Program-made: the position numbers and the translations under genes
Notes under the pieces: model-generated
What the model was told of the DNA's origin: nothing
The model's database searches: none
The model's input: the letters and a program-made list of their open reading frames with translations, nothing else
NCBI RefSeq assembly: GCF_013315695.1
Contig: NZ_CP054353.1
Reading direction: 5' to 3' (one strand)
Origin: Escherichia coli
GTDB taxonomy: Bacteria; Pseudomonadota; Gammaproteobacteria; Enterobacterales; Enterobacteriaceae
DNA: 64,000 nt
Shown: positions 1 through 64,000 of the stretch, in pieces
How the letters are laid out: every line of letters begins with the position of its first letter
How positions within the stretch are numbered: the stretch's first letter is position 1

Positions 1-26
1 CTTTCTATCAATTCTGACTTGGTCAT
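1..26 (-). CDS. ihfB: integration host factor beta subunit, first 8-9 codons only (gene runs off window start)
   Basis: Reverse complement of 1-26 reads ATGACCAAGTCAGAATTGATAGAAAG = MTKSELIE; GGAGG Shine-Dalgarno on minus strand at 31-35; lies downstream of rpsA as in E. coli. Confidence 0.6.
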
Positions 27-153
27 GATTCCTCCGGTTCCTTAAAGGCAAATTTAGCGGCTGCTGTTGCTGCATTGATTAAGGGCGGCCGTAGCCGCCC
101 TTAGTGCTTGATTACAGGACGAAACCTGCAATCTGTCAAGTAAACTCAACAAA

Positions 154-175
154 CTTCGGAATAAAAATCCCGAAG
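154..175 (-). terminator. stem-loop directly downstream of rpsA stop, candidate rpsA terminator (a second GC-rich hairpin GGGCGGC-CGTA-GCCGCCC lies at 83-100)
   Basis: CTTCGG (154-159) pairs with CCGAAG (170-175); on the minus strand it is followed by TTTGTTG. Confidence 0.4.
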
Positions 176-185
176 AGTCAGAGAA

Positions 186-1859
186 TTACTCGCCTTTAGC
201 TGCTTTGAAAGCTTCAGCCATTGCGTTGTTGGAGAAGTTTGCATCTTCCTGTTTGTTAACAGTTGCGATTGCATCTTTCTCGTCAGCTTCGTCTTTCGCA
301 CGAACAGACAGGCTGATTGCGCGGTTTTTACGATCAACGCCGGTGAATTTAGCTTCAACTTCGTCGCCAACGCTCAGAACCAGGGTAGCGTCTTCAACGC
401 GGTCACGGGATGCTTCAGAAGCACGCAGGTAACCTTCAACGCCGTCAGCCAGTTCTACGGTTGCGCCTTTAGCGTCAACTGCAGTTACTTTACCGGTTAC
501 GATAGCGCCTTTCTTGTTCAGAGCAACCCAGTTGTTGAACGGATCTTCTGCGAGCTGTTTAACGCCCAGGGAGATACGTTCACGTTCTGCGTCAACCTGC
601 AGAACAACTGCAGCGATTTCGTCGCCTTTTTTGTATTCACGAACTGCTTCTTCGCCTGCAACGTTCCAGGAGATGTCAGACAGGTGAACCAGGCCGTCGA
701 TGCCGCCGTCCAGGCCGATGAAGATACCGAAGTCAGTGATAGACTTGATTTTACCTTCAACACGGTCACCCTTGTTGTGGGTTTCCGCGAACTGCTGCCA
801 CGGGTTAGCTTTGCACTGTTTCAGACCCAGGGAGATACGACGACGTTCTTCGTCGATATCCAGAACCATAACTTCCACTACATCGCCAACGTTAACAACT
901 TTGGACGGGTGGATGTTTTTGTTGGTCCAATCCATTTCGGAAACGTGTACCAGGCCTTCAACACCTTCTTCGATTTCAACGAAGCAGCCGTAGTCGGTCA
1001 GGTTGGTCACGCGACCAGTCAGTTTGGTACCTTCCGGATAACGTTTAGCGATAGCTACCCACGGATCTTCACCCAGCTGTTTCAGGCCCAGGGATACACG
1101 GGTACGTTCGCGGTCGAACTTCAGCACTTTAACAGTGATTTCGTCGCCCACGTTGACGATTTCGCTCGGATGCTTAACGCGTTTCCAGGCCATATCAGTG
1201 ATGTGCAGCAGGCCGTCAACGCCGCCCAGATCAACGAATGCACCGTAGTCAGTGAGGTTCTTAACGATACCTTTAACTTCCATGCCTTCCTGCAGGTTTT
1301 CCAGCAGCTGATCGCGCTCTGCGCTGTTTTCGGATTCGATAACGGCACGACGAGAAACAACAACGTTGTTGCGCTTCTGATCCAGCTTGATTACTTTGAA
1401 TTCAAGCTCTTTGCCTTCCAGGTGCAGAGTGTCACGCACCGGACGAACGTCTACCAGAGAACCTGGCAGGAACGCACGAATACCGTTCAGCTCAACAGTG
1501 AAGCCGCCCTTAACTTTGCCGTTGATAACACCGGTAACAGTTTCAGCATCTTCGTAAGCTTTTTCCAGCGTGATCCAGGCTTCGTGACGTTTAGCTTTCT
1601 CACGGGACAGCAGAGTTTCACCGAAGCCGTCTTCTACTGCGTCCAGAGCAACGTCAACTTCGTCACCTACCTGGATTTCCAGCTCGCCCTGGGCGTTTTT
1701 GAACTGCTCAGCCGGGATGGCGGACTCAGATTTCAGACCAGCGTCAACCAGTACTACGTCTTTGTCGATAGCAACAACAACGCCACGAACGATAGAACCC
1801 GGGCGGGTTTCGATTTCTTTTAAGGACTCTTCAAAGAGTTGAGCAAAAGATTCAGTCAT
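186..1859 (-). CDS. rpsA: 30S ribosomal protein S1
   Basis: 557-aa ORF with six repeated S1 domains, starts [26 protein letters not shown]. Confidence 0.97.
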
Positions 1860-1969
1860 GTTTAATCTTCAGGTTTATATTTAACGTCCACCTGGCTCCA
1901 TGCCGGATGGGGTTGTTTAACATACCCGCTGTCATTCCATTGCAACGGGGGTACTGCAAATTCGGTCGC

Positions 1970-2653
1970 TTATGCGAGAGCCAATTTCTGGCGCGCGTAT
2001 TGTAGCGCTTTTTCAATCACTTGCTCAATGCTTAAGGTGGTGGAATCCAACACTAAAGCATCGGCTGCCGGAACCAGTGGCGCTACCGCTCGGTTACGAT
2101 CGCGGTCGTCGCGTTCTTTGATCTCGGCCAAAAGGCGCTCAAAGTTAACACTAAAGCCCTTCTCCTGCAACTGTAGCATGCGGCGATGCGCACGTTCTTC
2201 CGAGGAGGCGTCAAGGAAAATTTTCACTGGCGCATCAGGGAATACCACCGTTCCCATGTCGCGGCCATCGGCAATCAGGCCTGGTAATTCGCGAAACGCG
2301 CGTTGGCGACGCAATAATGCTTCACGAACGCGTGGGAATGCCGCGACTTGTGAAGCAGCATTCGCCACTTCCTGAGTACGAATTTCGCCGCTGACATCTT
2401 CCCCTTCGAGGATCACTTCCAGATTGCCATTGGTCGACACAAAACGTACATCCAGATGGGATGCCAGCGGCACCAGCGCATCTTCCGAAGCAACATCAAC
2501 ATGGTGATGTAATGCCGCCAGTGCCAGTACGCGATAAATTGCACCCGAATCCAGCAGATGCCATTGCAACGCTTCCGCCATAGCCTTACACAAGGTGCCT
2601 TTCCCTGCACCGCTTGGGCCATCAATGGTAATAACCGGGGCAATTGCCGTCAT
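1970..2653 (-). CDS. cmk: cytidylate kinase
   Basis: 227-aa ORF with P-loop GPSGAGKGT; position between rpsA and ycaL. Confidence 0.95.
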
Positions 2654-2825
2654 CTTTATCTCCTTAAAACAGGCGTACCGTTAACATAACCGCGCGCATT
2701 ATACGCGCCGACGCCACAAATCGTTAACGTTGTGTGCAAAAACCAGTTTTGTCTGTATTCAGATGGGGATTTATTGCGCAATTATAGCGGGCTGGCAGAA
2801 GACCAGCCCGAAAGATGACAATGAT

Positions 2826-3590
2826 TTACTTACCAGAGGCGATACGATCACGGATGTGTTGCGCACGCTCTGTTGATGGTGGGTGAGAGTCAAACATGGA
2901 CTGGGTACGACCGCCATCCAGGCTGGCCAATTTTTCAAAGCTGCCAACCAGCCCCTGGGTGCTGATGCCACGTTTCTTCAACAGATCAAAGGAGAAATCA
3001 TCTGCTTCGGACTCTTTATCGCGGGAGTATTTAGCATTGATCGCGCCTTCTGCGATATCACCTAATTGTGAGCGAGAAAGCTGGGAAGCCACACCGCTGG
3101 TAGCGGAAATCGCATCACGTGCGGCAACGATCGCATAAGAAGCTTTCATTTCAGCCAGCGAGTGACCCAACGCGACGTGGCCCAGTTCATGACCCAGAAC
3201 GCCTTCAATTTCGTTGTCGTTCATCATGTCCATCAGGCCACTGTAGACACGAACACAGCCGTTCGCCATCGCCCATGCGTTGACGTCGCTGGTCATATAA
3301 ACCTTATAGTTGACCGGCGTGCCATTAATATTGTTACCCAATGCTTTGGCGATTTTTGCCAGACGTTTACCGTACTTGCTGGATTTACTTGCGACTTGAT
3401 TGCCGCTGTCCATTTCGGCACAGCCCTGATTGGCAATCGCTTTTGCATCAGCATCGCTTAACGTTGCTGCTTTATAGGCATTTAAACCTGAGCTGATAGC
3501 CATATTGGTATCAATACCGTGGGTATTTTGACACCCTGTCAGTAATGCTGCAGAGGCCGCAATCGCCAGCAGTAATTTAGTATTCTTCAT
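2826..3590 (-). CDS. ycaL: M48-family metallopeptidase lipoprotein
   Basis: Lipoprotein signal MKNTKLLLAIAASAALLTGC and HELGH zinc motif; ORF track starts 8 codons upstream at 3614. Confidence 0.85.
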   Translation of the reverse strand: MKNTKLLLAIAASAALLTGCQNTHGIDTNMAISSGLNAYKAATLSDADAKAIANQGCAEMDSGNQVASKSSKYGKRLAKIAKALGNNINGTPVNYKVYMTSDVNAWAMANGCVRVYSGLMDMMNDNEIEGVLGHELGHVALGHSLAEMKASYAIVAARDAISATSGVASQLSRSQLGDIAEGAINAKYSRDKESEADDFSFDLLKKRGISTQGLVGSFEKLASLDGGRTQSMFDSHPPSTERAQHIRDRIASGK

Positions 3591-3699
3591 GTGAATCATC
3601 CGTTGATTAATCATATATAAATATTATGTATCAACAACTTACATTGACAAGCGACGCTACCATTAATCAAAATGACTCACAAGGTCCGAAAAAAAACGC

Positions 3700-3712
3700 C
3701 GACAATGTGCCG
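3700..3712. repeat. IS4 target-site duplication, left copy (CGACAATGTGCCG)
   Basis: Identical 13 bp at 5139-5151 immediately flank the element. Confidence 0.85.
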
Positions 3713-5138
3713 TAATGCCGATCAGTTAAGGATCAGTTGACCGATCCAGTGGCTGTGTAAGAATCCGGAAACGCTCACTTGTTTCCGGATTTTTTTATGC
3801 ACATTGGACAGGCTCTTGATCTGGTATCCCGTTACGATTCTCTGCGTAACCCACTGACTTCTCTGGGGGATTACCTCGACCCCGAACTCATCTCTCGTTG
3901 CCTTGCCGAATCAGGTACTGTAACGCTACGCAAGCGCCGTCTTCCCCTCGAAATGATGGTCTGGTGTATTGTTGGCATGGCGCTTGAGCGTAAAGAACCT
4001 CTTCACCAGATTGTGAATCGCCTGGACATCATGCTGCCGGGCAATCGCCCCTTCGTTGCCCCCAGTGCCGTTATTCAGGCCCGCCAGCGCCTGGGAAGTG
4101 AGGCTGTCCGCCGCGTGTTCACGAAAACAGCGCAGCTCTGGCATAACGCCACGCCGCATCCGCACTGGTGCGGCCTGACCCTGCTGGCCATCGATGGTGT
4201 GTTCTGGCGCACACCGGATACACCAGAGAACGATGCAGCCTTCCCCCGCCAGACACATGCCGGGAACCCGGCGCTCTACCCGCAGGTCAAAATGGTCTGC
4301 CAGATGGAACTGACCAGCCATCTGCTGACGGCTGCAGCCTTCGGCACGATGAAGAACAGCGAAAATGAGCTTGCTGAGCAACTTATAGAACAAACCGGCG
4401 ATAACACTCTGACGTTAATGGATAAAGGTTATTACTCACTGGGACTGTTAAATGCCTGGAGCCTGGCGGGAGAACACCGCCACTGGATGATACCTCTCAG
4501 AAAGGGAGCGCAATATGAAGAGATCAGAAAACTGGGTAAAGGCGATCATCTGGTGAAGCTGAAAACCAGCCCGCAGGCACGAAAAAAGTGGCCGGGACTG
4601 GGAAATGAAGTGACAGCCCGCCTGCTGACCGTGACGCGCAAAGGAAAAGTCTGCCATCTGCTGACGTCGATGACGGACGCCATGCGCTTCCCCGGAGGAG
4701 AAATGGCGGATCTGTACAGTCATCGCTGGGAAATCGAACTGGGATACAGGGAGATAAAACAGACGATGCAACTGAGCAGGCTGACGCTGAGAAGTAAAAA
4801 ACCGGAGCTTGTGGAGCAAGAGCTGTGGGGTGTCTTACTGGCTTATAATCTGGTGAGATATCAGATGATTAAAATGGCGGAACATCTGAAAGGTTACTGG
4901 CCGAATCAACTGAGTTTCTCAGAATCATGCGGAATGGTGATGAGAATGCTGATGACATTGCAGGGCGCTTCACCGGGACGTATACCGGAGCTGATGCGCG
5001 ATCTTGCAAGTATGGGACAACTTGTGAAATTACCGACAAGAAGGGAAAGGGCCTTCCCGAGAGTGGTAAAGGAGAGGCCCTGGAAATACCCCACAGCCCC
5101 GAAAAAGAGCCAGTCAGTTGCTTAACTGACTGGCATTA
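3713..5138 (+). mobile_element. IS4 insertion sequence, complete (1426 bp)
   Basis: Terminal inverted repeats TAATGCCGATCAGTTAAG (left) and CTTAACTGACTGGCATTA (right); single DDE transposase ORF; flanked by 13-bp direct repeat. Confidence 0.9.
3797..5125 (+). CDS. insG: IS4 transposase (InsG-like)
   Basis: 442-aa ORF from [16 protein letters not shown]; ORF track extends 6 codons upstream to 3779. Confidence 0.9.
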
Positions 5139-5151
5139 CGACAATGTGCCG
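5139..5151. repeat. IS4 target-site duplication, right copy (CGACAATGTGCCG)
   Basis: Matches 3700-3712. Confidence 0.85.
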
Positions 5152-5197
5152 ACGTTTTGATAAAGAAAGATTTGGCTATTTATTGCACGTTGTTCAT

Positions 5198-6481
5198 TCA
5201 GGCTGCCTGGCTAATCCGCGCCAGCTGCTCGAAATAATCCGGAAATGTTTTGGCCGTGCATTTGGGATCAAGAATCGTCACTGCCGTATCTGATAATGCG
5301 ACCAGCGAGAAACACATCGCCATCCGGTGATCATTATAAGTGGCGATCTCAGCAAATTTCAGTTTTTCCGGTGGCGTAATGCGAATAAAATCGTGCCCCT
5401 CTTCGACTTCCGCACCAACTTTACGCAGTTCTGTTGCCATCGCAAACAGGCGATCGGTCTCTTTAACACGCCAGTTATAGATATTGCGCAGCGTGGTGGT
5501 GCCTTTTGCAAATAACGCCGCCGTGGCAATGGTCATCGCCGCATCAGGAATATGGTTCATATCCATATCAATGGCGTTCAGTTCACCACGCGTGCAGGAA
5601 ATATAATCATCGCCCCAGCAAATGGTCGCACCCATTTTTTCCAGCACATCAGCAAAGCGAATATCACCCTGCATACTGTTGCGTCCAATGCCGGTCACTT
5701 TTACAGTGCCGCCTCTGATTGCTGCTGCTGCCAGGAAATAAGAAGCCGAGGATGCATCGCCTTCGACCAAATAAGTACCCGGAGACTGATAAGACTGCCC
5801 CCCTTTTACGACAAATTGTTGATAGTGCTGATTTTCAATTTCAACACCAAACGTCTTCATCAGATTGAGGGTGATGTCGATATAAGGTTTAGAAACCAGA
5901 TCGCCTTTAATACGAATCACCGTATCTTCCGACGCAAGAGGTGCAGTCATTAACAGTGCGGTGAGGAACTGGCTGGAAACGGAGCCATCAACGTCAACGT
6001 TGCCGCCAGTAAAGCCGCCCTGTAAACGCAATGGTGGATAATTTTCTTGTTCCAGGTAAGTGATCTTCGCCCCGCCCAGGCGCAGCGCATCCACCAGATG
6101 ACCAATGGGGCGTTCTTTCATACGCGGTTCACCGGTCAGCACAATATCATTGCTACCCAGACAAAGAGCTGCCGCCAGCGGACGCATTGCCGTTCCGGCG
6201 TTACCGAGGAACAACTCCAGGGCACTTTTTGCGTGTAATGGACCGCCGTTACCGATGATTTCGCAACGCGTACGATCGGCTGAAAGCGTATAGCTTACCC
6301 CTAACGCTGCTAATGCATTCAGCATATGGCGCACGTCATCGCTATCCAGCAGATTGGTTAATACTGTTTTGCCATGTGCTAATGCCGCCAGCAATAAAGC
6401 GCGGTTAGAAACGCTCTTGGAACCAGGCAGATTAATGGTGCCATCGACACGAGCGATGGGTTGTAACGTCAGGGATTCCAT
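5198..6481 (-). CDS. aroA: 3-phosphoshikimate 1-carboxyvinyltransferase (EPSP synthase)
   Basis: 427-aa ORF starting [23 protein letters not shown]. Confidence 0.97.
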
Positions 6482-6551
6482 GAACTCAACTCTCTACAAC
6501 AGAAATAAAAACCCCACAGGCTGGCTGTGGGGATTAAGCAAAATTTCGGCA

Positions 6552-7640
6552 TTAGCCGTGACGGCGTTCGAACTCAACCATGAAGTCTGTCAGCGCTTTA
6601 ACGCCTTCCAGCGGCATGGCGTTATAAATAGACGCGCGCATTCCGCCGACCACACGGTGACCTTTCAGCGCATGAAGGCCAGCAGCAAAAGACTCTTCAA
6701 GGAACAATTTGTCAAGCGCACTGTCCGCCAACTGGAACGGCACGTTCATCCGCGAACGGTTAGCTTTCGCCACGTCATTGCGGTAGAAATCGCTGTTATC
6801 AATCACCCCATACAGCAGTTCTGCTTTTTGCTGATTGATTTTATCCATTGCAGCTACACCGCCGTTCGCTTTCAGCCATTTAAAGACCAGACCAGACAGA
6901 TACCAGGCAAATGTCGGCGGCGTGTTGAACATGGAATCGTTATCGTTGAGGATGGAGTAATCCAGAATCGATGGGCAGGCGATATTCGCTTTGCCCAGCA
7001 AATCTTCACGAACGATGACGATTGTCAGGCCAGCCGGGCCGATATTTTTCTGCGCGCCAGCGTAAATTACCCCATAACGGCTGACATCAATCGGACGGGA
7101 AAGAATGGTTGAAGAGAAGTCGGCGGCGACCACCACATCTTTGCCGAAGTCTGGCGTTTCGTCGATGGCGATACCGTCGATGGTTTCATTCGGGCAGTAA
7201 TGCATATAAGCAGCATTATCAGAGAGCTGCCATTCTCGCATTGGCTTAACCGCGCGCAGACCATCAACAGTCACTTTGGCGTCAAAGACATTAGGCGTGC
7301 AGTATTTTTTCGCTTCTTTAATGGCACTTGCCGCCCAGTAACCGGCATCAACATAATCTGCAGTGGTTTTATCACCGAGAATATTCAGCGGAACAGCAGC
7401 AAACTGACCGCGACCGCCGCCATGGCAGAACAATACCTTGTAGTTGGAGGGGACATTAAGAAGATCGCGAAAATCCTTCTCGGCTTCCTCTGCAACCTGA
7501 ATGAACTCTTTGCCCCGGTGACTCACTTCCATCACCGACGTACCAAGACCGTTCCAGTCGCGCAGTTCCTGTTGAGCCTGTTTAAGCACCTCTGCCGGTA
7601 GCATTGCCGGACCAGAACTAAAATTGAAGATTTGAGCCAT
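6552..7640 (-). CDS. serC: phosphoserine aminotransferase
   Basis: 362-aa ORF starting [15 protein letters not shown]; upstream of aroA in the same orientation (serC-aroA operon). Confidence 0.97.
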
Positions 7641-7838
7641 TTCCCCTCACCACGTTGCGTTGCTATTAACCCGCGGTCAATCGATTGCGACCACAGGTAA
7701 TACATTATTCCTGTGGCTATCGGTTTTATCATTCAGTGACACACATCGCAATGAGTAAAACCGTTGAGGGCAAAAATGTGGCTTGCATCACACAAAAGAA
7801 TCTCTCGGATTATTAGCAAAAAGCCGATGTTTTTACTG

Positions 7839-8531
7839 TCACGTCACCCGTTTTGCCCGACTTGCCTTCGTCCATTCTGGATTTGCACAGCGCGGACATA
7901 ATTGTTTTTCCCCCGCGTTCATATGAATGATTTCACTGCAACGAATGCAGGCATAGTCCGCCGACTCGGGTACCACTTTGTAACGCTGAGTACAATCACT
8001 GGGTAAAATAAGTAAACCCGGTTTCACCTTGTCATCTTCAAAGAAATAGACACTGATTTGCCCGTTGGTTTCGAGAATCGCCAGACGTACCTGCCCCAAC
8101 TGCTCCACTCCACGCAGTCGCAGCTCCATAAAGAACTCAAATTCCGTCATGTTGGAGTTATTAAGTTTCGACCAGGCCAGCTCACCATCCTCAATAATGA
8201 CAACCGGCTTGCCTTCCAGAAGATCTTCCAGTTTTTCACTGTGCGCCATCAACCACATTACCAGGCGGTATAACAAAGCCAGAGTAATAAAGACGATAAG
8301 TACCGGGACCATCGGCACATCATCATAAAACGCCACATCTCCCGCCGCTGACCCCAGCGTCAGAATGATTAACACTTCAAAAAGCGACATCTGCCGCACA
8401 CCGCGTCTTCCGGTCATTTTGAGGAACAAAAAAACCAGTACAAAGGTATAAAGACTACGTAGTGCCACTTCGCCAAGGAAATCAAAAGGCACTTTATCAA
8501 ATGCCATACGGTGGAGATCGAACGCCTTCAT
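7839..8531 (-). CDS. ycaP: inner-membrane protein (DUF421-like)
   Basis: 230-aa ORF with N-terminal hydrophobic helices; synteny between serC and ycaO. Confidence 0.8.
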   Translation of the reverse strand: MKAFDLHRMAFDKVPFDFLGEVALRSLYTFVLVFLFLKMTGRRGVRQMSLFEVLIILTLGSAAGDVAFYDDVPMVPVLIVFITLALLYRLVMWLMAHSEKLEDLLEGKPVVIIEDGELAWSKLNNSNMTEFEFFMELRLRGVEQLGQVRLAILETNGQISVYFFEDDKVKPGLLILPSDCTQRYKVVPESADYACIRCSEIIHMNAGEKQLCPRCANPEWTKASRAKRVT

Positions 8532-8660
8532 TTTTATGCTCTTATCGTGGTTTATCCACTAAAAGCATAGTCAACAGTTCATCGGCATGGCGGCGGTGAT
8601 AGCGCCTTTGAGATAAAACCCGTATTATTGCGCGCTTTCCGTACGACTAAAGTGATTTTC

Positions 8661-10421
8661 ATGACGCAAACATTTATCCCCGGCAAAGATGCCGCACTGG
8701 AAGATTCCATCGCTCGCTTCCAGCAAAAACTTTCAGACCTCGGCTTTCAGATTGAAGAGGCCTCCTGGCTGAATCCCGTGCCTAACGTCTGGTCTGTACA
8801 TATTCGCGACAAAGAGTGCGCACTGTGTTTTACCAACGGTAAAGGCGCAACCAAAAAAGCGGCGCTGGCTTCTGCACTCGGTGAATATTTCGAGCGTCTC
8901 TCAACCAACTACTTTTTTGCTGACTTCTGGCTGGGCGAAACCATCGCCAACGGTCCGTTCGTGCATTATCCCAACGAAAAATGGTTCCCACTGAGCGAAA
9001 ATGACGATGTGCCAGAAGGGCTGCTCGATGACCGTCTGCGCGCATTTTACGATCCGGAGAATGAACTGACCGGCAGCATGCTGATTGACCTACAATCCGG
9101 TAACGAAGATCGTGGTATTTGCGGTCTACCGTTTACGCGCCAGTCCGACAATCAGACCATTTATATTCCGATGAATATCATTGGTAACTTGTACGTTTCT
9201 AACGGTATGTCTGCTGGCAATACCCGTAACGAAGCACGCGTTCAGGGGTTGTCCGAAGTTTTCGAACGTTACGTGAAAAACCGCATTATTGCTGAAAGCA
9301 TCAGCTTGCCGGAAATCCCGGCAGACGTGCTGGCGCGTTACCCAGCGGTGGTTGAAGCCATCGAAACACTGGAAGCAGAAGGTTTCCCAATCTTTGCTTA
9401 TGATGGTTCGCTTGGCGGCCAGTATCCGGTGATTTGCGTGGTACTGTTCAATCCTGCTAACGGTACCTGCTTTGCCTCTTTCGGTGCGCATCCTGATTTT
9501 GGCGTAGCACTGGAACGTACCGTGACCGAGCTGCTGCAAGGTCGTGGCCTGAAAGATTTGGATGTGTTTACTCCGCCAACCTTCGATGATGAAGAAGTTG
9601 CTGAACATACCAACCTCGAAACGCACTTTATCGATTCCAGCGGTTTAATCTCCTGGGACCTGTTCAAGCAGGATGCCGATTATCCGTTTGTGGACTGGAA
9701 TTTCTCCGGCACTACGGAAGAAGAGTTTGCTACGCTGATGGCTATCTTCAACAACGAAGATAAAGAAGTTTATATTGCCGATTACGAGCATCTGGGCGTT
9801 TATGCTTGCCGAATTATCGTGCCTGGCATGTCCGATATTTATCCGGCTGAAGATCTGTGGCTGGCGAATAACAGTATGGGCAGCCATTTACGTGAAACGA
9901 TTCTTTCGCTACCAGGTAGCGAGTGGGAAAAGGAAGATTACCTGAACCTCATCGAGCAACTGGATGAAGAAGGTTTTGATGACTTTACCCGCGTGCGTGA
10001 ACTGTTGGGTCTGGCGACCGGGTCGGATAACAGCTGGTACACTCTGCGTATCGGAGAATTAAAAGCCATGCTGGCGCTGGCTGGTGGCGATCTGGAACAG
10101 GCTCTGGTCTGGACCGAATGGACGATGGAGTTTAACTCATCAGTATTTAGTCCGGAACGCGCCAACTATTATCGCTGCCTGCAAACGTTGTTATTACTGG
10201 CGCAGGAAGAAGATCGCCAGCCGCTGCAATATTTGAATGCGTTTGTTCGCATGTACGGCGCAGATGCCGTGGAAGCCGCCAGTGCGGCAATGAGCGGTGA
10301 ATCGGCGTTTTATGGCCTGCAACCCGTAGATAGCGATCTGCACGCATTTGCTGCACATCAATCGTTGCTGAAGGCCTACGAAAAGCTGCAGCGCGCCAAA
10401 GCGGCATTCTGGGCAAAATAA
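8661..10421 (+). CDS. ycaO: YcaO-domain protein
   Basis: 586-aa product starting MTQTFIPGKDAALEDSIARF (ORF track begins 11 codons upstream at 8628). Confidence 0.9.
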   Translation: MTQTFIPGKDAALEDSIARFQQKLSDLGFQIEEASWLNPVPNVWSVHIRDKECALCFTNGKGATKKAALASALGEYFERLSTNYFFADFWLGETIANGPFVHYPNEKWFPLSENDDVPEGLLDDRLRAFYDPENELTGSMLIDLQSGNEDRGICGLPFTRQSDNQTIYIPMNIIGNLYVSNGMSAGNTRNEARVQGLSEVFERYVKNRIIAESISLPEIPADVLARYPAVVEAIETLEAEGFPIFAYDGSLGGQYPVICVVLFNPANGTCFASFGAHPDFGVALERTVTELLQGRGLKDLDVFTPPTFDDEEVAEHTNLETHFIDSSGLISWDLFKQDADYPFVDWNFSGTTEEEFATLMAIFNNEDKEVYIADYEHLGVYACRIIVPGMSDIYPAEDLWLANNSMGSHLRETILSLPGSEWEKEDYLNLIEQLDEEGFDDFTRVRELLGLATGSDNSWYTLRIGELKAMLALAGGDLEQALVWTEWTMEFNSSVFSPERANYYRCLQTLLLLAQEEDRQPLQYLNAFVRMYGADAVEAASAAMSGESAFYGLQPVDSDLHAFAAHQSLLKAYEKLQRAKAAFWAK

Positions 10422-10428
10422 AATCAAA

Positions 10429-10447
10429 TAGCCTACGCAATGTAGGC
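10429..10447 (+). terminator. stem-loop after ycaO stop (AGCCTAC-GCAAT-GTAGGCT)
   Basis: Perfect 7-bp inverted repeat; no strong U-tract. Confidence 0.35.
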
Positions 10448-10452
10448 TTAAT

Positions 10453-10826
10453 GATTCGTCTGAGTTATATTACGGGGCGTTTTTTTAATGCCCCGCTTTA
10501 CATATATTTGCATTAATAAAATAATTGTAATTATAAAGTTAAATATCGGTAATTTGTATTTAATAAATACGATCGATATTGTTACTTTATTCGCCTGGTG
10601 CTCCCTTTTAATTAACTGTTTTAGCGGAGGATGCGGAAAAAATTCAACTCATTTGTTAATTTTTAAAATTTATTTTTATTTGGATAATCAAATATTTACT
10701 CCGTATTTGCATAAAAACCATGCGAGTTACGGGCCTATAAGCCAGGCGAGATATGATCTATATCAATTTCTCATCTATAATGCTTTGTTAGTATCTCGTC
10801 GCCGACTTAATAAAGAGAGAGTTAGT
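10453..10826 (+). promoter_or_regulatory. AT-rich focA-pflB upstream regulatory region
   Basis: About 370-bp noncoding AT-rich segment ahead of focA; known in E. coli to carry multiple promoters with FNR/ArcA/IHF control, but individual sites were not mapped here. Confidence 0.5.
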
Positions 10827-11684
10827 GTGAAAGCTGACAACCCTTTTGATCTTTTACTTCCTGCAGCAATGGCCAAAGTGGCCGAAGAGGCAGGTGTCTA
10901 TAAAGCAACGAAACATCCGCTTAAGACTTTCTATCTGGCGATTACCGCCGGTGTTTTCATCTCAATCGCATTCGTCTTCTATATCACAGCAACCACTGGC
11001 ACAGGAACAATGCCCTTCGGCATGGCAAAACTGGTTGGCGGCATTTGCTTCTCTCTGGGGCTGATTCTTTGTGTTGTCTGCGGAGCCGATCTCTTTACTT
11101 CCACAGTGTTGATTGTTGTTGCTAAGGCGAGTGGGCGCATCACCTGGGGTCAGTTGGCGAAAAACTGGCTAAATGTTTATTTTGGCAACCTAGTCGGCGC
11201 ACTGCTGTTTGTACTTTTAATGTGGCTTTCCGGCGAGTATATGACCGCAAATGGTCAATGGGGACTAAACGTCCTACAAACCGCCGACCACAAAGTGCAC
11301 CATACTTTTATTGAGGCCGTCTGTCTTGGTATCCTGGCAAACCTGATGGTATGTCTGGCAGTATGGATGAGTTATTCTGGCCGCAGCCTGATGGACAAAG
11401 CGTTCATTATGGTGCTGCCGGTCGCGATGTTTGTTGCCAGCGGTTTTGAGCACAGTATCGCAAACATGTTTATGATCCCGATGGGTATTGTAATCCGCGA
11501 CTTCGCATCTCCGGAATTCTGGACCGCTGTCGGTTCTGCACCGGAAAATTTTTCTCACCTGACCGTGATGAATTTCATCACTGATAACCTGATTCCGGTT
11601 ACGATCGGTAATATTATCGGCGGTGGTTTGTTGGTTGGGTTGACATACTGGGTCATTTACCTGCGTGAAAACGATCACCATTAA
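10827..11684 (+). CDS. focA: formate channel
   Basis: GTG start giving VKADNPFDLLLPAAMAKVAEEAG, 285 aa, multi-pass membrane protein; ORF track is extended upstream to 10488. Confidence 0.9.
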   Translation: MKADNPFDLLLPAAMAKVAEEAGVYKATKHPLKTFYLAITAGVFISIAFVFYITATTGTGTMPFGMAKLVGGICFSLGLILCVVCGADLFTSTVLIVVAKASGRITWGQLAKNWLNVYFGNLVGALLFVLLMWLSGEYMTANGQWGLNVLQTADHKVHHTFIEAVCLGILANLMVCLAVWMSYSGRSLMDKAFIMVLPVAMFVASGFEHSIANMFMIPMGIVIRDFASPEFWTAVGSAPENFSHLTVMNFITDNLIPVTIGNIIGGGLLVGLTYWVIYLRENDHH

Positions 11685-11738
11685 TGGTTGTCGAAGTACG
11701 CAGTAAATAAAAAATCCACTTAAGAAGGTAGGTGTTAC

Positions 11739-14021
11739 ATGTCCGAGCTTAATGAAAAGTTAGCCACAGCCTGGGAAGGTTTTACCAAAGGTGACTGGCA
11801 GAATGAAGTAAACGTCCGTGACTTCATTCAGAAAAACTACACTCCGTACGAGGGTGACGAGTCCTTCCTGGCTGGCGCTACTGAAGCGACCACCACCCTG
11901 TGGGACAAAGTAATGGAAGGCGTTAAACTGGAAAACCGCACTCACGCGCCAGTTGACTTTGACACCGCTGTTGCTTCCACCATCACCTCTCACGACGCTG
12001 GTTACATCAACAAGCAGCTTGAGAAAATCGTTGGTCTGCAGACTGAAGCTCCGCTGAAACGTGCTCTTATCCCGTTCGGTGGTATCAAAATGATCGAAGG
12101 TTCCTGCAAAGCGTACAACCGCGAACTGGACCCGATGATCAAAAAAATCTTCACTGAATACCGTAAAACTCACAACCAGGGCGTGTTCGACGTTTACACT
12201 CCGGACATCCTGCGTTGCCGTAAATCCGGTGTTCTGACCGGTCTGCCAGATGCTTATGGCCGTGGTCGTATCATCGGTGACTACCGTCGCGTTGCGCTGT
12301 ACGGTATCGACTACCTGATGAAAGACAAACTTGCACAGTTCACCTCTCTGCAGGCTGATCTGGAAAACGGCGTAAACCTGGAACAGACTATCCGTCTGCG
12401 CGAAGAAATCGCTGAACAGCACCGCGCTCTGGGTCAGATGAAAGAAATGGCTGCGAAATACGGCTACGACATCTCTGGTCCGGCTACCAACGCTCAGGAA
12501 GCTATCCAGTGGACTTACTTCGGCTACCTGGCTGCTGTTAAGTCTCAGAACGGTGCTGCAATGTCCTTCGGTCGTACCTCCACCTTCCTGGATGTGTACA
12601 TCGAACGTGACCTGAAAGCTGGCAAGATCACCGAACAAGAAGCGCAGGAAATGGTTGACCACCTGGTCATGAAACTGCGTATGGTTCGCTTCCTGCGTAC
12701 TCCGGAATACGATGAACTGTTCTCTGGCGACCCGATCTGGGCAACCGAATCTATCGGTGGTATGGGCCTCGACGGTCGTACCCTGGTTACCAAAAACAGC
12801 TTCCGTTTCCTGAACACCCTGTACACCATGGGTCCGTCTCCGGAACCGAACATGACCATTCTGTGGTCTGAAAAACTGCCGCTGAACTTCAAGAAATTCG
12901 CCGCTAAAGTGTCCATCGACACCTCTTCTCTGCAGTATGAGAACGATGACCTGATGCGTCCGGACTTCAACAACGATGACTACGCTATCGCTTGCTGCGT
13001 AAGCCCGATGATCGTTGGTAAACAAATGCAGTTCTTCGGTGCGCGTGCAAACCTGGCGAAAACCATGCTGTACGCAATCAACGGCGGCGTTGACGAAAAA
13101 CTGAAAATGCAGGTTGGTCCGAAGTCTGAGCCGATCAAAGGCGATCTCCTGAACTACGATGAAGTGATGGAGCGCATGGATCACTTCATGGACTGGCTGG
13201 CTAAACAGTACATCACTGCACTGAACATCATCCACTACATGCACGACAAGTACAGCTACGAAGCCTCTCTGATGGCGCTGCACGACCGTGACGTTATCCG
13301 CACCATGGCGTGTGGTATCGCTGGTCTGTCCGTTGCTGCTGACTCCCTGTCTGCAATCAAATATGCGAAAGTTAAACCGATTCGTGACGAAGACGGTCTG
13401 GCTATCGACTTCGAAATCGAAGGCGAATACCCGCAGTTTGGTAACAACGATCCGCGTGTAGATGACCTGGCTGTTGACCTGGTAGAACGTTTCATGAAGA
13501 AAATTCAGAAACTGCACACCTACCGTGACGCTATCCCGACTCAGTCTGTTCTGACCATCACTTCTAACGTTGTGTATGGTAAGAAAACTGGTAACACCCC
13601 AGACGGTCGTCGTGCTGGCGCGCCGTTCGGACCAGGTGCTAACCCGATGCACGGTCGTGACCAGAAAGGTGCAGTAGCCTCTCTGACTTCCGTTGCTAAA
13701 CTGCCGTTTGCTTACGCTAAAGATGGTATCTCCTACACCTTCTCTATCGTTCCGAACGCACTGGGTAAAGACGACGAAGTTCGTAAGACCAACCTGGCTG
13801 GTCTGATGGATGGTTACTTCCACCACGAAGCATCCATCGAAGGTGGTCAGCACCTGAACGTTAACGTGATGAACCGTGAAATGCTGCTCGACGCGATGGA
13901 AAACCCGGAAAAATATCCGCAGCTGACCATCCGTGTATCTGGCTATGCAGTACGTTTCAACTCGCTGACTAAAGAACAGCAGCAGGACGTTATTACTCGT
14001 ACCTTCACTCAATCTATGTAA
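11739..14021 (+). CDS. pflB: pyruvate formate-lyase
   Basis: 760-aa ORF starting [15 protein letters not shown], ending with the glycyl-radical region RVSGYAVRF. Confidence 0.97.
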
Positions 14022-14063
14022 TTAGATTTGACTGAAATCGTACAGTAAAAAGCGTACAATAAA

Positions 14064-14089
14064 GGCTCCACGAAAGTGGGGCCTTTTTT
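14064..14089 (+). terminator. rho-independent terminator after pflB
   Basis: GGCTCCAC-GAAA-GTGGGGCC hairpin followed by TTTTTT. Confidence 0.6.
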
Positions 14090-14212
14090 AGCACGAGAGC
14101 CTTTTTTGTCAGCTATCTATACTTTAAGGTGACTGCCAAAACAGACTCGACGTAGCCTTCGAGCTGCGCACCAACACGGCCTCAGATGGGCCACATCTGG
14201 AGAAACACCGCA

Positions 14213-14953
14213 ATGTCAGTTATTGGTCGCATTCACTCCTTTGAATCCTGTGGAACCGTAGACGGCCCGGGTATTCGCTTTATCACCTTTTTCCAGGGCT
14301 GCCTGATGCGCTGCCTGTATTGTCATAACCGCGACACCTGGGATACGCATGGCGGTAAAGAAGTTACCGTTGAAGATTTGATGAAGGAAGTGGTGACCTA
14401 TCGCCACTTTATGAACGCTTCCGGCGGCGGCGTTACCGCATCCGGCGGTGAGGCAATCCTACAAGCTGAGTTTGTTCGTGACTGGTTCCGCGCCTGCAAA
14501 AAAGAAGGCATTCATACCTGTCTGGACACCAACGGTTTTGTTCGTCGTTACGATCCGGTGATTGATGAACTGCTGGAAGTAACCGACCTGGTAATGCTCG
14601 ATCTCAAACAGATGAACGACGAGATCCACCAAAATCTGGTTGGAGTTTCAAACCACCGCACGCTGGAGTTCGCCAAATATCTGGCGAACAAAAATGTGAA
14701 GGTGTGGATCCGCTACGTTGTTGTGCCAGGCTGGTCTGACGATGACGATTCAGCGCATCGCCTCGGTGAATTTACCCGTGATATGGGCAACGTTGAGAAA
14801 ATCGAGCTTCTCCCCTACCACGAACTGGGCAAACACAAATGGGTGGCGATGGGCGAAGAGTACAAGCTCGACGGTGTAAAACCACCGAAAAAAGAGACGA
14901 TGGAGCGAGTAAAAGGCATTCTTGAACAATATGGTCATAAAGTGATGTTTTAG
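14213..14953 (+). CDS. pflA: pyruvate formate-lyase activating enzyme (radical SAM)
   Basis: 246 aa from [20 protein letters not shown] with the CxxxCxxC cluster motif [10 protein letters not shown]. Confidence 0.95.
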
Positions 14954-15023
14954 AACATCATTGCAGGTTGAATGTCGACCTGTAATTTTGGCTCCTTCCC
15001 CCTTCTTTTAGTTAGAATAAATA

Positions 15024-15055
15024 AATCAGCGTTGAGTGTATGCTCGACGCTGATT
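15024..15055. terminator. inverted repeat between convergent pflA and BcsC-like gene
   Basis: AATCAGCGTTGAG / CTCGACGCTGATT arms with one mismatch; T-rich run follows on the minus strand. Confidence 0.5.
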
Positions 15056-15099
15056 TATTGAGCTTAATTTTCGTACTGTAACTTTCCGATGCTACGTTA

Positions 15100-18000
15100 C
15101 TACCCGTCGGCGTAAGGTATCAGCGGCTGTGGCGGTAAATCCATATCGCCCTGCCATCCGGCGGCGGAATACCGTACATAGAGCTGGAAGTGACTTGGCG
15201 CATAATCCTTCGCTTTCTGGATATCAATCGCCGTACCAACAAACCAGTTGGACGTGACGCGACGTTCAAGTAATGCCCGTGCCGTGTAACCAAAACCCTG
15301 ACTGCTGCTACCACTGTTGGATTGTTGTGCTGCTTCTTCCTGCCAGTCGCTCGGGATCAGGTTCATCAGCGGATAACGCGGCATGGTTTTGGTCCGTGAG
15401 TGCGACCATGAACCTGAAGCCCCCAGCTCCCACGACCAGTTTTCCGTCCGCTCGCGCCACATCACCGGCACCGCAAACGACAGGTATTCCTGCGGGCTGT
15501 AGTAACCGCCCTGACCCAGTGAGTACTCACTCAGGTCTTTGTCGTAATGCCAGATCATGTTGTTCAGGCCAATGGTAACGCGGCGGTTATTCTCGTTGAT
15601 AATTTTATAGTAATAGCCCGTCATCCAGCGCACGCGCCAGTTATCTTCGACATTTTTACCGGTTAACTGATCACCGCTAAGCGATGCCCAGACGCCGTTT
15701 GCTTCACCTTTATCGTAACTCAGACTTAGCCCCACGCCGTCGGCACGCACGCCGCCCCATTTTTTCCCGGTGTTGCCCGGAGAATCTTTCTGCCCGCCGA
15801 AGGCCAGCATTGAGCTGGAGACAGGCCGACGATGTGCGTCAACGGTATAGCCGAGTGGGCCGATACTGTCGCTGTAACTGACAGCGCCGACCACATCCAC
15901 CACGTTGAATCCCATCGGTGTGGTGCCAATATCCCAGCTCCAGGTGTCGTTGCGCCAGCCAACCGCCACGCTTGTGCCGGAGTCTGACTGACTGCGGTTG
16001 CCGCTACACTCCTGCAGCGTACAGGTTCCCCAGTTATCATCCCATTTGCCATCGGCATTAGTGGAGAAACTGCCGACGTTCATATTGACGAAATCACTGC
16101 GAAAGAACATCCGACCGTCAGAATACGGCGCATCCACCTGCAACATGGTGGTATGTGCTTTCAGGTCAGAATAGCCGCCAGTGCCGTTTGATCCCCAGTA
16201 GTCGTGCTCCAGGGTGACATTGAGATCCTGCTGACGATAAAGATCTGCCGCATCGCTGCGCACGCCACGTTTCAGCCAGTCATCCTGCTCATCATTACGG
16301 GTAAGGCGGGTAAAGGTGTCGTTATCCTGCGGACGTGTCGTCGTCACGCCGGAAGCGATCATCGCATCTTTGTAGGTTTCCAGCGCCTGTTGCGGTTCAC
16401 CCGCCTGCGCCTCAAATTTTGCGCCATCGCGCAGTACCATCGCGCTTTCCATCGACGGCGGCTGAGATTTTGCCTGCAGGATCAGCCTGTTAAATGTCTG
16501 CTGTGCCGCTGCGGTATCGCCAAGCTGTGCCTGCACCAACGCCACGCGCCGCTGAGTGTTCAGCGAGGCGTTATCGGTGGCGGGAAGTTTCGCCAGTTGA
16601 CTGCGCGCCGCGGCTTTGTCGCCTGCGGCAATATCCACTTCCGTCAGGCCAAGAATGGCATCGGCGTTATTCGACTCCCGCGCCAGCACATTCTGATACG
16701 CCGTGCGGGCGGCGGTGTAATCGCGTCGCTGTTGTGCCCAGTCAGCCAGCGTAAGATCAATGCGCGTGGAAGGCGGTTGCTGGCGTAGCATCGCCTCCGC
16801 ATCCTGTTCTTTGCCACTGTCACGCAGGCGATTAGCCGTTTCCAGAATCTGATCGCTTTGCAGGCGATTCACCAGTTCCTGAATGTTGCCGTTCCACCGG
16901 GCGCGCGGCAGATTGTTAATATGCGCCAGCGCCGCCCGCTCCTGATCGTGACCGGAGAGATACAGTCCGTAAGCGTAAACCTGGTCCGGGTCGTTCGGCT
17001 TCTGTTGCGCCAGGTTACGCATTAACGTATCAGCCTGGGTACGTTGTCCGGCCTGCCAGAGATCCTGCGAAAGCCGGTAAGTTACCCACACACTGCCGGG
17101 GTCCAGCGCCAGTCGTTGCCGCTGAAGTGCTGCCGCCTGCGCCCATTTACCCTGATTTTCCAGCGCCTCCGCCTGCTGCGATAAGCGATCGTTTTGCAGA
17201 CTGCGTTCGATATCATCAATACTGCGCCGCTGGCTGGCAGAAAGTGACGCAATAAACGCTTCAGCTTTTTCCGGCGATTGCTGCCGATAAATGTTCGCCA
17301 GTCCACGCACGGCGTTAGTGTTGCCGCTGTCCATACGCAGGGTCTGCTGATAATAACGTTCGGCGGCGGGGTAATCTTTTCGCGCCATTGCCACATCACC
17401 CAGCCCCAGCACCGCATAGCTGTCGGTGTTATCGACATTGCGTGCCTGCAGGAACAGGCGTTCCGCCTGATCAGGATTGTTCGCTTTCAGTGCGGCATCG
17501 CCCTGTTGGATCGCCAGCCAATAACGGTTCACTTTCAGCAAACTGTTCCATTTGTCGTTGTTGCTGCTGTGCGGGCCCAGCGCGAGGGCTTTTTCCAGAT
17601 TTGCCACCGCATTCGCGCGATCGCCTTTCTGTGAATAAGCCTGGCCCAGCGCCCCCAATATTGCACCAGAGTTTGGGTTATCAATATTAAGTTTTTTCAA
17701 CTGACTAATTGCCTCGTTGCGACGAGATGCAATTTGCGCCACTGCACTCCAGTATTCCAACGCCATGCCGACATCTGACGGTACTCCGTTAAATAGCTTG
17801 TCATAACTGACAATAGCCTCCTCGTATCGCCCGGAGATAGCTTGTAAACGCGCCATTTGCAATGCCTGGCGCCCCTCAAGCGAAGAAAGTCGCATGACCG
17901 TACGCGATGCTTTATATATTTTTGAATCTGGGGCGATCAGAGAAAGTCTGGCAAGTTGTTTGTGTGCTCCGTCAATATCCCCCTTGCGAAGCAGATAGCG

Positions 18001-18219
18001 AAACCGAGCCGCAACGACATCAGGATTATTGGGCTCCACCAATTCAAGGCGATAAAGCGACTGCTCCACCAGTTCTTCACGGTGAGAGTCTTCTCCCAAT
18101 CGAATCTGTGCCATCAGCAGTTGATAAGCAGTTGGCGTGGCTTTTGCCATCGACATTACCGCCAAACCAAGAGATATGGTGAGTAAATTTAGGGTGAATT
18201 TGTGCATACCTGGACTCAA
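15100..18219 (-). CDS. BcsC-like TPR-repeat / outer-membrane export subunit of a cellulose-synthase-like system
   Basis: 1039-aa ORF with signal peptide, long TPR region and C-terminal beta-barrel-like tail ending PLIPYADG; last gene of the minus-strand operon; GC-rich (about 55-60 percent). Confidence 0.8.
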   Translation of the reverse strand: MSPGMHKFTLNLLTISLGLAVMSMAKATPTAYQLLMAQIRLGEDSHREELVEQSLYRLELVEPNNPDVVAARFRYLLRKGDIDGAHKQLARLSLIAPDSKIYKASRTVMRLSSLEGRQALQMARLQAISGRYEEAIVSYDKLFNGVPSDVGMALEYWSAVAQIASRRNEAISQLKKLNIDNPNSGAILGALGQAYSQKGDRANAVANLEKALALGPHSSNNDKWNSLLKVNRYWLAIQQGDAALKANNPDQAERLFLQARNVDNTDSYAVLGLGDVAMARKDYPAAERYYQQTLRMDSGNTNAVRGLANIYRQQSPEKAEAFIASLSASQRRSIDDIERSLQNDRLSQQAEALENQGKWAQAAALQRQRLALDPGSVWVTYRLSQDLWQAGQRTQADTLMRNLAQQKPNDPDQVYAYGLYLSGHDQERAALAHINNLPRARWNGNIQELVNRLQSDQILETANRLRDSGKEQDAEAMLRQQPPSTRIDLTLADWAQQRRDYTAARTAYQNVLARESNNADAILGLTEVDIAAGDKAAARSQLAKLPATDNASLNTQRRVALVQAQLGDTAAAQQTFNRLILQAKSQPPSMESAMVLRDGAKFEAQAGEPQQALETYKDAMIASGVTTTRPQDNDTFTRLTRNDEQDDWLKRGVRSDAADLYRQQDLNVTLEHDYWGSNGTGGYSDLKAHTTMLQVDAPYSDGRMFFRSDFVNMNVGSFSTNADGKWDDNWGTCTLQECSGNRSQSDSGTSVAVGWRNDTWSWDIGTTPMGFNVVDVVGAVSYSDSIGPLGYTVDAHRRPVSSSMLAFGGQKDSPGNTGKKWGGVRADGVGLSLSYDKGEANGVWASLSGDQLTGKNVEDNWRVRWMTGYYYKIINENNRRVTIGLNNMIWHYDKDLSEYSLGQGGYYSPQEYLSFAVPVMWRERTENWSWELGASGSWSHSRTKTMPRYPLMNLIPSDWQEEAAQQSNSGSSSQGFGYTARALLERRVTSNWFVGTAIDIQKAKDYAPSHFQLYVRYSAAGWQGDMDLPPQPLIPYADG

Positions 18220-19968
18220 TCAGGTGTTAACTCACTTTTTATTAAAAAATGAATAAGCGCAGTTCCCTGCCCTGCCTGTTTAAGGCCAGAGCAGAGAGCT
18301 ACAAAGATGAATTACTGTTGATGAGGATTCAGACGACGATGGCTAATGATGCGTAGCAGACGCCAGACGACCCACGCCAGAAGCACCACACTCAGCATTG
18401 CCATTCCTGCCAGCAAAACAGGATGTTTCGCTAACATATATTGCGCGCGCTCAATCCAGGGAAGATGCCCCACATAATAGGTATCTCCAACCCGTAAACT
18501 ATCGACACCTGATTCACGAATAACCGCAACTGAGCCAAATATATTGCCACGTTTTGCACTATTAATTAGCGCATTATTAAGTAACTCGTCACCACGTGCC
18601 CCCTCGGTCATTAATGCAATTACGCTACGTTGGGGATGATATGGAGACTGGAAACCAACCACCGCGGCCATTGGCGATGGAGAGATCATGCTTGTTTGTG
18701 TTTCAGTTTTTTGGTTGTTTTCATCTGTCATAATTTGTGCGTTATCAGAGTGCCGCATTGGCGTTTTTACCCAACTAGCGGTTGCATCAATGAGCAGATT
18801 AATTTGCTGCTGACCTGCAAATTCTTGCGGAATTGCCCCTATCAGCAGGATGTCTGCATCCTTATTCTGGATGGAGCTTATATCATCAGTAACTGTCAGA
18901 TTAATTGCCGGAAATCCGGTTTGAGCACCAATCAATCCAAGGGTATTTAGCAATATTTCAACCTGCGTTGTACCAGGATGTTCAGGCATAACGATGACTG
19001 TTTCAGATAAATCGGCCATACGGCTAAAAGGAAAGCCTGAACTAGCAAAGGCGCGTAAATCTGGCATGGCGATAAAGTGATGATACTTTGAAAAATCGAT
19101 AGTAGAATCATCAGCAATAACTGCATGGTTATTCAGAGGCCGGGAAATAATACAACTCCCGTCATCAGTACTCGGTATCGTATTAACGTACTCAAAATTG
19201 AATCGTAATTGATTAAGTGCCCCCAATGTCAGCGCCGGAATGGTAATTTTATTATTGCTATCTGACAATTCTTGCAATAACGGTAAATGTAATAGCAGTC
19301 GATCAGTAGTCGAGCGCGGGCTTGGGCGAAAAGATTCAATGTACTGATTATTAAGATTAACATCAATACGAGAACCGCCTACCATTGGCGTGGTATAGCG
19401 ATAGTTAATCTTCATATCAACCCCACTATTACGTAACAGAAAGAGATCAGGCGGCAAATTGAATGAAACATTAATTGCTGCGATCTGCAGGGCACTTGCC
19501 TGTAACTGTCCTTCATAGTTTTTAAGCTCTGCGAAAGTTACAGGACGATCAGTGCGAACCCAGTTTGGCGCATCATAAGGTTTGCGTGGCAGCAGTGGTT
19601 TCACGTCATTTACAACCACACTATCGCCGCGAAACAGTATATTTCCCTGAGCGAGACCTTTTGCTGCCTGTAATAAATCTTTGTCATCGCGGCCCCAAAT
19701 TACCAACAATTTGACGAAAGGATTTTGTGGATGGTTAATCATCTTAATAACAGGTGCATTCACCAACGGATGATCACGCAAAAAGTCTGGCCGTCTATTG
19801 TTAGTGGCAAAGACTATAGCATTGCTTTCCGGTAACTGATTATAAAAAACTGGAAATTGATGACCACGCCACCCCGATTGCGAACCAAACCACGAAGCGA
19901 CAATTGCAGATGCTTGCTGCAAACCAGCCTCCGGTGGGCCAGCAAAAACCATCGGCAATGTATTAGTA

Positions 19969-19977
19969 CGGTTATCT
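19969..19977. repeat. IS1 target-site duplication, left copy (CGGTTATCT)
   Basis: Identical 9 bp at 20746-20754. Confidence 0.9.
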
Positions 19978-20032
19978 GGTGATGCTGCCAACTTACTGAT
20001 TTAGTGTATGATGGTGTTTTTGAGGTGCTCCA

Positions 20033-20308
20033 GTGGCTTCTGTTTCTATCAGCTGTCCCTCCTGTTCAGCTACTGACGGGGTGGTGCGTAACGGCAAAAG
20101 CACCGCCGGACATCAGCGCTATCTCTGCTCTCACTGCCGTAAAACATGGCAACTGCAGTTCACTTACACCGCTTCTCAACCCGGTACGCACCAGAAAATC
20201 ATTGATATGGCCATGAATGGCGTTGGATGCCGGGCAACAGCCCGCATTATGGGCGTTGGCCTCAACACGATTTTACGTCACTTAAAAAACTCAGGCCGCA
20301 GTCGGTAA
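20033..20308 (+). CDS. insA: IS1 InsA
   Basis: 91-aa [33 protein letters not shown]. Confidence 0.9.
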
Positions 20309-20730
20309 CCTCGCGCATACAGCCGGGCAGTGACGTCATCGTCTGCGCGGAAATGGACGAACAGTGGGGCTATGTCGGGGCTAAATCGCGCCAGCGCTGG
20401 CTGTTTTACGCGTATGACAGGCTCCGGAAGACGGTTGTTGCGCACGTATTCGGTGAACGCACTATGGCGACGCTGGGGCGTCTTATGAGCCTGCTGTCAC
20501 CCTTTGACGTGGTGATATGGATGACGGATGGCTGGCCGCTGTATGAATCCCGCCTGAAGGGAAAGCTGCACGTAATCAGCAAGCGATATACGCAGCGAAT
20601 TGAGCGGCATAACCTGAATCTGAGGCAGCACCTGGCACGGCTGGGACGGAAGTCGCTGTCGTTCTCAAAATCGGTGGAGCTGCATGACAAAGTCATCGGG
20701 CATTATCTGAACATAAAACACTATCAATAA
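20227..20730 (+). CDS. insB: IS1 InsB frame (expressed as InsAB' by programmed -1 frameshift)
   Basis: Overlapping -1 frame ORF downstream of insA, typical IS1 arrangement. Confidence 0.85.
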
Positions 20731-20745
20731 GTTGGAGTCATTACC

Positions 20746-20754
20746 CGGTTATCT
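20746..20754. repeat. IS1 target-site duplication, right copy (CGGTTATCT)
   Basis: Matches 19969-19977. Confidence 0.9.
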
Positions 20755-21455
20755 CGCGGATCAAAGAATGGCACAGGAAAATATGAAAGATCATTTTGCA
20801 GATTGAGTTTCTGGACGACCAGACCAAGTTCACTGTTACGTCCAATATCAAGCCACAAGTTATTGCTGGTTGAGATTTCACAGCTATTCTGATAATGGCC
20901 AATTAATTCAAAACGCAAACGATTAAAATCCGAGAAATACAATGGGTTAAGCGTTATTTCCGCCAACGTTTTTTTTCCCAGTTGTTCTTTGGTAATCGGT
21001 AATACTCCCATCAACTCATCATTAAGATAAACTTTAAGCTGCGACTGAACGGGGATCAATGACGGTGACGGAGTATATTCAAGCTTTAGTTTTGCATCTG
21101 AAACTATCTCATCACTGCGCATACCAAATTCAATATACCCCAGTGGGTTGACACCATTCAAAACGATGTTACCAGGCGCTGGTGATATTTGTGTAAATGG
21201 AAGTTTAAAATGATAAGAGGAATCTTTCGCATAAACAGAGACGTTAGACTTCTCTATAGCGGGTAATACTATCCCGGAGGGAGACTTATGGATTATGGTA
21301 TCTAAAGCTGATGCAGCATTTGCCTGGTATAACCATAAAAACCCTAAGCAAATTATTGCAGTAATAAATTTTAAATATTTTCTTTCCATTTTAAAAATTT
21401 CAAGAGACATAATCAACACAAATAATATATTTAGTTGGTTAAATATAATCTAAAA

Positions 21456-23570
21456 CTAATTCTCACGACTATTTTTTAGTGTCCGCAGAATATAAAAAAT
21501 CATATTGTAATACCCTTTAAGAGAGATGATACATACGTCAAAAAAGCTCTTTAGTATATTATCTTGCTTAATTTTATCATTCCACTCTTGCCATAATGAA
21601 TCACGTGAAAATGTTACTCTGACATAATTAATATTCTGTTCATAAGTCATTGGCAAAATCTTCAGACCAATTTTATTTTTGTAAGCATGAACAACTTTTA
21701 CAGGAATATCACATTCCCCTTTATTATCACTCAGATAAAGAGACAAATGCTGAGTTTTTTCGATTTCTTTTACATCGGAGATGTGATCAACAATAACCCC
21801 CAGGCCACCTTCGGAGAAATCAATAACAGAACAGGGATAGCACCGTCCATCTGCTAGTTTTATCACACCTTTAAAAGAAACATCTATCCGAGGAGAAAAG
21901 CGGACCTGCTTTTGTTCAATAGAGACTGCCAGGGTTGCGCCAATAATAATTGTATTATAAATCAACCAAATCAAACAAAATAAATTTAATATAACAAGAT
22001 GACCTTGCAATCTATAAATATTAATAACACCTATTATTAGTCCAATTAAATTTAAAATAGCAAAAATAAGATAAGGATATGAGATTCGCCAGTCAACAAA
22101 TTTATTTTTTATTAACCCGCCCTTGGCAGTAACGTTAAATCGCCCTTTAGCTGGCGCAAGTAAGGCAACAAGCGTTGGTAGTGTAATATACCAGGCCAGA
22201 ACCATTTCATAAATTTCATTCCAAAATGAATGTCTGTATTCACCCTGAACTCTTGAGTTAGTAAAAATAATCACAAATAGATAAGGTAGAACATAAGACA
22301 TAATATCTGCAACCGACGCATCTATCAAATTAACTGAAAAGAAAATAGGACATAGTGGCGCGAATAAAAAAATCAGCCGTGGAACCCCTGATAAAAAATG
22401 CATCATGCTACTGAGATAGCAAAGACGCTGTGATAACGTCAGCCCTTTGCCCAATAATGGATTATCAATACGTAAGATTTGGATCATGCCCCTGGCCCAC
22501 CGTATTCGTTGTCCGATATGAGCAGACAATGTTTCGGTAGCAAGTCCAGCGGCCAGAGGATAGCGAAGATATGCGGAGCTGTACCCTGCACGATGCAAGC
22601 GTAGCGATGTATGCGCATCTTCCGTTACCGTTTCAACTGCAATGCCTCCAACCTCATCTAATGCAGACCTACGGATAACCGCGCATGAACCACAAAAAAA
22701 TGAAGCATTCCATGTATCGGTGCCATTCTGGATTAAACCATAAAAAAGATGTCCTTCATTTGGTTTCTGCCGAAATTGCCCCAAGTTTCGCTCAAAAGGA
22801 TCGGGAGAGAAAAAATGATGTGGTGTTTGCAGCATCGATAGTTTTTTATCGGCAATAAACCAGCCCATCGTTTTTTTTAAAAAAGAAACGGAAGGAATAT
22901 GATCACAATCGAAAATAGCAACAAATTCGCCGTTAGCTATTTTAAGCGCATTGTTTATATTTCCAGCTTTCGCATGTTCATGCGTTTCTCTTGCAACATA
23001 GCAAATACCTGACTCATCAGCAAATTTCCTGAATTCGTCTCTGGCACCATCATCAAGAAGCCAGACATGTAATTTATCTTTTGGCCAGTCTAAAGCCAGC
23101 GCTCCATAAACTGTATTCTTCACGACAGTAAAGGGTTCATTATATGTAGGTATGAATATATCGACATCAGGCCATTCTTCTTTATTATCTGGTAAAGGTA
23201 TGCTTTCCCTGTTCAATGGGAAACAGACCTGAAAATAACCAAGTAATAAAACAAACCATGCATACGTTTCAGCAGCTAACAGCGTCAATGAAAAGAAGCT
23301 GTCAGGAAACTCATCAAGAATAACTGAAGAAGAGTAACGCCACCATAGATACCTTGTGGATATAAGTATACCAATACCCATTAAGATCAGGGTAATCATC
23401 CTTCCCCTGAGCAAATTGAGGAGAAAAACAGAGATACAAATGATAATCGAGAATAGTGTTTGTTGATAAAAACCGAGCGGCTGTTCAACAATTGACAAAA
23501 AAACAAAACATAGCAATATAGCAACAAAAAGAAAAATTTTGTTGTATATTTCTTTATTTTTTAAATTCAT
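21456..23570 (-). CDS. BcsA-like processive family-2 glycosyltransferase with C-terminal PilZ domain
   Basis: 704-aa multi-pass membrane ORF with FDCDH and QRIRWARG (QxxRW) motifs and PilZ signatures RFSPR / DFSEGGLG; AT-rich (about 25-35 percent GC). Confidence 0.85.
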   Translation of the reverse strand: MNLKNKEIYNKIFLFVAILLCFVFLSIVEQPLGFYQQTLFSIIICISVFLLNLLRGRMITLILMGIGILISTRYLWWRYSSSVILDEFPDSFFSLTLLAAETYAWFVLLLGYFQVCFPLNRESIPLPDNKEEWPDVDIFIPTYNEPFTVVKNTVYGALALDWPKDKLHVWLLDDGARDEFRKFADESGICYVARETHEHAKAGNINNALKIANGEFVAIFDCDHIPSVSFLKKTMGWFIADKKLSMLQTPHHFFSPDPFERNLGQFRQKPNEGHLFYGLIQNGTDTWNASFFCGSCAVIRRSALDEVGGIAVETVTEDAHTSLRLHRAGYSSAYLRYPLAAGLATETLSAHIGQRIRWARGMIQILRIDNPLLGKGLTLSQRLCYLSSMMHFLSGVPRLIFLFAPLCPIFFSVNLIDASVADIMSYVLPYLFVIIFTNSRVQGEYRHSFWNEIYEMVLAWYITLPTLVALLAPAKGRFNVTAKGGLIKNKFVDWRISYPYLIFAILNLIGLIIGVINIYRLQGHLVILNLFCLIWLIYNTIIIGATLAVSIEQKQVRFSPRIDVSFKGVIKLADGRCYPCSVIDFSEGGLGVIVDHISDVKEIEKTQHLSLYLSDNKGECDIPVKVVHAYKNKIGLKILPMTYEQNINYVRVTFSRDSLWQEWNDKIKQDNILKSFFDVCIISLKGYYNMIFYILRTLKNSREN

Positions 23571-23643
23571 GGTACGTAACTATTCATTAATACTATGATT
23601 TGACTTTAAAAAAACGAATGAATGATGTCATAAAAATAAAATT

Positions 23644-24984
23644 TTAACACCAGGTTACCTGTGCTCTTCCATTTTGCTTACTTTTGTATAATCGTTCATC
23701 TGCCAGTAATTTCAACCGTTCAATGTTATTCATGCACTCGTCAGTATTGGCAACACCAATACTGCAACTACAATTCAATCCACCTATTGAGAAATGGACT
23801 ATTCTGTGCAAAATTCTTGATAATTGATTTATATCTTTATCATGATAAATAATAGCGAACTCATCGCCACCAAATCGATAAACTTCACCTTTGCTGAGGG
23901 GTAATTCATCCTTAATAAGATTAACAAGTCTTATTAGTACTTCATCACCAAATAAATGACCAAACTTGTCATTAATGGTTTTAAACTTATCTACATCAAA
24001 CAGGCATAAATATCCAAAATCCTTACTCAGCATCCTGATATTTTTATCAAAAACACGACACCCAGAAGCTCGCGTCAATGCATCGTAAGTCCCGGAATCA
24101 TATATTTCTCTAATTGCATCAATCTCTTCAACGTTAAAGAATAGATTTTTTCCATGCAAATTATAATGATTATTCGATAATATAGATTCTTTTTCTGACT
24201 TACCCTTATTTATGATTTTTTGCATTAATTTAATGTAATGAAAATATATTAACCCCGCAGAAATCGCCGATGTGAAAACAAAAAACAAGCACATATAAAT
24301 ATACTTATCTTTTTTATAGGCAACAATAAACATTACTTCCGGGATATAAGAATAAGCAAGAGTGATCGCTGATTTCTCAAATACAGCATCATTAATCAAA
24401 AAATCATCACCCGCGATTTTCTTTTCATTATCATTGATATCATAAAATGAGACATATATATTTTCCCGTTCACCTGACTGATTTCTTATCAAAGCCAAAT
24501 AACGTTCAGGATCTACCACTGATATCAAACTTGTTCGTTTCGAAATAGGATGAGCATAATAAATATAATATTTATTATTTAAACTAATAATCCCTCTTTC
24601 AAAGATGTTACTTATACGGATAGAAGAAACTATGCCGTCACAAAAGTTATCCCCTTCCGTTGTAACTTTGGCGCATTTACCATCGCTAATGATATAGGGA
24701 CCTAGATCATAAATATATTCTGGTTTTTGAAAGTCAGCAAAACTATTGCGTATCCTTTTTAACAACTCTTCCGGAGAAATATCTAACCCATAAAATACAT
24801 TATTAAATACTAAGCGCCGATACTCAGACACATTAGCTATAGCAAGCCCACTATCTATGATCGATACCTTTACCGAATTGACTCGATCTTTAACGTAAAT
24901 AGTATACAGATAACATGTCATTACAGAGACACATAAAAAATACAAAAAACAGATCCCTGCTGCCTTTTTTTTATACTTAAACAT
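23644..24984 (-). CDS. membrane-anchored diguanylate cyclase (GGDEF)
   Basis: 446-aa ORF with two TM segments flanking a periplasmic domain and an intact RFGGDEF active site. Confidence 0.85.
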   Translation of the reverse strand: MFKYKKKAAGICFLYFLCVSVMTCYLYTIYVKDRVNSVKVSIIDSGLAIANVSEYRRLVFNNVFYGLDISPEELLKRIRNSFADFQKPEYIYDLGPYIISDGKCAKVTTEGDNFCDGIVSSIRISNIFERGIISLNNKYYIYYAHPISKRTSLISVVDPERYLALIRNQSGERENIYVSFYDINDNEKKIAGDDFLINDAVFEKSAITLAYSYIPEVMFIVAYKKDKYIYMCLFFVFTSAISAGLIYFHYIKLMQKIINKGKSEKESILSNNHYNLHGKNLFFNVEEIDAIREIYDSGTYDALTRASGCRVFDKNIRMLSKDFGYLCLFDVDKFKTINDKFGHLFGDEVLIRLVNLIKDELPLSKGEVYRFGGDEFAIIYHDKDINQLSRILHRIVHFSIGGLNCSCSIGVANTDECMNNIERLKLLADERLYKSKQNGRAQVTWC

Positions 24985-24988
24985 TGTG

Positions 24989-27337
24989 TTATTTTCTTTT
25001 TTTCGGTTTACTGTCTATATGCCACTCTGAAAACGGTAATGGTTTCTGGTATAAATATCCCTGAACATGGGAGAAGCCTAATTTTTGTAATTCTCTGGCC
25101 TGTCTTTCTGTTTCAACACCTTCAGCGATCACTGGCATATTTTCTTCTCGTGCAAGACTAGATATAAAACACACAACCCTGTTAGTTTCATCGAAAATAC
25201 CAGAAGTAAATTCTGAATCAATTTTGATGCTATCAGGTCTAACTTTGTATAATTTTTTCAAGTCAGCTAACCCACTGCCAAAATCATCAAGGGAAATTTT
25301 AATGCCATTTCTTCTTAAAAATTTTATATTATTATAAAAACTATCATTTATATCTTTCATTGCTGACTCGGTGATCTCCAGACAGATTTGTTCCGTATTT
25401 ACGCCAAATTTATTAATTAAATTCAAAACGCGGGTATGGAAATCAAATTCATTTAACTGCCAAGGTGAAACATTGATATGCAGAAGAAATTCTTTCGTAA
25501 TTTCATACTCACGACTAAATGAACCAAATTCACCAATAGCCGTTTCAAGAACAAAATCACCCAGTTCTTTAATTAAGCCAATTTCTTCAGCAACAGGCAC
25601 GAAAACTGATGGTGGTATTGCACCATTTTCAACGGACAACCAGCGGCATAACGCTTCGGCGCCAACAACATTATTACTATCCATATCAACAATCGGTTGA
25701 TATACTAAATAAAACTCACTACTCACAATTGCTTTTTTTATATTTCCAGCAACCCAAACCTTTTGATCAAGTTCATGAGCCTTAATATCATCATAAAATA
25801 TAAATTCAGATTCTTTATTTTCTCGCATAGCTGTTAATGCCAGTTTCAGTTTACCTTCATAAATCGACAAACTTTCCCCTGAAAAAGTTTCACAAATAGC
25901 AACCTTATGAACATAAATATTTCTTATGCAAAAAATATGCTCAGGAAAGTTTAAAACAGATAATCGTTCTATGAACTCTTCACAATGAGTGTGACACAGC
26001 AACAAATATGTTTCAGTAGAAATTTTTATAATATCACAATATTTAGAATACTTTGCTGATATCTTTGATTTTATATCATTAATGATCTCATAAAATTTCT
26101 GACTGCCATGTATAGCCTCTACAAACTCTAATCCATAGATACAAAGCATACCAACTGCTGAATAGGTTTTATTATTAGTTTCAATGACAGATTTGTTGAT
26201 ATAGAAACAACTTCCTTGTTCATAGGAAACAAGATTAAGTAACCGTTCCATCCGCTCTTTGTATTTGTCACTAATGTTATTAATGATTTTTTTGAGCTCA
26301 ATAATCTCACTACTGTCATTTTGCACGATTTCGATTTTATCATTTCGGTATACTGAGCTCGCTAATTTTTTCAGATGCTCAATTAGTTTACCAGAGTCGT
26401 TTCTAACCTTTTTTGTTATCTTTTCAAAAAGGTACCATAATAAACAGAAACAAACCAAACCACATACAAACATCAGTGTAAAATATTTATTTATGTTTGT
26501 GTCTTCTGCTTTTTGATAATGAAAATAATGAAATTTGACATCAGGAAGCCTGGGGAGTGAAATAATATCGTCCGTATAATTACCGTTATTATTACTTATG
26601 TTATAACGTCCAGATGCATCTCTAACAATAAGATGTAACATTGATTGTTCATTACCTACCATAATCCTTTTATTCTGTTCCATAAATAAAATATCTGCAT
26701 TTCCTCCTAATTTGTCCAGGAAATTGCTAAAATATCTTTCATCAAGATCTAAATGAATTAACTTCAGAGCAAATGAATCTTTTTCTGCTTCGGCTGGTCG
26801 TAATGAAAACGAAAAACATTTTTTCCCGGCAATGCCATAGCAGTTATACCATGGTGACCATTTTGAATAAGTCCCTGTTGGTAATTTATTCCAGGGACGG
26901 GATTCAGGATCAAAGTAGTTATCGTTAATTTCACCATCAGGGCTAGTAAAAGCATGACCTGGCTCTGATTGCCCCAAAAATTTAACATCACCATTATCAG
27001 TTCGAATAAAGCTAAGATACTTTCCATTATTTAGCATTATTCCGACTAAATTAACAGAATCTATCTTTTTCATCCGATGAAGAACTGCGCGTTTTATTTC
27101 ATTTTCATCGTGTAACAGATAAATGGCATCTTTTAAAGCATCCGCCTCTTTTTCAACTTTAGAAAAAAAGTTATTCAAATTATTATTGATAAGTATAAGA
27201 TTAATGCGTGAAGAGTTTTCTGCTATTTTTTTATAAAAATCAATGGCTGTAATAAATGATAAAATAATATAGACAGTGACAGCGAATATAAGCGCAGTGT
27301 TAAATCTTGAGTTTAATTTTTCTGTGATGCTATACAT
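24989..27337 (-). CDS. membrane-anchored c-di-GMP phosphodiesterase (EAL)
   Basis: 782-aa ORF with two TM segments and periplasmic domain; EAL signatures GAEALCRW, LDDFGSG, AEGVE; first gene of the operon, stop 4 bp before the GGDEF start. Confidence 0.85.
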   Translation of the reverse strand: MYSITEKLNSRFNTALIFAVTVYIILSFITAIDFYKKIAENSSRINLILINNNLNNFFSKVEKEADALKDAIYLLHDENEIKRAVLHRMKKIDSVNLVGIMLNNGKYLSFIRTDNGDVKFLGQSEPGHAFTSPDGEINDNYFDPESRPWNKLPTGTYSKWSPWYNCYGIAGKKCFSFSLRPAEAEKDSFALKLIHLDLDERYFSNFLDKLGGNADILFMEQNKRIMVGNEQSMLHLIVRDASGRYNISNNNGNYTDDIISLPRLPDVKFHYFHYQKAEDTNINKYFTLMFVCGLVCFCLLWYLFEKITKKVRNDSGKLIEHLKKLASSVYRNDKIEIVQNDSSEIIELKKIINNISDKYKERMERLLNLVSYEQGSCFYINKSVIETNNKTYSAVGMLCIYGLEFVEAIHGSQKFYEIINDIKSKISAKYSKYCDIIKISTETYLLLCHTHCEEFIERLSVLNFPEHIFCIRNIYVHKVAICETFSGESLSIYEGKLKLALTAMRENKESEFIFYDDIKAHELDQKVWVAGNIKKAIVSSEFYLVYQPIVDMDSNNVVGAEALCRWLSVENGAIPPSVFVPVAEEIGLIKELGDFVLETAIGEFGSFSREYEITKEFLLHINVSPWQLNEFDFHTRVLNLINKFGVNTEQICLEITESAMKDINDSFYNNIKFLRRNGIKISLDDFGSGLADLKKLYKVRPDSIKIDSEFTSGIFDETNRVVCFISSLAREENMPVIAEGVETERQARELQKLGFSHVQGYLYQKPLPFSEWHIDSKPKKRK

Positions 27338-28436
27338 ACTGGTGTTCTGACTAAAATGTTATCAATAATTTCGATATTACATTATATAAAGTTCGGTATA
27401 TGAAATGGTATTAATACTCCTCTTTATGATTTTCTGAATTAAATGATCTCCATTCTGTAAATATATCATAATGAGAAGATTGATTTTCTCTTAATTTACC
27501 AAAGTTATTATCATGCTTATTACTTTAACCAGAATGACATTATCATATATAGCGTTTATACTTTTGCATCTTCCACCCACGCTACCGCCTTTCGTTAATT
27601 TATCAACGAAATAATTTAGATATGAAAAAATCAATATATGACGCCTAAGCTATCACATTATGCATAGTTGCGACATTCACCTCTTTAATTATCCCAAAGA
27701 GGTATTAATGTGAATTCTCTATCATCCATTTTGCTGATTTATCTTTTTTCAGTCATGAGCAATCCGACTCTCTTAGCCAAAATAAATTAATAACCTTAAA
27801 ATGAGGTTTAATCAGAAAGTAGTAGCCACAGCTTGACTATTAAGACTATAAATTAGCCATAACGATGGACAGATAAATATGTTAATGAATACATGTTCAA
27901 TAAAACAATAAGGCACAACGCCAGGCCACCATTTTATTTTAAAAATAAAAGGCTGTGAACTATGCCAGGTATAATCTGATTCTATCGAGAGAGAATTTTT
28001 GTAAGTTACAAATACTGCAAAAGACACATTACACAAAATTTTTAACCACACAAACACCTTGTGTTCTGTATAACAGAACAATAGCTGTGGTCATTTTCAG
28101 CAAGTTTAACTAAAATTATCAAGAATTTTTTTTGATGTATATCAAAAACAATAGTCTTCGCGCATCCGTTACTGCTTAACATTTACCCACAAAGTTCATA
28201 TTTTCACCACACATAATCGTTCACTTCAGAACTTAAAATAATAACTTGCAAAATAACCAATAATTAAAACTATCACTGCATCTAAAAATAAAGATTAAGA
28301 TAACTAAAATTCGTATTATCACGGCATCGTTTATCGCCACCCGTCTCTTAAGAAAAATTTAACTTTGCTATTATCAGTCCTCTCCGAATTTCTCTTCTAT
28401 TTACTGCGATAACCCCGGCGAACCGGGGCATGATGA
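27338..28436 (-). promoter_or_regulatory. 1.1-kb AT-rich noncoding leader/promoter region upstream of the EAL-GGDEF-bcsA-like operon
   Basis: No convincing ORF; strongly AT-rich; sits at the 5' end of a minus-strand operon. Confidence 0.4.
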
Positions 28437-29856
28437 CTATTTCTTATTCGCTTTACGCGCAAGTAACGGGAATATCAGCCCCAGTCCAACCAGGACAAAT
28501 GGCGTCGCAATATTCAGCGCCAACTGAAAAGTCCACTCTGCGGTGAAGGCTTCCATTTTCGGGAAAATCCCTGTCAGGCAGGCAAAAGCGGTAAAGGTAA
28601 AACACCAGATCCCGACAGTCATCGCCAGCGGCCTGTTACGAATAAAGACATACTCTGGTTTATATTTCTGCGCCAGGCGAACGACTGCAATAAATGCAAC
28701 AAATACCCATAAATAACGCAGCGGCATCACTACCGAATTAAGGTTCAACAGCCATTTATAGAGATTGTTCATATCACCAATGCCGAGAGTCGGCAGCATA
28801 ATCAGAATCGCCACCAGTACCAGGGTCAGAAAATAGCCATTAACGGGCGTACCAGAAGCGTTGGTACGACATAAACTGGCTGGAATATATTTGCTATCAG
28901 CATCGCCTAATAGTACTTTAAGCGGCGCATCAATCGAGAATACCAGCGCAGCTACTTGTCCCAGGGTATTCGCAATGGCGTAAATCACCATTAAAGTATT
29001 ACCCATGTTGTAATACTCGCCCAGCTTCTGAAAGGCGTAATACTGACCGTTGGTCATTAAGTCATCCGGGATATTACGCGAATCAAACATCATCCCCATC
29101 GCCAGCGAGCCCAGAATGGCACAAACCGCAACCATCACCGCCAGGCATAACATCCCTTTTGGAAATTCTTTTCCTGGGTTGCGCGTTTGATTAACGTAAG
29201 GAGAAATCTTCTCTGCTCCGCCAACCGCGAAAACCAGCATTGAAATAGTGGTAATGTAGGTAAAGTCGATATGAGGAATGAACGTTTCCCAGGTAATGTT
29301 TGTGGTCGCAATATGCACTTCAGTAATTGCAGGCGCGGTTACCGCCATCGCCACATACAGGAGCGACATAACAAACATCGCAATCCCTGCCACAGAACCG
29401 ACGATTTTCAGCGATTTCATACCGCGTGAAGCAACCCACATAAAGAAGATAAACAGCACCAGCGTTAACCCCTGTAACGCTACGACTGAATATTCTTTGA
29501 TTAACGAACCGTCGCCTTTCATCGCCCAACCGAGCGCAATCAGTATTGCCTGGGGTTTTTGTGCCAGATAGGGAATATGCACTACCCAGTAGGTCCACGC
29601 GGCGAGGTAAGCCAGTCCGGGTCCCATCGTGTGTTTAATCCAGGTACTGACCCCGCCCTTCCCATCTTTGAAGGTCGAGCCTAACTGACCAACAATTAGC
29701 GCATAAGGTGTGAAATAGAGCGCAAAGATAAACACCCATGAAAAACCCCTGGTTGGCGTAGTTATTAACAACGTTGCCAAAACCCCAGACAGTGATAAAA
29801 GACATCAGCGCAATGTTGTACCATCGCAGCTGTTTTTCCTGAACATTCCCAGCCAT
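28437..29856 (-). pseudogene. ycaM: APC-family amino-acid transporter with a frameshift in a homopolymer tract
   Basis: N-terminal frame MAGNVQEKQLRWYNIALMSFITVWGFGNVVNNYANQGF (from 29856) and C-terminal 447-aa frame (28437-29780) overlap in different frames at the A5/C4 run at 29752-29760. Confidence 0.65.
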
Positions 29857-30065
29857 AGACAAATCCTTCGCCAAAATTAAAGGGGCATCTGTAAAACGAG
29901 GGATTATGCGCGGCAAATAAGAAGTGCGGAAATAGCGAAATGCAAAATTATAACCTGCTGCACATTTTATTTTGAAACGAATAAAATTTGGAATAAAGCA
30001 AGTCAGATAGAAGAAACAAAAAAGCAGAGTGTGAAACAGTAAGTTCACACTCTGCGTTAATTCAT

Positions 30066-31214
30066 TTACACGTGAGCAACGGGTTTCGGCGTATGACCGG
30101 CGTTGCGAAGCAGCATCAGCAAATAGATAAACGATACGCTGGCGATCATGATAAACAATAAATTATCGGAGAAATTCTGCATTAGCATGGCAGTAAATGA
30201 CGGGCCAAGCAGACTTCCCACGGTATAGCTCAACAGTAAGGCCTGGTTCATCGCCACCAGTTGATGATGTTCAACTTTCTCGCAAGCCCATGCCATCGCC
30301 ACCGGATATAGCGTAAAGCCAGCGGCACCGAGGATGAATAACGCTGGGGCCATCGCCGCCTGGCTAAGCATCGCGATACTGCCGAGAATGACGACAAAGA
30401 CCTGAACACGCAACACCAGCAGTCGACCAAACTTATCCGCCAGACGTCCAATCGGCCATTGTCCAAGGATACCCGCACTGACCAGTACCGCCATCCAGAA
30501 ACCAATGCTGGCATTGCTCACCCCTTTGTGATTGAGGTACAGCGGCATCAGGCCATATAGAGATCCCAGAACGATTCCTGAGATAATGCAGCCATTCACG
30601 CCAAGCCGCGCCTGACGGAGTTTTAGCATTGACGTAATTGACGTCGCATCATGGTTTTCAGCCTGCTGATTCAGCACACGCGTAAACAACAGCGGTAAGA
30701 TCCCTGCCAACGTCAAACCTGTAACCCACGGCAATACGGACATCAGCTCGGTTGAAACTTTGCTGACCAGTAACTGGCCTAAAAACGTTCCCACGTAATA
30801 AACCATCATATACGCAGCAAGCAAACGCCCACGGTTACGTGACGTCCCACTGCACATCAGCGCGCTCTCAACAACCACCCAAATCATGGCACAGCCGACA
30901 CCGGCGACAAAACGCCAAGCCAACCAGCTCCAGAATCCAATCATCAGGCCAAGGCCGGCACAGCCAGCGGCAAAAATGAAGGAGGCCAGATAATAGCTGC
31001 GGTTAAAGCCAATGCGCTTAATGACATACCCTGTCAGCAATGTACCGACCAGGTTGCCGGTAAAATAGGATGAGCTGACAACGCCTACCTGCCATGTGGA
31101 CATGTGTTCCTGGGCGAGCCAAAGCGGCACGAGTGTATTTAACACTGCGATCGCCAGAGTCAACAAAAGCAGGCCAGACAGCAAAAGCATGACAGGCCGG
31201 GTATACGTGGACAT
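30066..31214 (-). CDS. ycaD: MFS transporter
   Basis: 382-aa 12-TM ORF; synteny. Confidence 0.85.
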
Positions 31215-31528
31215 GAATTAAAACCGTGAGGAAGTTCAAATTTCATGCGCATCATGCCACCGCCAAAAACATTGTCAATGGGTGAAAATACGCGCATATC
31301 GCAGCGGAGGTATTATCGATTTATATTACTCATTCATAACGCTAATGCTGGAGAGACGATTAATCTCATCTGATTGTTTTTATTGATCTAACACAAATTT
31401 CATACGCTTCGTTCAGTCGAAAAATTTCATGGTCACAGCAAACTCATATTTCCCGTCTATGCTTTCAGAGCAATGCATCGCGTCTGACCGATTTCAGACG
31501 TACCACTGACTCTCGAAAGGAGAAGAGG

Positions 31529-32155
31529 ATGACCAAACCGTATGTTCGTCTTGATAAAAATGATGCTGCCGTTTTGCTTGTTGATCACCAGGCTGGTTTA
31601 CTTTCCCTTGTACGGGATATCGAACCCGATAAGTTTAAAAATAACGTGCTGGCGCTGGGTGATCTGGCTAAGTATTTCAACTTACCTACTATTCTTACCA
31701 CCAGTTTTGAAACCGGTCCTAACGGCCCATTAGTTCCAGAACTGAAAGCACAGTTTCCCGATGCACCTTACATTGCTCGCCCGGGAAATATTAACGCCTG
31801 GGATAACGAAGATTTTGTAAAAGCTGTCAAAGCGACAGGTAAAAAACAGTTAATTATTGCCGGTGTGGTAACCGAAGTTTGCGTGGCATTCCCGGCGCTT
31901 TCAGCCATTGAAGAAGGGTTTGACGTCTTTGTCGTGACTGACGCGTCAGGGACCTTTAATGAAATTACCCGGCATTCGGCGTGGGATCGCATGTCGCAAG
32001 CAGGTGCGCAATTGATGACATGGTTCGGCGTGGCTTGCGAGCTGCACCGTGACTGGCGTAATGATATTGAAGGACTGGCGACGTTGTTCTCTAACCACAT
32101 TCCTGATTATCGTAATTTGATGACCAGTTATGACACGTTAACGAAGCAGAAATAA
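31529..32155 (+). CDS. ycaC: isochorismatase-family hydrolase
   Basis: 208-aa ORF starting MTKPYVRLDKNDAAVLLVDHQ with catalytic Cys context VVTEVCV. Confidence 0.85.
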   Translation: MTKPYVRLDKNDAAVLLVDHQAGLLSLVRDIEPDKFKNNVLALGDLAKYFNLPTILTTSFETGPNGPLVPELKAQFPDAPYIARPGNINAWDNEDFVKAVKATGKKQLIIAGVVTEVCVAFPALSAIEEGFDVFVVTDASGTFNEITRHSAWDRMSQAGAQLMTWFGVACELHRDWRNDIEGLATLFSNHIPDYRNLMTSYDTLTKQK

Positions 32156-32160
32156 AAGAG

Positions 32161-32182
32161 AACCGGGGCCGAAACCCCGGTT
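32161..32182. terminator. hairpin between convergent ycaC and dmsC
   Basis: AACCGGGG-CCGAAA-CCCCGGTT; T-rich run follows on the minus strand. Confidence 0.5.
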
Positions 32183-32190
32183 GTTACTGA

Positions 32191-33054
32191 TTAGCTTGCG
32201 ACGGCCATCCCCACGGTCATATGCAAACCATAGAATACGCCGCGACCGATTAATTCCCCTGCCAGAAGCAGAATGAATGATACGGAAAGTAGCGGAACCG
32301 CAGGCTGATAACCTTTTAGCTGTGGTGCAATCCACAAGCACAGGGCAACGGCCAAAAGCACAATCCGCCAGGACATCAGCGCACCATAGTCCGGCACCAG
32401 CGCTGCGGCCTGCTGCACAGAGCTATGAATAGTCGCCAGCTCTGCGCCCTGCATCACTGACATCACGCCACTCACTACCAGTGCCAGAACAGAAATGGCT
32501 GGCAGCAGACGCATCGCCCAGCCATCGACGCCAGCCAGACTCAGCAACAGGTAACCCAGTAACGGGCCGCCCATAAACATCGTCAGGAAGAAGCCCGTCG
32601 GTGTCCAGATGCTGTACCAGGTGGGTACTGTATCGATGCTGTTATACACACGCACCATCATCCAGACAAAGACTGCGCCAAGAACCATCGTCACCACCAG
32701 CCAAAGCGTACGCAATGCCGGTGAAAGCTTTTTCAGCATTGCCAGCAACCAGCCGATGCCACCAACAGCAAAAAAGATCGAACCGCTGGCGATTTCGTTA
32801 CTGAGTGCTGAAGCCCCTACCCGATTGAGCGAGTTAAAAGCGCGCATCGGTGAACCAAGATGAAGCATAGAGGCGATAAAGCCAATGCCCATCAGCACCC
32901 ATAAACCCAACATGCAGGCAATAACACGCTGCTGGGCTTCTGCTCGCAGGTCGCCTTTGAGCAGCGCCAAAGCCAGAACGATAAAACCCCCCGCTACACA
33001 TTGCCCGAAGACCGTGAAGATCATCAGCGGCCATTCATGCCATCCACTTCCCAT
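32191..33054 (-). CDS. dmsC: DMSO reductase membrane anchor subunit
   Basis: 287 aa from MGSGWHEWPLMIFTVFGQ (ORF track extended to 33117); multi-pass membrane protein. Confidence 0.9.
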   Translation of the reverse strand: MGSGWHEWPLMIFTVFGQCVAGGFIVLALALLKGDLRAEAQQRVIACMLGLWVLMGIGFIASMLHLGSPMRAFNSLNRVGASALSNEIASGSIFFAVGGIGWLLAMLKKLSPALRTLWLVVTMVLGAVFVWMMVRVYNSIDTVPTWYSIWTPTGFFLTMFMGGPLLGYLLLSLAGVDGWAMRLLPAISVLALVVSGVMSVMQGAELATIHSSVQQAAALVPDYGALMSWRIVLLAVALCLWIAPQLKGYQPAVPLLSVSFILLLAGELIGRGVFYGLHMTVGMAVAS

Positions 33055-33055
33055 C

Positions 33056-33673
33056 TCACACCTCCTTCGGGTTTGCCAGATAGCCAGTGGTATCCCCGGT
33101 CGGGCGGCTGTTGGCATTGGGTTTGATCACAATATTCGGTTTGGTAAAGTGAGCTCGCGGCAACGGCGCAACGGCCGCCAGATCGCCATGTTTTTTACGC
33201 AGCTCGTCGATAGGGCCGAAATCCAGCGCCCGCAGCGGGCAAGATTCAACACAGATCGGCTTTTTCCCCTCCGCAACACGGTCATAACAACCATCGCATT
33301 TGGTCATATGGCCTTTCGTTTCGTTATATTGCGGTGCGCCATACGGGCAAGCCATATGGCAGTAGCGGCAGCCAATGCACACATCTTCATCGACCACAAC
33401 AAAACCATCTTCACGTTTATGCATCGCACCGCTCGGGCAGACTTTAGTACAAGCCGGATCTTCGCAGTGGTTACATGAAATCGACAGATAGTAGGCAAAC
33501 ACGTTCTGGTGCCAGACACCGTTATCTTCCTGCCAGTCGCCGCCAGCATATTCATAAATGCGGCGGAAACTGACTTCTGGCGTCAAATCTTTGTAGTCTT
33601 TACAGGCCAGCTCGCAGGTTTTGCAACCGGTGCAACGGCTGGAATCAATAAAAAATCCATACTGGGTTGTCAT
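33056..33673 (-). CDS. dmsB: DMSO reductase iron-sulfur subunit
   Basis: 205-aa ORF with four Cys clusters (CTGCKTCELAC etc.). Confidence 0.95.
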   Translation of the reverse strand: MTTQYGFFIDSSRCTGCKTCELACKDYKDLTPEVSFRRIYEYAGGDWQEDNGVWHQNVFAYYLSISCNHCEDPACTKVCPSGAMHKREDGFVVVDEDVCIGCRYCHMACPYGAPQYNETKGHMTKCDGCYDRVAEGKKPICVESCPLRALDFGPIDELRKKHGDLAAVAPLPRAHFTKPNIVIKPNANSRPTGDTTGYLANPKEV

Positions 33674-33683
33674 CGGTTACTCC

Positions 33684-36128
33684 TTACACCTTTTCAACCT
33701 GAACAAGGTTTGTATGTGACGGATTCCCCTTAGCGAGAGGAGACGGACGTTGAGTGGTCAGTACGTTGATACAACCGCCCTTATCGACACGTTTTGTATC
33801 CGGGTCATACCAGGCACCTTCACCCAGTGCGACCACACCCGGCATCATTCGTGGCGTCACTTTCGCCTCAATATGAACCTCACCACGATCGTTAAAAATC
33901 CTGACTTTATCGCCGTTGTTGATACCGCGTTTTTGCGCATCAAGCGGGTTGATCCACATTTCCTGACGGCAAGCTGCTTTCAGCACATCAACGTTGCCGT
34001 AAGTTGAGTGAACGCGAGATTTATAGTGGAAACCCGTAAGCTGCAGCGGATACTGTTTGTTCAGCGGATCCTGATAACTTTCAAAGCCCGGCGTGTAGAT
34101 CGGCAGTGGATCGATCACATCACCTTCTGGCAATTCCCAGGTCGCGGCAATGTCAGCCAGCGCCTGCGAATAAATCTCAATTTTCCCCGATGGCGTGGTC
34201 AGTGGATTTGCCTGCGGATCTTCACGGAAAGCTTTATAAGCAACGTGATGCCCTTGTGGGTCGCGCTTTTTAAAGATCCCCTGCTTACGGAACTCTTCAA
34301 ACGTTGGCAGTTCAGGAATCGCTTCCCGCGACTGGGCATACAGATGCCGCATCCACTCTTCCTGGGTACGGCCCTCAGTAAACTGTTGCTCAACGCCAAG
34401 ACGTTTTGCCAGTTCGCTGGTCATTTCATAGATGGTCTTACATTCAAAGCGTGGTTTAATCACCTGATCGTTGAAAATCACGTAAGACATATTCCCGCAG
34501 GATGCATCCAGCGCAAAGTCCATCTGTTCGGAAGCGGTGCAGTCAGGCAGCAGGATGTCAGCGTATTTCGCCGATGAGGTCATGTGGCAGTCGATAACCA
34601 CAATCAGCTCGCACTTCTTATCATCCTGAAGGATTTCATGGGTACGGTTGATTTCAGAATGCTGATTAATCAGGCAGTTACCGGCATAGTTCCAGATCAT
34701 TTTGATCGGCACATCCAGCTTATCTTTCCCGCGCACACCATCACGCAGCGCTGTCATTTCCGGGCCACGTTCAATGGCATCGGTCCACATAAACATCGAA
34801 ATGCTGGTCTGGATCGGGTTTTCGAGGGTCGGCATACGGACAAACGGTAAGCTGTATGAACCTTCACGCGCGCCGCTGTTGCCTCCGTTAATACCAACGT
34901 TACCGGTCAGAATCGCCAGCATCGAGATAGCACGGGTTGCGATTTCACCGTTAGCGTGACGCTGCGGGCCCCATCCCTGGCTGATAAACGCCGGTTTGGT
35001 ACTACCGATTTCACGAGCCAATTTGATGATTTTGTCTGCCGGAACACCAGTGATTTGCGAGGCCCATTCCGGCGTTTTAGCCACGCCATCTGGCCCTTCA
35101 CCCAGAATATAAGCTTTATAGTGACCATTTTTCGGCGCACTGGCTGGCAGTGTTTTCTCGTCGTAGCCAACGCAATATTTATCGAGGAATGCCTGATCCA
35201 CCAGGTTTTCGGTGATCATGACATACGCCAGACCGTTAACCAGTGCGGCATCTGTTCCCGGACGAATAGGGATCCACTCATCTTCGCGCCCGGCACCGGT
35301 GTCGGTATAGCGCGGATCGATGATGATCATGCGAGCATTAGATTTCTGGCGCGCCTGTTCAAGATAGTAAGTCACCCCACCGCCACTCATTCGCGTTTCG
35401 CCAGGGTTATTACCAAACAGCACTACCAGTTTACTGTTTTCGATATCCGACGGGCTGTTACCATCTGCCCAGCCGCCGTAGGTATAGTTCAAACCTTCCG
35501 CAATTTGCGCGGAAGAGTAGTCACCGTAATGGTTCAGATAACCGCCGCAGCAGTTCATCAGGCGAGCGACCAGGGTATTTCCCGGCGGCCAGGAGCGGGT
35601 CATGGTGCCGCCCAGCGTACCGGTACCATAGTTCAGATAGATAGACTCGTTGCCGTACTCTTTGATCAGGCGCTGCATATTGGTCGCGATGATGTCGTAG
35701 GCTTCTTCCCAGCTAATGCGCTCGAATTTGCCTTCACCGCGCGCCCCGACTCGTTTCATCGGATATTTCAGGCGGTCCGGATTGTAGACACGGCGACGCA
35801 TGGAACGCCCACGCAGACAGGCGCGCACCTGGTGCAGGCCGTCATAGTTGTCATCGCCGGTATTATCCGTTTCAACATATTTAATTTCACCGTCCACAAC
35901 GTGCATACGTAGCGGGCAGCGGCTACCACAGTTAACTGTACAGGCGCTCCAGATTACCTTTTCGTCTGACTTTGCCGGAAGGGCACTATCAACAGCGTGC
36001 GCAATCCGACTAAAAGGTAATGTTAATGCGCTGCTGGCCATTGCCAGGCCGCCGATCGCTGTCGTTTTTACCAAACCACGGCGACTCACCTCAGCAGCCA
36101 ATACCGCATCAGGGATTTTCGTTTTCAT
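33684..36128 (-). CDS. dmsA: DMSO reductase catalytic molybdopterin subunit
   Basis: 814-aa ORF with twin-arginine signal MKTKIPDAVLAAEVSRRGLVKTT. Confidence 0.95.
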   Translation of the reverse strand: MKTKIPDAVLAAEVSRRGLVKTTAIGGLAMASSALTLPFSRIAHAVDSALPAKSDEKVIWSACTVNCGSRCPLRMHVVDGEIKYVETDNTGDDNYDGLHQVRACLRGRSMRRRVYNPDRLKYPMKRVGARGEGKFERISWEEAYDIIATNMQRLIKEYGNESIYLNYGTGTLGGTMTRSWPPGNTLVARLMNCCGGYLNHYGDYSSAQIAEGLNYTYGGWADGNSPSDIENSKLVVLFGNNPGETRMSGGGVTYYLEQARQKSNARMIIIDPRYTDTGAGREDEWIPIRPGTDAALVNGLAYVMITENLVDQAFLDKYCVGYDEKTLPASAPKNGHYKAYILGEGPDGVAKTPEWASQITGVPADKIIKLAREIGSTKPAFISQGWGPQRHANGEIATRAISMLAILTGNVGINGGNSGAREGSYSLPFVRMPTLENPIQTSISMFMWTDAIERGPEMTALRDGVRGKDKLDVPIKMIWNYAGNCLINQHSEINRTHEILQDDKKCELIVVIDCHMTSSAKYADILLPDCTASEQMDFALDASCGNMSYVIFNDQVIKPRFECKTIYEMTSELAKRLGVEQQFTEGRTQEEWMRHLYAQSREAIPELPTFEEFRKQGIFKKRDPQGHHVAYKAFREDPQANPLTTPSGKIEIYSQALADIAATWELPEGDVIDPLPIYTPGFESYQDPLNKQYPLQLTGFHYKSRVHSTYGNVDVLKAACRQEMWINPLDAQKRGINNGDKVRIFNDRGEVHIEAKVTPRMMPGVVALGEGAWYDPDTKRVDKGGCINVLTTQRPSPLAKGNPSHTNLVQVEKV

Positions 36129-36427
36129 AATGGCTCACTCAAGCTTGCTCACGATTGATTCCAGTAACAAACCGTATTGTGTAATTATTTCTATAGCAGG
36201 TCGCTATATAGGATTGTATATATCGAATAATTTGAAAATCAAAGAGATAGGTAGATTTTCACTCGAAAGTAGTATTACGTGTAAGTGAGGAGTAATTATT
36301 GTTCGGTATCAAAGGGAGACAAAAAAAGCGCCCGCAGGAGATTTAACACACCTTACTCCCCTTGATGATTTACTTATTTTTCAATGACTAAATCAAAACA
36401 AGGGGAGCAAATTAACGCAAATTACAA
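36129..36427. promoter_or_regulatory. dmsA upstream region containing the presumed prophage attachment junction
   Basis: AT-rich 300-bp spacer between dmsA start and the 3' end of the phage integrase; segment AAAAAAAGCGCCCGCAGGAGATTT at about 36321-36344 partly resembles a P2-type att core as I recall it. Confidence 0.3.
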
Positions 36428-37420
36428 CTAGTCAATGGACAGTTTATGGACACTATCAGCCAGCGGATTAAAGCTAATCGCATCCTGTAAAAAGTCCGGT
36501 GAAAAATGCGCATACGTCATCGTTTGTTGAATCGTGGCGTGCCCAAGGATTCGCTGTAACGTAACGATATTTCCGCCGTTCATCATGAAATGCGTGGCGA
36601 ACGTGTGACGCATAACGTGAGTCGCCTGACCTTTGGGTAAATCCGGTTTCACCTCCTGAAGGATATCCCGAAAACGGATGTAATCAGCCTGGTACAATAG
36701 CCCGGTTTTTCGGGTTTTTATCAACGAAAGCACCGTATCAGAAACAGGAACCGCGCGGGATTTTCCATTCTTTGTGTTAAAGAACATTACGCGGTTACCA
36801 ACGATATGCTCACCACGTAAGCCAGCTGCTTCCCCCCACCTTGCGCCAGTGGAAAGACACAGAACAGCAACACGACGCGCATCCCCCTCGAGTCGTTCAA
36901 GCAGCCGATCAATCTCATCATCTGAAAGAAAGGCCATTTCTGTATTCCTGACCTTGAGCTTACGTATTCCACGCACCGGGTTTTCGTTATGGAAAACCTC
37001 CGCATCAATCAACGCAGTAAACATTGCAGACAAGGCGCACAAATCACGATTAACACTGGAGGGCATTAATCCGGCCTGTAATTTGTCTGAACGATACCCG
37101 AGCATAAACTTTCGCGTCATCTCACTGGCGCGGGGGTCCCTCATCTCACGGTTTATTTTTTCCAGCCTGACCCTGTAAGTATCCCCGTAAGGCTGATTCC
37201 GGCCATCAAGCACCCACCAGGCATCTATCAGTTCGGATAACCGACGCTGATCAGCTGGCTTGGCCTGCCACGGTTTATCGTGGAAATTCTGCAAAACATA
37301 CCTTTCAAACTCCTGTGCCTTTGACTTCAGGGTAAAAATCTTACGGATCCGCTTTCCTTCCGTCCCTTGCGGTCTTACATCAACCTTATAACGCCCGTCT
37401 TTGAGTTGCTTAATCGACAT
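36428..37420 (-). CDS. int: P2-type tyrosine integrase
   Basis: Start MSIKQLKDGRYKVDVRPQG; C-terminal tyrosine-recombinase catalytic motifs HVMRHTFATHF and LGHATIQQTMTYAH. Confidence 0.9.
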   Translation of the reverse strand: MSIKQLKDGRYKVDVRPQGTEGKRIRKIFTLKSKAQEFERYVLQNFHDKPWQAKPADQRRLSELIDAWWVLDGRNQPYGDTYRVRLEKINREMRDPRASEMTRKFMLGYRSDKLQAGLMPSSVNRDLCALSAMFTALIDAEVFHNENPVRGIRKLKVRNTEMAFLSDDEIDRLLERLEGDARRVAVLCLSTGARWGEAAGLRGEHIVGNRVMFFNTKNGKSRAVPVSDTVLSLIKTRKTGLLYQADYIRFRDILQEVKPDLPKGQATHVMRHTFATHFMMNGGNIVTLQRILGHATIQQTMTYAHFSPDFLQDAISFNPLADSVHKLSID

Positions 37421-37489
37421 GATTAGCCCCTCCAACGGATGAATCAGCCGTACACTCTCTACGGGATGAAACCCGCTCGATGTACAGCG

Positions 37490-37831
37490 TTAGCCAGCAT
37501 TGCGACGAGATCGGGGTGATTTTTGGGTAATGCCGATTGAAACCTGATCGCCCTCCGACTGAATGGAGCCATCAAGAGAGAGAGCCGGAGCTATCTGACC
37601 GGCAGCAGGCATTGTCTTATCTTTTATTAGCCACATCATGTATTTTTCAAACCGATCAACTTGGAGAACCATCTCAACAATTTTGGCTCTGGCGCTTTTT
37701 TGCCCTGATTCATAGTTCCTTATGGCAGCTAAAGACAACCCCGTAATATCCGCAAATTCCTTTTGCGTTAGCCCTTCAGCCTTGCGTATTTGACGTAGCT
37801 TTTTTGCATAGTCTATTGACAAGATAACCAT
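37490..37831 (-). CDS. P2 C-like immunity repressor (HTH)
   Basis: 113-aa ORF with HTH LTQKEFADITGLSLAAIRNYESG and GQIAPAL motif; adjacent to int in the same orientation. Confidence 0.75.
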   Translation of the reverse strand: MVILSIDYAKKLRQIRKAEGLTQKEFADITGLSLAAIRNYESGQKSARAKIVEMVLQVDRFEKYMMWLIKDKTMPAAGQIAPALSLDGSIQSEGDQVSIGITQKSPRSRRNAG

Positions 37832-37935
37832 TTGAGTATTAACCTCTCGCGAAAGATACTCGTGCGAGTATCTTTTATAAACCTAAACAAACCTTCATGA
37901 GGCGCGACAAGCGCACCAACGCAAGAGGATAGCAA
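37832..37935. promoter_or_regulatory. divergent lysogenic/early promoter switch region
   Basis: About 100-bp spacer between the divergent repressor and cox-like genes. Confidence 0.5.
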
Positions 37936-38460
37936 ATGCGGAAGTCAATTGCCGATAAAGAGTTATCTGACACACAAGCCCTTCAGGAAAACGACAGCAT
38001 CACCGAATCCGTTGGCGCGGCAAACGACGATGAACACCAAGAGGAAAAGAAAAAACGCACCTACAAAAAAGGGGCAACCTTGCGACTAGATGGCCCGGTA
38101 GCCGGACTTTGCTCACTTGAAAAAGGGGCAGCCTATATCGGGTTGACAAAAGCTGCATTGCGCGTGGCGCTTCAGCGAAATCAGATGCCTGGACACAAGA
38201 CCCGTTCAAACCCTGAAGATGAAAATTCGGATGGCGTGTGGTGGTTTAACGCCAGAGAGTGGGACAAGCTGGCTGACGAACTACCAGAATGCGAGCCGCC
38301 AGAATGGCACAACTGGAAAAGCTACTGGACATACGACCGACAGAAAAGAAAGTTTTCCCCGGCAAACAAAGAAGACTGCCAGACCATCAATGGAAAGCGG
38401 GTTTACACAGGAAGAAAGTCAAAACTGGAGCAACACCAATACAGTGGAGGCAACCAGTGA
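37936..38460 (+). CDS. Cox-like excisionase/regulator with N-terminal extension
   Basis: Region AAYIGLTKAALRVALQRNQMPG...DGVWWFNAREWDKL resembles the Cox HTH plus GEYWVY-type segment; true start may be internal. Confidence 0.5.
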   Translation: MRKSIADKELSDTQALQENDSITESVGAANDDEHQEEKKKRTYKKGATLRLDGPVAGLCSLEKGAAYIGLTKAALRVALQRNQMPGHKTRSNPEDENSDGVWWFNAREWDKLADELPECEPPEWHNWKSYWTYDRQKRKFSPANKEDCQTINGKRVYTGRKSKLEQHQYSGGNQ

Positions 38461-38544
38461 CATCAAAACAAACCGGCAACAGCGAAATCCCAGGAATGAG
38501 ATTTCGCCGCAGATGCTGTGGAAAATGGTTGTTATGCAAGCAGC

Positions 38545-38955
38545 CTACCAGGCTGATGGATGATCATCATCAATATCAAACACATTTCTGTAAAAACGAG
38601 AATGTTGCAAGGGATGAATAAGCGACCCCCAACAATCATAAATATCAGCCAGTTCGAACACATCGTATGAGAGATGTTGAGCAAACGATTCGGCACCTTC
38701 AAAAGACTCAAACACCTCATCATACAAGTGAATGTTTTCAGGATACGAAAGTGACAAGCAAAAACCAGACGTAGATTCCGTAACCAAGAAGACAAGGTGA
38801 TATTTATCATTCACCAGTGACTGAGCACATTTTTTTACAGAGCGAAGAATCACAGGGGAACGCGCGCCAATACGAAAGAGTTCTGCATGAGCACGGGCAT
38901 CAACAAAACTGTGAAACCCCTCACTTCTTGCAAGCTCACGTTCGGCAGCACGCAA
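38545..38955 (-). CDS. hypothetical protein, reverse-oriented inside the early operon
   Basis: 136-aa ORF on the opposite strand to the flanking early genes. Confidence 0.4.
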   Translation of the reverse strand: MRAAERELARSEGFHSFVDARAHAELFRIGARSPVILRSVKKCAQSLVNDKYHLVFLVTESTSGFCLSLSYPENIHLYDEVFESFEGAESFAQHLSYDVFELADIYDCWGSLIHPLQHSRFYRNVFDIDDDHPSAW

Positions 38956-39000
38956 AACCCAAAATCACCGCCCAGATTCGGATGTAAGGATAATTTTCAT

Positions 39001-39264
39001 ATGAATAAAGAGAAATCTCCGGATTATTTTGTGAAACGATTACAGGATGCAACAGAGTCAATGTTGATTGCCCTGAATAATTACTCTTACGAAGAGGCCG
39101 TAACGGTACTTGAGTGGATAAAGGAAAAAATAACGGAAGACAGCATCGTCAAGATGCAGAGTATCAACATCTCCCGTGACAAAACATTTCCACTGCGAAT
39201 ACCGCCAAAACGACGACTGGTTTACTCGATACCAGTCTCAATGCAGTGCAAATTGCCGAAATAG
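39001..39264 (+). CDS. hypothetical early protein
   Basis: 87 aa from MNKEKSPDYFVKRLQD with AAGGA Shine-Dalgarno upstream; divergent from 38545-38955. Confidence 0.4.
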   Translation: MNKEKSPDYFVKRLQDATESMLIALNNYSYEEAVTVLEWIKEKITEDSIVKMQSINISRDKTFPLRIPPKRRLVYSIPVSMQCKLPK

Positions 39265-39359
39265 TTTATGAGAAAACATAAATACTCCTTTGTGTGGTTG
39301 GTTATCGTTACAACAGTTCGGGCAAGAATTGCAAGGCGTAACGAAATTACCACAAAACC

Positions 39360-39761
39360 ATGCGCCGGGCATGGCTAAAAACCCGGCACAAATTCACAGC
39401 AGCAGTAGGGATTTTTATGAAGAAACCGGGAAATTTTTCACAGCAGAATTTTCGAACAAGTGCCGAACGCCACGTTGCACGCCAGCACTTCCGCAAAAAT
39501 AGTGCGACCACAACCACTGAAATCCATGCCACACCAGACGGTCACCCGGTAAAACAAACCGGCAAGCACACCTGGACGATTGGCGACACTGGCATCGTTA
39601 TTCACAAAAGTTTTCGCAGCCCTGTTACTGGCAGATTTAATTTCACCCTGACTCGCGGGGATGATTACTTCGGACAGGACTTCACATTTTTTGAAGCCTT
39701 AAGAACGGCAGACAGATTAATCAGCGGCCTGCGTTTTCAATATCCGGGAAGCAAGCACTGA
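39360..39761 (+). CDS. hypothetical early protein
   Basis: 133-aa ORF, start uncertain. Confidence 0.3.
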   Translation: MRRAWLKTRHKFTAAVGIFMKKPGNFSQQNFRTSAERHVARQHFRKNSATTTTEIHATPDGHPVKQTGKHTWTIGDTGIVIHKSFRSPVTGRFNFTLTRGDDYFGQDFTFFEALRTADRLISGLRFQYPGSKH

Positions 39762-39779
39762 TAAATAAAGGATTCAGCC

Positions 39780-40022
39780 ATGATCGAAGCCTACAAAATA
39801 CTTATCAATAACGCGTTGCAACGTTATCACTTTGAACTCGCAAACCGGGGCGTAACTAAGGATGAAAGCCTTCGTAACTCACTGCGCGGCGCAATTATGG
39901 GGCTATACAACTGCGCACTGGGCAGCGATGACCGTGAAGCGCTGGAAGAATTAAAGTCGATTATGACAGAACTGTTTGAAGGTGAAATTGTTGAGCCTTA
40001 CTTCACAGGGGTAGCCGCATGA
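39780..40022 (+). CDS. hypothetical early protein
   Basis: 80-aa ORF, stop overlaps the next start (ATGA). Confidence 0.45.
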   Translation: MIEAYKILINNALQRYHFELANRGVTKDESLRNSLRGAIMGLYNCALGSDDREALEELKSIMTELFEGEIVEPYFTGVAA

Positions 40023-40141
40023 GCATATTTCTTTCATGGGTAATTCTGATTATCTCCGTGCTTATGGCAATCGGCATTATGCGAATTATCTACACACTGA
40101 AGGATATCGAATTATTCTTTACCGGCGATAAACGCCGTAAA
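40016..40141 (+). CDS. small hydrophobic membrane peptide (41 aa)
   Basis: MSIFLSWVILIISVLMAIGIMRIIYTLKDIELFFTGDKRRK; translationally coupled start; below the ORF-track size cutoff. Confidence 0.35.
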
Positions 40142-40156
40142 TAAAGCGAAAACCTT

Positions 40157-40252
40157 ATGAAGAATGTAAAAGCAATACTCACCATCGCCACTGTATGGGT
40201 GATATTTCAGGTGAGTGCGCTTATCTGGTTAGCCCTGAAGATCTGGGAATAA
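40157..40252 (+). CDS. small hydrophobic membrane peptide (31 aa)
   Basis: MKNVKAILTIATVWVIFQVSALIWLALKIWE. Confidence 0.3.
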   Translation: MKNVKAILTIATVWVIFQVSALIWLALKIWE

Positions 40253-40333
40253 CCTGAAGCCGAAAGCAGGCGCGGAATAACACCAGAAAACACACGAGCA
40301 ATTAATTAAGGCATTCATGCCTTCGGGTTCCCT

Positions 40334-40588
40334 TTGTCTTTTTTCAGGAGTCAACAAATGAGAACAGCCGAATCACCCGGCAGAAAAATAACCGCCAGAC
40401 CAGCTAACCATCATGCACATATCAGCATTGCCGCAAGAAAAGCCGAGCGTGCGCATATCTGCGAATTGCTGCATGACCTGGTTAACACAGCGAGAGAGAA
40501 GCACACCTCCCCGGAGGAAACCTGTTCATCCATTGAACGACTGATTGCAATACTCGCCAACCCAGACGAACTGAAGGGGTGCGCATAA
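40334..40588 (+). CDS. hypothetical early protein
   Basis: 84-aa ORF, stop overlaps the exonuclease start. Confidence 0.35.
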   Translation: MSFFRSQQMRTAESPGRKITARPANHHAHISIAARKAERAHICELLHDLVNTAREKHTSPEETCSSIERLIAILANPDELKGCA

Positions 40589-41169
40589 TGAACCATCTCA
40601 TGATTGACACCGAAACACTGGGTAACGGACCGGACGCAGCCATATTCACGATTGGGGCGGTGTTTTTCGACCCGTTCACCGGAAAGCTGGGCAAGCAGTT
40701 TGAGAAATTCATCGACCCGGTGGATTCAGAACGCAACGGCGGAACCGTCAATGCAGCCACCGCTGTATGGTGGGCCGGACAATCCGTGGAAGCCAGAGCC
40801 TGCCTGCGCAACGCAGATGGAACAGAGCTGGCAGCAGTGACCGAATTTCTGGCGTTCATTTCACGCAATATGCATGACGAAAGCCCGGGCAATTCACTGA
40901 ACATATGGTGTAAGGGCGCATCCTTCGATTTCCCGATCCTGAAATCCGCCATAACACGCACAGCCGGAGAAAAAAGCATCCCCTGGTGCTACTGGAACGA
41001 GCGCTGTATGCGCCCGCTTATCGCCATGGCTGAATCAACTGGATGGAAAATGCCAGGCAGATCAGGCAAAGAGACCATTGCTCACACCGCGCTGGGCGAC
41101 GCCGTTTACCAGGCAAAGGTCGTGTCAGAAATCTGGCAGCGCTTCACAACACCATTCCTGAACATATGA
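40579..41169 (+). CDS. DnaQ-like 3'-5' exonuclease
   Basis: 196 aa, Exo I motif MIDTETLG near N-terminus and later HTALGDAV. Confidence 0.7.
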   Translation: MRIMNHLMIDTETLGNGPDAAIFTIGAVFFDPFTGKLGKQFEKFIDPVDSERNGGTVNAATAVWWAGQSVEARACLRNADGTELAAVTEFLAFISRNMHDESPGNSLNIWCKGASFDFPILKSAITRTAGEKSIPWCYWNERCMRPLIAMAESTGWKMPGRSGKETIAHTALGDAVYQAKVVSEIWQRFTTPFLNI

Positions 41170-41402
41170 GGTGAAGCCATGGTCGCCATCCTGAATGTGT
41201 GTTGCTGCCCCCCCCTGAACGTGGAAAGAAAAGCCCGCGCATCGCTGCGTTTATTCCGCGACGGCGTGCGGAATTTTTCACGCATAAAACCCCACGACTA
41301 CCTGGTAATAAGAATCGGTTTTCGCTGGCGATTGCTGAGCAAAAACAACGGGGCGTCATGGGATTTATTAACGCACGAAACCTATAACAAAGAGGCCGCG
41401 TT

Positions 41403-42347
41403 ATGAGCAAAGAACTGTTATCCGGCACGCCGCTTAAATGGGTGGGCGGAAAAAGTCGCATCATGAACACACTGAAGGCGCATCTGCCAGAAGCAGACTG
41501 CCTGGTTGAGCCGTTTGTGGGTGGCGCATCGGTATTCATGAACACCAGTTACAAGCGTTACATCCTGGGTGATTCCAATGGTGCGCTGATTAATTTCTAC
41601 CGGCAAGCCAGGGACAACACCGACAGCCTGATCGACGAGGCGAAAACCCTGTTCCTGAACCACAACAACAGGGGTGACTATCTCATCATTCGCGAAACCT
41701 TTAACGCAGAGAATCATGCCTTCCTGAACAGCAGAACGGGAATAAGCGACCGCCGTGAACTGCGACTGGCCGCCATGTTTTTGTACCTGAACCGACACAG
41801 CTTTAACGGTTTGTTCCGCGTGAACGGAAAAGGCGATTTTAACGTGCCTTTCGGCTGCTACCGCAAGCCCTACTTCCCTGAGCGTGAAATCCGCGCATTT
41901 GCAGACAAGGCAAACAGCACCCGAACGCTGCTTATCCACGCAGATTTTAAGGATACGCTGAACTCTGCCAGTCACCTGTTCGGCATGGGCAACACGCTTT
42001 GCGTGTACTGCGATCCCCCTTACCTGCAATTCAGTGGCCGGGACAATTTTACCGCCTACGGAAAACCATTCGATGAAGACGAGCACGTTCGTCTGAGGGC
42101 AGCGCTCGACCGCCTTTCACAGGAAACGGGCGGCATGACCAGCATCACCATCTCCAATTCCGACACACCGGAAACACGACGCATTTATCGGGGTTACCGG
42201 ATGAACTGCATACAGGCACCACGAAGCGTTGGCGCAAGAACCCGGGAATCAGCACCGGAGGTTATCGCCACCCTGAGATGCATCACATCCGCCTTATCAA
42301 CGGTTCGCACTTCTGCGCCACGAACATGGAAGAAGTACGCGTGCTGA
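41403..42347 (+). CDS. dam: DNA N6-adenine methyltransferase (Dam-like)
   Basis: 314 aa with CDPPY catalytic motif and FVGGASVF SAM-binding region. Confidence 0.85.
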   Translation: MSKELLSGTPLKWVGGKSRIMNTLKAHLPEADCLVEPFVGGASVFMNTSYKRYILGDSNGALINFYRQARDNTDSLIDEAKTLFLNHNNRGDYLIIRETFNAENHAFLNSRTGISDRRELRLAAMFLYLNRHSFNGLFRVNGKGDFNVPFGCYRKPYFPEREIRAFADKANSTRTLLIHADFKDTLNSASHLFGMGNTLCVYCDPPYLQFSGRDNFTAYGKPFDEDEHVRLRAALDRLSQETGGMTSITISNSDTPETRRIYRGYRMNCIQAPRSVGARTRESAPEVIATLRCITSALSTVRTSAPRTWKKYAC

Positions 42348-42375
42348 CAGCAACACGCAATACGGGAGGTAAAGC

Positions 42376-42726
42376 ATGGCAGTGATTTATATCGCCGGTC
42401 CCATGACCGGATGCAAAGACCACAACAGGACGGCATTTTGCGTGGAGGACCTGAAACTTCGGTGCGCCGGAAACATCGTTCTTAATCCTGCCGTACTGCC
42501 TGACGGATTAAGCCAGCAGCAGTACATGAGTATTTGTATTCCGATGCTCATGTGCGCCGATGCCATTTACTTACTGGATGGATGGGAAGAGTCCGCTGGC
42601 GCACGGGCTGAGTACGCAATGGCGCTCAAACTGAACATGCATGTGTCATTCCCGGAAAACCGGGCAGCCGGCGAAACCGTCGCGCAGCTGCTTCACAAAT
42701 CAAAAGCCGCACAGGCGACTGAGTAA
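42376..42726 (+). CDS. nucleoside 2-deoxyribosyltransferase-like / DUF4406-like small protein
   Basis: 116 aa starting MAVIYIAGPMTG (Rossmann-like YxAGP motif). Confidence 0.45.
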   Translation: MAVIYIAGPMTGCKDHNRTAFCVEDLKLRCAGNIVLNPAVLPDGLSQQQYMSICIPMLMCADAIYLLDGWEESAGARAEYAMALKLNMHVSFPENRAAGETVAQLLHKSKAAQATE

Positions 42727-43164
42727 CCGACCGGAGATCGAAACATGATTGCGCGCAGAGCTACCAACCGTCTCACAGGCTTTATTCCAGGCAAGGTTGA
42801 TCATGCACTCCATCACGGGGCTGTCACTTTCCTCAACAAAGGAGAGGCGCGCAATCATGCATTCCGGGGTGAGCATGTGGCGCTGGCTAATCAGTCTTTG
42901 ATAGCTAAGCGCCTGCCATTCAGCCTTTTCAGCTCTGATAGAAAGAGAGGAAGCCATGACCTGCCACACCAGAAAGAGCACCACACTGGCGAAAACAAAC
43001 GTTGCGCTGTCGCAAAAAATGAATGCGGCAACAATCGCAAGGAAAGCGCTAATCCTCAGAACCAAGGAAGCGCGACGGTGGAGAAGGCTTGTCATGTGTT
43101 CAAGCCAGTAGCTGTACCACAGGTCAAAAAGAATTTCGTAATCAGAAGGGAGCTTATCACTCAT
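42700..43164 (-). CDS. hypothetical membrane protein, convergent with the dam module
   Basis: About 154 aa from MSDKLPSDYEILFDLWYSYW with two hydrophobic helices; start lies 16 bp from the left edge of the tandem repeat. Confidence 0.4.
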   Translation of the reverse strand: MSDKLPSDYEILFDLWYSYWLEHMTSLLHRRASLVLRISAFLAIVAAFIFCDSATFVFASVVLFLVWQVMASSLSIRAEKAEWQALSYQRLISQRHMLTPECMIARLSFVEESDSPVMECMINLAWNKACETVGSSARNHVSISGRLLSRLCGF

Positions 43165-43547
43165 CAGAAACACCCCGCGTATGCAGACAATCACCAGTTG
43201 CCAGGTGATATTAATTCGCAACATTCTAACCACATCAGCACGCAACACAAAAACCGCTTGCCAGCGCTCGTCGTGTCAGGTTACATTTCCGCTGCACCTC
43301 ATAAAACGGGTGCCGGGTTTCGCAGCCTGCTGACAACCAAAGCGCACAACCGCGCCAGCGGTTTTTTTGTGCGTACTGTATTGCCACGTCTTTTTCGCGT
43401 CAGAATTATGGCGGGGCGTACGGGGCCGACTTCGGTCGGGCCGGGTTCTTTGCTAGCCGGTACTGCGAACCTCGTACGTCTCGCCACCCACAGTTTCGCA
43501 GCTCTGGATGGTGAGTTTTCACAACTTACTAGCAAAGAGGCCACACC

Positions 43548-43769
43548 ATGGCAAACCGCAAGCAACAGCGCGCCCGCGCTGAGCGTCTTCACATCCGCAG
43601 CGAAATCAACCGCAGACTTTTCCGCGCAACACGCGTCGCGCAAATCATGCATATCAACATGCTGCATGAGCGCACGCACGCACTATCAAACCGTTACTGC
43701 GCTGCTGTCTTCAGCTATCTCGCCGAAGATCTGGCAGAACTGCAAAGCCTCATCAACCAGCACCGATAA
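43548..43769 (+). CDS. small basic protein (73 aa), copy 1
   Basis: MANRKQQRARAERLHIRSEINRRLFRATRVAQ..., AAAGAGG Shine-Dalgarno; identical copy at 44377-44598. Confidence 0.45.
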   Translation: MANRKQQRARAERLHIRSEINRRLFRATRVAQIMHINMLHERTHALSNRYCAAVFSYLAEDLAELQSLINQHR

Positions 43770-43837
43770 ACCACATCCGGAAGCTATCCCACACCTGCAC
43801 GCGGGAGGCTTCCGCACGTCTGTTACCGGAGGTTCTC

Positions 43838-44008
43838 ATGAAGAGCGTTAAGGGACTTTCAGATATTCAGGACTTCTTTAACTGGATGTGGGCGGTGGAT
43901 CCCCTGCTGGCTTCCCGCCTGAACAACTGGCACGACTATTACCGCCGCGCCTGTAAACAGGCTGCCCGCAGCGTCACCACATACGGGGCTTTCTCCTTCA
44001 CCGTTGAC
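43838..44008 (+). pseudogene. 5'-truncated duplicate of the 138-aa pre-A gene
   Basis: First 57 codons match 44667-44837, then the frame runs into repeat unit 2. Confidence 0.5.
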
Positions 44009-44837
44009 TATGCAGACAATCACCAGTTGCCAGGTGATATTAATTCGCAACATTCTAACCACATCAGCACGCAACACAAAAACCGCTTGCCAGCGCTCGT
44101 CGTGTCGGGTTACATTTCCGCTGCACCTCATAAAACGGGTGCCGGGTTTCGCAGCCTGCCGACTAGCAAAGCGCACAACCGCGCCAGCGGTTTTTTTGTG
44201 CGTACTGTATTGCCACGTCTTTTTCGCGTCAGAATTATGGCGGGGCGTACGGGGCCGACTTCGGTCGGGCCGGGTTCTTTGCTAGCCGGTACTGCGAACC
44301 TCGTACGTCTCGCCACCCACAGTTTCGCAGCTCTGGATGGTGAGTTTTCACAACTTACTAGCAAAGAGGCCACACCATGGCAAACCGCAAGCAACAGCGC
44401 GCCCGCGCTGAGCGTCTTCACATCCGCAGCGAAATCAACCGCAGACTTTTCCGCGCAACACGCGTCGCGCAAATCATGCATATCAACATGCTGCATGAGC
44501 GCACGCACGCACTATCAAACCGTTACTGCGCTGCTGTCTTCAGCTATCTCGCCGAAGATCTGGCAGAACTGCAAAGCCTCATCAACCAGCACCGATAAAC
44601 CACATCCGGAAGCTATCCCACACCTGCACGCGGGAGGCTTCCGCACGTCTGTTACCGGAGGTTCTCATGAAGAGCGTTAAGGGACTTTCAGATATTCAGG
44701 ACTTCTTTAACTGGATGTGGGCGGTGGATCCCCTGCTGGCTTCCCGCCTGAACAACTGGCACGACTATTACCGCCGCGCCTGTAAACAGGCTGCCCGCAG
44801 CGTCACCACATACGGGGATTTCTCCTTCACCGTGGAC
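44009..44837 (+). repeat. tandem duplication, unit 2 (829 bp)
   Basis: See unit 1. Confidence 0.85.
44377..44598 (+). CDS. small basic protein (73 aa), copy 2
   Basis: Identical translation to 43548-43769. Confidence 0.45.
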   Translation: MANRKQQRARAERLHIRSEINRRLFRATRVAQIMHINMLHERTHALSNRYCAAVFSYLAEDLAELQSLINQHR

Positions 44838-45083
44838 GGTCGTTACCGCGTGGACGTGAAAGGTGATGGTGATGGACTGGGTTTATTTCACATCAACGGC
44901 ACCGACAGTACCGCCATCAGCTGGTCGTCATCAGAGATGGCGCTGGTTCTGGAAATGACAACCCACAGCGTGGCCGTGAAAGGTATATACACCGCAGAAG
45001 GTTTTATCGGCGAATACCAGCGCCTTCTCGTGCTGTACCGCGCGGCGTTTCAGGTGGCAACTGCCGGGGAGTGCGACGCATGA
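44667..45083 (+). CDS. hypothetical protein immediately upstream of gene A
   Basis: 138 aa, GGAGG Shine-Dalgarno, stop overlaps the A start. Confidence 0.5.
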   Translation: MKSVKGLSDIQDFFNWMWAVDPLLASRLNNWHDYYRRACKQAARSVTTYGDFSFTVDGRYRVDVKGDGDGLGLFHINGTDSTAISWSSSEMALVLEMTTHSVAVKGIYTAEGFIGEYQRLLVLYRAAFQVATAGECDA

Positions 45084-47593
45084 GCGACCATAACGCACAA
45101 CTGGCGTACCCGTGGAACGCCCCGCTACCGGTTATCGATCCTGAAACGTTCGGCAGAGCACAGCCAACCGCATTACGCCAGGCCATTCAGAGCTACATCA
45201 ACGAGGACATTCGCATTGATGCCAGACTGGATGAAGAAACCGTCGCCTTTCTGACAACCACAGACGAAGGGAAGCGAATTAATTCGCACCTTCACCACAA
45301 CGAAGAGCGTCGGATCAGACTGGAAAAACTGGCGCGGCACAAACGCGAGAATCCGCCCACGGTGGTATCGGAAGCCATGGCAGAACTTCGCGCCCTGCCC
45401 TCGTTTCTTGGCAACGCGCTCATTCGTGATCTGGCGCGTTTAAACCGCAAACAGCAAAGCGCCCGCCATGAAGGCGTGAAAAACAACAATACACACGTGG
45501 CTGATAACTTTGTTCGCCGTGGACTGCGCACACGCCTGAAACGCATCGAACAGGTGAATGAATGCTTCGCCACGACGGCATTCAAAGCCACCGCAGCACG
45601 CCATCGCCTTGATGAATTACTCATGCTGCCACAACTCAACCGTGATCAAATTCAGCGCCTTGCCACACTAACGGCGGCGGCATTTTCCACCGAACTGGAA
45701 CGCATATGTGATGAAGTTACTGAGCGGACAGGAAAAGGCGACGATAACCTGTTTACCTGGTTGCTGACTTACCAGCAGCTGGCGCGCATGGCAATAAAAC
45801 TGGGCGTGAACCCACCATACTGGCCGTCACTCGAGATCAGACGTGACCGCCGCACGGCACCAGACCCTGAACTGGTACCGGGCGCGGTAATGCGTATCAC
45901 CTGCGCCACCTGGTGGAACAACCAGCTGCGCCACCTCGCTGATCTCTGGCGGGAGGAATTACTGCGTGCCGCCGGAAGAGTATCGCGCAAGGCATCCCCC
46001 TACATCAGCCATGAGTCACTCCAGGAATTCCGGGAGAAACGCCAGCGCACCCGTGATTTTCTCAAAAGCTGGGACATTGAAAACGAAGACGGTGAACGCC
46101 TGAGCCTGGAGGACGTGTACTGGTCAGGGCTGGGGAATCCGCGCAACCGCCGCAACGAGATGATGGCCTGCGTCAGAGGGATGGAACAGGTCGCCGAATC
46201 GCGTGGTGACTCCGCGTTCTTCGTGACAGTGACCTGCCCTTCCCGCTTTCACAGCGTAAACGAGGACGGCAGCCTGAACCCGAAATACAACGGTGCCACC
46301 GTGCGCGATGCCAGTGATTATCTGGTTTACGACGTCTTTGCAGCTGCAAGAAAAAAACTCAACAAAGAAGGCCTGAGCTGGTACGGGGTGCGCACCGTTG
46401 AGCCACACCATGACGGCACACCGCACTGGCACATGCTGGTATTCACCGCCCCGGACAATGAAGAACGCATCATTGAAATCATGCGTGACGCAGCAATCAA
46501 ATCAGATCGCGCAGAACTGGGGAATGATATTTCTCCGCGCTTCAAGTGCGAAAAAATCGACCCGGCAAAAGGCACACCGGCAAGCTACATCGCAACCTAT
46601 ATTGGCAAGAACCTGGACGCCAGCACCTTTCACGACAATGACCCGAAAACCGGCAAACCTTACGCCGATAAAGAATCGGGAAAAACCATGGCGGAAACCG
46701 TGGAAAACGCCATTGCCTGGGCGAGTCTCCACCGCATCCGGCAGTTCCAGTTCTTCGGTATCCCGCCCCGCCAGGTATGGCGTGAACTCCGCCGCCTTGC
46801 CGGACAAATGGAGCGTAACCCCGCATCACCGAAGCGCCTGGACCATGACGACATTGACGCCATTCTGGCCGCCGCTGACGTGGGGTGTTTTGCCACCTAC
46901 ATCAACCGTCAGGGCGGCGTGCTCATTCCACGCAACCTGTACCTGATCCGCACCGCATACGAAACCGCAGATGAGGCCAACGACTACGGCGAATTCCCGC
47001 AGCGCATCTACGGAATTTGTGCCCCGTCGCTCGGCGAGCGCTACACCATCTGCACCCATCCGGACGAGTGGAAACTGGTCAGAAAAGAAGCGAAAGCCGA
47101 CAACAGCACGGACGAGGATTTTGACGTTGGGGGCGGCTTCGCCGCACCTTGGACTCGTGGCAATAACTGTCGCCATGATGAAAAAACAGACACCGAAGAG
47201 GGTAAAAACCCACCACCGGAAACCAGGAAAGAACAAAAACTGGTCGTCCCGGAAGGTGATTTGGGCGAGTGGTTAAGGTCACTGACCCCCACAGAGCGAA
47301 AACAACTCACCAGGCAGCTGAAAGATGCGCCATCTGACACAAAAACCGTGAAAACCGGCGGCCCCACCACGCCCGATGACGTCATACATGTGCGTACCGC
47401 ATTGCCGCTGGCTGACGTCACCACCACCGTGATCAAGTCGGCACTGAGCACGACGGGCGAGGAGCTGCACAGTGGCGCGGCACTTTCCGTACACAGAGGT
47501 GCACGCGTTCGCCTGCCTGACGGGCGGATTGTGCACTGGGATGAGAAATCACGAAGCCTGGTGGCAGCAGATCAACCGGAGGTGAACCCATGA
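45071..47593 (+). CDS. P2 gpA-like rolling-circle replication initiator
   Basis: 840 aa with HUH-type motif HHDGTPHWHMLVF. Confidence 0.9.
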   Translation: MRRMSDHNAQLAYPWNAPLPVIDPETFGRAQPTALRQAIQSYINEDIRIDARLDEETVAFLTTTDEGKRINSHLHHNEERRIRLEKLARHKRENPPTVVSEAMAELRALPSFLGNALIRDLARLNRKQQSARHEGVKNNNTHVADNFVRRGLRTRLKRIEQVNECFATTAFKATAARHRLDELLMLPQLNRDQIQRLATLTAAAFSTELERICDEVTERTGKGDDNLFTWLLTYQQLARMAIKLGVNPPYWPSLEIRRDRRTAPDPELVPGAVMRITCATWWNNQLRHLADLWREELLRAAGRVSRKASPYISHESLQEFREKRQRTRDFLKSWDIENEDGERLSLEDVYWSGLGNPRNRRNEMMACVRGMEQVAESRGDSAFFVTVTCPSRFHSVNEDGSLNPKYNGATVRDASDYLVYDVFAAARKKLNKEGLSWYGVRTVEPHHDGTPHWHMLVFTAPDNEERIIEIMRDAAIKSDRAELGNDISPRFKCEKIDPAKGTPASYIATYIGKNLDASTFHDNDPKTGKPYADKESGKTMAETVENAIAWASLHRIRQFQFFGIPPRQVWRELRRLAGQMERNPASPKRLDHDDIDAILAAADVGCFATYINRQGGVLIPRNLYLIRTAYETADEANDYGEFPQRIYGICAPSLGERYTICTHPDEWKLVRKEAKADNSTDEDFDVGGGFAAPWTRGNNCRHDEKTDTEEGKNPPPETRKEQKLVVPEGDLGEWLRSLTPTERKQLTRQLKDAPSDTKTVKTGGPTTPDDVIHVRTALPLADVTTTVIKSALSTTGEELHSGAALSVHRGARVRLPDGRIVHWDEKSRSLVAADQPEVNP

Positions 47594-47994
47594 CACGATT
47601 CCATTGCGTACTCCAGCGCCATGATTTCAGCACCATCATGAGTGGACGCATTCCGGCACTGACGCTGAGCGGCGTCAGTGTTCGGCCACAGCCAGGCGAC
47701 GAACTGGAGATCACGATCGCAAACCCCGATCGCAGCACAGATACCGTCATGACCGACATCCTGACTGCAAGAATCAACGCCGACAGAAGCGCATTCATCG
47801 TTGCCGTGCGTCCTCGTCGCGCCATATCAGAGCCTGAACCACTGACCCCCGTCGGAAAAATCATGCAGGCATACCACGAAAAACAGACCAGAAAACTCAA
47901 TGAAGAGCTGGCAAGAACGTTGGCCGTCGTTAACCGAAAAGCGGCAATTGCCCGCTATGTGCATTCAGCCGCCAACAGGCAATCACGCAGGTAA
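47590..47994 (+). CDS. hypothetical protein
   Basis: 134-aa ORF, translationally coupled to A. Confidence 0.4.
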   Translation: MTRFHCVLQRHDFSTIMSGRIPALTLSGVSVRPQPGDELEITIANPDRSTDTVMTDILTARINADRSAFIVAVRPRRAISEPEPLTPVGKIMQAYHEKQTRKLNEELARTLAVVNRKAAIARYVHSAANRQSRR

Positions 47995-48003
47995 CAAAAG
48001 ACC

Positions 48004-48213
48004 ATGAACATGACCAAAAACACCAAACTGAAGGAGCACACCATGAACGACATCAGGAAGATCAGCGACAAAGACCTGAAGAAAATGATTGAGTCGGCGC
48101 AGCAGCTGCTCTCACGACGAAATCCGGTTGTGGAAGAAACATGGTGGGAAAATTTACTGGCAGCGCTGACCGAACTCCGCGAACGCCGGAACAACGAAGG
48201 AGCTGCCAAATGA
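48004..48213 (+). CDS. hypothetical small protein
   Basis: 69-aa ORF; stop overlaps the next start. Confidence 0.35.
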   Translation: MNMTKNTKLKEHTMNDIRKISDKDLKKMIESAQQLLSRRNPVVEETWWENLLAALTELRERRNNEGAAK

Positions 48214-48548
48214 AGACACCCAGAATGACCGGAAAGGAAATCATTTTACGCTACCTGAAAACGCACGCACGCTTCAGCGCACCAGAGCTGGTTGAAAAAC
48301 TGGGCGTGAAAAGGACCGTCATTAATCAGGCTGCCGGAAAGATGGTGCGCGAAGGGCTGCTGGTTGTGGATGGGTACACGGACAAGATAACGCATTACCG
48401 GAAGCCAACGAAAAAGGAGCTGCGGGAGCTGAAACGACGGGCAGAATGGCAACAGGAGCCGTCAGTAATTGAAGCCTGCAAGCGCAGCGAAATCATGAAG
48501 AGAATTCTGTTTATCTACGGCGCTGGCGAAGAGCTGCCCGTCATCTGA
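48210..48548 (+). CDS. putative winged-helix DNA-binding protein
   Basis: 112 aa from MKTPRMTGKEIILRYLKTHARFSAPELVEKLGV. Confidence 0.45.
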   Translation: MKTPRMTGKEIILRYLKTHARFSAPELVEKLGVKRTVINQAAGKMVREGLLVVDGYTDKITHYRKPTKKELRELKRRAEWQQEPSVIEACKRSEIMKRILFIYGAGEELPVI

Positions 48549-48580
48549 ACCCAACAATAAAACCAACACGGGAGACAAAT

Positions 48581-48898
48581 ATGCCAACACAGGTTGCAAC
48601 AGAGGGACGACTGGCAGCAGACCCGAACACAAGGAGAACAGCCAAAGGTACCAGCGTCACAACAGCACAACTGGCGGTATCACTACCCTGCCATGGCGCA
48701 GAACAGCCAACCACAATGTGGCTTTACCTTATCGCGTTCGGGAAGCAACACGAAGAACTGGCAAAACACAGAAAAGGCGATCTGATCCTGGTGCACGGGA
48801 ACTTGCAGGTAAACAGGTATCAGGACAAGTACGAGCAACAGAAAGAGGGCTGGCAGCTGCTGACGCAAAGCATTATCAGCTCAAGAACCGGGCGATGA
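48581..48898 (+). CDS. short SSB-like OB-fold protein
   Basis: 105 aa; pattern GRLAADPNTRRTAKGTSVTTAQLAV...WLYLIAFGKQHEELAKHRKGDLILVHGNLQ resembles the SSB N-terminal OB-fold without a C-terminal tail. Confidence 0.45.
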   Translation: MPTQVATEGRLAADPNTRRTAKGTSVTTAQLAVSLPCHGAEQPTTMWLYLIAFGKQHEELAKHRKGDLILVHGNLQVNRYQDKYEQQKEGWQLLTQSIISSRTGR

Positions 48899-48947
48899 CT
48901 TCACGCATGTTACCCTCAGCAGCGAGGGTAACACAGGATTTCTTTTT

Positions 48948-49592
48948 TCAGTCAAACCGAAATCGGCCGCTTGTCGCGTATGCATAGGTGACCACCGCAC
49001 CCAGCGCATTCACACGCTTCTTCACATAAATCACATTACCATCCTGATAGTCACCGTATGGGTAGCAAATAAAGATTGTTTTTTGCAAATCAGGATCATC
49101 AACAAATGCCCCTGAACAACTTTTTGAGCTACCGCGACTGTACTCATAGGGAGCGGAATAGAATGAATCTTCACCCGGAAGAAAATATATCAGCGTAACC
49201 AGGAGGGTAAACAGAATCATCCAGGTAAGAAGGCACATACCCGAAAAAAACTTAAGATACGATGTAACCCCGGTAAATTTAGACCGATCAACCAGGTTCT
49301 TTTTCAACAGGCACAGTGAGACAAAAACCGAAAGCACCACAGACACTGAAACAAGGCAGTTTGTCGTGAACGAATAAAGGTAGGTAATTCTGTAAACATC
49401 GTTTCGCCACCAAATAAAAAGAAAAATCCCCCCCAAAACAGAAAGCGTGACAAAAGTTAAATAAGGATATGAGTAATTTTTCACAGTTCTCACCCGGCAA
49501 TACACCACTGATTCAGACAGATGATTATCATCACCACCCACCCCCAAAAATCGCAAGATAAAAAATGCACAAAAGCGCACGAAATTGCACAA
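48948..49592 (-). CDS. hypothetical multi-pass membrane protein at the tin/old-equivalent position
   Basis: 214-aa ORF on the opposite strand, AT-rich, several hydrophobic helices. Confidence 0.45.
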   Translation of the reverse strand: MCNFVRFCAFFILRFLGVGGDDNHLSESVVYCRVRTVKNYSYPYLTFVTLSVLGGIFLFIWWRNDVYRITYLYSFTTNCLVSVSVVLSVFVSLCLLKKNLVDRSKFTGVTSYLKFFSGMCLLTWMILFTLLVTLIYFLPGEDSFYSAPYEYSRGSSKSCSGAFVDDPDLQKTIFICYPYGDYQDGNVIYVKKRVNALGAVVTYAYATSGRFRFD

Positions 49593-49987
49593 TTTTTCTT
49601 ATGTGTTTCATCCCCATTCAGCCCAGTAACGGCGCTGGCTGAGGCCGGTTTGCACGGTGCACGAAAAACGAGGCAATTGCAGCGCGCAGGCGACGAGGGA
49701 AGGGCGCCCGAATTGAGGGGTGGAAGGCAGGTTGCTTTATTTGGGGTCGTATTGCGCGTGATACGCACGCAGTGAAGCCGGTTCTGAAAAAACCACACCG
49801 AAACAGAGTCAGAAAAACAGGCCGCCAGAATGCGTCTGGTTGAGTTTTACGGGGTCGGGATTAAATGCGGAAACATCACACCGCAGGCATGACGCGAAAA
49901 AGAGAAAAACCACAGCAAAACATAATGTTAAATGTTATTGATGAGTTGAGAAGCGAGAGGTGTATTGCGTTGACAGAGCTGGAGAGT
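49593..49987. other. noncoding segment expected to contain the phage cos / packaging site
   Basis: In P2 cos lies between the old end and Q; GC-rich motif GGCGACGAGGGAAGGGCGC at about 49688 resembles the P2 cohesive-end sequence as recalled. Confidence 0.3.
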
Positions 49988-50012
49988 CGGGGCATAAATT
50001 TTTTATGCCCCG
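49988..50012 (-). terminator. palindromic hairpin downstream of Q
   Basis: CGGGGCATAAA-TTT-TTTATGCCCCG. Confidence 0.45.
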
Positions 50013-50038
50013 GCGAAGCAGCCGACAAGCGAAGCGCG

Positions 50039-51082
50039 TCAGCTGGCGTTATCCTGAAGCAACGCATAGGGGTTAAAGCGCATTACCTCGCTTCCCAGCC
50101 ATTCATTGACATGCTTCATGGCCTCCATGACAGGTTGCAGCTCGTTGATGAAAAACACCCTCGCCGCTTTCTCAACGTCACCGAGCGCCGCGTTCCCGTC
50201 AGGCATTGCCCCCATCAGCTGAGGCGGTACACGGTGAGCCGCAAGGATATCGTCACGGGCGGTACCCTTGATGTTAAGGAATTCGTCCTTCGCGGTGATT
50301 TGCTGGAACGGCAGTATTTGCACACCATCCTTGCCGCCACCTGGCGCGTGCAGAAGGATATTGCGGAACGCCCCCTTGCCACGGGATTCCGTGAGGGTTT
50401 TCTTTACCGCCTCCACGCTTTCAGCGTTTGCCTGGGCGGCCCCGACATAGACAATGCACCCGGCATGTGAGCCGTTGTCATAGTAGAGCTTGCGGAACGT
50501 GTCCGCCGAGTTCGACAGGCTCACCGACAGCAGCCCACCGATATACTCCGGCATCCCGTAGATTTCCTGGTTGATATCAGGGTTCAGAACATGGCACACA
50601 GCCCCCTTCCGGAACGCGAATTCAGAACCATCATCATTGAGGTACCAGTACGTATCGAGATCACTGCCCCGCCGCGTGTATTTCGCCAGCGCCGGGCGGA
50701 GCGCAATGGGCTCACCGAACCTGTTACGGCGCACCTCAAGATAGGCATTACCGAACACAAACCAGTCGAGTGCAAACGCTGAAAACGCCTGGCGGGACAG
50801 GAGCGGATGAGGAACAAAGCACCCGTTCAGGGCGTTGCGCTTAAAATACAGGGCCGACTGGTGCCATGACGCACGACGGGAGGCGCGAGCAATGGCGTTC
50901 CAGTCCATGGGGGTGTCATAGTAGCGGCCATTATCGGCGCACGACATATTATCAAGAAGATCAAGACGGCTTGCTTCATAAGGACCGTCAAACGTGAAAG
51001 CACTGAGTGACGGCGCTGATTTCAGTGCATCGGCCAGTGAGCCCGTGCCGCGCTTTCCGGTGTATTTTTTACGTTTACTCAT
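50039..51082 (-). CDS. P2 gpQ-like portal protein
   Basis: 347 aa, leftward, paired with the terminase gene. Confidence 0.85.
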   Translation of the reverse strand: MSKRKKYTGKRGTGSLADALKSAPSLSAFTFDGPYEASRLDLLDNMSCADNGRYYDTPMDWNAIARASRRASWHQSALYFKRNALNGCFVPHPLLSRQAFSAFALDWFVFGNAYLEVRRNRFGEPIALRPALAKYTRRGSDLDTYWYLNDDGSEFAFRKGAVCHVLNPDINQEIYGMPEYIGGLLSVSLSNSADTFRKLYYDNGSHAGCIVYVGAAQANAESVEAVKKTLTESRGKGAFRNILLHAPGGGKDGVQILPFQQITAKDEFLNIKGTARDDILAAHRVPPQLMGAMPDGNAALGDVEKAARVFFINELQPVMEAMKHVNEWLGSEVMRFNPYALLQDNAS

Positions 51083-51087
51083 TGTGT

Positions 51088-52821
51088 TCAGAACTCCATT
51101 GCAAAGCCACGATTATCCTCACGCTCTGCGCCGATTGGCTCATTGATAACAGCAAGCATGGTTGCCCAGGCGAGATCACCATGACTGACACCCCGGGAGC
51201 GGTCAGTGTCATAGGTGATATAGCCGCCGGGCGTCTGTATTTTTCGCACCGATGAAAATGCCTGTATCAGGTCGCGTTCGCTGCGGTCATACTCCCACCG
51301 TCCGGCGCGGACCACCTGAAGCATCTTCATGACCAGCGCCCGTTTGGACGCGATATTGAAGTTGTACGGAACAGCCAGGGGGAAGAGCTTTTTCACAATC
51401 TGATAAACCCCTTCGCCGTTACCACCGGTCACATCAATACCAATATGTTTCACGTTATATTTCTTCGTGTACTCCTCGATCAGGGCAGCTTGTTGTTCAA
51501 ACTCCATACCCTGAACCCTGACTGTCTCCACCGTGCGAAAACGCCCACCGGCAACAAGGGGTGGCACGCACACCGACAGCGCCCCGCAGTCCCCTTTCCC
51601 GCTGCTGCCGTTGGCATCATAGCCAAGCCAGACCTCCCGAACGCCCATCGGACGGGACGCAAAAGGTTTCCAGTCAGGCCATTCATCGTAACCATCCACG
51701 CCGCAGCCGATGAGCGCATTCAGGCTGAAGGCCGCCTCACCATCACGGACAAATTCGCACATGTACAGATTGCGAAATTCACTTTCTGTATTCTCATCGC
51801 GAATATCATCAATACTGGTGAACTGCCATCCGTTAGCGACAGCATCCTCGATAGTGACAATCTGCCGCCACGTTTTATCGGGAAAGAGCACGCCCCCCTT
51901 CAGGTGGGCATGTGAAACATCAAATTCATTGCGTTTTGAGCGCGGCCGCTCGCTGTTCCAGCGGTCCCCTGTCCAGAACTGATACGCCTCATGCGTCTCA
52001 CCTGACGGCGTAGAGAAGTAAGTGCGCGTAAGCCCTTTCAGCGTCGCCATTGCCCCGGCAACCTTCCTGAGGTTCACAAAGTTACTGACCCAGAAAAATT
52101 CGTCGAATTTCAGATGACCGGTATAGGACTGCGCGGTGGCAGCTGACGTACCGAGGAAGTGCAGCTCGGCACCGTTGGACAGCACAATTTTGTCGCCGCC
52201 TTTGAGCTCAACATCCACCTCCTGAGCAGCCTGCTGAATGAAATGCTTGAACTGATACGCCTGACGACGGGAGGCGGACAAAAATATCTGGTTGCGCTGA
52301 TACCCGGCGGAGACATCATCACGCAGTGCATCAAGGAGCGCCTCGCGCGCAAAATACCAGGTCGCACCAATCTGACGCGACTTCAGGATCATGCGGTTGC
52401 GGTGGTGGCGGTTTTCGTACCATTCGCGTTGATGCCAGGCCAGTGACGGCAGGATTTTTTCCCTGAGCGCAGCAATCTGTTCTTCGGTGAAGTGATTTTT
52501 CAGTCTGCGTTTACGGGGCTTTTTACCGGAAACGGCATGCTCTCCCTGACTGTCATTCAGTTTTTTCAGCTGGCGCGTGAGAAGGTCAATTTCCTTAAAA
52601 TCGCTGCCGCTTTTCTCTGTTTTTGTGGTGAGCTGGATGAGGCGCGCATCAATGGACTGGGTGACCCGCTGGATCGGGGGGGTGGCATCCCACTCATCGC
52701 GTTTTTTCCATGAGTAAATCGTGTTCTGGCTGATCCCCATCAGTTGCGAGATTTCCGCAGGCGTGTACCCTTGCCAGTAAAGTTGTCTCGCTCCTATGCG
52801 GACAAATGCATCCTGAATCAT
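51088..52821 (-). CDS. P2 gpP-like terminase ATPase subunit
   Basis: 577 aa, N-terminal HTH MIQDAFVRIGARQLYWQGYTPAEISQLMGISQNTIYSW. Confidence 0.9.
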   Translation of the reverse strand: MIQDAFVRIGARQLYWQGYTPAEISQLMGISQNTIYSWKKRDEWDATPPIQRVTQSIDARLIQLTTKTEKSGSDFKEIDLLTRQLKKLNDSQGEHAVSGKKPRKRRLKNHFTEEQIAALREKILPSLAWHQREWYENRHHRNRMILKSRQIGATWYFAREALLDALRDDVSAGYQRNQIFLSASRRQAYQFKHFIQQAAQEVDVELKGGDKIVLSNGAELHFLGTSAATAQSYTGHLKFDEFFWVSNFVNLRKVAGAMATLKGLTRTYFSTPSGETHEAYQFWTGDRWNSERPRSKRNEFDVSHAHLKGGVLFPDKTWRQIVTIEDAVANGWQFTSIDDIRDENTESEFRNLYMCEFVRDGEAAFSLNALIGCGVDGYDEWPDWKPFASRPMGVREVWLGYDANGSSGKGDCGALSVCVPPLVAGGRFRTVETVRVQGMEFEQQAALIEEYTKKYNVKHIGIDVTGGNGEGVYQIVKKLFPLAVPYNFNIASKRALVMKMLQVVRAGRWEYDRSERDLIQAFSSVRKIQTPGGYITYDTDRSRGVSHGDLAWATMLAVINEPIGAEREDNRGFAMEF

Positions 52822-52977
52822 GCGCCCCCCTTCATTAGCTGAAACAAAGAGTAAACGCCCCGCCCTTTACCGGATATTCGGCGCCGTTGTAGCGGTGTTC
52901 TTACAACAACCCCGCCTTGAGATGCCATCCCCTCCCCCCGCATGATGGAATACACCATTCCGGAAAGGAGATTTTTC

Positions 52978-53814
52978 ATGGCATCCAAAAACGCGCCAGT
53001 ACGAAAAAAATTCCGCGTCGCCGTCTCGGGCACAACCATCGACGGACGTGAAATTTCAGGCCAGATGTTGCGTCAGGCCGCAGAGAACTACGACCCGGAC
53101 GTGTGGGGATCACGGGTGAACGTGGAGCATATGCTTTCACGAATGCCGTCCAGTGAATTCAGTGCTGTGGGGGATGTGATTTCACTCTCCACCAAAGAAA
53201 TCACGGAAGGCAAGCTGGCCGGTCGCACCGCACTGTATGCCGAAATAGAGCCAACCCACCGTATGACGGAGATGTTGCGAGACGGCAAGAAAATCTACTC
53301 AAGCATCGAGCTTGAACCCAACATTGATGCCGTTGGCGGACCTTACGTAACCGGCCTGGCAATGACCGACACCCCGGCAAGTCTCGGCACTGAACGACTG
53401 AAATTTGCCGCTCAACAGCGCGCCAGCATCATGCAGTTCAGCAACCGCGCCGGTGAAGTTGCCATGTTCACCGAATGCATGGAAGCGGAACTGGTGGCAT
53501 CCGTCCAGGACAGCAGCGAAGAAAGCCGGAAGTGGTTTTCGCGCGTCATGGCACTCATCAGCAAAACCCGTGACACGGACAGCGAGCAGTTCGCTCACGT
53601 GCGCGAAGCCGTCGAGAGCATTGCCACGGAACAGGCCGGCCTTCTGGATCGCTTCCATGCGATGGAAGAGCAACAGCGCAGTGATAAGGCATCAATGGAA
53701 GCCCTGACCCGCGAACTGACTGAACTGAAGGCGCAGCTGAAAACCGAAGACGCAGACAAGGAACAGCGCTTTGCTTCAACCGGTGGCAACAGCCACGCCC
53801 TGGCTGATTTTTAA
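52978..53814 (+). CDS. P2 gpO-like capsid scaffolding protein
   Basis: Start MASKNAPVRKK after AAAGGAG; divergent from P. Confidence 0.85.
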   Translation: MASKNAPVRKKFRVAVSGTTIDGREISGQMLRQAAENYDPDVWGSRVNVEHMLSRMPSSEFSAVGDVISLSTKEITEGKLAGRTALYAEIEPTHRMTEMLRDGKKIYSSIELEPNIDAVGGPYVTGLAMTDTPASLGTERLKFAAQQRASIMQFSNRAGEVAMFTECMEAELVASVQDSSEESRKWFSRVMALISKTRDTDSEQFAHVREAVESIATEQAGLLDRFHAMEEQQRSDKASMEALTRELTELKAQLKTEDADKEQRFASTGGNSHALADF

Positions 53815-53829
53815 CAGAGGAACAAAATC

Positions 53830-54924
53830 ATGGGAAACCGCTTAACGCTTTCTCGCGAAGGCCGCAGCAATCTTGAGGCCTATCTTGCACGCCAGGCAGA
53901 ACTGGCCGAAACCACCGTAGAACGACTGGGGAAAACCTTCAGCGTTGATCCGGCTGTTCATCAGAAGATGGAAAACGCCATCAAAGAGAGCGACGAGCTG
54001 CTGAAAAGAATCAACAGCATCGGAGTTGACGATCAGGAGGGTGAAAAAGTCCTGGTGAATACCAGCGGCCCCATCGCCAGCACCAACTCAACCAGTGACG
54101 GCGTGAAGCGACGCAATCCAGCTGACGTCTCTGATCTGGCATCACGTCGTTATCGCTGCGAACAGGTGAACTACGACACTTTCATCAGCTACGCACAGAT
54201 TGACGCGTGGAGCAGCCAGAAAAACTTCCAGCAACTGCTGAGTGCACAAATCACCCGACAGATTGCACTGGACCGTATCATGATTGGCTTTAACGGTGAG
54301 TCGCACGCCCTCATCTCCGATCGTTCTGCCAACCAGAAACTTCAGGACGTTAACACCGGGTGGCTGAAACACATCCGTGAACACGCCGCGACGCGTGTCG
54401 TGAAGGCAATGACGCTGACCCGTCGCGATCATGAAAACAAACTGGTTGCAAAAGGCGACTACGGCAACGCTGACGCGATGGTTAACGACATTCGCTCTTC
54501 CGTACTGGATGAGTGGCACAAGGACGCCCCGGATCTGGTTGTTGTCATGGGCCGCAACCTGTTCAACACGCTGCGTCTGCCTATGATTAACGCCATCAGC
54601 ACCACCAACCCGAACACGGAGCTGGTCGCTGGACAGCTGATTACAGCCTCCCGCACCATTGGCGCGCTGCCAACCTTCTTTGCGCCGTACTTCCCGGACG
54701 ATGCCATGCTGATCACGTCGTTCAGCAACCTTTCGGTGTACTTCCAGAAAGGGTCACTGCGTCGCTTCATCCGTGAAGAGCCGGAGTACAACCGCATCGC
54801 CACCTACCAGTCCATGAACGACTGCTACGTGGTGGAAGACTACGGCAAATGTGCGCTGATTGAGGGTATTTCTTTCGCCGGTGAAGATCCGGAAGACAAG
54901 GAAGAGCCAGAAGAACGGGCGTAA
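53830..54924 (+). CDS. P2 gpN-like major capsid protein
   Basis: 364 aa, position after the scaffold gene. Confidence 0.9.
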   Translation: MGNRLTLSREGRSNLEAYLARQAELAETTVERLGKTFSVDPAVHQKMENAIKESDELLKRINSIGVDDQEGEKVLVNTSGPIASTNSTSDGVKRRNPADVSDLASRRYRCEQVNYDTFISYAQIDAWSSQKNFQQLLSAQITRQIALDRIMIGFNGESHALISDRSANQKLQDVNTGWLKHIREHAATRVVKAMTLTRRDHENKLVAKGDYGNADAMVNDIRSSVLDEWHKDAPDLVVVMGRNLFNTLRLPMINAISTTNPNTELVAGQLITASRTIGALPTFFAPYFPDDAMLITSFSNLSVYFQKGSLRRFIREEPEYNRIATYQSMNDCYVVEDYGKCALIEGISFAGEDPEDKEEPEERA

Positions 54925-54973
54925 CGCATCATGGCGGGCACATGCGCCCGCCGGTTAATCAGGAGTCGAACAC

Positions 54974-55783
54974 ATGCTGACACCGGCACAACGATACCTT
55001 CAGCGCACGATGGCGCATCATAGGGCTGATCCATTCAATCGCGAAGAGCAGAGAACACGAACGGCACATGAACAGGTTCTTCACCAGTTACGCCTCGCAC
55101 AGTTGCAGCTGAAGGGCGTGCAGTCAAACATCGCGAAAGCGGAGCTGAAGAAGCACCTGATACCGAATTTTGAAGGCTGGATCGACGGCACACTGGCAGG
55201 CGACAGCGGACGCCAGGACGAAGTCATTACCACCATGATGGTGTGGGCCATTGACTGCCGGGATTATCCGCTGGCGCTGCGTATCGGTGAGTACGTTATT
55301 CGTCACCGGCTGGCACTGCCGGACAACTTCGGGCGCGATGCGGCGACCGTACTCACCGAAGAAATTGCCGAAGTTGTGCTGACAGAAGCCGCCACCAACA
55401 GCGAAACCGACTTATCCGGCTATATCCGTATGCTGGACGAGCTGGATGCACTGGTTCACGACCAGGACATGCCGGATCAGGTCCGTGCAAAACTGCATAA
55501 GGCGCGGGCATTTTCACGACGCGCATCAGGCAGCACGGAAGACCTGACTGTGTCGCTTGGTCTGCTGCGTGAAGCCATGCGCATCAATCCGGCTGCGGGC
55601 GTGAAACGTGAAATCGCCACGCTGGCCAGAAAAGTGTCAAAGGTTCAGCCGGAACAGGAAAAACCGGCAGAAGAGAAAAGTAAATCGAAAGCAACATCAG
55701 GGCGCAAAAAGCCGGCTACAAAAGCGACGGCCAGAAAAGCCACGAAAAAAACCGCCGCAAAAGCGGCGCGTAAGGCGACCTGA
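54974..55783 (+). CDS. P2 gpM-like terminase small/endonuclease subunit
   Basis: 269 aa with lysine/alanine-rich basic C-terminal tail. Confidence 0.8.
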   Translation: MLTPAQRYLQRTMAHHRADPFNREEQRTRTAHEQVLHQLRLAQLQLKGVQSNIAKAELKKHLIPNFEGWIDGTLAGDSGRQDEVITTMMVWAIDCRDYPLALRIGEYVIRHRLALPDNFGRDAATVLTEEIAEVVLTEAATNSETDLSGYIRMLDELDALVHDQDMPDQVRAKLHKARAFSRRASGSTEDLTVSLGLLREAMRINPAAGVKREIATLARKVSKVQPEQEKPAEEKSKSKATSGRKKPATKATARKATKKTAAKAARKAT

Positions 55784-55891
55784 TAACACCGGACCCGACC
55801 TCGTCGGCAGGCGGCGCGACCGGTGATCTGATCGCTGACTCCCGGTCATTTTCACCAGTCGCCCACCGCCTGATCTACAGGAGAAGACACC

Positions 55892-56386
55892 ATGAGCATG
55901 GTAGCCAGACCCCGTGTGAACGACGCCACGGATGACACGACAGACACCGAAGACGGCGAAGCGCGCATCAGTACAGACGCGTTCTGGCCGGATATCGTGC
56001 TGAAGGAGCTGCGGCTTGCCATGCGTATCCCGGGGCGAACCACAACGTCACGTCTGCTGCATGCCGCCACCGAAGCTGTTGCTCATGTGACGGCAGAGCT
56101 TGACGCCTGGAAGCAGGAACAGGAGGCGGCGGGACGGTCGACACTGGCGGACGTTCCGGCAGCACACATCAACGGTGAGAGCGTGAACGTGCACCGGTAC
56201 CGCCGGGCGGTGTATGCACTGACCCGTGCGGGTGTTCTTGAGCGTTCCCGGGATGTGGACACCACCGACAAAGGTGATCGCCGTGCCGATGCCCTGGACA
56301 TGCAGATTGAAGATATGTGGCGCGATGCGCGATGGGCCATATCGGACATCCGGGGCGTGAAACGGATTTATGCGGAGCTGATTTAA
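55892..56386 (+). CDS. P2 gpL-like head completion protein
   Basis: 164 aa; synteny. Confidence 0.8.
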   Translation: MSMVARPRVNDATDDTTDTEDGEARISTDAFWPDIVLKELRLAMRIPGRTTTSRLLHAATEAVAHVTAELDAWKQEQEAAGRSTLADVPAAHINGESVNVHRYRRAVYALTRAGVLERSRDVDTTDKGDRRADALDMQIEDMWRDARWAISDIRGVKRIYAELI

Positions 56387-56586
56387 TGAAAGTGATAGCG
56401 CAGGATGGCGACACCGTTGATTTACTCTGCCAGCGTCATTACGGCATGACAAAAGGCGTGACGGAGCGCGTCCTGGCAGCCAATCCGGGGCTGAGCAGCA
56501 CCGTATTTCTGGCGACAGGTCAGGAAGTGGAGCTGCCGGAAATCACACAGGAAAAACAGCGCGAAACCGTTCAGTTGTGGGATTGA
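56386..56586 (+). CDS. P2 gpX-like tail protein (LysM-like)
   Basis: 66 aa from MKVIAQDGDTVDLLCQRHYG; start overlaps the L stop (TAATG). Confidence 0.7.
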   Translation: MKVIAQDGDTVDLLCQRHYGMTKGVTERVLAANPGLSSTVFLATGQEVELPEITQEKQRETVQLWD

Positions 56587-56588
56587 TT

Positions 56589-56879
56589 ATGTTTCAGAGA
56601 ATTTACGACCACATTACGTTTTTCACATCCGTCATGGTCACCGGTATAGGGGTTATGACGCTGAGCGAGAAGATGGCGCTGGCCGGGCTGATTCTGGGGG
56701 CTCTTTCTCTGCTGCGTGGATGGATGCACAGAACACGTATGGAGCAGGCACAGGAGCGCCGCAACGAGCTTATTGCACGCATAGCCGACCAGATGCAGCA
56801 ACGACCACTAAAAGGCAGCGAGAAACGCGCTCTGGAGGCGCTGAAAGCAGACGGAGATACTCATGGGAAACCAGGTTAA
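56589..56879 (+). CDS. holin (gpY-like)
   Basis: 96 aa from MFQRIYDHITFFTSVMVTGIGVMTL with TM segments. Confidence 0.7.
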   Translation: MFQRIYDHITFFTSVMVTGIGVMTLSEKMALAGLILGALSLLRGWMHRTRMEQAQERRNELIARIADQMQQRPLKGSEKRALEALKADGDTHGKPG

Positions 56880-57402
56880 ACGTTATACCGTTGCCGCCAT
56901 CGTGGCGCTGGGTTTTTCGCTGGCCCCCGGGGAACTGAGAACCTCACAGGAGGCACAGGAAAAAATAGCCACGTGGGAAGACTGCCGGGCCGTTCCGTAC
57001 AGGGATATCGCCGGGGTGAAAACCGTGGGCTGCGGCTCAACGGGAAACGTGCCCGACCGCCACCACACCCAACAGGAGGTTGCCGGTCGCTGGGTGAATG
57101 ATTTGCGACGGGCAGAGAACTGCATCAATCAGAACTTCAATGGCCGCGACATGCCACAGCGCCACTTCGAGGCAATGACGGATGCCGCCTTTAATCTGGG
57201 GTGCAAAGGTCTGATGTGGTTTAAGGGGCGTGACGGGAGAATGCACAGAACAACCATCTGGAAGTTCGCTCAGGGAAAGAACTGGAACGCAATGTGCGGC
57301 AGGCTGACGGATTTTGTGAACAGCGGCGGACGCTATTCACAGGGGCTGTTTAACCGACGGGACGACTTCCGGAAATGGTGTTCACAGGAGAACAAAACAT
57401 GA
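56863..57402 (+). CDS. endolysin (gpK-like lysozyme)
   Basis: 179 aa; lysozyme family context and position after the holin. Confidence 0.8.
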   Translation: MGNQVKRYTVAAIVALGFSLAPGELRTSQEAQEKIATWEDCRAVPYRDIAGVKTVGCGSTGNVPDRHHTQQEVAGRWVNDLRRAENCINQNFNGRDMPQRHFEAMTDAAFNLGCKGLMWFKGRDGRMHRTTIWKFAQGKNWNAMCGRLTDFVNSGGRYSQGLFNRRDDFRKWCSQENKT

Positions 57403-57842
57403 GAGTCACCGTCATCATTGTCTGGCTGGTTGTGACGCTTCTGTTATGTGGGCTGGTCGGCTGGGAAGCATACCGCAAGGGGCAGGAAAGTCTGGGGAGA
57501 CAACAAATGATGGATGTCATCGAGGACAACCGGGCCGCCATGCATGAAGTCCGCGAGGCATACAGCGATTTTTCGCGGGTGATTAACATCATCCGGATCC
57601 TGGACCAGCAACGCATCACCGAAGGAGAGCAACGACGTGAAGCTATGCAGAAGGCCGCACAGAATGATGCGTGTGCTGGCGCTCATCCTCCTGGCGCTGT
57701 CACTGAGCGGCTGCAACAGCACATCGCACACGTTGAAAACCAGACTCGTTTACGAGCCGGTGCCGGAAGTACTGACAAGGCAGACGCCGATCCCCTTTCT
57801 GGAGCGACCGGTGACCTGGTACCGGATAACCGAATGGAGTGA
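57396..57842 (+). CDS. i-spanin (Rz/LysB-like)
   Basis: N-terminal TM MRVTVIIVWLVVTLLLCGLVGW followed by a charged helical domain. Confidence 0.6.
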   Translation, partial: NMRVTVIIVWLVVTLLLCGLVGWEAYRKGQESLGRQQMMDVIEDNRAAMHEVREAYSDFSRVINIIRILDQQRITEGEQRREAMQKAAQNDACAGAHPPGAVTERLQQHIAHVENQTRLRAGAGSTDKADADPLSGATGDLVPDNRME

Positions 57843-57948
57843 CCAGTTACTGGCTGCGCTGGATACATGCAACACAGACAAAGCCGCAATAGCCTGGCTG
57901 GACAAGCAGAGGGCAGAACGGGCGCAAGATGCACCCAATCAGGAGTAG
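57637..57948 (+). CDS. o-spanin lipoprotein (Rz1/LysC-like), embedded/overlapping frame
   Basis: Lipobox LALSLSGC; likely real start at the internal Met near 57664. Confidence 0.6.
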   Translation: MKLCRRPHRMMRVLALILLALSLSGCNSTSHTLKTRLVYEPVPEVLTRQTPIPFLERPVTWYRITEWSDQLLAALDTCNTDKAAIAWLDKQRAERAQDAPNQE

Positions 57949-57951
57949 ACG

Positions 57952-59889
57952 ATGAGCAAAAAACATTTTGAGTTGATTACCGCCATGAGCCGTACGGAGC
58001 TGGCTGAGAAAGTTAACGAACGTCTGGCGCTGGGCTGGCAGCTTCAGGGCGACGCACAGGTTGCGTCAGAGCCGGGCGTGCCGTGGTATTTGATGCAGGC
58101 CATGACCGGTGATCAGCCCGTCACCGACGAGCCGCAAATTGCTGTGGATGACGAAGGGAACACAATCAACGAACCGGAATACTACTTCGTCATTGCTCTG
58201 GCCGGGCAATCCAACGGCATGGCGTATGGCGAAGGTCTGCCGCTGCCTGAGACATACGATCGCCCCGATCAGCGCATTAAGCAACTGGCACGCCGCAGTA
58301 CTGTCACGCCGGGTGGTGCGTCCTGTAATTACAACGACATTATTCCTGCGGACCACTGCCTGCATGATGTTCAGGATTTGAGTAAGTTTTCACACCCGAA
58401 AGCCAGCGCAGCTCAGTATGGATGCGTGGGGCAGGGATTACATATCGCGAAGAAATTGTTGCCGTTTATTCCGGCGAATGCGGGCATTCTTCTGGTTCCG
58501 TGCTGTCGTGGTGGATCTGCGTTTACTACAGGGGGTGATGGCGCTTTCAGTGAAACAACCGGTGCAACAGAAGCATCGTCTCGTTGGGGGGTCGATAAAC
58601 CGTTATACAAGGATCTACTCACCCGAACAAAAGCCGCACTGAAAACCAACCCTAAAAACATTCTGCTTGCAGTGGTCTGGATGCAGGGCGAGTTTGACTT
58701 AAAACAAACAACGGCATATTCCAACCAGCCAGCGGCGTTTGATGCCATGGTGGCAAAATACCGCTCCGATCTGGCGGGCGTATCAGGTCAGTGCGTTGGT
58801 GGCTCTTCATCATCAGTACCCTGGATTTGTGGTGATACAACTTATTACTGGAAAGAGACATATCCAACCGAGTACGGTGTTGTCTATGGCGCATACAAAA
58901 ACAAGCAGGCTAAAAACATCTTCTTTGTGCCGTTTATGACGGATGAAAACGGTCAGAATGTTGGCACCAACGAGCCAGATGAAGATCCTGATATCACTGA
59001 AATCGACTATTACGGTTCTGGATGGCGCAAAGATAAAACCACATGGACAACGGCAGATCGTAAAACTCACTTTGGCTCATGGGCACGTCGGGGAATTATT
59101 TCAGATCGTCTTGCTACAGCAATAATTGAGCATGCAGGTAAAACGGAAGCACTTGTTTATGGCAGGGTAACGCTCAGTAAAGAGGAAGAGCGCCCGGAAG
59201 AGGAAGATGAACCCATTGTAAAACCCACAGCTGAACAGTCAGTTATACTTTACGACGCTAAAAATGCCTCAGATACCAATTTACAGGCGCTGAACTGGGA
59301 GTTGAAGGATGTCACCCCCTCTCTGATTCAGGAGGGAAGTAATAAGGCGTTGCGTCTTGAGAAAAGCAACAGTGCGAAACCATGGTCATTACTTCATAGT
59401 ATTGCAGCCGAAAAATCAGGACAACTTCTGGAAAAAGGCGGAGAAATTTCCGTTCGCTTCAAAATACCTGAAAACACCTCTCTTGATACAGGAAAAAATA
59501 AGTATGTGTTAGGGCTGTACTGGAAAATAGCGGGATGGCCAGGTGATGGCGGAGAAGGCTATCTGAGTTCTTTTCTTGTTCAGACAGATAAAGCAAACCT
59601 GGATGTTGTTTACCATTACAACAGTAATCAACTGAAAGATATTGGTACATTTGATGAGTTTGATCATGACTGGCATACGCTCGCATTCAGGTTTGAAGGC
59701 GGTAACAGCCTCAGCGTTACACCGGTGCTCGATGGTAAAGATGGTCAGGCGTTTGATCTTGTTAAGTGGACTAATTCAGCTAATGAGGCCAATAAGTTTA
59801 TTTTGACCGATATTACTGGCACAGCTGAAACGTATCCTGTCCTTATTGAGACAATCGAAGTTAAAGCAAACCAGGCAGCAGCGAAATAA
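57952..59889 (+). CDS. NanS-p-like SGNH/sialate O-acetylesterase-family protein (DUF1737-type N-terminus + esterase + C-terminal domain)
   Basis: 645 aa; N-terminus MSKKHFELITAMSRTELAEKVNERLALGWQLQGDAQV; esterase motif VIALAGQSNGMAYGE (GQSN). Confidence 0.75.
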   Translation: MSKKHFELITAMSRTELAEKVNERLALGWQLQGDAQVASEPGVPWYLMQAMTGDQPVTDEPQIAVDDEGNTINEPEYYFVIALAGQSNGMAYGEGLPLPETYDRPDQRIKQLARRSTVTPGGASCNYNDIIPADHCLHDVQDLSKFSHPKASAAQYGCVGQGLHIAKKLLPFIPANAGILLVPCCRGGSAFTTGGDGAFSETTGATEASSRWGVDKPLYKDLLTRTKAALKTNPKNILLAVVWMQGEFDLKQTTAYSNQPAAFDAMVAKYRSDLAGVSGQCVGGSSSSVPWICGDTTYYWKETYPTEYGVVYGAYKNKQAKNIFFVPFMTDENGQNVGTNEPDEDPDITEIDYYGSGWRKDKTTWTTADRKTHFGSWARRGIISDRLATAIIEHAGKTEALVYGRVTLSKEEERPEEEDEPIVKPTAEQSVILYDAKNASDTNLQALNWELKDVTPSLIQEGSNKALRLEKSNSAKPWSLLHSIAAEKSGQLLEKGGEISVRFKIPENTSLDTGKNKYVLGLYWKIAGWPGDGGEGYLSSFLVQTDKANLDVVYHYNSNQLKDIGTFDEFDHDWHTLAFRFEGGNSLSVTPVLDGKDGQAFDLVKWTNSANEANKFILTDITGTAETYPVLIETIEVKANQAAAK

Positions 59890-59896
59890 TAAAAAA

Positions 59897-59919
59897 CCCC
59901 CTCCGGCATTCGGAGGGGG
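59897..59919 (+). terminator. hairpin terminator immediately after the esterase gene
   Basis: CCCCCTCCG-GCATT-CGGAGGGGG directly after the stop codon. Confidence 0.55.
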
Positions 59920-60189
59920 AGAGAAACTAACCATTAAAAACGAATATCTATAAGCATCTCAATTCTGGCGTTTTACACCATCACACGCAATGCAAAGGAG
60001 CAATGTATGAATTTATTTCAACAGTCCATGTTGTATTTCAGTGCTGCAGTATGCGTCATATGGGTGTGATAAGGCAGACAGAACTTCCGGAACAAAAAAC
60101 AAATAAGGCAGCAGTAAGAAAAGCAGCTGGCGGTACAACTAACCGATCCTGAAATAGCCTGCCATACACAACAAACAGACGGTGTTTTT

Positions 60190-60660
60190 ATGCTGAAAAT
60201 GAACTCATTACGCGAAGCACTGACCAGCAACTGCCGGTGGTGCAAAGCCAATCCGGAAAAATTCACGGTATTCACTGAGTCCGGAGGCATTGAGACCACC
60301 GCAGAAAGACCGTCATTTCTGTATCGCTACAACCTGGTCGTTTTCATCATGGATTTCACGGAAAGCATCGACAACATCATGCTGCCGGTAATGGCGTGGC
60401 TGTACCGCAACCAGCCTGACCTGCTGCTTAATCCGGAGAAGAACAAAAGCATTAAATTTTCGACGGCCATTAACGACGATGACAGCGCCGATATCCTGCT
60501 GGAAATCCCGGTATGGGAACGCGTGATTGTACGCCGCAACGATGACGGCACGGTAACGGCAGAGCATATCGGTGAGCCACCGATAAGCCGGGCACTGGAA
60601 GCATGGCGAGTGGTCTTTGAAGACATGACATGGAAAACCGCAGAAGAGGCCGGGGCATGA
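60190..60660 (+). CDS. P2 gpR-like tail completion protein
   Basis: 156 aa; synteny R-S-V-W-J-I. Confidence 0.8.
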   Translation: MLKMNSLREALTSNCRWCKANPEKFTVFTESGGIETTAERPSFLYRYNLVVFIMDFTESIDNIMLPVMAWLYRNQPDLLLNPEKNKSIKFSTAINDDDSADILLEIPVWERVIVRRNDDGTVTAEHIGEPPISRALEAWRVVFEDMTWKTAEEAGA

Positions 60661-61292
60661 GAGACGCTCACGAACTGGATGCCATCTTTCAGGATATTCT
60701 TTCCGGCCTGTCGGCTGCTGGCATTCAGCGCACAGCAATGAACGTGGGTAAGATTATCCGGCAGCAACAGGCCAGGCGCATCAGAAACCAGGTATCCCCG
60801 GAAGGCCAGCCCTGGGAGAAACGAAAACGCCGCATAATGCGTATACAAAAAGGCGTGAAGTTTATCTGGAAAGACGGACAGGTGAGAAACCTGAAAAACT
60901 GGAGCACATCCCGGGGACGGTTCGGGCAGAAAATTACCGGCTACGATACAGACACCGGGGGTATCCGGACGTTTTACAAAGCGGATATCGAAGATTACCT
61001 GGAAATTAACACTCTGCGTGTTGGCGCGAAAACAACTCGCCCTTCCCCCATGTTTGAAAAGCTGAGAACGCCGCGCTTCATGAAAATAACCCCGGCTCCT
61101 GACGGCGTAAGCGTTGGGTTTCAGGGGCGGGCCGCGCGTATTGCCAGGGTACATCAGTTCGGAGAAGTGAGCCTGGTATCACCCGGGAACGCCACGAAAT
61201 ACCCCGTGCGCGAGCTGCTGGGCCTGAACGGGAAAGACAAACAGCAAATCACAGAAACCGTGATAGCCGGACTGGGGAAAGCGACGAAATGA
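60657..61292 (+). CDS. P2 gpS-like tail completion protein
   Basis: Start MRDAHELD overlaps the R stop (ATGA). Confidence 0.8.
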   Translation: MRDAHELDAIFQDILSGLSAAGIQRTAMNVGKIIRQQQARRIRNQVSPEGQPWEKRKRRIMRIQKGVKFIWKDGQVRNLKNWSTSRGRFGQKITGYDTDTGGIRTFYKADIEDYLEINTLRVGAKTTRPSPMFEKLRTPRFMKITPAPDGVSVGFQGRAARIARVHQFGEVSLVSPGNATKYPVRELLGLNGKDKQQITETVIAGLGKATK

Positions 61293-61870
61293 ACATCGAG
61301 CTTATGCGACTGCTGCACAACATTGTCCGCATTGGCGTGGTCACAGAAATCAACACCGACAACTGGGAGGTTCGCGTGCAGAGCGGCGGACTGACCACCA
61401 ACTGGATCAGATGGAACTGCGGGCGGGCCGGAAAATTCAGAATCTGGATCCCGCCATCACCGGGCGAACAGGTGCTTATCCTGTGCCCCGGCGGCAACCC
61501 GGAAACCGCCGTCAGCGCGGGTAGCCTGTACAGTAATGACAACCCACCGCCGGACTCGCTGGAAAACGAAATGGTCATCACCGCACCGGACGGTGCAGTG
61601 TTTCGCTATAACGCACAGGAAAGCGCGCTGACTGCAACAGGCATTAAAACCGCAACCATCACAGCGGAAACCCGCATCACGCTGGACACGCCAAGGGTGG
61701 AATGCACGCAGCACCTGAAGGCAAAAACATTCGAGCTGACCGAAGGCGGGAAGATGACCGGTAACATCACGCACACCGGAGGAAGCCTGACCTCCAACGG
61801 CATCACGGTACACAGCCACGTACACGGCGGAGTCAGAAGCGGCGGAGACACAAGCGGAGGTCCACAGTGA
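61289..61870 (+). CDS. P2 gpV-like baseplate spike
   Basis: 193 aa from MNIELMRLLHNIVRIGVVTEI. Confidence 0.85.
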   Translation: MNIELMRLLHNIVRIGVVTEINTDNWEVRVQSGGLTTNWIRWNCGRAGKFRIWIPPSPGEQVLILCPGGNPETAVSAGSLYSNDNPPPDSLENEMVITAPDGAVFRYNAQESALTATGIKTATITAETRITLDTPRVECTQHLKAKTFELTEGGKMTGNITHTGGSLTSNGITVHSHVHGGVRSGGDTSGGPQ

Positions 61871-62235
61871 GCATTGACTACACCGGCATGAATCCGCACG
61901 GCACGGGAACAATTTCAGGGCACGAACACCTGAAGAACGCCATCATGGACATCATCATGACACCTGTCGGAACACGCGTCATGAGACGGGACTATGGCAG
62001 CCTGGTTCCCGGACTCATCGACAGCCCGATGAATGATGTAACCCGCCTTCAGTGCATGAGTGCAGCTGTAATAGCAATCAGCCGCTGGGAGCCGCGCGTG
62101 GCCGTGAGCGCCGTTGATGTGGCATGGGATAAACAGGGGCGGGCCATGCTGTCCCTGAACTGCCTGATTGTAAACACCATGGAAAAACTGGAGTTTTCTG
62201 TAGAGATGGGAGGAAAGGCGGATGCCGGCCATTGA
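61867..62235 (+). CDS. P2 gpW-like baseplate wedge protein
   Basis: 122 aa, overlapping start/stop with neighbours. Confidence 0.85.
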   Translation: MSIDYTGMNPHGTGTISGHEHLKNAIMDIIMTPVGTRVMRRDYGSLVPGLIDSPMNDVTRLQCMSAAVIAISRWEPRVAVSAVDVAWDKQGRAMLSLNCLIVNTMEKLEFSVEMGGKADAGH

Positions 62236-63118
62236 TTTATCTGAACTGCCAAAACCGAACGTTATCGAAACGCTGGATTACGAGGTGATACTGGCAGAAA
62301 CGAAAGCATTCATCACCGGTCTTTACCCGGCAGAAATGCAGGCAGCCGTCACTGCCGCAATGACGCTGGAATCAGAACCCCTGAACATTATTGCCCAGGG
62401 CATGGCTTTTCGTGAGCTCATTATTCGCCAGAGAATCAATGACGCCGCAGGTGCCGTTTTGCTGAGCCATGCGGTATCCACAGACCTGGATCATGTTGCC
62501 GCGAACCTGAACACCATTCGCCTTGTCACCACACCTGCAACAGATACCCGTGACGCCATCATGGAAAGTGATACCGCTCTGCGTCTTCGGGCACAGTCTG
62601 CCTTTGACGGACTGAGTGTTGCCGGACCGGCAGGTGCATATGAGTATTTTGCCCGAAGTGTGAGCGGAAGCATTGCCGATGTAAGGGCGACGAGCCCATC
62701 CCCCGCCCAGGTCACCGTGGCAGTATTGTCCACTGACGGCGACGGCAGAGCTTCCGAAGACTTGATCGAAAAAGTCAGAACCGCACTGAGCGCGGAGGAC
62801 GTCCGCCCGGTGGGAGACCGTCTTACCGTAAAGAGCGCTGAAATCATTAACTACCAAATCAACGCCAGACTCTATTTTTATCCGGGACCGGAATCAGAGC
62901 CGATACTGAATGCGGCAAAAAACAACCTGGAAGCCTGGATCAGGGAGCAAAGAAAGATAGGCCGTGACGTTGCGCTTTCGGCCATCATGGCGGTACTGCA
63001 TGTTCAGGGGGTTCAGCGGGTGGAGCTGATTGAGCCAAAGCAAAACATTACCGTCAGTGATGTGCAGTCAGCCTATTGCACGTCATTCAATGTAAGCACC
63101 GGGGGAACCAATGAATAA
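62222..63118 (+). CDS. P2 gpJ-like baseplate assembly protein
   Basis: 298 aa; synteny. Confidence 0.85.
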   Translation: MPAIDLSELPKPNVIETLDYEVILAETKAFITGLYPAEMQAAVTAAMTLESEPLNIIAQGMAFRELIIRQRINDAAGAVLLSHAVSTDLDHVAANLNTIRLVTTPATDTRDAIMESDTALRLRAQSAFDGLSVAGPAGAYEYFARSVSGSIADVRATSPSPAQVTVAVLSTDGDGRASEDLIEKVRTALSAEDVRPVGDRLTVKSAEIINYQINARLYFYPGPESEPILNAAKNNLEAWIREQRKIGRDVALSAIMAVLHVQGVQRVELIEPKQNITVSDVQSAYCTSFNVSTGGTNE

Positions 63119-63644
63119 GACATCATTGCTGCCCCCTTCCGCCACAGAATTCATACGCAAAGCAGAGCGTGGCGGTGAACGGTTAATGGCGCTGCCCGTC
63201 GGTATTCGCCATCTCTGGGATCCTGACTCATGCCCCGTGCAGCTGCTGCCTTATCTGGCATGGGCGTTGTCGGTTGACAGATGGGATCAGAACTGGCCGG
63301 AGGAAACCAAGCGGCAGGTCATTCGCGATTCATGGGATATTCACCGGCATAAAGGCACCATCAAAGCCATTCGCCGGGTTGTTGAGCCGTTTGGTTATGT
63401 GATCAGGGTAACCGAATGGTGGGAAACCAACGAAACACCAGGAACATTCCGGCTGGATATCGGCGTACTGGATATCGGGATCACCGAAGAGATGTACAGG
63501 GAAGTCGAACGCCTGGTGGCCGACGCGCGCCCGGTCAGTCGCCACCTGATCGGCCTGAACATCATTCAGGACGTACCGGGTTACATGTACACCGGCGGCA
63601 TCGCCTACGACGGCGACATCATTACAATTTATCCGGCAGAGTAG
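63111..63644 (+). CDS. P2 gpI-like baseplate/tail-fibre attachment protein
   Basis: 177 aa; synteny. Confidence 0.85.
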   Translation: MNKTSLLPPSATEFIRKAERGGERLMALPVGIRHLWDPDSCPVQLLPYLAWALSVDRWDQNWPEETKRQVIRDSWDIHRHKGTIKAIRRVVEPFGYVIRVTEWWETNETPGTFRLDIGVLDIGITEEMYREVERLVADARPVSRHLIGLNIIQDVPGYMYTGGIAYDGDIITIYPAE

Positions 63645-63650
63645 AGCACT

Positions 63651-64000
63651 ATGAGCGTGAAATTTAAAACTGTGATCACTAAAAGCGGCGCAGCAAAAAT
63701 CGCCGCAGCGACCAGCGCATCAGGAAAAAAAGTCAACATCACGCACATGGCCGTTGGTGATGGTGACGGTAATTTACCTACCCCCTCCTCATCCCAGAAA
63801 AAACTTATTCGTGAGGTCTGGCGCGGCACACCAAATAAGGTCGTTCAGGACAGCAAAAAACCAAACCAGATTATTGCTGAGCTGGTCATCCCTCCTGATG
63901 CCGGTGGATTCTGGATGCGTGAAATTGGGTTGTTTGATGACTCGGGAACGCTGATCGCTGTTGCCAATATGGCCGAAAGCTACAAACCGCTGCTGTCTGA
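63651..64000 (+). CDS. P2 gpH-like tail fibre protein, N-terminal part (continues beyond window)
   Basis: Start MSVKFKTVITKSGAAKIAAATSASGKKVNITHMAVGDGDG, the conserved N-terminus of P2-type tail fibres; open to the window end. Confidence 0.8.
   Translation, partial: MSVKFKTVITKSGAAKIAAATSASGKKVNITHMAVGDGDGNLPTPSSSQKKLIREVWRGTPNKVVQDSKKPNQIIAELVIPPDAGGFWMREIGLFDDSGTLIAVANMAESYKPLLS

What the first reader, a model, noticed from the sequence alone, without database searches (positions are those of the whole stretch)
47590..49592. Variable cargo at the A-to-Q (tin/old-equivalent) position: short SSB-like protein, winged-helix protein and a reverse-strand AT-rich membrane protein
In phage P2 the segment between gene A and the cos/Q end carries tin and old, which exclude other phages. 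Here that slot holds different genes: a 134-aa and a 69-aa protein, a 112-aa putative winged-helix protein, a 105-aa OB-fold protein resembling an SSB without its C-terminal tail, and an oppositely oriented AT-rich 214-aa multi-pass membrane protein. A tail-less SSB-like protein could interfere with incoming phage replication; the membrane protein is a candidate abortive-infection or exclusion effector. None can be assigned to a known system from sequence alone.
Basis: partly seen in the sequence, partly recalled or inferred. Interest (0 to 1): 0.55.

Follow-up and report, generated by a model that had tools for sequence, protein, structure and literature searches.

The report
Prophage replication-operon tail plus membrane-protein moron
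The five genes are real, but they are two separate things: four genes that ride with the replication gene of a distant P2-like E. coli prophage (one is a lambda Ren homologue, one a tail-less SSB), and one swappable membrane-protein gene in the old/tin slot, from an uncharacterised family found in about 9% of complete E. coli genomes.

Summary
All five ORFs exist at the stated coordinates. The segment lies in the already described gpA-gpQ hotspot of P2-like prophages. This exact gene arrangement is listed, with no sign of having been tested, in Rousset et al. 2022 Table S5.

The block is not uniform cargo. In 28 related loci presence is nested: A > orf134 > orf69 > Ren-like > SSB-like > membrane protein. 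orf134 always abuts A, so it is backbone for this A lineage. The "winged-helix protein" is a homologue of lambda Ren (44% identity). The SSB-like protein has a real SSB domain. Its 105-aa tail-less form is conserved in E. coli, while Klebsiella relatives keep an acidic tip.

These four genes are tightly packed behind A and end at a hairpin. I infer they are early lytic genes for replication or counter-defence, not prophage defence.

Only 48897-49561 (665 bp, GC about 0.41) is a cleanly swapped cassette, in the position and orientation of P2 old/tin. It encodes a 178-aa protein, not 214 aa. The protein has three TM helices and a probably periplasmic beta domain with two conserved cysteines (AF2 pLDDT 94). 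It matches no Pfam, PADLOC or PDB entry. Homologues occupy the same slot in other P2-like phages and form an antisense moron in phage 434. Superinfection exclusion is my leading guess but is unproven.

The parts
45071..47593 (+). Replication endonuclease gene A (context, left anchor of the hotspot)
   Evidence: 840-aa ORF, annotated replication endonuclease in the 99.9% identical MSB1_4I locus. It is 31% identical to P2 A, 37% to 186 A and 52% to P88 A.
47590..47994 (+). orf134: unknown function, fixed partner of this A lineage (backbone, not cargo)
   Evidence: The ATGA overlap with the A stop codon is read directly from the sequence. phrog_14984 1.7e-81. No Pfam hit, no PDB homologue, no match in 50,697 phage records. 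It directly follows A in all 28 loci that carry an orf134 homologue. 37 columns are invariant among homologues of 57-92% identity. No similarity to P2 Orf91.
48004..48213 (+). orf69: small protein of unknown function (RefSeq start 48010)
   Evidence: phrog_14672 1.3e-34. Present at 77-100% identity in a subset of the related loci, always directly after orf134.
48210..48548 (+). Ren-like winged-helix protein (112 aa)
   Evidence: phrog_142 'Ren-like exclusion protein' 1.2e-29. tblastn gives 44% identity over 88% of the query to the lambda ren locus, E 5e-17, next to gene P in many lambdoid phages. Pfam MarR_2 3.5e-5. Its start overlaps the orf69 stop.
48581..48898 (+). Tail-less SSB-like OB-fold protein (105 aa)
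   Evidence: Pfam SSB 1.9e-13. It falls below the TIGR00621 cut-off, 45.6 against 53.95 bits. Best PDB sequence matches are bacterial SSBs. W47 and F53 align with E. coli SSB W54 and F60 and are invariant. The protein ends right after the OB fold, whereas 138-155-aa Klebsiella relatives carry linkers and some end in YDDDF/YYDDF. It is interrupted by an IS3-family element in locus L010.
48908..48933 (.). 10-bp-stem hairpin between the convergent SSB-like and membrane-protein genes; probable end of the early operon
   Evidence: RNA fold gives -17.7 kcal/mol, z = -3.4, and 0 of 200 shuffles fold as well. A T-rich run follows 9 nt downstream, so it is not a canonical terminator by the scan. Homology with locus L004 runs through it to 48932. 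Its function is inferred.
48897..49561 (-). Swapped AT-rich single-gene cassette, the true old/tin-equivalent cargo
   Evidence: Homology to sister prophages stops at 48896 (L003), 48932 (L004) or 48553 (L012), and resumes at 49562, 49560 or 49566. GC is 0.40-0.47 against about 0.55 in the flanks.
48948..49484 (-). TM178: 178-aa inner-membrane protein, three TM helices plus a C-terminal beta domain with two conserved cysteines
   Evidence: Conserved start at GTG 49484. AF2 pLDDT 94.2, pTM 0.84: helices 6-29, 38-61 and 73-101, and five strands over 105-171. The K+R bias places the N terminus and loop 2 inside and the beta domain outside; Cys123 is kept in 30 of 31 members and Cys140 in 31 of 31. 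No Pfam hit in any of 31 members, none in PADLOC, none in PDB. The family comprises 57 clusters among 1.84 billion representatives.
49524..49529 (-). -10-like hexamer GATAAT in the conserved 5' region of the TM178 family
   Evidence: It lies in a block conserved upstream of family members in P2-like, Salmonella and lambdoid contexts. No good -35 hexamer is present, and the consensus promoter scan did not call it. Promoter function is inferred.
49566..49592 (-). Three helically phased (10-bp period) TTGTGCA-type repeats, at the right border of the swap region
   Evidence: The phased GTGC-N6-GTGC-N6-GTGC pattern occurs once in the window. The repeats are conserved upstream of TM178 homologues in phage 434, EDL933 CP-933K, and E. 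coli and Salmonella P2-like prophages. They are also kept next to cos in sister phages with other cargo. The protein that binds them is unknown.
49689..49707 (.). Putative cos core (GGCGACGAGGGAAGGGCGC)
   Evidence: 13 of 19 positions match the P2 cohesive end GGCGAGGCGGGGAAAGCAC. The surrounding block is conserved with the ends of the linear P88_4B11 record. This is inference only.
50039..51082 (-). Portal gene Q (context, right anchor of the hotspot)
   Evidence: 347-aa ORF, annotated phage portal protein, 70% identical to the P88 portal.

Best explanation
The segment is made of two units with different histories and probably different expression.

Unit 1 (47590-48898) is the 3' tail of the early replication operon of a distant P2-like (Peduoviridae) E. 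coli prophage.
- orf134 is translationally coupled to A and always travels with this A lineage.
- orf69, a lambda-Ren homologue and a tail-less SSB follow with overlapping or near-abutting start and stop codons, and the run ends at a hairpin.
- I infer that these genes are made together with A after induction or infection. I infer that they serve or shield the phage's own rolling-circle replication. In lambda, ren is described as likely involved in replication, and (from my own knowledge) ren- phage are excluded by Rex. The SSB-like protein would coat the displaced single strand without recruiting host SSB partners.
- I do not think they defend the lysogen.

Unit 2 (48897-49561) is a 665-bp AT-rich single-gene moron in the position and orientation of P2 old/tin.
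- It encodes a 178-aa protein with three TM helices and a small, probably periplasmic, disulfide-bonded beta domain.
- It carries its own conserved 5' region: three phased TTGTGCA repeats and a -10-like element.
- I infer that it is expressed from the prophage and acts at the envelope, most likely as a superinfection-exclusion protein that blocks an early step such as DNA entry.

What is shown: gene content, homologies, nested conservation, breakpoints, predicted fold and recurrence of the slot. What is inferred: timing of expression, topology and every functional statement.
For: Anatomy:
- ORFs and codon overlaps.
- No sigma-70-like promoter called inside unit 1.
- Hairpin after the SSB-like gene.

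Nested presence and breakpoints:
- Presence across 28 loci, with orf134 always abutting A.
- Precise swap breakpoints.

Homologies of unit 1:
- Ren homology. Lambda ren is co-transcribed with O and P and is described as likely involved in replication, with Rex-Ren two-hybrid contacts.
- SSB domain. The tail-less form is conserved in three E. coli subclusters, while Klebsiella relatives keep an acidic tip and sit right after a DUF927 primase.

Comparison with P2:
- P2 has Orf91 forward after A, and tin and old on the reverse strand read from a promoter near cosR.

TM178:
- Start codon and family alignment.
- Confident model.
- Charge bias and conserved cysteines.
- Homologues of 52-58% identity occupy the same cos/Q-proximal reverse-strand slot in P2-like phages whose A is only 32-51% identical.
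- Homologues form an antisense insert between xis and exo in phage 434, mEp332 and EDL933 CP-933K.
- The 5' region is conserved in all these contexts.
- The family is detected in 477 of 5426 complete E. coli genomes.

The slot:
- It holds a recognised defence gene, RmrA, in sister phages, and it is a published defence hotspot.
Against: - No expression data exist, so the early-versus-lysogenic assignment rests on gene packing alone.
- Forward genes after A can have their own promoter, as with p95-tum in phage 186.
- No convincing -35/-10 pair was found for TM178.
- TM178 has no similarity to any known exclusion or defence protein.
- Distant family members are stand-alone chromosomal genes in non-phage neighbourhoods, so a function unrelated to phages is possible.
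- The periplasmic topology comes only from the positive-inside rule and the cysteine pair.
- Lambda Ren's biochemical function is itself unresolved.
- In one relative an IS element sits inside the SSB-like gene. This shows the gene is dispensable for carriage and says nothing about its role.
Confidence: 0.55

Rival explanations
1. One reading: all five genes form one defence cargo. The tail-less SSB poisons the replication of incoming phages, and the membrane protein is its abortive-infection effector.
For: The genes lie in a published defence hotspot. No known function is assigned to three of the five. Tail-less SSBs are plausible dominant-negative proteins (general knowledge).
Against: The genes do not travel together. 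Presence is nested, and the TM178 cassette has its own breakpoints. TM178 homologues occur without the SSB in other P2-like phages and in lambdoids. The SSB occurs without TM178. The forward genes are packed behind A with no promoter called. There are no PADLOC hits.
Confidence: 0.08
2. TM178 is an abortive-infection membrane effector of the S-2TM-beta/Cap15 or RexB type. It disrupts the inner membrane when triggered by a signal or by a phage protein.
For: The architecture is TM helices followed by a beta-rich domain. One AFDB50 match is annotated 'SMODS-associating 2TM beta-strand rich effector' (rank 49, E 6.9e-7, TM-score 0.59/0.51). One distant homologue lies beside DUF4062-TPR STAND-like genes and an Apyc1-like gene.
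Against: None of 31 family members hits any Pfam family, including S_2TMBeta. There is no PADLOC hit. The family profile and the model do not retrieve a Cap15 structure from the PDB. The protein has three TM helices, not two, and the charge bias puts the beta domain outside the cytoplasm, where it could not sense a cytoplasmic nucleotide. No CD-NTase or other sensor gene is a conserved neighbour.
Confidence: 0.15
3. TM178 is a lysogenic-conversion factor unrelated to phage exclusion. Examples would be immunity to a periplasm-acting toxin (colicin or T6SS effector) or an envelope-fitness factor.
For: It is a small inner-membrane protein with a probably periplasmic domain. Distant members sit in ordinary chromosomal contexts next to YmgB, glycosyltransferase or MFS genes. 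It is retained in the degraded CP-933K prophage.
Against: It repeatedly occupies the old/tin slot of P2-like phages, a hotspot enriched in anti-phage genes. No toxin gene is linked to it.
Confidence: 0.2
4. The Ren-like and SSB-like genes are ordinary, functionally neutral hitch-hikers of a mosaic region. The tail-less SSB is a decaying remnant.
For: The SSB-like gene is absent from many relatives and IS-disrupted in one. It scores below the curated SSB cut-off.
Against: The 105-aa form is kept intact in three subclusters at 76-95% identity, with invariant W47, F53, G54 and K55. Ren-like is 83-100% conserved across loci whose A genes differ.
Confidence: 0.12

Closest known systems
Phage P2 gpA-gpQ (old/tin) hotspot, as defined by Rousset et al. 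2022 (PMC9122126)
   Same: Same interval between the replication endonuclease and cos/portal. Forward gene(s) follow A, as Orf91 does in P2. Reverse-strand cargo lies next to cos. Cargo differs between otherwise related phages. This very arrangement (WP_000801013 + SSB + hypotheticals) is listed in their Table S5.
   Different: The cargo is unrelated to old and tin. None of my search terms (accessions, SSB, MarR) occurs in their Table S2 of tested systems. The phage is only 31% identical to P2 in A. Part of what the gpA-gpQ definition counts as cargo is lineage backbone (orf134) or semi-conserved early genes.
Phage lambda Ren (early gene after O-P; ren- phage are sensitive to Rex exclusion)
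   Same: 44% identity over 88% of the protein, and phrog_142 at 1.2e-29. It lies downstream of the replication gene in the same operon, as in lambda.
   Different: The host phage replicates through a P2-type A nickase, not O/P. Two small genes lie between A and the Ren-like gene. Whether it counters Rex or anything else is untested. The database label 'exclusion protein' is misleading, because Ren protects the phage rather than excluding others (my own knowledge of Toothman and Herskowitz 1980).
Bacterial and phage homotetrameric SSB (Pfam PF00436)
   Same: OB-fold domain match. Aromatic residues equivalent to E. coli W54 and F60 are conserved.
   Different: It has no linker and no acidic C-terminal tip, so no docking site for SSB-interacting proteins. 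It scores below the TIGR00621 cut-off. W88 is replaced by Tyr, and nothing aligns to W40.
CBASS effector Cap15 / S-2TM-beta family
   Same: N-terminal TM helices followed by a small beta-rich domain. There is a weak AFDB structural match to one protein carrying that annotation.
   Different: Three TM helices, not two. The beta domain is predicted to be periplasmic. There is no sequence-profile match and no CD-NTase partner.
Single-gene inner-membrane superinfection-exclusion proteins (T4 Imm/Sp, P22 SieA, HK97 gp15)
   Same: A small prophage-borne inner-membrane protein encoded as a stand-alone moron, in a slot known for exclusion genes (resemblance from my own knowledge).
   Different: No sequence or structural similarity was detected, and no phenotype is known.

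Membership tests
P2-type gpA-gpQ hotspot cargo (old/tin-like) | Located between replication gene A and cos/portal Q | tested here: met
   A is at 45071-47593, Q at 50039-51082 and the putative cos at 49689-49707.
P2-type gpA-gpQ hotspot cargo (old/tin-like) | Differs between otherwise closely related phages, with discrete breakpoints | tested here: met
   Met for the TM178 cassette: breakpoints at 48896/49562, 48932/49560 and 48553/49566. Partly met for Ren-like and SSB-like. Not met for orf134, which follows A in all 28 loci.
P2-type gpA-gpQ hotspot cargo (old/tin-like) | Reverse-strand gene read from its own promoter next to cos and expressed in the lysogen | tested here: inconclusive
   Orientation and position match P2 old/tin. 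A conserved 5' region with a -10-like element exists, but the consensus scan calls no promoter and there are no expression data.
P2-type gpA-gpQ hotspot cargo (old/tin-like) | Confers resistance to other phages | not testable with these tools
   This needs cloning and a phage challenge. None of my search terms for this arrangement occurs in Rousset et al. Table S2 of tested systems.
Lambda Ren family | Sequence homology to lambda Ren | tested here: met
   phrog_142 at 1.2e-29 over residues 3-108. tblastn gives 44% identity and E 5e-17 to lambda 40280-40558.
Lambda Ren family | Early gene downstream of the replication genes | tested here: met
   It is the third gene after A, with overlapping or abutting codons. 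Lambda ren follows P.
Lambda Ren family | Protects the phage from Rex-mediated exclusion | not testable with these tools
   This is a genetic phenotype and was not assayed.
SSB (PF00436 / TIGR00621) | OB-fold SSB domain | tested here: met
   Pfam SSB 1.9e-13. PDB SSB matches down to 1.1e-9.
SSB (PF00436 / TIGR00621) | Reaches the curated family cut-off | tested here: not met
   TIGR00621 score is 45.6 bits against a cut-off of 53.95.
SSB (PF00436 / TIGR00621) | Disordered linker and acidic C-terminal tip (D-D-D-I-P-F type) | tested here: not met
   The protein ends at residue 105, right after the OB fold. Klebsiella relatives carry linkers and some end in YDDDF/YYDDF.
SSB (PF00436 / TIGR00621) | Binds single-stranded DNA | not testable with these tools
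   W47 and F53, equivalent to E. coli W54 and F60, are invariant. Binding itself was not assayed.
S-2TM-beta / Cap15 CBASS effectors | Match to the family profile | tested here: not met
   No Pfam hit in any of 31 members, no PADLOC hit, and no PDB sequence hit with the family profile at E up to 5.
S-2TM-beta / Cap15 CBASS effectors | Two TM helices with a cytoplasmic nucleotide-binding beta barrel | tested here: not met
   The model has three helices. The charge bias and the conserved cysteine pair point to a periplasmic beta domain. This is a prediction only.
S-2TM-beta / Cap15 CBASS effectors | Genomic association with a CD-NTase (SMODS) gene | tested here: not met
   No such neighbour appears in any of the contexts examined.

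The most novel reading that the evidence does not exclude
TM178 founds a new family of single-gene, phage-borne envelope proteins that exclude superinfecting phages or otherwise defend the lysogen. The gene moves between P2-like and lambdoid prophages together with its own regulatory region of three phased TTGTGCA repeats, and a family member is detected in about 9% of complete E. coli genomes. A second, separate possibility is that the Ren-like protein plus the tail-less SSB form a counter-defence pair that hides rolling-circle replication intermediates from Rex-type or ssDNA/SSB-sensing abortive-infection systems.
Probability: 0.3. Interest if true: 0.6.

Novelty: new member of a known kind. 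Interest (0 to 1): 0.38.

Why it matters
The hotspot itself is not new. The useful result is a cleaner map of it.

- Counting everything between gpA and gpQ as cargo mixes three things: lineage backbone (orf134), semi-conserved early genes and true morons.
- A lambda Ren homologue in a P2-type replication operon suggests Ren acts on something general about phage replication or its detection, not on lambda O/P specifically.
- The conserved tail-less SSB beside it gives a concrete pair to test for counter-defence.
- TM178 is a compact, confidently modelled and widespread prophage membrane protein with no known relatives. If it excludes phages, it would be an easy single-gene system to dissect.

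Tried and rejected
- PADLOC on all five proteins: only weak winged-helix noise.
- NCBIfam: only sub-threshold SSB hits.
- Megablast against 50,697 phage records: only a 70-bp match at the portal end, so no sequenced close relative.
- tblastn of orf134 against phages: nothing.
- PDB profile searches for orf134 and TM178: nothing.
- First AF2 run of TM178 with a shallow alignment: pLDDT 63.6, discarded. The re-run with 31 diverse sequences gave 94.2.
- The Cap15/S-2TM-beta lead from one AFDB annotation failed the membership tests.
- Idea that the TTGTGCA repeats are operators of a phage regulator used elsewhere in the prophage: the phased array occurs once in 64 kb. A match to the P2 Ogr TGT-N12-ACA site was rejected by eye.
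- Sigma-70 promoter for TM178: none at 9 of 12 or better.
- Literature searches for mEp332 and for exo-xis membrane proteins gave nothing on the family.

Full report
**What is there.** The window matches a prophage of E. coli MSB1_4I at 99.9% identity. Gene A (45071-47593) is followed on the forward strand by four genes:
- orf134 (47590-47994), whose ATG overlaps the A stop codon;
- orf69 (48004-48213);
- a 112-aa winged-helix gene (48210-48548), whose ATG overlaps the orf69 stop;
- a 105-aa SSB-like gene (48581-48898).

A reverse-strand ORF lies at 48948-49592. The portal gene Q (50039-51082) and terminase gene P follow on the reverse strand. All five ORFs hit PHROG families at E values between 1e-22 and 1e-81, so they are genes. 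GC drops to 0.40-0.47 over the reverse ORF, against about 0.55 in the flanks.

**Which phage.** A is 31% identical to P2 A, 37% to 186 A and 52% to P88 A. Q and P are 70-73% identical to those of P88. No record among 50,697 phage genomes matches the region beyond 70 bp at the portal end. This is a distant P2-like lineage known only as a prophage.

**The slot is a known hotspot.**
- Only 21 of 5426 complete E. coli genomes carry the whole 2 kb, and 37 carry parts of it.
- Rousset et al. 2022 defined the gpA-gpQ interval as a defence hotspot.
- Their Table S5 lists this very arrangement (WP_000801013 + SSB + hypotheticals). None of my search terms occurs in their Table S2 of tested systems.
- Sister loci of this lineage carry other genes here: DUF4760; TumE plus HVO_A0114; a ClpX-zinc-finger-like protein; a 208-aa membrane protein; and an RmrA (Rosmer) gene at E 3e-35 with an adjacent 183-aa gene.

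**The five genes are not one block.** I searched 28 loci that carry an orf134 homologue (complete E. coli genomes and IMG/VR) with the window's proteins.
- orf134 abuts A in every locus. This holds across A proteins of 50-100% identity and across head modules as different as 32% in Q.
- orf69 is present in a subset, Ren-like in a smaller subset, SSB-like in a still smaller one, and the membrane protein only in the closest relatives.
- DNA breakpoints are sharp on the right (49560-49566) and variable on the left: 48553 after Ren-like, and 48896 or 48932 after SSB-like.
- The cleanly exchangeable unit is therefore 48897-49561 (665 bp).

In P2 itself, Orf91 follows A on the forward strand. Only tin and old lie on the reverse strand, read from a promoter about 150 bp from cosR. 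The membrane-protein cassette is the positional and orientational counterpart of old/tin. The forward genes are the counterpart of Orf91, although orf134 shows no similarity to Orf91.

**The forward genes.**
- *orf134.* It has no Pfam, PDB or phage-record match. It has 37 invariant columns among homologues of 57-92% identity. Its function is unknown, and it is a fixed partner of this A lineage.
- *The 112-aa protein.* It is a homologue of lambda Ren: phrog_142 at 1.2e-29, and 44% identity over 88% of its length to the ren locus of lambda and many lambdoids, always next to gene P. Lambda ren is co-transcribed with O and P. It is non-essential, is described as likely involved in replication, and contacts Rex proteins in two-hybrid assays. 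From my own knowledge (Toothman and Herskowitz 1980), ren- phage are excluded by Rex. Ren therefore protects the phage, and the database label "exclusion protein" misleads.
- *The 105-aa protein.* It has a genuine SSB OB domain with invariant W47 and F53, equivalent to E. coli W54 and F60. It stops right after the fold. This tail-less form is kept in three E. coli subclusters (76-95% identity). Klebsiella relatives at 45-53% identity are 138-155 aa, and some end in YDDDF/YYDDF. Those relatives sit directly after a DUF927 primase in an integrase/AlpA element. One relative (L010) has an IS3-family element inside the SSB-like gene.

The four genes are packed with overlapping or near-abutting codons. 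No promoter is called among them. A 10-bp-stem hairpin (48908-48933, -17.7 kcal/mol, z = -3.4) follows the SSB-like gene. I infer that they are early lytic genes that serve or shield replication, not defences expressed by the lysogen. This is an inference from gene packing. Phage 186 shows that forward genes after A can have their own promoter.

**The membrane protein (TM178).**
- *Start.* Family alignments start at the GTG at 49484, giving 178 aa, as RefSeq also calls it. The 36-codon extension of the 214-aa ORF overlaps conserved non-coding DNA.
- *Family size.* The family is small: 43 clusters in the word-indexed search and 57 clusters at 50% identity among 1.84 billion representatives.
- *Structure.* With 31 diverse sequences AF2 gives pLDDT 94.2 and pTM 0.84. 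The model has helices 6-29, 38-61 and 73-101, a short strand at 34-36 in loop 1, and a five-strand beta domain over 105-171.
- *Topology.* K+R counts are 4.9 for the N terminus plus loop 2, against 2.45 for loop 1 plus the segment after TM3. This places the N terminus inside and the beta domain in the periplasm. Cys123 and Cys140 are conserved in 30 of 31 and 31 of 31 members, consistent with a disulfide.
- *AFDB50.* It returns family members in Enterobacterales and Pseudomonas. It also returns remote matches (TM-score 0.55-0.65), one of which is annotated S-2TM-beta. That lead fails the membership tests: there is no profile match, there are three TM helices rather than two, the beta domain is predicted to face the periplasm, and there is no CD-NTase neighbour.

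**Recurrence of the slot.**
- Homologues of 52-58% identity occupy the same cos/Q-proximal, reverse-strand position in an E. coli P88-like prophage and in Salmonella P2-like prophages. The A proteins of those phages are only 32-51% identical to this one.
- The 52% homologue of phage 434, 2B8, mEp332 and the cryptic CP-933K of EDL933 lies antisense between xis and exo.
- A family member is detected in 477 of 5426 complete E. coli genomes.
- More distant members are stand-alone chromosomal genes without a conserved partner.
- About 110 nt upstream of the gene are conserved in all prophage contexts. This stretch includes three TTGTGCA-type repeats at a 10-bp period (49566-49592) and a -10-like GATAAT (49524-49529).
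- The repeat block also persists next to cos in sister phages with other cargo and in P88_4B11. It may belong to the cos-flanking backbone, to a portable promoter, or to both.
- A putative cos core lies at 49689-49707, matching 13 of 19 positions of the P2 cohesive end.

**Mechanism.** The supported parts are the anatomy and the homologies. For function I commit as follows.
- Unit 1 is a replication and counter-defence tail of the early operon.
- Unit 2 is a prophage-expressed envelope protein, most likely a superinfection-exclusion factor acting at or outside the inner membrane.
- The main rivals for unit 2 are an abortive-infection membrane effector and a conversion factor unrelated to phages. 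None of these can be decided without experiments.

**Verdict.** The hotspot and this arrangement are already catalogued. What is new:
- the split of the block into backbone, early genes and a true moron;
- the Ren homology;
- the conserved tail-less SSB;
- a widespread, confidently modelled but uncharacterised membrane-protein family with its own conserved 5' region.

Noticed in passing
window 43180-44008 and 44009-44837: A tandem direct duplication of 829 bp at 99.3% identity lies upstream of gene A. It duplicates the 73-aa 'derepression protein' ORF (43548-43769 and 44377-44598) and creates a chimeric 280-aa ORF (43838-44680) from the first roughly 50 codons of orf138. The 99.9% identical MSB1_4I locus has a single copy.
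   Followed up: partly
window 49566-49592 (minus strand), also L044, L045, L046, L007, L048: Three helically phased TTGTGCA-type repeats with a 10-bp period are conserved upstream of TM178-family genes in P2-like and lambdoid prophages. They are also kept beside cos in P2-like phages with different cargo. The binding protein is unknown. By eye, the P2 old promoter region carries similarly spaced TGCAT motifs.
   Followed up: partly
L010:3936-5115 (IMGVR_UViG_2630968933_000003): An IS3-family insertion sequence (ORFs of 100 aa and 272 aa) interrupts the SSB-like gene in an otherwise 96-97% identical prophage.
   Followed up: no
L018-L020, about 7046-8699: In sister prophages with a related A and orf134, the slot holds a Rosmer-type RmrA gene (PADLOC E 3e-35) followed by a 183-aa protein. 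In L018 there is an additional IS3-family element.
   Followed up: partly
L041-L043 (Klebsiella), 4703-7800: The closest longer relatives of the SSB-like protein have an acidic C-terminal tip. They lie right after a DUF927 primase in an integrase/AlpA/AntA/Ash element. They are followed by a fragment similar to a portal gene (47% identity over 107 aa), and then by a PDDEXK_GAPS4 gene and its neighbours. This suggests exchange between P2-like cos-proximal regions and satellite-like elements.
   Followed up: no
L012/L013:6973-7311: In two close relatives the SSB-like gene and TM178 are replaced by a 112-aa forward gene with a ClpX-type zinc-finger motif (phrog_6797). P88 has a similarly annotated small gene in the same interval.
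   Followed up: no
L007:4755-4925 (phage 434): An annotated 56-aa 'putative membrane protein' upstream of the 434 TM178 homologue overlaps the conserved repeat-bearing 5' region and has no PHROG match. It may be a spurious call rather than a partner gene.
   Followed up: partly

Follow-up and report, generated by a model that had tools for sequence, protein, structure and literature searches.

The esterase gene and its setting

The window, a stretch of 64,000 nucleotides of E. coli DNA, holds a P2-like (Peduoviridae) prophage with 99.9% identity to strain MSB1_4I. Between the final lysis gene of this prophage and the tail genes R and S lies an open reading frame of 645 codons. The features of the gene and its surroundings are as follows.

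52888..52905, + strand: TGT-N12-ACA motif upstream of the scaffold gene O, likely a P2-type late promoter element
57637..57948, + strand: lysC, Rz1-like lipoprotein spanin, the final lysis gene (open reading frame list, RefSeq annotation)
57952..59889, + strand: NanS-p-family sialate O-acetylesterase gene, 645 aa, ATG start (open reading frame list, PHROG, Pfam, PDB matches)
57952..58116, + strand: DUF1737 N-domain of a Peduoviridae-specific subtype, aa 1–55, with the conserved loop/strand EPGVPWYLMQAM (Pfam, AF2)
58117..58170, + strand: acidic disordered linker, aa 56–73 (pLDDT below 50 at residues 55–72)
58171..59139, + strand: NanS-type SGNH (type II) catalytic domain, aa 74–396 (3pt5 match, residue mapping, Foldseek)
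59236..59886, + strand: lectin-like jelly-roll C-domain, DUF6645, aa 429–645, GC 0.43 (6yp6 match, Pfam, Foldseek)
59891..59919, − strand: A6 run and 9-bp GC-rich hairpin with the shape of a minus-strand intrinsic terminator and no + strand U-tract
60007..60143, + strand: decayed DUF1378 gene (alignment to the intact DUF1378 of the related loci L002 and L011)
60190..60660, + strand: R, tail terminator (phrog_65, E 4e-54)
60657..61292, + strand: S, tail completion protein (open reading frame list, RefSeq annotation, PHROG)

A sequence-only reading had described a 645-aa protein with a DUF1737-like N-terminus and a GQSN motif at this position; the reading frame is real, Pfam recognizes the DUF1737 domain, and GQSN occupies residues 85–88. 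The slot between the lysis cassette and R/S is borne out by the RefSeq annotation of an identical genome and by PHROG matches, which identify R as the tail terminator and S as the tail completion protein. Only 3 nt separate the stop codon of lysC from the ATG of the esterase, and a Shine–Dalgarno sequence (AGGAG, 57941–57945), from which the esterase would be translated, lies within the 3′ end of lysC.

The gene is absent from phage P88, where the empty site measures about 18 nt from the lysC stop codon to the R start codon, so its description as an insertion relative to P2-type phages without it holds. The base composition of the gene body is also foreign: its GC content (0.50 and 0.43) deviates from that of the backbone (0.565), falling from 0.56 to 0.43 along the gene. 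The 270-bp spacer ahead of R contains a decayed DUF1378 gene rather than a regulatory region: a Shine–Dalgarno sequence (AAGGAG, 59995–60000) precedes a 20-codon open reading frame (60007–60069), beyond which homologous sequence continues in untranslatable form. DUF1378 genes also lie 3′ of nanS-p in lambdoid, Mu-like, and other P2-like prophages, and identity with the backbone of related prophages restarts at 60179–60182, just 5′ of the R start codon, in both sliding-identity and BLASTN comparisons. The 3′ hairpin and the decayed DUF1378 gene match the layout of the lambdoid cassette and, judged by this correspondence, the hairpin is baggage of that cassette.

BLASTN homology to lambdoid nanS-p begins at 58171, at the 3′ end of the linker, and DNA-level sharing with lambdoid alleles is recognizable in the catalytic domain only. 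A recent transfer of the gene body from a sampled lambdoid phage was considered and rejected, as the closest body allele is just 69% identical in protein and about 78–81% identical in DNA. A megablast search returned no close DNA relatives among sequenced phages.

Catalytic and lectin-like modules

The esterase consists of three domains, DUF1737, SASA, and DUF6645, an arrangement on which Pfam, PDB matches, AF2, and Foldseek agree. Pfam places DUF1737 at residues 3–50 (E 7.9e-6), SASA at 133–275 (1e-9), and DUF6645 at 493–604 (7.6e-27), while the AF2 model, which matches both 3pt5 and 6yp6, contains two disordered linkers between the modules. A PHROG 143 match spans the full length of the protein, and full-length homologues occur in 348 phage records, mostly of Stx phages. 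No match was returned by an NCBIfam search, nor by PADLOC for a role in defence.

The NanS structure 3pt5 matches residues 69–393 (E 1e-116), and the predicted catalytic domain superimposes on it with a Foldseek TM-score of 0.80. The catalytic residues of NanS are Ser19, His301, and Gln18 (PMC9063846). In the alignment, Ser87 of the GQSN motif corresponds to NanS Ser19, His373 to His301, and Gln86 to Gln18, and all three residues, along with several glycines, are invariant across 15 alleles. The last SGNH block in NanS and NanS-p is RSSH or RASH, and a Ser–His dyad operates without Asp (PMC10462455). The esterase departs from this with RKTH, a variant also found in PhiR12_3 and other alleles, and catalysis is predicted to proceed through a Ser87–His373 dyad with Gln86 in the oxyanion hole, to which a Gly also contributes in NanS-p enzymes. 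[quoted passage not shown] The chromosomal NanS (YjhS) of E. coli has a homologous catalytic domain, with about 60% identity over 325 residues, but has a single domain and belongs to the nan regulon, whereas the esterase is phage-encoded and carries the additional DUF1737 and lectin-like domains.

The closest comparison is with the NanS-p proteins of Stx and other lambdoid phages, such as L0105/z1466 of 933W and vb_24B_21 (gp84) of phi24B. These have the same three-domain layout and a similar length (645 aa), with 53–61% identity over the full length and 74–84% in the catalytic domain, and with the GQSN and RxxH blocks in place. Their genes also lie in a prophage late region adjoining the lysis cassette, and are followed by an A-run-plus-hairpin after the stop codon and by a DUF1378 gene. 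In contrast, the phage carrying the present gene is a P2-like Peduoviridae myovirus rather than a lambdoid phage; its esterase gene comes after the lysis genes and before R/S, whereas lambdoid nanS-p sits between stx/Q and the holin gene; and it would need a P2-type late promoter in place of Q antitermination. The RNAs STnc100 and AsxR, which flank nanS-p in Stx phages, are absent at this locus according to Rfam, and the DUF1378 gene is decayed. The N-domain is only 22–33% identical to the lambdoid form and is devoid of its Tyr42, and the SSP motifs are absent from the protein. The P2-type late operon thus constitutes a different context, as had been suggested, and no description of nanS-p in such a context was found in the literature searched.

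The C-terminal domain is matched by 6yp6, from phi24B NanS-p (E 3e-38), and in Foldseek gives TM-scores of 0.83 to 6yp6 and about 0.7 to the sialic-acid-binding domain of V. cholerae sialidase. Four aromatic residues have been proposed to bind sugar in the phi24B domain; only two of them are retained (Y518 and Y523), the other positions being Leu (542) and Asn (611). This domain, which probably binds sialoglycans, is the most variable part of the protein, with 28–55% identity between alleles.

The substrates of characterized NanS-p homologues are free Neu5,9Ac2 and mucin glycans (PMC8065619). The enzyme of the prophage would correspondingly de-O-acetylate the Neu5,9Ac2 carried by mucin glycans; its substrate could nevertheless differ from those of known NanS-p enzymes, because the nearest body allele is so distant. 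Once de-O-acetylated, the sialic acid would be within reach of sialidases and of kin lysogens that survive, and the phage itself may gain an advantage in mucus. Another target has been raised for NanS-p in a review (PMC8065619): the esterase could de-O-acetylate bacterial glycans, such as the K1 polysialic acid capsule or O-antigen, and thereby aid infection by exposing the receptor of the P2-like phage instead of acting on mucin. The resemblance of the C-domain to sialic-acid-binding lectin domains and its hypervariability, as expected of a specificity module, fit such a role. However, nothing points to tail association (the gene precedes the tail-completion genes, but its N-domain is of the capsid type), and the activity of the characterized homologues favors free Neu5,9Ac2 and mucin, so an infection aid of this kind appears very improbable.

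The same slot, lysC–esterase–R, is occupied in P88-like (Xuanwuvirus) prophages, including vB_EcoM-705R2, Entero_P88(23), and that of E. coli 4/1-1. The esterases of these prophages have the same architecture and a P2-type N-domain (64% identical), and are annotated only as DUF6645/DUF1737 proteins. They differ in length (625–627 aa) and in the body, which is about 50% identical overall and 66% in the catalytic domain; the major capsid proteins (MCPs) of the two backbones are 62% identical, and the P88-like version has no DUF1378 gene. In P88-like prophages, some esterase alleles are shortened or have lost internal parts (218, 273, and 286 aa), and judged from these alleles the esterase is dispensable for at least some lysogens.

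These defective alleles, the truncation of the neighboring DUF1378 gene, and the pseudogenization of gpM in one P88-like prophage could be taken to mean that the esterase is a decaying passenger, intact by chance and of no use to phage or host. The pattern of substitution speaks against this: across alleles, dN/dS is about 0.05–0.13 for the catalytic and about 0.1 for the N-terminal domain, and the catalytic residues do not vary. The gene is also full-length in all 16 complete E. coli genomes that carry the backbone of the window, and the P88-like lysC–esterase junction is found in 375 of 5426 complete E. coli genomes. A functionless passenger is therefore highly improbable.

Transcription across the locus

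The sequence-only reading had called the gene a moron that ends in its own terminator and separates R and S from the upstream late transcript. Spelled out as a model, this would be an autonomous unit that serves the lysogen and is expressed outside the phage cycle, leaving R and S dependent on a new promoter in 59920–60189. In favor of this model are the GC-rich hairpin straight after the stop codon, a base composition that is foreign over the 3′ two-thirds of the gene, the spacer ahead of R, and the absence of the gene from P88. The hairpin is indeed present directly 3′ of the gene (59897–59919), with a 9-bp stem containing eight G–C pairs and a folding energy of −20.3 kcal/mol (z = −4.1; none of 200 shuffled sequences folds as well). 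However, it faces the opposite strand: on the + strand, A6 precedes the hairpin and AGAGAAA follows it, the T-run belongs to the minus strand, which is also the strand to which the scan assigns the terminator.

A-run-plus-hairpin elements with different stems lie 3′ of nanS-p in the related loci L011, L003, L004, and L042, and 3′ of DUF1378 in L002. In lambdoid phages, the same arrangement likewise follows nanS-p, where late transcription has to go on. With no U-tract on the coding strand, the hairpin does not qualify as the gene's own terminator, and the locus serves as a warning that a GC hairpin after a stop codon need not terminate that gene. Even so, the 9-bp GC stem could cause RNA polymerase on the + strand to pause or, in part, to stop. 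No minus-strand partner promoter for the reverse terminator was found in the window or in phi419, and an Rfam search of the spacer and hairpin for known small RNAs gave sub-threshold matches only (anti-hemB at 18.5 bits, where the gathering score is 49.5).

The scans for promoters and terminators were consensus-based. No sigma-70-like promoter was found on the + strand in 57000–61000, which leaves no promoter-like site 5′ of the gene or in the spacer, and 59920–60189 holds neither a sigma-70-like nor a TGT-N12-ACA late-promoter motif. A late promoter immediately before R was also rejected, as 59890–60200 contains one-mismatch matches to TGT-N12-ACA only, among them 60160–60177, which ends 13 nt from the R start codon. 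The TGT-N12-ACA motif acts in P2 late promoters. Its sole exact match in an intergenic position of the late region lies at 52888..52905, with weak −35/−10 elements just downstream; judged by its sequence and position, this motif likely starts the whole operon from O to the tail genes, including the esterase.

The arrangement of the downstream genes points in the same direction. S overlaps V (61289) and leaves no space between the genes in which V could have its own promoter, so stopped transcription would cost all downstream tail genes. In P88-like prophages, lysC overlaps the esterase start, only 23 nt lie between the esterase and R, and there is neither a spacer nor a hairpin. These observations, with the lack of a promoter motif in 59920–60189, argue against a separation of R/S from the upstream late transcript. 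NanS-p enzymes are documented for Stx phages as active esterases that are induced along with the late genes (PMC8065619, PMC10462455), which again disagrees with expression outside the phage cycle.

How far the term moron applies is therefore a matter of degree. The esterase is missing from the close relative P88, differs in base composition, and has a plausible host benefit, as do classical morons such as lambda bor and lom. Classical morons are, however, independent promoter–gene–terminator units, whereas the esterase has no promoter of its own and no coding-strand terminator, and its start codon is coupled to lysC. An autonomous transcription unit is rejected on these grounds, and the moron model as a whole is quite improbable; judged by its sequence signals, the esterase behaves as an operon-embedded late gene.

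The explanation favored with good confidence is that an intact sialate 9-O-acetylesterase of the NanS-p family has turned into a late gene of a P2-like prophage and is read through with the late operon. Upon induction, the esterase, having no transcription signals of its own, would be transcribed in the long late operon from the O promoter, and the polymerase would carry on beyond it to transcribe R, S, and the baseplate genes. The product would comprise three modules on disordered linkers: the Peduoviridae-specific DUF1737 domain, the SGNH esterase, and the lectin-like jelly-roll. Because it has no signal peptide, it would be expected to leave the cell at phage lysis, possibly on virions.

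The DUF1737 domain and a possible place on the capsid

In a 2026 preprint, the phi24B NanS-p protein gp84 is reported to be a capsid-decorating protein, in which a DUF1737 hexamer sits in the hexon pore and binds through a loop containing Tyr42, DUF1737 folds into one helix and three antiparallel strands, and SSP motifs are suggested as cleavage sites (10.64898/2026.04.10.717836). The AF2 model of the N-domain of the window predicts the same fold, a β-α-β-β arrangement with strands at 4–11, 30–40, and 43–54 and a helix at 14–26 (pLDDT 81–89). The anchor loop with Tyr42 is absent; the conserved motif EPGxPWY fills the loop at the β2–β3 turn instead, and the residue aligned to Tyr42 is Val43 in the esterase and Val or Thr across P2-type alleles. 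The phi24B N-domain structure was not found in the PDB copy searched. The 60-aa N-domain, used as query in a word-index protein search, yielded just one truncated protein, too little to be informative.

The P2-type N-domain forms a distinct subtype, with 55–97% identity among P2-like alleles against 22–33% to lambdoid alleles, and it was found only in P2-like contexts (33 of 33 IMG/VR loci, three phage records, and L042 as a third backbone). Substitution rates (pN 0.18–0.30 with saturated synonymous sites; dN/dS 0.06 against L011) indicate, at the sequence level, that it is under purifying selection. Between the window and L011, the N-domain is 96–97% identical and the MCPs 98%, while the body is only about 50% identical.

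A virion-borne role for the esterase is plausible by analogy with gp84. DUF1737 would dock the enzyme on the P2-type capsid, making the gene a structural accessory (decoration) gene rather than cargo, with the catalytic and lectin modules as exchangeable distal parts; this possibility overlaps with late-gene expression and adds one claim to it. Capsid decoration proteins whose glycan-binding domains face outward, such as T4 Hoc and phi24B gp84, have a comparable organization, in which a small N-domain, here of the Pfam family and predicted fold of the gp84 anchor, is followed by flexible linkers and glycan-directed domains. Besides the reported capsid binding of the gp84 domain, the agreement in predicted fold with EPGxPWY at the turn, the restriction of the subtype to P2-like contexts, its retention under purifying selection while the body was swapped, and the placement of the gene among late structural genes all favor docking, as does the Mu-like version of the esterase, which carries a different N-domain that is not DUF1737.

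Several observations weigh against it. The same lambdoid N-domain type occurs with two head modules, that of BP-4795 and a lambda-type head, so the N-type is not strictly tied to the capsid type, and strict co-variation of N-domain with head type was discarded as a general rule. A passive explanation for the retained N-domain is also available, as recombination with lambdoid alleles starts only where DNA homology starts. Tyr42 is replaced, and binding in phi24B is limited to the flat hexons at the facet centres of a shell with T=9 geometry, whereas P2-type heads are T=7. On balance, docking on the virion is a tentative proposal. The wider formulation, that DUF1737 is a family of capsid anchors present here in a P2-head-adapted version, that Peduoviridae virions carry the esterase, and that the catalytic domain and the 3′ cassette are exchanged, is somewhat unlikely. 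If it were true, the Peduoviridae virions from commensal and ExPEC strains of E. coli would bear a sialate O-acetylesterase on their capsids, and the catalytic domain and 3′ cassette would swap among lambdoid, P2-like, and Mu-like prophages in the manner of tail-fibre tips, each phage type retaining its own anchor while the catalytic domain moves. The modules contrast clearly, the N-domain being lineage-specific and under purifying selection, the catalytic domain common with lambdoid phages, and the lectin-like domain highly variable, and their sharp boundaries offer an experimental handle on the claim that DUF1737 anchors to the capsid.

NanS-p has so far been discussed almost wholly as an accessory of Stx and lambdoid prophages in pathogenic E. 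coli. The same enzyme sits here in the late operon of a P2-like prophage and also occurs in a Mu-like prophage. Because both P2-like and Mu-like prophages carry NanS-p, phage-borne de-O-acetylation of sialic acid would be a general trait of temperate gut E. coli phages rather than an EHEC speciality. The P2-like version is common: of 5426 complete E. coli genomes, 391 or more carry it, among them isolates from the human gut and of ST131, and the genes are annotated merely as DUF proteins.

The esterase gene and its surroundings

The esterase gene lies between the lysis genes and the tail genes R and S of a P2-like prophage, in the following arrangement.

57941-57945: AGGAG motif upstream of the esterase start
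57946-57948: TAG stop codon of the Rz1-like gene lysC, 3 nt before the esterase ATG
57952-59889, plus strand: esterase ORF, ATG start, 645 aa
59891-59896: A6 run directly 3' of the esterase gene
59897-59919: GC-rich hairpin with a 9-bp stem
Between hairpin and R: 270-bp spacer
60190: start of R, followed by S

The protein contains DUF1737 (residues 3-50, E 7.9e-6), SASA (residues 133-275, E 1e-9) and DUF6645 (residues 493-604, E 7.6e-27) domains according to Pfam, with GQSN at residues 85-88, and matches PHROG 143 over its full length (E 1e-287). Among solved structures, E. coli NanS/YjhS (3pt5) is matched by residues 69-393 (E 1e-116), and the C-terminal domain of phi24B NanS-p (6yp6) by residues 440-640 (E 3e-38). 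Full-length homologues were found by tblastn in 348 phage records, chiefly Stx-converting phages, at ~53% identity, the top homologue being that of the lambdoid phage PhiR12_3 (61.5%). An AlphaFold model, moderate in quality (mean pLDDT 69.7, from a shallow alignment), comprises three folded units joined by disordered linkers at residues 55-72 and 399-428; Foldseek matched it to 3pt5 (TM-score 0.80) and 6yp6 (TM-score 0.83), followed by sialic-acid- and ganglioside-binding lectin domains. NanS catalysis is mediated by Ser19 and His301, without an Asp, and Gln18 provides the oxyanion hole (PMC9063846). The aligned counterparts of these residues in the esterase, Ser87, His373, and Gln86, are unchanged in 15 of 15 diverse alleles. 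Given these conserved residues and the structure matches, the esterase is, on sequence grounds, a member of the NanS-p family. This is the identity proposed by a sequence-only reading, whose listed features (ORF, DUF1737, GQSN, hairpin, and position) are all present, as are the SGNH catalytic residues on alignment.

At 99.9% identity, the region matches the chromosome of E. coli MSB1_4I, an isolate from a human rectal swab, in which the gene is annotated merely as a "DUF6645 domain-containing protein" within a P2-family prophage ordered portal, terminase, GPO, P2-family capsid, gpM, gpL, X, holin, lysozyme, lysB, lysC, esterase, R, S, V, W, J, and I. A DNA-level search of sequenced phages returned no close relative. 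In phage P88, whose R protein is 55% identical to that of the window, only ~18 nt separate the lysC stop from the R start; P88 thus presents the empty site, in agreement with the proposed insertion between the lysis genes and R/S. The prophage adjoins dmsA, and its attachment site is probably marked by a match to the STnc130 sRNA (126 bits, 36219-36353), which lies beside dmsA and the integrase gene (36428-37435, minus strand). A 300-nt direct repeat (43180-43479 and 44009-44308; 99% identical, 829 nt apart) is present in the prophage's early region; each copy carries, above Rfam gathering scores, an isrK Hfq-binding RNA and a C4 antisense RNA (the P1/P7-type immunity RNA), inside an ORF matching transcriptional regulators or repressors (PHROG).

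The hairpin and late transcription

The folding energy of the hairpin is -20.3 kcal/mol (z = -4.1), a value equalled by none of 200 shuffles. A terminator scan assigned it to the minus strand, on which the stem precedes a T6 run; the plus-strand sequence after the stem is AGAGAAA. An A-run and a GC hairpin lacking a T-run also stand directly past the nanS-p stop in PhiR12_3, the Stx phage phi419, the sister prophage L011, and a third P2-like backbone, L042 (L003 ~6985-7010, L004 ~5940-5975, L011 ~6980-7010, and L042 ~11950-11985), with differing stems and the same architecture in unrelated alleles. An intrinsic terminator acting on the opposite strand has this form. In lambdoid phages, the lysis and head genes lie beyond the site, and late transcription must cross it. 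Scans of the window for a partner of the hairpin found neither a minus-strand promoter nor a known RNA, and no such promoter was found in phi419.

The spacer before R is a decayed DUF1378 gene (60007-60143), not regulatory DNA: a 20-codon ORF (60007-60069) with a strong AAGGAG is followed by decayed sequence, and the remnant is homologous to intact 54-55-aa genes of the sister prophages L002 and L011. DUF1378 comes next after the hairpin in PhiR12_3, phi419, L011, and L042, and lies 3' of nanS-p in prophages of the lambdoid, P2-like, and Mu-like types. TGT-N12-ACA, the element of P2 late promoters, has its sole well-placed occurrence upstream of O (52888-52905), and none was found before R or before V. 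As S overlaps V (61289-61292), a plus-strand terminator working at 59919 would cost the phage all tail and baseplate genes. Unlike in P2, one late promoter may serve all genes from O to the baseplate as a single transcription unit. In P88-like prophages, which have another P2-like backbone, the esterase gene overlaps lysC at its start, and its stop lies 23 nt before R, with neither hairpin nor DUF1378.

From the scans, the S/V overlap, the decayed spacer, and the lambdoid and P88-like layouts, we conclude that the esterase is an operon-embedded late gene, and that the hairpin came in with the cassette and is oriented to act on the opposite strand. The earlier proposals that the gene has its own terminator and cuts R/S off from the upstream late transcript are therefore not upheld. 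A self-contained moron was likewise rejected, as the gene lacks a terminator of its own and a consensus scan of 57000-61000 found no sigma-70-like site on the plus strand.

On induction, the gene would be transcribed from the O promoter and translated from the Shine-Dalgarno sequence within lysC; as the protein has no signal peptide, it would leave the cell at lysis. The released enzyme would remove O-acetyl groups from the Neu5,9Ac2 of mucin glycans, the activity of characterised NanS-p enzymes (PMC8065619), with the lectin-like domain directing it to sialoglycans.

Mosaic structure and the N-terminal domain

The three parts of the protein differ in their relationships, as follows.

Percent identity of esterase domains
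N-domain (aa 1-55): 49-97% among P2-like alleles; 22-33% to lambdoid alleles
Catalytic domain, window allele: 66% to P2-like alleles; 84% to lambdoid (PhiR12_3)
C-domain: 28-55% in every comparison, P2-like and lambdoid alike

At the sequence level, the gene is of mosaic ancestry. DNA homology to lambdoid alleles starts at 58171, where the catalytic domain's first codons lie, and sister-prophage backbone identity returns at ~60180, shortly upstream of R. The GC content of the N-domain (0.564) is close to that of the backbone (0.565); the values for the catalytic and C-terminal domains are 0.50 and 0.43, respectively. The window's backbone carries three esterase alleles at 97-98% capsid-protein identity; the window allele and L011 are 96-97% identical in N-domain and linker, and ~50% in their bodies. 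The body of the window allele is rare (closest other body, 69% identical), and its homologues are in all cases from E. coli or Shigella.

In phi24B, NanS-p (gp84) is reported to decorate the capsid, its DUF1737 forming a hexamer that plugs a hexon pore through a Tyr42-bearing loop, with subsequent cleavage releasing the enzyme domains (preprint 10.64898/2026.04.10.717836). The esterase described here may likewise be virion-borne, although from the comparisons made this is less likely than not. The N-domain is a conserved, lineage-restricted subtype under purifying selection (pN 0.18-0.30 with saturated synonymous sites; dN/dS 0.06 between the window and L011), and shares with gp84 a predicted beta-alpha-beta-beta fold, in whose corresponding loop an EPGxPWY motif is conserved; however, Tyr42 is not kept. 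Moreover, P2-type heads have T=7 triangulation, two different head modules are found with one and the same lambdoid N-type, and N-domain retention is explicable by recombination being able to start only where homology starts. The locus offers a clean test case for the DUF1737 capsid-anchor idea.

NanS-p esterases beyond lambdoid phages

In the literature searched, NanS-p is placed in Stx and non-Stx lambdoid prophages only, which bears out the P2-type late operon as a differing context. The NanS-p esterase is here in a new phage context; the family itself is already known, with members abundant in databases under uninformative names, and the main value of the locus is that it widens the NanS-p range beyond lambdoid phages. 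An esterase gene occupies the slot in all 16 complete E. coli genomes with the window's backbone. The junction of the P88-like type (lysB/lysC plus esterase, coverage 80% or more) occurs in 375 of 5426 complete genomes and in three Peduoviridae phage records, and the L042 backbone also carries an esterase with the P2-type N-domain. The IMG/VR loci with the P2-type N-domain are in P2-like context in 33 of 33 cases, with a P2-type capsid gene ~4 kb upstream in 29 and R downstream in 21, the remainder running off contig ends.

A Mu-like prophage (L043, 10001-12082) contains a 693-aa NanS-p-type esterase between a gin-like invertase and com/mom, followed by DUF1378 and DUF826; its ~125-aa N-terminal domain is not DUF1737, and gave a weak phrog_4772 match alone. 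Shortened genes occur in the P88-like prophages L020 (7182-8042), L021 (5019-5879), L019, and L041; in a 286-aa form, which lacks the catalytic His, the N-domain and the initial third of the catalytic domain are joined in frame to the C-domain's final 100 aa, and others are truncated to 218 and 273 aa. L046 (10001-14029) has, beside an integrase and apparently in a prophage remnant, a convergent pair of full-length esterase genes (659 and 629 aa) of a third DUF1737 subtype.

Follow-up and report, generated by a model that had tools for sequence, protein, structure and literature searches.

In this study, we found that the non-coding stretch that separates the esterase gene of an Escherichia coli P2-like prophage from its tail completion gene, gpR, very probably consists of a DUF1378-family pseudogene (60007-60152), its conserved leader, and a hairpin that follows the esterase gene. 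The pseudogene is an ordinary, unannotated one of a known family. The window, i.e. the whole 64,000-nt stretch of DNA that was analysed, ends in the late region of this prophage (last 8 kb), where the genes are ordered K, lysB, lysC, esterase, non-coding stretch, gpR, S, V, W, J, and I. Counted from the hairpin, the gap measures the 270 bp given in the initial annotation, whereas the full non-coding stretch between the end of the esterase ORF (59889) and the start of gpR (60190) covers 300 bp (59890-60189). PGAP, as applied to the E. coli MSB1_4I genome, has no annotation within the gap, and no repeats of the gap were found elsewhere in the window. The features of the region are given below, where L085 and L082 denote two P2-like loci that carry an intact DUF1378 gene, and our own profile is a DUF1378 profile built from 21 intact proteins.

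56863-57402: lysozyme gene K.
57375-57842: lysB.
Inside 57637-57948: lysC.
57952-59889, plus strand: gene for a 645-aa NanS-p-type esterase (Pfam DUF1737, SASA, and DUF6645; PGAP 'DUF6645 domain-containing protein'), inserted between lysC and gpR.
59887-59919, minus strand: hairpin, with its stem at 59897-59919 and a T-run at 59887-59896 (terminator scan, MFE and centroid folds).
59963-60006, plus strand: DUF1378 leader including the SD AAAGGAG, 84% identical to L085.
60007-60069, plus strand: 20-codon ORF MNLFQQSMLYFSAAVCVIWV, the N-terminal (transmembrane) remnant of DUF1378 (profiles, DNA identity, synteny).
60003-60152, plus strand: 49-codon ORF, an artefact in which an out-of-frame N-terminal part is joined to the old C-terminal frame.
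60067-60072, plus strand: tandem stops TGA TAA, where L085 has TTA TCC, encoding Leu-Ser (alignments).
60073-60099, plus strand: middle remnant in the 60007 frame (alignments; positions 30-35 of our own profile).
60099-60152, plus strand: C-terminal tail remnant in the -1 frame (frame translations; positions 34-50 of our own profile; DNA homology to L082).
60190-60660, plus strand: gpR tail completion gene (Pfam P2_Phage_GpR, E 4.6e-40; PGAP 'phage tail protein').

Two observations concern the flanking genes. The longest ORF for gpS, with its start at 60630, has a 31-nt overlap with gpR, which shrinks to 4 nt if the PGAP start at 60657 is used. In MSB1_4I, PGAP flags lysC as partial with its N-terminus missing; in the window (57637-57948; positions 3878-4069 of the E. 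coli locus L001) lysC is an open frame with the typical lipoprotein signal MMRVLALILLALSLSGC, and it therefore looks intact.

The sequence elements described in the initial annotation are indeed present: AAAGGAG at 59994-60000, followed after 6 nt by ATG 60007, a 20-codon ORF that runs from this ATG to TGA TAA, and an overlapping 49-codon frame from ATG 60003 to 60152. Since as many as 98 ORFs of at least 20 aa are listed in 7 kb, ORFs of such size prove nothing alone, and what raises the 60007 ORF above chance is its homology to phrog_494, to DUF1378, to our own profile, and, at the DNA level, to L085. The peptide MNLFQQSMLYFSAAVCVIWV matched positions 1-19 of the 59 positions of both Pfam DUF1378 (PF07125; 15.8 bits, E 0.016) and phrog_494 (E 2.5e-4), and scored 26.5 bits against our own profile. 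Being a fragment, the window copy stays below the curated DUF1378 threshold of 25 bits for whole-model membership, whereas a full-length intact relative reaches 119 bits, and it lacks the uninterrupted 54-64 aa ORF with an apolar helix and a basic tail. By DNA homology it descends from loci with an intact DUF1378 gene. Pfam gave no match for the 49-aa ORF or for two minus-strand ORFs, the DUF1378 model is absent from NCBIfam, and a homologous protein search with the L085 protein returned only 4 close clusters, all of them DUF1378.

The DUF1378 (phrog_494) proteins are small proteins of Stx and other lambdoid phages, e.g. 933W and VT2-Sakai H0119. The window copy resembles this family in its N-terminal 19-20 residues and in its slot directly 3' of a NanS-p-type esterase gene. 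Unlike the family, however, it is interrupted by stops at codons 21-22, has lost 12 nt, is frameshifted, and has received no PGAP annotation, and the prophage in which it sits is P2-like and not lambdoid.

The DNA alignments trace the pseudogene beyond its first 20 codons. Positions 59892-60070 of the window are 81% identical to L085 and L092 over 179 nt (E 2.6e-42), homology to L085 resumes at 60082-60127, and the alignment to L082 extends from 59994 to 60133 (68% over 154 columns, E 4e-8). Like the P2-type DUF1378 alleles, the window copy has the leader and the SD, and its middle and C-terminal parts can be followed in the DNA. Three lesions were found. First, TTA TCC of L085 (Leu-Ser, codons 21-22) is replaced by TGA TAA at 60067-60072; second, 12 nt are deleted relative to L085 at a point adjoining 60079/60080; and third, 1 nt is deleted at 60099/60100. 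Past the stops, the 60007 frame reads GRQNFRNKK as compared to YKAVRNFWNKK in L082, and past the 1-nt deletion the frame of the 49-codon ORF reads TNKAAVRKAAGGTTNRS followed by a stop, as compared to IDEAAARKSAGGAVNGV in L082. Our own profile matches the three pieces colinearly across the two frames, although nearly all of the score comes from the first piece (0-2 bits for each of the other two); for the C-terminal remnant, which has just 1-2 bits against the protein profile, the homology lies mainly in the DNA alignment and the colinearity. Identity to L085 is 86.7% over codons 1-20 and 87% in gpR, close to that of the leader, and falls past the stops to 74% and then to 51-55%, with 63 gap columns. 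Part of this drop arises because the tail of the window copy is of the L082 type and not of the L085 type.

Conservation in related prophages, on which the initial annotation had made its reading depend, is seen for one of the two frames. The 60007 frame is conserved together with its SD (the latter in L085, L090, and L082), whereas none of the relatives has the 49-codon frame open: it ends after 29 codons in L085 and L090, and shows no ATG and several stops in the remaining relatives. Its length in the window is due solely to the frameshift, which fuses it with the former C-terminal frame. The 49-codon frame was rejected as a gene, as it is open in no relative and its ATG at 60003 sits just 2 nt past the SD, compared to 6 nt for ATG 60007. 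As judged from these alignments, the 20-codon and 49-codon ORFs are two halves of one decayed DUF1378 gene. Thus, what had been proposed as a 20-codon micro-protein or leader-peptide gene is instead the broken 5' third of a 54-64 aa DUF1378 gene.

The position of the remnant fits the gene order seen elsewhere. IMG/VR contains 323 relatives of the esterase, and 80 IMG/VR loci encoding such relatives (esterase 55-64% identical, lambdoid contexts, without gpR) were analysed together with L001. In 73 of these 81 loci, a DUF1378 ORF beginning M..[..]Q.MLYF lies ~100-170 bp past the esterase gene. Two of the 73 are copies of the window allele; the remaining ORFs have 59-64 aa, save a few that are truncated or cut at contig ends, with MTFIHQVMLYFCTAVCVLYLLSGGYRAVRDFWRRQIDKRAAEKISASQSAGSKPEEPLIP as a typical protein. 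Pairwise comparison of intact DUF1378 copies gave pS of 0.6-0.9, which is near saturation, and pN of ~0.2. On the sequence evidence, intact DUF1378 is under strong purifying selection and is a real coding gene. In the intact proteins, residues 7-25 form an apolar run of 19 residues, after which comes a tail that carries a net charge of +3 to +4.

Phage records with a DUF1378 gene number 309, and almost all belong to Stx-converting or other lambdoid phages, in which the order is Q - stx - esterase - DUF1378 - (DUF826) - S - R - Rz, and the esterase is also followed by DUF1378 in phiSTEC1589 and in an Stx1c phage. It has been reported that ORFs with DUF826 or DUF1378 domains sit between nanS-p and S (PMC10462455). 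The nanS-p region of Stx phages (PMC10462455, PMC8065619) thus has the same esterase-DUF1378 pair in a late operon beside lysis genes. In contrast, the pair of the window lies after K, lysB, and lysC and before the tail gene R, has no DUF826, and includes an esterase with only 55-64% identity to the lambdoid esterases. The surroundings of the esterase gene also vary: in L003, L036, L060, and L077, copies of the STnc100 sRNA and tRNA genes lie ~200-900 bp upstream of it, and AsxR lies just upstream of nanS-p in L060, whereas the P2-like loci L082, L083, L085, and L090 have no STnc100, tRNA genes, or AsxR there.

Among P2-like prophages, L082 and L083 retain the order lysC - esterase - DUF1378 - gpR with the DUF1378 gene intact, and their R-S genes are 76-87% identical to those of the window. 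PGAP names the product 'DUF1378 family protein' in both loci. The L082 protein has 54 aa and is identical in 14 E. coli genomes; that of L083 has 57 aa, and gpR follows only 15 nt downstream. A pattern scan identified three more P2-like contigs, L085, L090, and L092, with a 55-aa DUF1378 allele, MNLFQQVMLYFSTAVCVLWLLSGGYKAVKNFWNKKPDEAAARKSASGSGESNSLN, which is the closest to the window copy and is accompanied by a gpR with 91.7% protein identity to that of the window. In L082, ~100 extra bases separate DUF1378 from gpR (4329-4500), and these hold a second A-run and a hairpin, AAAAAACCCTCCGGTATACGGAGGGT, resembling the window hairpin after the esterase gene.

Between lysB and R, phage P88 (Peduoviridae) lacks both the esterase gene and the DUF1378 gene, so that the pair represents an insertion in the P2-like lineage of the window. 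The GC content falls from ~57% to ~42% at roughly 58800, in the middle of the esterase gene (the part encoding the C-terminal DUF6645), and stays low through the gap to ~60200. In L090, the end of lysB is identical to that of the window and the esterase is only ~50% identical, which points to the esterase as a recombination mosaic. In being absent from P88, in having a GC content below that of its flanks, and in its mosaic borders, the pair resembles morons. Unlike morons, it was not found to have its own promoter and plus-strand terminator, and it is apparently expressed within the late operon. The occurrence of the pair in P2-like prophages is already captured by RefSeq annotation; in the literature, NanS-p and P2-like prophages are both mentioned in PMC8065619 but not linked. 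The occurrence of NanS-p and DUF1378 as a pair in both lambdoid and P2-like prophages indicates that the two genes move together.

The truncated allele itself is rare. The gap is 100% identical in E. coli MSB1_4I (NZ_LR898874.1), which alone among 5426 complete E. coli genomes carries it, and the allele was also found in one IMG/VR contig (L002/L088) and in one metagenome contig (L091), all these copies being identical or nearly so. The gap as a DNA query had no match among phages and plasmids, and a scan of metagenomes for intermediate alleles yielded one window-identical copy, one L085-type copy, and no intermediates. In NZ_LR898874.1, two locations are reported for the gap query and likewise for the R-S query, and the additional location could represent another P2-like prophage that carries a related region. 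The sole match among species-representative genomes, in Paenibacillus tarimensis (L095, 3043-3140), was judged to be due to chance. It was made with a 22-base DUF1378 pattern, and the short, SD-preceded ORF of L095 shares only MLYFSAAV.

Taken together, these observations very probably reflect the following course. A two-gene module, consisting of the gene for a NanS-p-type sialate O-acetylesterase and then that for DUF1378, a 54-64 aa single-pass membrane protein, has been inserted between K-lysB-lysC and R. Elsewhere, the module is typical of Stx and other lambdoid phages, where it sits in the late region. The DUF1378 copy of the window has been broken by the tandem stops, the 12-nt deletion, and the 1-nt deletion. 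The late transcript from PO, at the Ogr-type site 52888-52905, would run through the esterase gene, pass the hairpin, since no U-tract follows it on the plus strand, cross the pseudogene, and enter R and S. Translation probably still initiates at the strong SD and ATG 60007 and yields a 20-residue hydrophobic peptide that, without the end of the membrane helix and the entire basic tail, is probably functionless, and gpR would be translated from its own start.

An alternative at this last step is that the truncated peptide continues to be produced and acts as a functional micro-protein in its own right, for example in the membrane during lysis or on the full-length DUF1378 of another prophage within the same cell. 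The SD and start codon are intact, strong, and well spaced, codons 1-20 are as conserved relative to L085 as gpR is, and the larger part of the apolar run is retained in the peptide (residues 7-20). This amounts, however, to 14 apolar residues without a tail, as compared to the 19 residues and charged tail of the intact proteins. The comparison of codons 1-20 with L085 (Sd 2.8, Nd 5.2, omega ~0.34) involves so few changes that it is not decisive. A loss of function is in line with the three independent lesions and with the decay past the stops, no other truncation at that point was seen among the 73 loci with a DUF1378 ORF, and, as described above, the allele is confined to a single complete E. 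coli genome. We therefore regard a functional micro-protein as improbable. The 20-codon stump is very likely a part of the pseudogene, and it may still be translated and tolerated.

The hairpin at 59897-59919, which had been described as an esterase terminator, has a 9-bp stem with 8 G-C pairs and is present in both the MFE and the centroid folds. With its T-run on the minus strand, it does not qualify as a canonical terminator of the plus strand. On the plus strand, where an intrinsic terminator is a G+C-rich hairpin followed by a U-tract, an A-run precedes the stem and AGAGAAACTAACC follows it, and the terminator scan scored the hairpin as terminator-like on the minus strand only. The same orientation recurs in relatives. 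With our own script, a minus-type terminator-like site was found upstream of DUF1378 in 22 of 29 distinct regions and a plus-type site in none of them, although these regions are related and so are not independent counts. The terminator scan agrees on the minus orientation for L036 (4972-4984) and L082 (4104-4129 and 4384-4404), the latter having one after DUF1378 too. The hairpins of the relatives share their orientation and differ in sequence, with T-runs on the minus strand, opposite to the genes, all of which lie on the plus strand. This orientation may have arisen because terminators acting on the plus strand are selected against within a late operon, or it may mark an antisense transcript.

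If it marks an antisense transcript, the minus-strand terminator at 59919-59887 would end an RNA that overlaps the leader and start of DUF1378, in the manner of a type I toxin-antitoxin system. The prevalence of minus-type sites after the esterase gene, the common orientation of hairpins that differ in sequence, and the nature of DUF1378 as a small hydrophobic protein are all compatible with such an RNA. On the other hand, no sigma-70-like minus-strand promoter was found in the window, L036, L082, or L083, the minus-strand fold is only at z -1.8, and the 29 regions, being related, cannot be counted as independent cases. A search of Rfam with eight related loci gave nothing in the spacer between the esterase gene and DUF1378, and a search with the gap (E up to 10) gave five sub-threshold matches only, all on the minus strand, which were rejected as chance matches driven by the hairpin and T-run. 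Moreover, a read-through operon would also tolerate a hairpin without a U-tract. For the window, we consider such an RNA highly unlikely. The more general proposal, that the minus-strand hairpin recurring in lambdoid and P2-like prophages belongs to an undescribed, type-I-toxin-like antisense RNA controlling DUF1378 beside the lysis genes of Stx phages, is also highly unlikely. If it were true, the well-initiated 20-residue peptide of the window would be a tolerated or disarmed form.

The initial annotation had supposed that transcription must resume for the tail completion genes after the esterase terminator, and that the gap might be a promoter region. On this reading, an Ogr-dependent late promoter or a sigma-70 promoter in the gap would restart R and S. 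The gap is AT-rich (~41% GC), and it contains four matches to TGT-N12-ACA with one mismatch, e.g. at 60065-60082. AT-richness is, however, all that it shares with the Ogr-dependent late promoters of P2, in which TGT-N12-ACA lies at about -55. No perfect TGT-N12-ACA was found in 59890-60189, whereas the same pattern recovered the control site (52888-52905), which lies between P and O at the expected location of PO; the 16 matches of the pattern in the window equal the chance expectation. The one-mismatch sites were rejected, since about the observed number is expected by chance and since they are not conserved or are badly placed, the 60065 site being missing from relatives and the 60160 site being too near the gpR ATG. 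When -35 and -10 hexamers with 16-18 nt spacing and at least 9 of 12 matches were required, no sigma-70-like site was found on either strand of 59700-60400. Nor is a stop after the esterase gene supported, given the hairpin without a plus-strand U-tract, and the DUF1378-gpR spacing of just 15 nt in L083 also counts against a restart. With R and S belonging to the PO operon in P2, a promoter in the gap is highly improbable. Most likely, transcription of the upstream late operon instead continues into R and S, which is the best inference from the lack of a plus-strand terminator, promoter, or Ogr-type site, the short L083 spacer, and the operon structure of P2.

That translation of the short ORF controls gpR as a leader peptide or attenuator, as a short SD-preceded ORF upstream of a gene might suggest, can practically be dismissed, because no plus-strand terminator was found in the gap and no terminator-like site at 60070-60189, upstream of gpR, the region does not fold in an unusual way (z -1.6), no Rfam leader reaches threshold, the weak matches being those minus-strand, hairpin-driven ones, and the start of the short ORF is, in relatives, that of a complete 54-64 aa gene.

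In summary, the analysis corrects an annotation gap by identifying a DUF1378 pseudogene, so far unannotated, in the interval from the esterase gene to gpR, and it removes a supposed promoter or leader-peptide region from this prophage. The pseudogene itself matters little, and its novelty is minimal. The NanS-p and DUF1378 pair known from Stx and other lambdoid phages is, however, also an insertion between lysC and R in a P2-like lineage, and the intact DUF1378 genes compared here point to clear purifying selection in a family without an assigned function.
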